Below, in pieces: positions 1-13,783 of a stretch of DNA of 13,783 nt. Source of the stretch: Thermoproteota archaeon (GTDB lineage Archaea; Korarchaeota; Korarchaeia; Korarchaeales; Korarchaeaceae); contig JAOZFI010000038.1 of NCBI GenBank assembly GCA_027491395.1, positions 1-13,783 of the forward strand, written 5' to 3'. The notes below the pieces were generated by a model, which was given only the letters and a program-made list of their open reading frames with translations, was not told the DNA's origin and did not search any database. Position numbers and translations under genes: made by a program. Numbering within the stretch: position 1 is the first letter of the stretch; each line of letters starts with the position of its first letter.

Positions 1-473
1 CCCTGAGGGAGGTCCTCTCCAGAGTTGAGAGACTGGTGAACGTGGAGATAAAAGAGGAGAGGGCTGCTGAGAGATGCGTTCAGGTGGTGAGAGAGACTGG
101 CTCCTCAGACCGTGTCCTCTACTCGTCCTTTAACGTTGATGCCCTGAGGAGGGTGAGATCCCTCGACTCTGAAGCGAGGCTCGGCCTCCTTATAGATAGG
201 GAGGAGATGCTCGCCGAGATCCCCTCACTCACCAAGGAGCTGAGGCTTTTCTCCGTGAATGCTCCTGTGGAGGGAGTTGACCTCCTCGGTATTGAGGGCT
301 TCGCCGCTGCATCGGAGATGCTCAGGAGTTTGGGGCTCAGGCTGATATTGTGGGCTGCTAACGATGAGCGCCTCCATCAGCTGCTGCCCGAACTGGCTGG
401 CACTTTCGACGCGGTCATCACCGACGATCCGCCCAAGGCACTGAGGCTGCTGAGGGGCATGGGCCTGAGGTAG
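1..473 (+). CDS. glpQ: Glycerophosphodiester phosphodiesterase (GDPD family), 5'-truncated by the window edge
   Basis: Frame is open from position 3 (LREVLSRVERLVNVEIKE). GDPD motifs: LxEVL...NVEIK, YSSFN, W(A)AND, AVITDDP. Lies directly upstream of the G3P dehydrogenase genes. The ORF-track start at 36 is internal. Confidence 0.88.
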   Translation, partial: LREVLSRVERLVNVEIKEERAAERCVQVVRETGSSDRVLYSSFNVDALRRVRSLDSEARLGLLIDREEMLAEIPSLTKELRLFSVNAPVEGVDLLGIEGFAAASEMLRSLGLRLILWAANDERLHQLLPELAGTFDAVITDDPPKALRLLRGMGLR

Positions 474-489
474 GTTAGGGTTAGGTCCC

Positions 490-1911
490 ATGAGAGTCGC
501 TATCATCGGCGCTGGAATCGTGGGGGCCAGCATAGCTAGGGAGCTTAGCCGGTACGAGGTAGAGGTCCATCTAGTGGAGAGGGAAGCTGACGTCGGTTGG
601 GGAGTGAGCAAGGCGAATACGGGTCTCATCCACGCTGGATACGATGATGACCCGGAAAGATTTCCCAACAGGGCAAGGCTCTGTGTCGAAGGAAACAGGA
701 TCTGGCATAGATGGGTGGAGGAGCTGGACATCCCCCACGCTTGGAGCGGTGCCCTCGTAATAGCTAAGGAAGAGTCGGAGGTGAAGGTGTTAGAGGGGCT
801 CTTGAGGAGGGGCGAGAGGAATAGGGTCCCGGAGCTGAGGATATTGGAGAGGGATGAGGCTCTCTCGATGGAACCTAACTTAGTGAAGGTGGAGGCCGCC
901 CTCTACGCTCCCACCGTCGGTCAGATCTCACCGCCTCAGGCGGTGATCGCGTTGGTGGAGAATGCAGTCGACAACGGGGTGAAGGTGCACCTCGACACGG
1001 AGGTCAGGGGAGTGGAGGTGAGTGGGGAGAAGGTGAGAGGGTTAAGGACTAGCGCGGGATTCTTGGAGGCTGATATCGTGATAAACGCCGCTGGACTATA
1101 CGCTGACGAGATTTCAAGAGAGGTAGGGGCCGATTACTTCGAGATAAGACCGAGAAAGGGTGAATACCTCATATTTGACGAGGATGCTGGTCCTAAGCCA
1201 TCTAGAGTTCTCTTCCCCACCCCCAGCGAGAGGAGCAAGGGAGTCGTGGTCACAACCGAGGTACAGGGCCATCTGATGGTGGGACCGAACGCTCAGGACC
1301 TCCCGAAGGAGGAGAAGGATGACAGGAGCACCACTCCAAAGGGACTGAGAGAGATCTACAAGAAAGCATCAGAGATTTGGCCCCTCCCTCCCCTTAACAA
1401 GGTGATAAGGACCTTCTCCGGTCTGAGGCCGGAGCCAACGGGAGGGGACTTCGTGATCAGGGCTGAGGATGTTTGGGGATTCGTGAACGTAGCTGGCATG
1501 AGGTCTCCAGGGCTGACGGCAGCCCCGGCAGTCGCCAAGGAAGTGGCCAGGATACTTGCGGGGATGGGCATCGACCTGAGGGAGAAGACGAAGTGGAAGG
1601 TCAGGAGGAGGGGGATCCACGGGAATAGAGCCGGTCAGGGAAGGGTGATCTGCCGGTGTAACCTAGTCAGGGAGCCCGAAATAAGGGAGGCAATCAGGAG
1701 GATGAAGCGGATAGGGGTGAAGACCCCGAGCGTGGATTCCGTCAAGTTCAGGACCTCAGCAACCACGGGCACGTGTCAAGGATCCTTCTGCAGGATAGAA
1801 ATAGCTAGTATACTGGCCGAGGAGTTCAACTCTCCACTCTGGGATGTCACTCTGAAGGGAAGGGGAAGCGAACTGGGAGTAGGCGACGTGAAGGTCCTCC
1901 TAAGGCGATAG
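490..1911 (+). CDS. glpA: FAD-dependent glycerol-3-phosphate dehydrogenase (GlpA-like) with C-terminal BFD-like [2Fe-2S] domain
   Basis: GAGIVG Rossmann motif, SKANTGLIHAG, NAAGLYAD, PRKGEY, FSGLRP, GMRSPGLTAAPA. C-terminal CRCN...GTCQGSFC Cys cluster. Context: GDPD upstream, oxidoreductase and DUF1667 downstream. Confidence 0.85.
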   Translation: MRVAIIGAGIVGASIARELSRYEVEVHLVEREADVGWGVSKANTGLIHAGYDDDPERFPNRARLCVEGNRIWHRWVEELDIPHAWSGALVIAKEESEVKVLEGLLRRGERNRVPELRILERDEALSMEPNLVKVEAALYAPTVGQISPPQAVIALVENAVDNGVKVHLDTEVRGVEVSGEKVRGLRTSAGFLEADIVINAAGLYADEISREVGADYFEIRPRKGEYLIFDEDAGPKPSRVLFPTPSERSKGVVVTTEVQGHLMVGPNAQDLPKEEKDDRSTTPKGLREIYKKASEIWPLPPLNKVIRTFSGLRPEPTGGDFVIRAEDVWGFVNVAGMRSPGLTAAPAVAKEVARILAGMGIDLREKTKWKVRRRGIHGNRAGQGRVICRCNLVREPEIREAIRRMKRIGVKTPSVDSVKFRTSATTGTCQGSFCRIEIASILAEEFNSPLWDVTLKGRGSELGVGDVKVLLRR

Positions 1912-1912
1912 C

Positions 1913-3133
1913 ATGATGTACGACGTGGTGGTCGTGGGTGGCGGTCCAGCCGGGCTGGCCGCGGCTTCTGAGTCATCCAAGCTGGGGTTAGGGACCCTCC
2001 TCTTGGACGAGAACCCCAGACTGGGTGGCATACTTCCCCAGTGCATTCATCCCGGATTCGGTCTCCACTGCCTCGGGGAGGACCTGACCGGACCCGAGTT
2101 CGCGCACCGCCTGATCGAGGAGGTAAGGAGGAGCGATGTGGAGGTTAAGACCCAAGCTCATGTCACCTCCTTAGCGATGAGATCCGACCTGGTCAAGGAG
2201 GTTACCTACGCATCGCCTCAGGGCACCGAGGCTGTGCAGGCCAAGGCGGTGATTTACGCTGCGGGGGCGAGGGAGAGGCACAGGTTCGAGGTGGGGATAG
2301 CAGGCGACAGGGTGGCTGGCATCTACACCGCAGGAGAGGCCCAAGCTATGATGGACCTCTACGGGGTCATGCCCGGGAGGAGGGTCGTCATCGTAGGCTC
2401 CGGGGACGTGGGCCTGATAATGGCGAGGAGGTTCGCCCTTGAGGGGGCGGAGGTGGTTGGCGTCGTGGAGATGCTGCCATACCCCGGTGGGTTGGCGAGG
2501 AACCTCATGATCCTCAGGGACTTCGACATACCCCTTTACCTGAGCCACAAGGTGACGGAGGTCAGGGGGAGGGGCAGGGTCGAGCGAGTTAAAGTGGTGA
2601 GGGTCGATGAAGAGCTGAGGGAGACTGGCGAGGGCTTCTGGATGGAGTGCGACACCCTCCTCATATCCGCTGGCCTAGTTCCCAGAGTTAAGATCCTGAG
2701 GAGGGCCGGAGCGATAATCGATCCCGCCACCGGCGGGCCGGTGGTCAACGACAGGCTTGAAACCACATTGCCTGGAGTGTTCGCCGCAGGCAACTCCCTG
2801 ATCATAAATGATCTGGTGGATTACGCCGTTGAGCAGGGGAGGACTGCGGCTAAAGGTGCCGGGGAGTTCGTCAGAGGGAATGGTATCCCGACTAGGAGGT
2901 GGATCAGGGTCAGGAGAGAGGGGAATGTCAGGTTCGTCGTCCCTCACATGCTGGGAGGAGACAGGGATGTCTGGCTCTACACCAGGGTGTCGAGGCCTGT
3001 GGAGGACGCGCTGGTGGAGGTACCCGAGATCGGTCTGAGGAGGAAGGTGCCGGTGCTTAAACCGTCTGAGATGCTCAGGCTCAGGATCAAGGCGGAAGTT
3101 GAGGGAGGAAGGGTCACGCTGGTGATTAAATGA
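1913..3133 (+). CDS. NAD(P)/FAD-dependent oxidoreductase (NADH oxidase-like partner of the G3P dehydrogenase)
   Basis: GGGPAG FAD motif, GGILPQCIHPGFG, LTGPEF, GARER, GSGDVG NAD(P) motif, GVFAAGN. Starts 1 nt after the previous stop. Confidence 0.88.
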   Translation: MMYDVVVVGGGPAGLAAASESSKLGLGTLLLDENPRLGGILPQCIHPGFGLHCLGEDLTGPEFAHRLIEEVRRSDVEVKTQAHVTSLAMRSDLVKEVTYASPQGTEAVQAKAVIYAAGARERHRFEVGIAGDRVAGIYTAGEAQAMMDLYGVMPGRRVVIVGSGDVGLIMARRFALEGAEVVGVVEMLPYPGGLARNLMILRDFDIPLYLSHKVTEVRGRGRVERVKVVRVDEELRETGEGFWMECDTLLISAGLVPRVKILRRAGAIIDPATGGPVVNDRLETTLPGVFAAGNSLIINDLVDYAVEQGRTAAKGAGEFVRGNGIPTRRWIRVRREGNVRFVVPHMLGGDRDVWLYTRVSRPVEDALVEVPEIGLRRKVPVLKPSEMLRLRIKAEVEGGRVTLVIK

Positions 3134-3513
3134 CGGTCTACAAGCTTACTTGCGTGATATGCCCGCTCAGCTGCTCCGTCGAAGTGGAGGTAGAGGGAAA
3201 CAGGGTAAAGGATGTGAGGGGATTCAGCTGTACCCGGGGGAAGGAGTGGGCCGTGGAGGAGGTCCTGTCCCCTAAGAGGGTGGTCATGACAGTAATACAG
3301 GTGAGAGGTGGTAAGGAGCCCGTTGTCAGCGTGAAGACCGATTCCCCCATCCCCAAGGAAAGGATCCGTGAGTTAATGAGTTACCTAGCCACATTGGAGG
3401 TTGAGGCCCCCATCTCCATAGGTCAAGTGGTGGTAGAGCATCCTCTGGGCTTGAAGACCAAGATTGTAGCGACTGGGAGTGTAGAAGCTGTTGAAACGCG
3501 CGGGCACGCGTAG
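3130..3513 (+). CDS. DUF1667-family Cys-rich (Fe-S/metal-binding) small subunit of the G3P dehydrogenase cluster
   Basis: TCVICPLSC...GFSCTRG, then PKRVVMT, VVSVKTDSPIPKE, APISIGQVV. ATGA overlap with the previous stop indicates translational coupling. Confidence 0.85.
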   Translation: MTVYKLTCVICPLSCSVEVEVEGNRVKDVRGFSCTRGKEWAVEEVLSPKRVVMTVIQVRGGKEPVVSVKTDSPIPKERIRELMSYLATLEVEAPISIGQVVVEHPLGLKTKIVATGSVEAVETRGHA

Positions 3514-3780
3514 CTATGATAAGTGGATCGCCCATACTAGTCGGGTCGGCAGGTTTCGAGATGTGAGAGTATCGATCCCCTAAGTCTTAGGTTTAGGAGT
3601 GAATCAAATTTCTCGCGAGTTGACCTTATTTCTCCCCAGCGATCGCTTGTATGAATTCGAGTTCTCAGTCCACCCCTGTAAGGGTATTATCAGGTTGTTC
3701 AACTGTGCGGTCGAGGGGGGCTAGGTAGCTATTGAGTGAGGAGAGGGATGGGACGAGTGCTCCAATGGTTGAGCGAGGAT

Positions 3781-3795
3781 GCCTTAGCGTAAGGC
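3781..3795. terminator. Short perfect hairpin GCCTTA-GCG-TAAGGC just downstream of the ABC permease stop, between convergent operons
   Basis: 6-bp inverted repeat seen directly. A terminator role is only inferred from position; there is no clear U-tract. Confidence 0.2.
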
Positions 3796-3804
3796 CCTCT
3801 TGAG

Positions 3805-4587
3805 TCACTCTAGCAGGTACCTGATGCCGTGAAACAATCTCGGCAGCGCAAGAATCATGATCGCATCTATGCCCCCCAACAGAAGCGATGCCAAGATCAG
3901 CGCCTCAGCGTTAACCGCTACGCCCCAGAAGACTTGGGCCAACACCACGATCAGTAGAGGGACTATGAGGATACCAGCGCCCTGCTGAGCCTCCTTCACG
4001 CTCCTCACCTTGGAGGAGAGAGCGCACGTTATCGCGACCGCCAAGAAGGAGTACAGGGGGGATATGATGAATACGACGATGATCCATTCGGGCCCGGGAG
4101 GGAACCACGGACCGTTGAATATGTCAGAGGACAGGAGGTTCACCGTGGGAACCATCAGCAGGAAAGTCGTCCAAGAAGAGACGACTCCGGGAACGAGGGC
4201 GGCGAGCACCTTCCCTAGGAGGAGCTCCCTCTCGTCAAGGGGAGCGGCAAGCAGTAGTTCTAGAGTGCCTCTCTCCCTCTCCCCCGCGAACCCATCGGCG
4301 GCGAGTATGGTGGATACTGCTAGGGGGATAACTAAGAAGATGAGAGGCACGACAGCCTGGAATGCGAAGTAGAGGGACCTAGCCAAGTCCCCTTCCACCC
4401 TTATCGGGAGGGGTATGTTGACTGGGATGAACACCTCACCAGTCGCCTTGGCCGCGTATATCAGGATGGCTGGCAGTGCGATTCCGAAGTAGGCGACGAG
4501 AAAGACTGAGGGGGCGACCATCCACATCCCCCTCATGGCCTCTCTCCAATCCTTCCTAGCCACTGCTAGAATCCTGCCCCACTTCAT
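3805..4587 (-). CDS. ABC-2 type exporter permease
   Basis: About 6 hydrophobic segments. VARKDWRE N-terminal motif, AGERERGTLELLLAAPL...LLGKVLA, SSKVRSVKEAQQ. Overlaps the 3' end of the ATPase gene by 32 nt. Confidence 0.92.
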   Translation of the reverse strand: MKWGRILAVARKDWREAMRGMWMVAPSVFLVAYFGIALPAILIYAAKATGEVFIPVNIPLPIRVEGDLARSLYFAFQAVVPLIFLVIPLAVSTILAADGFAGERERGTLELLLAAPLDERELLLGKVLAALVPGVVSSWTTFLLMVPTVNLLSSDIFNGPWFPPGPEWIIVVFIISPLYSFLAVAITCALSSKVRSVKEAQQGAGILIVPLLIVVLAQVFWGVAVNAEALILASLLLGGIDAIMILALPRLFHGIRYLLE

Positions 4588-5491
4588 CTCTGACCACCCT
4601 CGCGAAGAGCTCCTCCAGCTCGGGCCTCACCACGCTGATCTCGAGGATACGTCCTCCGGCCCTGACGACAGCCTCGCTGATCGCGGGAACCGTTCTCTCG
4701 GGATCCATGACCTCTATCAAGATCTCCCCATCCCTCCGCTCTAAGGTAATGACGCCGTAAACCGATTGAATGGCTTCCAGCACCTCTTTCCTTGCCTCAT
4801 CTAGCAGCAACCTGACCCTAGGAGGCCCCATGAACTTCGTGGACAGTTCATCCACCGATCCCAGTGCTAGGAGCCTAGTGTTGATCATTGCAACTCTGTG
4901 ACAGAGTTGCTGGACCTCCCAGAGGTTGTGGGAGCTTAGCAGGATCGTCCTGCCCTGAGAGGAGAGATCCTGTATCAGGGACCTCATCACTCCAGCACTC
5001 ATGGGATCCAAGCCCGATGTGGGCTCATCCAACAGGAGGACCAGGGGATCGTGCAGCAGGGCCCTGACTATCGAAACCCTCTGCTTCAAACCCTTGGATA
5101 GCTTGGAAACTGGTTCTTCAGCTCTATCTTGGATCTCCAGCTTGTTAAGGAGCTCCTTTATCTTTAGCACCGGTTCCTCGACCTCGTAAAGGCGAGCGAA
5201 GAAGAGAAGGTTCTCCATAACTGTGAGCCTCTCGTACAGGGAGATCCTCTCGGGTAAGAGGCCGACGCTGGCCTTCACCGATAGGGGATCTTCGACCACT
5301 TCGTGGCCGTTTACCACTATTCTCCCGGAGTCCGGTGGGATAATGCAGGCGAGTATCCTTATTGTGGTCGTCTTTCCGGCTCCGTTGGGCCCTAAAAGTC
5401 CGAATATCTCTCCTCTCCGCACGGAGAAACTCAGGTCTTGGGCTGCAACCTTCTCCCCGTAGGCCTTGGTGAGGCCGTGCACCTCTATCAC
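4556..5491 (-). CDS. ABC-2 type (multidrug/peptide) exporter ATP-binding subunit
   Basis: Walker A GPNGAGKTT, signature LSKGLKQ, Walker B LLLLDEP, H-loop SSH, C-terminal ...PELEELF domain. GTG start preceded by AGGTGG RBS. Confidence 0.95.
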   Translation of the reverse strand: MIEVHGLTKAYGEKVAAQDLSFSVRRGEIFGLLGPNGAGKTTTIRILACIIPPDSGRIVVNGHEVVEDPLSVKASVGLLPERISLYERLTVMENLLFFARLYEVEEPVLKIKELLNKLEIQDRAEEPVSKLSKGLKQRVSIVRALLHDPLVLLLDEPTSGLDPMSAGVMRSLIQDLSSQGRTILLSSHNLWEVQQLCHRVAMINTRLLALGSVDELSTKFMGPPRVRLLLDEARKEVLEAIQSVYGVITLERRDGEILIEVMDPERTVPAISEAVVRAGGRILEISVVRPELEELFARVVRDEVGQDSSSG

Positions 5492-5497
5492 ATTGCC

Positions 5498-5520
5498 ACC
5501 TACTACATTATGTAGTAGGT
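5498..5520. promoter_or_regulatory. Operator 1 (ACCTACTACAT-T-ATGTAGTAGGT), putative BlaI-family binding site over the ABC exporter transcription start
   Basis: Perfect inverted repeat with 11-bp arms. Core TACTAC-N5-GTAGTA at 5501-5517. Lies between the minus-strand TATA box and the GTG start. Confidence 0.85.
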
Positions 5521-5529
5521 TATATATAT
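5520..5529 (-). promoter_or_regulatory. Archaeal TATA box for the ABC exporter operon
   Basis: Minus strand reads ATATATATAA, about 30 nt upstream of the GTG at 5491. Confidence 0.65.
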
Positions 5530-5564
5530 CGTTTCGTGATAGGGGTCAAAAGCAAATGCGATGA

Positions 5565-5570
5565 TTTAAA
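5565..5570 (+). promoter_or_regulatory. Archaeal TATA box (TTTAAA) for the blaI-protease operon, probably giving a leaderless transcript
   Basis: TTTAAA lies 21-26 nt upstream of ATG 5591. No RBS is visible before the ATG. Confidence 0.6.
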
Positions 5571-5574
5571 TTGC

Positions 5575-5591
5575 TACTACGTCATGTAGTA
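5575..5591. promoter_or_regulatory. Operator 2 (TACTAC-GTCAT-GTAGTA), putative autoregulatory BlaI site
   Basis: Same TACTAC-N5-GTAGTA core as operator 1. Its last base is the A of the repressor ATG. Confidence 0.85.
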
Positions 5592-5983
5592 TGATGGGCA
5601 GGGAGCCCCTCGAACCTAAAGTGATGGAGATACTCTTCCGAAAGGGAGAGGCGACGGTACGGGAGATTCTCGAGGAGATAAACAGGGACAAGGAGAGAAA
5701 GCTTTCGCTCACTACCGTTAGCACCGTGGTATCTAGGTTATACAGGAAAGGGCTCCTGCTCAGGGAGAGCGCGAGGGGAAGAGGAGGCACTTACTACATC
5801 TATAGGCCCGCGGTTACCCGTGAGGAGTATGAGCGCATGATGGTGAGAGAAGCTGTAGACAGGCTTTCCCGCATCTTGGGAAAGGTAGCACTACTCAGGT
5901 TCGTCGAGGAAAGCACCAGTCGGCTCGATGAGGAGGAGCTTAGGGAACTGTTGAGGAGGATCGAGGAGAGGGTGGAGAAGTGA
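5591..5983 (+). CDS. blaI: BlaI/MecI/CopY-family winged-helix transcriptional repressor
   Basis: LEPKVMEILF...ATVREI...LSLTTVSTVVSRLYRKGLL.R...YIYRPAVTREEY, followed by a helical dimerisation tail. Coupled to a downstream Zn protease. The symbol is a family-level call. Confidence 0.9.
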   Translation: MMGREPLEPKVMEILFRKGEATVREILEEINRDKERKLSLTTVSTVVSRLYRKGLLLRESARGRGGTYYIYRPAVTREEYERMMVREAVDRLSRILGKVALLRFVEESTSRLDEEELRELLRRIEERVEK

Positions 5984-6681
5984 TTGTTTATGTCTTGGTC
6001 ACATCGGGAGTGCTGTTATTACTCTCTCTGGAACTCAGATCGTGGATCTTGCTTCTCTCCTCCCTAGCTACAGCTTCCCTACCACTGATGGGAATCTTGG
6101 TGGGTCGGATGGTACTCTCTACCTTGAGGATAAGTTGGTTACCCCATGATCACGAACTTCACCGGATTCTAGAGGGGATCGCCCCTCCAAGGTGGAGGGT
6201 GAGGCTGGGGATAAGGCCAGGTCCTCCAGATGCCTTTGCTGCTCAGGTAGGAGTCAGGAGCGGTGCCATCGTATTGACCCATGGCATGCTGGATCTATTA
6301 AGCGAGGAAGAGTTAAAGGCTGTGCTGGCCCATGAGATGTGCCATCTGGTGGAACACCACCCGATGATAAGGATCGCAGCCCTAGCACTCAGCCTGATGA
6401 ATATTCCAGTCGGGACCATAATGGGCGCCGCCCTGTCGAGGAGGCTCGAGTACAGGGCCGACGAGTTCTCCGTATTTGTCACCGGAAGGCCCCACCACCT
6501 TGCGTCCGCTCTTGTGAAAGTGGCAGCCACTAAGACCGGAAATCCCTTCCTAGTAGCAGGATTCACCCCCTCGCTAAGGGGAATTCTCGGCTTGTTCTCT
6601 TGGAGTCCCTCCTTAAAGAGCCGATTGAGAAGGATTGAACATGTGGCACGCAAACTATCCACTGGGACGATCTCAATCTGA
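5980..6681 (+). CDS. Membrane Zn-metalloprotease, M48/M56 (BlaR1/HtpX-like), without a penicillin-binding sensor domain
   Basis: N-terminal hydrophobic segments, PDAFA, AIVLTHG, LSEEELKAVLAHEMCH (HExxH), LEYRADE, LASALVKV, PSLKSRLRRI. GTGA overlap with the blaI stop. Confidence 0.85.
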   Translation: MIVYVLVTSGVLLLLSLELRSWILLLSSLATASLPLMGILVGRMVLSTLRISWLPHDHELHRILEGIAPPRWRVRLGIRPGPPDAFAAQVGVRSGAIVLTHGMLDLLSEEELKAVLAHEMCHLVEHHPMIRIAALALSLMNIPVGTIMGAALSRRLEYRADEFSVFVTGRPHHLASALVKVAATKTGNPFLVAGFTPSLRGILGLFSWSPSLKSRLRRIEHVARKLSTGTISI

Positions 6682-6743
6682 GAGTATAATGTCCTATCCC
6701 CTTTCCAGCCAGATATGTGGAGAGAATCGTACCACCCTCTTGG

Positions 6744-6750
6744 TTTATAA
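6744..6750 (+). promoter_or_regulatory. TATA box (TTTATAA) upstream of the disrupted gene; AGGTG RBS at 6771-6775
   Basis: Spacing is about 30 nt to TTG 6781, with the RBS 5 nt before it. Confidence 0.5.
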
Positions 6751-6809
6751 GGCGCACTCGGAGAGATAGAAGGTGCTCTTTTGTTATCGAGCGAGATGGT
6801 ATTTGTTAG

Positions 6810-6829
6810 ACCACTTCTTACCACTTCTT
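6810..6829 (+). repeat. Perfect 10-bp tandem duplication ACCACTTCTT x2
   Basis: Seen directly. It shifts the reading frame of the 6781-7448 gene. Confidence 0.85.
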
Positions 6830-7188
6830 TTCGCAAAGAAGTCGAAACTTGTAGGATATAAGGATCCATGCTCCGGACAGAAGGTTTCGAGGGAAGATCT
6901 CGCCACCAAAGTCATCATGGCTGCCCTCCAATGGTTGACGAGGGAAGAAGCTCTGACCATCAGTTACATAGACAGGAAGGAGAAGGTCTCCTCCTGAGTA
7001 GAAGGGTAAGGGTACATGAGATATCGAGGAAGAGGGACATTCAGGTGGATGGACTCGAGGGAGAACTGCACAGGCTTAGTGAAGGAGAGGTCATGTTGAA
7101 GGACGTGATCTCCTCTCTAGTGGAAGGTAAGAGCGATTTCCCGCACTCGAGGGTCCTAGCTAGGGTGGAGAGGAGCCTAGAGAGGAAG

Positions 7189-7289
7189 GGTTTCGGGAGA
7201 TACAAGGGCAGGATATTAAAGATGAAGGTATCTGCAACGGGGTTGTAGAAGGTCCAGGTTTCGGGAGATACAAGGGCGGGATATTAAAG
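7189..7289 (+). repeat. 33-bp direct repeat pair (32/33 identical) flanking a 35-bp unique insert; CRISPR-like repeat-spacer-repeat
   Basis: 7189-7221 GGTTTCGGGAGATACAAGGGCAGGATATTAAAG and 7257-7289 GGTTTCGGGAGATACAAGGGCGGGATATTAAAG. Insert 7222-7256 ATGAAGGTATCTGCAACGGGGTTGTAGAAGGTCCA. Confidence refers to the repeat structure, not to a CRISPR origin. Confidence 0.92.
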
Positions 7290-7458
7290 TCCTTCAAACT
7301 TGACTGTGACAGGTTGGAAGGATCGGATCTCGAGTTCGCGGAGCTCCACTCATCCATAGATGATATGTCCAAGAGGTTCCCTGAGCTCGAAAGGGAAATA
7401 GGAAAGGTGCTCAGGTCCCTAGTGGAGTCAAACGACGACTGGGATTGATCCGATCTGC

Positions 7459-8142
7459 CTAGCTTAAGGTCAGGATACTACCTGCCATAACCTCGCATAG
7501 CTTCTCGGAATATTTCCTCCTGAGATAGCTTACGGATCCACCACCACTGCAATGGGCTGGGCATATCTTCTGGCTCATTTCAGCGAGCTCATCGAGGACG
7601 CGCTTGCTGGGCATGTGAAAGCCTCCCACAACTAAGAATACGTCGATACCGCTGGTATCCCTCGCCGTCCTGACCAAGCTATGGACCCCGGGGTGGGAGC
7701 AGCCCACCACGACTACCAACCCCTCATCAGTCGAGATCGCCAGCGCCTGCTCCGAGATCCACCCAGCGCTCAAGGGGCCCGTCAGCCAGAATCCCCTCTC
7801 CACTTCCAGAGGGGAAGAGACCGGCAAGGGATTCAGATCCCATCCCCTTAGATACCCGAGGTCCCCCGGAGGTGAGTAGACCTTCAAATCCTTGGCCACA
7901 CTACCTACGTACCGGAAGCCCCCGTAATGATCGCCGTGATGATGGCTCAGAACCGCGAAGTCGAGATGCGAGAGGTCCAAGCCCAGCCTTTCAGCGTTGA
8001 ACTTCAGAGTGGAGGGGCTCGCTCCAGCGTCGAAGAGGATCCTGCGTCCGTGAGCTTCAATGTGAGCGCTCCATCCCCACTCCCTCCTGAGGTCCTCCTT
8101 GGCCCTGTTATCCACGACCACCGTTAGCCGCACATCAGCCAC
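7459..8142 (-). CDS. Metallo-beta-lactamase-fold hydrolase, COG1237 / MJ0301-like family (cytoplasmic)
   Basis: VVVDN, EWGWS, ILFDAG, SHHHGDHYGG, EQAL, GCSHPG, GGFH, PAHCSG. Confidence 0.88.
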   Translation of the reverse strand: MADVRLTVVVDNRAKEDLRREWGWSAHIEAHGRRILFDAGASPSTLKFNAERLGLDLSHLDFAVLSHHHGDHYGGFRYVGSVAKDLKVYSPPGDLGYLRGWDLNPLPVSSPLEVERGFWLTGPLSAGWISEQALAISTDEGLVVVVGCSHPGVHSLVRTARDTSGIDVFLVVGGFHMPSKRVLDELAEMSQKICPAHCSGGGSVSYLRRKYSEKLCEVMAGSILTLS

Positions 8143-8950
8143 CCTCCCACCTTATCACAGATCCGACGTGGCCGTCCCTGTAGGCTTCGGGGAGGTGTTC
8201 CCTAATGAAGGACCTAGCCTCATCCCCGGAGCAGTGTAGGGGGTACACCTCCTTCACGCCTACTTCCTTCATCGCCTCCACTATCCTCTTTAGCCTGTCG
8301 GTACCAGCTCCGATCAGGTGGAAGCCTCCGATAACGGCATACAGGTTACCTGTCAAGTTACAGGCTCTCTCAATCATCCTTTCGATCCTAGGATGGGCGC
8401 AGCCCACAAGGAGGATCCACCCCTTCGGCCCCCTGACCAAGAGACCTTGCTCGTAAGGAGGACCATACATGGATCCCGTGGTCATTACTCCATCCGCAAG
8501 CTCCGTTGGTTCCTTTAACTCTAAGACAGTGAGCCCTCTCGCCCTATAAGACTCCAGTAAGCTCCTACTGAATCCCCAAGGGACGTAAAACTTCACCTCG
8601 GGGTTAAGTCCGAATATATAGGGCAGGCCCCCTACGTGATCCCCGTGCTCATGGGAGAGGACGATCAGTCCCACTGACGACAGGTTTACCCCGAGTGATT
8701 CGGCGTTTTTCCTTAAAATGTGAGGATCTGGGCCCGTGTCGAAGAGCACTTGAGCTCTATTGACCCTGACTAAAGCAGAAAATCCCCAAGCCGCCATGAG
8801 ACCGCCTTGAGGTGCAGGATTATTGTCGACGAGGATCACCACTTCAACCACCAAGGAGCCACCTTTAGGGCCTACGCTGGGTTCCTTGGATCTGGATGCT
8901 ACATGAAAGGGGAGGATCAGGAGGGTAGCAACCGTCAGCACCGCCGCCAA
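8135..8950 (-). CDS. Metallo-beta-lactamase-fold hydrolase, COG1237 / MJ0301-like family, with N-terminal hydrophobic leader
   Basis: ILVDN, AWGFS, VLFDTG, SHEHGDHVGG, EQGL, GCAHP, GGFH, PLHCSG. A hydrophobic N-terminus precedes the catalytic domain. The TTG start is uncertain. 8-nt overlap with the downstream paralog. Confidence 0.85.
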   Translation of the reverse strand: MAAVLTVATLLILPFHVASRSKEPSVGPKGGSLVVEVVILVDNNPAPQGGLMAAWGFSALVRVNRAQVLFDTGPDPHILRKNAESLGVNLSSVGLIVLSHEHGDHVGGLPYIFGLNPEVKFYVPWGFSRSLLESYRARGLTVLELKEPTELADGVMTTGSMYGPPYEQGLLVRGPKGWILLVGCAHPRIERMIERACNLTGNLYAVIGGFHLIGAGTDRLKRIVEAMKEVGVKEVYPLHCSGDEARSFIREHLPEAYRDGHVGSVIRWEGG

Positions 8951-9024
8951 GGTTATCTTAACCCTCGTAAGAAGGTCACCATTTTAGAAGGCAGGAACTC
9001 GTTTAAAGTTTCATTTCTCGATTG

Positions 9025-10017
9025 TTAACGGACCAGCCTCACCACGGTATACTTACCATCTTTGTACAGCTTGACCTTCCCGTCCCTTTCCATCTTCCTC
9101 AATCTCCTCCAGACGGTCGTCCTCGGGGCATCCACTGCTTTAATAATATCAGACTGCATGGCTTGCCCTCCCCTCTCCTCCAAAAACTTCAATATCCTTA
9201 CCTCCAAGTCATCGGGCCCTTCCTCGTGCGCGTAGCCTATAGAGCGTTTCCTGATGAGTAGGGAGAGCAGCCCCATCACGAGGAGAATTGCTGGTATCGC
9301 GTAAATGAGAAAAGGCGTACCATCCGTGGGCTGTTCTCGCTCGTTTTCTGGTAGATTTCTGTCATTGATAGCCGTATTGGGGTACCTGCTCTGGAGGCTT
9401 ACGGGAGTTGTGTTCCCTCTAACAGTACGGTTGGCCTGGATGGTGATCCCCTCTCCCCCTTTCTCTGTTGGTAACTGAACTGAACTAGTCTTGGGCGGTG
9501 CGATGGGCAACCTGCCCGTCTTGTAAGCGAGCCATATCCTCCCCGTGTCGAAAGTTATCTTTATCCAGTCATTCTCAAGATCTATGGTGGAGGGAATCCC
9601 GGACATTCCCAGAATTACGCTGTCTTTGGGCAGGAAAATCTGTAAGGAATCGACATCCAAGTCTAGGGTGAGATTCCACACCACTCCATTCTTGGATGTC
9701 AGGGAGGGCGTCTGGTATGAAATCGTAAGGTGCCTCGAGCCCATCGGATTTACCGTTAGAAGAAGGCCTTTCAAGGTATAATTCAAAATTAGACCATCTC
9801 CTTGGACTAGGAGGTTGTGAGGCTCTCCATCTAACTTTATCGAGACATTGGACTCCTCTCCTGACAGGTCTAAGTCCATCTTAATGTCTACCCAACCATC
9901 GGGGAAGATCGTGATATCAGCGTTATAAATTGGAGCACCAAGCGAGTTTGCCAGTGGGATGATGTAGGTTAAGATCAGGAACAGGCTCAGCGCCTTGTAC
10001 TCCGACGACGCCCGCAA
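9025..10017 (-). CDS. Membrane-anchored transcriptional regulator (COG2512-like): signal peptide, extracellular beta domain, linker, TM helix, C-terminal wHTH
   Basis: N-terminal hydrophobic signal, beta-rich domain (ITIFPDGWVDI, SYQTPSLTSK), Pro/Thr linker, TM FLIYAIPAILLVMGLLSLLI followed by RKR, then EVRILKFLEERGGQAMQSDIIKAVDAPRTTVWRRLRKMERDGKVKLYKDG. GGGAGG RBS before the TTG. Confidence 0.85.
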   Translation of the reverse strand: MRASSEYKALSLFLILTYIIPLANSLGAPIYNADITIFPDGWVDIKMDLDLSGEESNVSIKLDGEPHNLLVQGDGLILNYTLKGLLLTVNPMGSRHLTISYQTPSLTSKNGVVWNLTLDLDVDSLQIFLPKDSVILGMSGIPSTIDLENDWIKITFDTGRIWLAYKTGRLPIAPPKTSSVQLPTEKGGEGITIQANRTVRGNTTPVSLQSRYPNTAINDRNLPENEREQPTDGTPFLIYAIPAILLVMGLLSLLIRKRSIGYAHEEGPDDLEVRILKFLEERGGQAMQSDIIKAVDAPRTTVWRRLRKMERDGKVKLYKDGKYTVVRLVR

Positions 10018-10080
10018 CTTTGCCTCCCTCTTTGAGAAAAGAAGGGGAGGGTATTAATTATTCCCTCACGGGATCGGAGG

Positions 10081-11229
10081 TTAGCCTCTTCCCTTTCCTA
10101 CCTTGTTGCGTCCTTTCCCCTGTTCCCTGCCATGTTCTTCTTTTTCCTTTCCTTTGCCGTGATCTATGGTTACAGGAACTGTCTTATTGCTCTGGCTAGC
10201 TCCCTTTCCATGCCTCTGTTCGTGCAATTCGGTCACATTAACATTTTCAGGTTCAGGGACATTTAGTGTCCTGTTCTTGTCATGGCCGTAATGTCTGTGC
10301 ACCAAGGCTTCGACGGAGCTGGTCTTTAGAGCCCTAACTATTTGGGACATAAGGTTATTGGCCTCGGTCATCAGTTTCACTGCTCCTTGGACATCCCCGA
10401 TGAGGATAAGTCCCTCGGACTGGTTAAGGAGGATTTCTACCCTTTTAGCGATATCTCGCTCCGAGCTAACGTTAACCCCAGAACTCTCAGCTGCTTCTAT
10501 AGCCGCCTCTAATCTACTAAGCCTTATCTTATGCCTCAAAAGGGCGGAGAACAGTCCTGGCGGGATTCTTGCGTGACCTGTCGTGTTAGTTGAAGTTGTA
10601 TTTGCGGGCGTCTCAGGCATCGCTGGAGGGGTCGCGCTCAGATCGAGGCACATGGAGAGGTGCACATAGGCTTTCCCTATTATATTAAGGGCCTTCAGAG
10701 CCAATTTTGCAGCTTGCCTATAGTTTCCAGCCTGTAGGCTAGCCTTGGCTGCTGTAGCGAACCCATCGGCCCTGCTGATGAGAGTGGTTACCCCTTGGTT
10801 CAGGTGAAGGCACATCCCGGACACTCGAGTTCCGTTCATCTCCACTTCCGCTTCAATCTGGACGGAGTTCGTCTCCGTGGCGTTCTCATTTCCCAATGTC
10901 TCATTGCGCTGAAGTAAAGTTTCAGTGTAGTTTGTGGCGAGACTATCTGAAACCGTTGAAGTTGCTTCAGTGGACGTAATGTTCTCCGAAGTTCCTGTGG
11001 AAGCAAGGCCTCCTATCGAAGCAGCTGTGTCGTTGTTTGCATTCTCACCTTCATAGAGAGCGACTAGGCTCAATAGCTCAGCTCTTGCCCTCTGATATAA
11101 ATCCAATAGATAGGTCGCAGTATATTGGTCCACAGCTGAGGCTGACATTGTGCCCGTGAGCAGCACCAGTAAGAGGACAAACGCAGACAGTAAGATTAGG
11201 GTTGGCTTTGATTTAGCGGCCCATCTCAT
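10081..11229 (-). CDS. Secreted/exported glycoprotein of unknown function with helical bundles, Ser/Thr/Asn-rich linkers and a His/Gly/Lys-rich tail
   Basis: Signal peptide (MRWAAKSK + hydrophobic core + ASA), 13 N-x-S/T sequons by my count, two Cys, C-terminus HGKGKEKEEHGREQGKGRNKVGKGRG. GGGGG RBS. Confidence 0.8.
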   Translation of the reverse strand: MRWAAKSKPTLILLSAFVLLLVLLTGTMSASAVDQYTATYLLDLYQRARAELLSLVALYEGENANNDTAASIGGLASTGTSENITSTEATSTVSDSLATNYTETLLQRNETLGNENATETNSVQIEAEVEMNGTRVSGMCLHLNQGVTTLISRADGFATAAKASLQAGNYRQAAKLALKALNIIGKAYVHLSMCLDLSATPPAMPETPANTTSTNTTGHARIPPGLFSALLRHKIRLSRLEAAIEAAESSGVNVSSERDIAKRVEILLNQSEGLILIGDVQGAVKLMTEANNLMSQIVRALKTSSVEALVHRHYGHDKNRTLNVPEPENVNVTELHEQRHGKGASQSNKTVPVTIDHGKGKEKEEHGREQGKGRNKVGKGRG

Positions 11230-11285
11230 TTGAGAAATCCCCCTTCTATGTCGAGTGCAGGCTGTGATTTAACGGCGCTCTTTGA

Positions 11286-11315
11286 GCATTGGGCGCCCAG
11301 TAAGCGCCCAAATGC
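11286..11315. promoter_or_regulatory. GC-rich inverted/direct repeat element just upstream of the putative TATA box (11267-11272, minus strand) of the secreted-protein gene
   Basis: TTGGGCGC-CCAGTAA-GCGCCCAA (11289-11311), extendable with one bulge. It contains the perfect palindrome TGGGCGCCCA (11290-11299) and GCGCCCA twice at 11-bp spacing. Function is inferred. Confidence 0.4.
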
Positions 11316-11411
11316 ACGAGTTTTGTAGCCATGATACCTTGGAGTCCTAGAACAGCCTTTATGCAAGCTGTCATGATAGTCTCCCTTCTTTACTTGTCAA
11401 CGGTTGGCTCA

Positions 11412-12014
11412 TCATAGCCAGCGTCTACCCACAATCTCAGTAACCGATTCAAGTATGAGGTACCTCCGGACCTTTCCGAGAAAACTCTTAAAAGCGCGCT
11501 CCACATTATTCCCCCTGAGTGCTGAGATCTTCCAGACATCTGCTCTTATTCCCAGGAGGGGCACCATCTGCTTGGGCTCTCTGGCTATTGGGAGGTCGTG
11601 CTTATTGGAGAATATAACCAAGGGAAATCCTGACCCCAGAACTTCCCTAGCCTCTTGGTATTGCTCCATGGCATAAACTAGATGGGCAGGTTGTGTGGCA
11701 TCTATCAGAAGTATGACACCATCCTTACCCCTTAATAGGGCTTTCCTAGCTCCTGAAAAGGCTATCTGCCCCGGAGTTCCTGTTATGGTGACCTTCCATA
11801 TCTCGTTCGATGGGTCTACTGAGTCAATCTGGTCCCTCCTGTATATCCTGTTCTCCGTAGCGTCCCACAGGACTATGCCGTAGTCGAAGCCAACGGTGGT
11901 TGAGAAGGTACCCTTGGAGTAGTCCATCCTGACGGCCCAAGGATCGAGCCTCCTTATCAACGTCGATTTACCGGCCTGATGGGGTCCTATCACCACGATC
12001 TTCATCTTCTTCAT
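11412..12014 (-). CDS. Small Ras-like GTPase, MglA/CvnD-like (COG2229)
   Basis: G1 GPHQAGKST, G2 STTVGFDYG, G3 GTPGQ, LLIDAT, G4 NKHD, G5 ISAL. Confidence 0.88.
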   Translation of the reverse strand: MKKMKIVVIGPHQAGKSTLIRRLDPWAVRMDYSKGTFSTTVGFDYGIVLWDATENRIYRRDQIDSVDPSNEIWKVTITGTPGQIAFSGARKALLRGKDGVILLIDATQPAHLVYAMEQYQEAREVLGSGFPLVIFSNKHDLPIAREPKQMVPLLGIRADVWKISALRGNNVERAFKSFLGKVRRYLILESVTEIVGRRWL

Positions 12015-12045
12015 CGTTGGGGCCCTCCAGCTCTCTAGACCTCTA

Positions 12046-12795
12046 TCACCTCCTCCTCAGAGCCATCACCAAGAGAATAGCCACGAGAACACCGATAACA
12101 CCTAAACCGATCAGTCGTAAGTCCATCGGCGACCTTTCTTGAGATTCAGGGGTTACCGTTACCGAAAGTACCCTAGTCAGGGTGACGTTTCTGGTCAGAG
12201 TGGCTGTTTCTGTTACATTTTGAGTCACTGTCCTGAGAATAGTCAGGGTAGTTATGTTGATCTGGGTAAAAGTTGTCGTCTCCGTTGCAGTGACCGTCTG
12301 AGTTACCGTCTGAAGGTATTCCAAGGCTTTCGTCACCGTCTCCGTCAAGGTCACTGTGGTGACGTTGGTGATGGTCTGAGGTACTGGTACCACGATCGAG
12401 AAGTGTTCCATGTCAGCATCGAACCATCCAGAGGATGAATCCTTCATCTTCAAAATAGCGGTGTATGAATAGGATCCTGGATCTATGGGTCTCTCGAAGT
12501 TTAGAGTTACCGTCTTCTCCTCGGATATGGCTCCTACTGAATACCTAATGGATTCCGCGAGGTACTCGCCGGTCGAATCGTCCCTTACGAGTACCACGTA
12601 ATAGCCAGGGGAGTCGAACTGGACCTTAATCCTAATTTCGATGGTGACTTTGACGGCTGTCTCATTAAGGGGAGTTTCCTCCGTGTTTATACCAGTTATC
12701 CATCCCTCCGTGGCAGCACTCCTTGCCAGAGGGATGGATAACATAGCTAATAGAACCACTATACCCAGCTTCAGATGTAACGGTGGAATTTTCAT
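12046..12795 (-). CDS. Cell-surface protein: signal peptide, Ig-like beta domain, Thr-rich stalk, C-terminal TM anchor + RRR
   Basis: MKIPPLHLK + hydrophobic core; beta-strand domain with PGSYSYTAIL; about 80 aa of T-x-T periodicity with N-x-T sequons; IGLGVIGVLVAILLVMAL-RRR. I prefer ATG 12795 (GGTGA just upstream, TTTTAA about 27-32 nt upstream) over the track start 12816. Confidence 0.82.
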   Translation of the reverse strand: MKIPPLHLKLGIVVLLAMLSIPLARSAATEGWITGINTEETPLNETAVKVTIEIRIKVQFDSPGYYVVLVRDDSTGEYLAESIRYSVGAISEEKTVTLNFERPIDPGSYSYTAILKMKDSSSGWFDADMEHFSIVVPVPQTITNVTTVTLTETVTKALEYLQTVTQTVTATETTTFTQINITTLTILRTVTQNVTETATLTRNVTLTRVLSVTVTPESQERSPMDLRLIGLGVIGVLVAILLVMALRRR

Positions 12796-12957
12796 TTTCA
12801 CCCATGTGATGTGCATGGTGCTTAAAAGGGTAAAACATGGAAGTGCGGAGACGATCCATTCCCATTCAATTTTTATCGATGAGTGAGAACAGAAAGAATT
12901 GTAAGTTATGGATATATTGGAGGAGCACTGCGCTTACAGGAAAGGGGGCTGCGGAAA

Positions 12958-13783
12958 TTGGAAAGTGCCATAGCCTTGCTGTTCTTCGCCATCATAATAC
13001 TGCTCATGATCGGCTTAGTCGTTCAAATACAAGCGGATTTCGTCTCTCTTTCAAACAATGTGCAGAAGATACTGGCTCTTGAGAGGGAAAGGGCAAAGGA
13101 GAACGCTGAGATAAATTGGATGGGAAGGTATGATGTTACATTGAGGAACCTCGGCACCAATACCAGCATAAGGTACATCTATGTTTACGTTAATGGCTCT
13201 AGGGTGCCGAACTTCCGCTTAAAAGTGGAGGACCTAGTGGCCATCGTGAATGGTACCCTGAGACCGCACTACTACTCAGAAGGCCTTCCACTGGGTCCTA
13301 ACGTCAGGGTGAGGCTGAACTTGGAGCAGTTCGGGCACTGGAGGATCCTCTACAATCTGAACCAGATAGCCAGCGGCTCCTCCACATTACTACAGGTCCC
13401 CCTTCCATCAGACACGGATCCCGCCAAATACTTCCCAGATGAGCAGTTCCTGAACGCAAGCTGGCTGGACTTCGGGGCTGATGGCTACGCTCTCTATAGG
13501 AATCTGTCCTCCGTCACGAGACCCAAGGTAAGCACGGGCCTAGCGTCTGGAGAGAACTGGACTGCCTGCCTCTGGCTTAAGATCATAGGTCACAGGAACT
13601 GGGGTAGCCCGTGGACGGTATTGGACATGGACTCTATTCAGATTATGGTGGATCCCAACTTCGATGGGGGAGAATATCACCCCAAGGTCTTCCTGAGGGT
13701 CTCTGGAACCGACCTAGTCCAAGAAACAGATTACGCGAATGCCACCGATTGGAACCATTACTGCCTCGTCTCCAATGGTACCC
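12958..13783 (+). CDS. Surface protein with archaeal pilin/FlaF-FlaG-like N-terminal domain and LamG/ConA-like domain; 3'-truncated and absent from the ORF track
   Basis: Frame is open from GTG 12883 to the window end. From TTG 12958 (AGGGGG RBS): MESAIALLFFAIIILLMIGLVVQ...ERERAKENAEI...VTLRNLGTNTSIRYIYVYVNG...WTACLWLK...WNHYCLVSNG. 8 N-x-S/T sequons. Start uncertain (12883 or 12958). Confidence 0.75.
   Translation, partial: MESAIALLFFAIIILLMIGLVVQIQADFVSLSNNVQKILALERERAKENAEINWMGRYDVTLRNLGTNTSIRYIYVYVNGSRVPNFRLKVEDLVAIVNGTLRPHYYSEGLPLGPNVRVRLNLEQFGHWRILYNLNQIASGSSTLLQVPLPSDTDPAKYFPDEQFLNASWLDFGADGYALYRNLSSVTRPKVSTGLASGENWTACLWLKIIGHRNWGSPWTVLDMDSIQIMVDPNFDGGEYHPKVFLRVSGTDLVQETDYANATDWNHYCLVSNGT

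Follow-up and report, generated by a model that had tools for sequence, protein, structure and literature searches.

How does a stretch of protein-coding DNA in a korarchaeal genome come to hold the same 33 nucleotides twice, with 35 unrelated nucleotides between the two copies? The arrangement looks like a CRISPR repeat-spacer-repeat unit, and a sequence-only reading of this DNA had proposed that a coding stretch mimicking the host repeat captured a spacer through Cas1-Cas2, with loss of the gene and the birth of a one-spacer proto-array. Off-target spacer integration is a proposed birth route of new CRISPR arrays and a cost of adaptation modules, and the evidence for it has so far come mostly from overproduced E. 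coli proteins and from in vitro work. We describe here the footprint of the insertion, its derived state, its recurrence in the genome, the absence of a template for the inserted DNA and the CRISPR-Cas fragment carried by the host, and we weigh the processes that could have produced it.

The insertion and its ancestral site

The window, that is, the whole stretch of DNA analyzed, is the entire 13,783-bp contig C56 of genome G000, a 1.716-Mb metagenome bin of 62 contigs that is 98.41% complete and 1.93% contaminated. At positions 7189-7289, a repeat search identified a 33-nt direct repeat (32/33 identical, 68 nt from start to start) flanking a 35-nt insert. The unit and the gene that contains it comprise the following features.

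6781..7448, plus strand: pseudogene of a 196-aa genus-restricted protein, its ancestral frame broken three times
6810..6829, plus strand: 10-bp tandem duplication (a 10-mer present twice), missing in G010, G012 and G011; +1 frameshift
6985..6986, plus strand: site of a 1-bp deletion, with a G run of 2 versus 3 in the orthologs; shifts the frame back by 1
7189..7221, plus strand: copy 1 of the duplicated 33-nt target, which retains the ancestral base at unit position 22
7222..7256, no strand: 35-nt insert, which contains the TAG (7246-7248) ending the upstream frame and is not from the host genome
7257..7289, plus strand: copy 2 of the duplicated 33-nt target, differing from copy 1 and the orthologs at one base (A to G)

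The frame-1 ORF at 6868-7248 terminates at the TAG within the insert, and the frame from 7257 continues to the TGA at 7446-7448. Taking out 68 nt rejoins the ancestral frame in the alignment with the orthologs, and the structure first described, a 33-bp repeat with one mismatch around a 35-bp insert whose removal with one copy leads the frame to TGA 7448, was thus reproduced. A chance origin of the repeat is excluded, since in the whole 1.716-Mb genome no more than 25 direct-repeat pairs share at least 14 contiguous identical nt at a spacing of 25 to 140 nt, against about 0.7 expected by arithmetic. With blastn-short, neither the unit nor the insert was found a second time in the host genome, where the longest other exact match is 14 nt, and no inverted repeats were found at positions 6500-8000 of the window. 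The features of an insertion sequence or MITE are absent at the site: the duplication is 33 nt long, and the insert is unique in the genome and unlike the two other inserts described below. A Pfam scan of the 19 ORFs of the window found no cas genes, in agreement with the sequence-only reading. That reading had also noted that the reverse strand of the insert is free of stops (WTFYNPVADTF); it does read so, and by our own reading four of the six frames are open, so that the peptide is uninformative on the origin of the insert.

When 40 relatives were searched at the DNA level, the region turned up in five, all of them congeneric (G010, G012, G011, G002 and G006). Two of these, G002 and G006, match only the upstream sequence at this locus and were excluded from the empty-site count. 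In the three that cover the site, namely G010 (94 to 98% identical at the window locus), G012 and G011, the aligned orthologs have the unit once, with both halves of the query overlapping on it, and are free of the insert (3/3). The 68 bp in the window are thus a derived, lineage-specific insertion. The duplicated motif also occurs once in all eight protein homologs, and the view of the unit as a target-site duplication around an inserted segment is borne out by both sets.

The intact gene product is 196 aa long in both G010 and G011, and in G012 its length is 206 aa. Its homologs, 8 among 530 candidates, are 193 to 206 aa long and at least 72% identical, and all belong to the genus-level group; one is recorded as hypothetical protein from a Candidatus Korarchaeota archaeon. 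The protein has no match to a Pfam family, and its AlphaFold2 model is poor (mean pLDDT of 44.5). The 10-bp duplication and the 1-bp deletion together add 9 nt net and leave about 55 codons between them out of frame. Since these two frame-breaking lesions come in addition to the insertion, the host gene is a pseudogene in this lineage. Compared with G010, window positions 1-6663 contain five indels, all intergenic, and this single 591-nt gene contains three that break the frame. For annotation purposes, the ORFs at 6868-7248 and 7314-7448 are fragments of one dead gene.

The TAG in the insert ends the frame, but the insertion need not be what killed the gene, given the two other lesions and an earlier derived change. 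Two nonsynonymous changes, both derived, are found in copy 1 and copy 2 of the unit alike; one affects a column that is invariant in 8/8 homologs, and changes common to both copies predate the duplication. The one extra change in copy 2 indicates that time has elapsed since the event. Against G010, the pseudogene has 9 synonymous and 6 nonsynonymous differing codons, no different from the neighboring genes; the decay is therefore recent, and the codon differences give no signal of relaxed selection relative to the neighbors.

Exact-protein look-ups provided a view of a second assembly, in which a 131,362-bp contig has a 64-aa ORF with the frame of the 10-bp duplication and the stop made by the 1-bp deletion, together with a 44-aa C-terminal piece called as a separate ORF. 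The M48 protease of this assembly differs by one residue from that of the window. The 105-aa ORF that ends in the insert is recorded for the window's contig only, by look-ups that do not show the insertion state of the 131-kb contig.

As for the surroundings of the locus, a gene for a BlaI-type repressor (Penicillinase_R) and then one for a 233-aa M48 peptidase (5591-6681) form a BlaI/BlaR1-like pair directly upstream of the pseudogene, and two metallo-beta-lactamase-fold genes lie downstream on the opposite strand (7459-8950). In G010, about 6 kb, including a 231-aa ORF, separate the M48 protease gene from the ortholog of the pseudogene (G010:C34:2548-8619, compared with window 6663-6669), a stretch that the window, G011 and G012 are without. 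Farther upstream, a GDPD-family gene (3-473) precedes an operon (490-3513) encoding an FAD-dependent oxidoreductase with a BFD-like [2Fe-2S] domain, a pyridine nucleotide-disulphide oxidoreductase and a DUF1667 protein, the layout of which we take to resemble that of anaerobic glycerol-3-phosphate dehydrogenase-like clusters. The minus strand at 11412-12014 encodes a 200-aa small GTPase of the Ras/Arf type, adjoining a 256-aa protein with a weak DUF7535 match.

Recurrence in the genome and origin of the inserts

The host genome was scanned for two-copy direct repeats of at least 20 nt at a spacing of 30 to 120 nt, and 11 pairs were obtained. Six of them, spaced by multiples of three, look like protein repeats, and two, as judged by eye, resemble tRNA T-arms. 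The three pairs left are lone repeat-insert-repeat units, namely that of the window (33 + 35), one at C27:14319 (30 + 36) and one at C22:34510 (23 + 36).

C22:34510-34591 (locus L033:9511-9592): second event, a 23-nt duplication around a 36-nt unique insert
C27:14319-14414 (locus L032): third event, a 30-nt exact duplication around a 36-nt unique insert

One 23-nt unit without the insert is present at the C22 site in each of G010 (97% identical), G002 and G012. The event lies in the 42-nt gap that separates the stop codon of an HpcH/CitE-like gene from the start of a PrpD-like one; because this stop codon is within the unit, the protein is unaltered. The C27 event is in a variable 362-nt intergenic gap, where G012 has one diverged copy of the unit. 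The three events thus occupy a pseudogene, a stop-to-start gap and an intergenic gap, and such harmless landing sites are what is expected of real events filtered by selection. All three units start with G in one orientation, and the three inserts are mutually unrelated and, by eye, devoid of terminal inverted repeats. No comparable lone units were found in the parts scanned of three other genomes (840 kb of G013, 477 kb of G016 and 309 kb of G010); G013, which is a finished genome, and G016 both carry cas1 and large arrays. The last 127 nt of contig C27 are identical to the first 127 nt of contig C48, and these two contigs are therefore probably adjacent in the genome.

The insert of the window had been called spacer-sized, which it is: its 35 nt fall within the 33 to 49 nt found in the genus, and blastn-short finds no template for it in the 98%-complete genome of the host. 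Against 2 kb of flanking sequence, Smith-Waterman local alignment performed no better than with shuffled sequences, 223 of 300 of which reached the observed score. With up to 3 mismatches allowed, no match was found in the 37 other genomes belonging to the order; nor was there one in phage records by blastn, or in IMG/VR viral contigs, metagenome contigs or genome contigs by exact search, which would miss sources differing by one base. The C22 and C27 inserts were likewise without a match in their own genome and the order's 37 other genomes (up to 3 mismatches), in IMG/VR viral contigs (exact) and in phage records, and the C22 insert was without one in genome contigs either. None of the inserts matched the spacers of the arrays retrieved from relatives. 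The three inserts are putatively of foreign origin.

A derivation of the inserts from pieces of CRISPR repeats was also considered and rejected as not significant, the best case being the C27 insert, which agrees with its own genome's repeat at 15/24 positions (P = 0.028 over six tests). The C27 unit had no exact match in metagenome or viral contigs that would make it a known CRISPR repeat.

CRISPR-Cas in the host and likeness of the target sites to repeats

A CRISPR-Cas fragment is present on contig C51 (4,722 bp), which starts with 35 nt of a spacer, one 24-nt repeat and an AT-rich leader. The contig (C51:1-4722, locus L030) encodes Cas6 (Pfam E = 9e-14; PADLOC E = 1.6e-18), a 506-aa regulator with a Csa3/CasR-like HTH, and a 433-aa ORF without a family match that runs off the contig. 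The leader, the repeat and cas6 indicate that the organism has CRISPR-Cas and that the array is where the assembly broke. The 98.41%-complete bin gave no matches to cas1 (PF01867) or cas2 (PF09827), nor to cas4, RAMP or Cas7 (DevR), and a k-mer array finder found no arrays of at least 3 repeats. Of the host CRISPR machinery presumed by the sequence-only reading, the leader, the 24-nt repeat and cas6 are therefore in evidence on C51, and cas1, cas2 and cas4 are missing from the bin.

Within the genus, cas1 is present in 10 of the 20 other genomes. The arrays that adjoin it have repeats of 25 nt (G013), 24 and 25 nt (G016), 37 nt (G002) and about 34 nt (G004), with spacers mostly of 36 to 43 nt (mode, 38 to 39). 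The host's own repeat family occurs in 8 of the 20 other genomes, with spacers of 33 to 46 nt. A further array of this 24-nt family lies at G016:C2:343030-344633 (locus L109), away from the cas1 loci examined, and a masked run of N is present in locus L100, also in the context of G016. Repeats in the host and its genus thus measure 24, 25 or about 34 to 37 nt, and none measures 33 nt, so that the proposal of a repeat-length target fails for the window. The spacer range of the genus is 33 to 49 nt, and by our count 15 of the 293 spacers of 24/25-nt arrays have at most 36 nt; the 35-nt insert of the window is inside this range, but in its short tail. The host array itself is cut after 35 nt of one spacer. 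In length, the 23-nt duplication on C22 nearly matches the 24-nt host repeat, and the 30-nt duplication on C27 does not.

The units resemble CRISPR repeats weakly, and to a degree that depends on the test used. Compared with the repeats of the genus, the window unit ranks in the top 1.2% (gapped) or the top 0.9% (end-anchored) of random 33-mers from its own genome, but an ungapped test gives P = 0.30; all of these measures were chosen post hoc. The proposed mimicry of the host repeat by this coding stretch is weak. The site in the window agrees with the host leader-repeat junction at 9/18 positions (null P = 0.02, with a measure chosen after seeing the data), and the C22 junction, in minus orientation, agrees at 10/18 (per-test null P = 0.005; six tests). 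At one end, 11/14 bases are common to the window and C27 units (per-pair null P = 0.002; three pairs), a motif found 7 more times in the genome without an insertion. Two lineage-specific substitutions bring the window unit closer to all five repeats compared. The end shared with C27 and these repeat-ward substitutions would lean toward a CRISPR origin of the events.

Discussion

Three unrelated inserts without a template, each within a duplication of 23 to 33 bp, point to a measured cargo and a widely staggered cut. Because the cargo is nearly fixed at 35 to 36 nt, as for a spacer, and the duplications far exceed those of transposons, Cas1-Cas2 is the most likely enzyme; among known enzymes, it is the one whose action produces a footprint of this kind. 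Our current best reading, which we consider about evenly poised between right and wrong, is thus an off-target integration of the Cas1-Cas2 type in which the length of the window duplication fits poorly. A staggered cut 33 bp wide would have been made in the chromosome, as its footprint suggests, a 35-nt piece of non-host DNA would have been joined into the cut, and gap filling would then have duplicated the 33 bp. The same process would have taken place at least twice more in this genome, with 23 + 36 nt on C22 and 30 + 36 nt on C27. The enzyme would be the Cas1-Cas2 adaptation integrase, which, acting off target, would leave one-spacer "neo-CRISPR" units, and a flexible choice of the second cut may account for duplications of 23 to 33 bp next to a repeat of 24 bp. 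The C22 event fits this reading well, and the window event fits it poorly in length (33 versus 24). That the two copies of the window unit differ at one base and that the second assembly has the other two lesions of the pseudogene count in its favor, since they argue for an inherited event.

Several observations count against Cas1-Cas2. The bin contains no cas1, cas2, cas4, RAMP or DevR gene; the duplications vary (23, 30 and 33) while the inserts are constant, which is the reverse of what a repeat-length ruler predicts; the 33 nt duplicated in the window equal no repeat of the host or genus; and the collections searched yielded no protospacer for the three inserts. The inserts also lie in the short tail of the spacer lengths of the genus, the likeness of the units to repeats is weak, and the scanned parts of G013, G016 and G010 gave no event of this build. 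The length of the window duplication and the missing cas1 are the main problems.

How far such departures are known from other systems can be judged in part from published work. In E. coli, neo-CRISPR loci were reported to form in vivo, and circumstantial evidence was given for two further species (Nivala, Shipman and Church 2018, as described in PMC9456107, PMC7054753 and bioRxiv 10.1101/148544). As those descriptions present them, neo-CRISPR loci share with the units described here a spacer-sized insert in directly duplicated, ordinary chromosomal DNA outside arrays, and one of our events interrupts a gene. They differ in that our duplications are 33, 30 and 23 nt for a host repeat of 24 nt, without cas1-cas2 in the bin or a protospacer, and in that the work was done with E. 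coli overproducing Cas1-Cas2, whereas ours concerns an uncultured korarchaeon. In vitro, Cas1-Cas2 of P. furiosus integrates at non-CRISPR sites with repeat-like borders (Grainy et al. 2019, PMC6698737). The paired off-target cuts reported there are 30 to 31 bp apart, which is the repeat length, and G is preferred at the integration point (PMC6698737). All three of our units likewise begin with G in one orientation, but their spacing is 23 to 33 bp for a 24-nt repeat, unlike the repeat-length spacing of that report (PMC6698737). In the type I-B system of Haloarcula hispanica, the distal cut was described as measured by a ruler anchored on an internal motif and not on the first cut (Wang et al. 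2016, PMC4872114). Shifting the motif in engineered repeats gave duplications of 29 to 33 bp for a 30-bp repeat, a departure of at most 3 bp, and inserting at least 4 nt between the motifs abolished integration (PMC4872114). This example shows that duplications may depart from the repeat length (PMC4872114); the departure in the window would be 9 bp, and no anchor motif was identified here. Among the results of PMC4872114 and PMC6698737 considered here, a 9-bp departure from the repeat length is without precedent. Transposons and insertion sequences also flank the DNA that they insert with direct target duplications, which according to PMC4872114 reach at most about 9 to 12 bp; those found here are 23 to 33 bp, and the inserts are non-coding, mutually unrelated and without terminal inverted repeats.

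The absence of cas1 from the bin invites explanations that dispense with Cas1. An accident of break repair or replication without any integrase seems to us rather unlikely: two nearby nicks or a stalled fork would leave long overhangs, the fill-in of which would duplicate 23 to 33 bp, and, in variants covered by the same judgment, a stray fragment of DNA or cDNA would be captured as filler or the polymerase would switch template and return upstream. The slippage-type lesions of the same gene (the 10-bp tandem duplication and the 1-bp deletion in a G run), the bin without cas1 or cas2 and the variable length of the duplications all agree with such an accident. Template switching should leave its template, however, and none exists for three inserts in a 98%-complete genome, and unmeasured capture would not readily give fillers of 35, 36 and 36 nt; moreover, we know of no prokaryotic repair route that gives duplications of 23 to 33 bp. 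An undescribed Cas1-independent integrase or micro-element, with a cargo of about 36 nt, long staggered cuts and targets that start with a G-T-rich G-run motif, would explain the constant cargo, the varying duplications, the common end motif of the window and C27 targets (11/14 bases), a duplication length unlike that of any repeat of the genus, and the lack of cas1 in the bin. We nevertheless hold it to be improbable: the inserts are unrelated and without terminal inverted repeats and hence do not represent one element in several copies, 7 further genomic occurrences of the shared motif have no insertion, and no candidate enzyme was identified.

An artefact of assembly or library preparation, through chimeric reads or a wrong path in the graph, has in our view only a small chance of being the answer. 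The genome is a metagenome bin of 62 contigs, nothing comparable was seen in the 840 kb scanned of the finished genome G013, and the 105-aa ORF ending in the insert is recorded for this contig only. Against this, the exact 127-nt overlap of C27 and C48 suggests a graph built with k = 127, in which each structure, of 82 to 101 nt, fits within one k-mer taken from real molecules. Three unrelated inserts are not linkers, the two copies in the window are one base apart, and all three events are at harmless places in a genome of a kind that we estimate to be about nine-tenths coding. The 131-kb contig of the second assembly, for its part, has the 10-bp duplication, the 1-bp deletion and the 44-aa C-terminal ORF. 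We find it highly improbable that the unit is a functional element, whether a nascent working CRISPR array, an archaeal bulge-helix-bulge intron or a site of translational bypass. The frame is restored by removing exactly 68 nt and the end motif of the unit is close to the 3' end of the genus repeats, but the two other frame breaks of the gene are incurable by splicing or hopping, and the C22 and C27 events are non-coding. As an array, the unit of the window has two copies only, no leader, and coding sequence on both flanks; nothing points to its working as one. Archaeal bulge-helix-bulge motifs have two 3-nt bulges separated by a 4-bp helix, at both splice sites and with flanking helices. When all registers at a spacing of 68 nt were inspected, the best had 4 central pairs, an outer helix of 2 bp and no inner helix, and an intron of this kind was rejected.

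Off-target integration by Cas1-Cas2 remains the reading that we favor, and if it is right, archaeal Cas1-Cas2 in vivo would pick its second cut by local sequence and not by a repeat-length ruler. The alternative consequence of at least three chromosomal integrations of 35- to 36-nt non-host DNA with duplications of 23 to 33 bp, that a fixed-cargo integrase unrelated to Cas1 writes spacer-sized DNA into the chromosome, strikes us as improbable; should Cas1 play no part, the footprint would indicate an enzyme as yet unknown. Three natural events in a single archaeal genome, for each of which a sister genome preserves the empty ancestral site, are substrates for asking how the second cut is placed.
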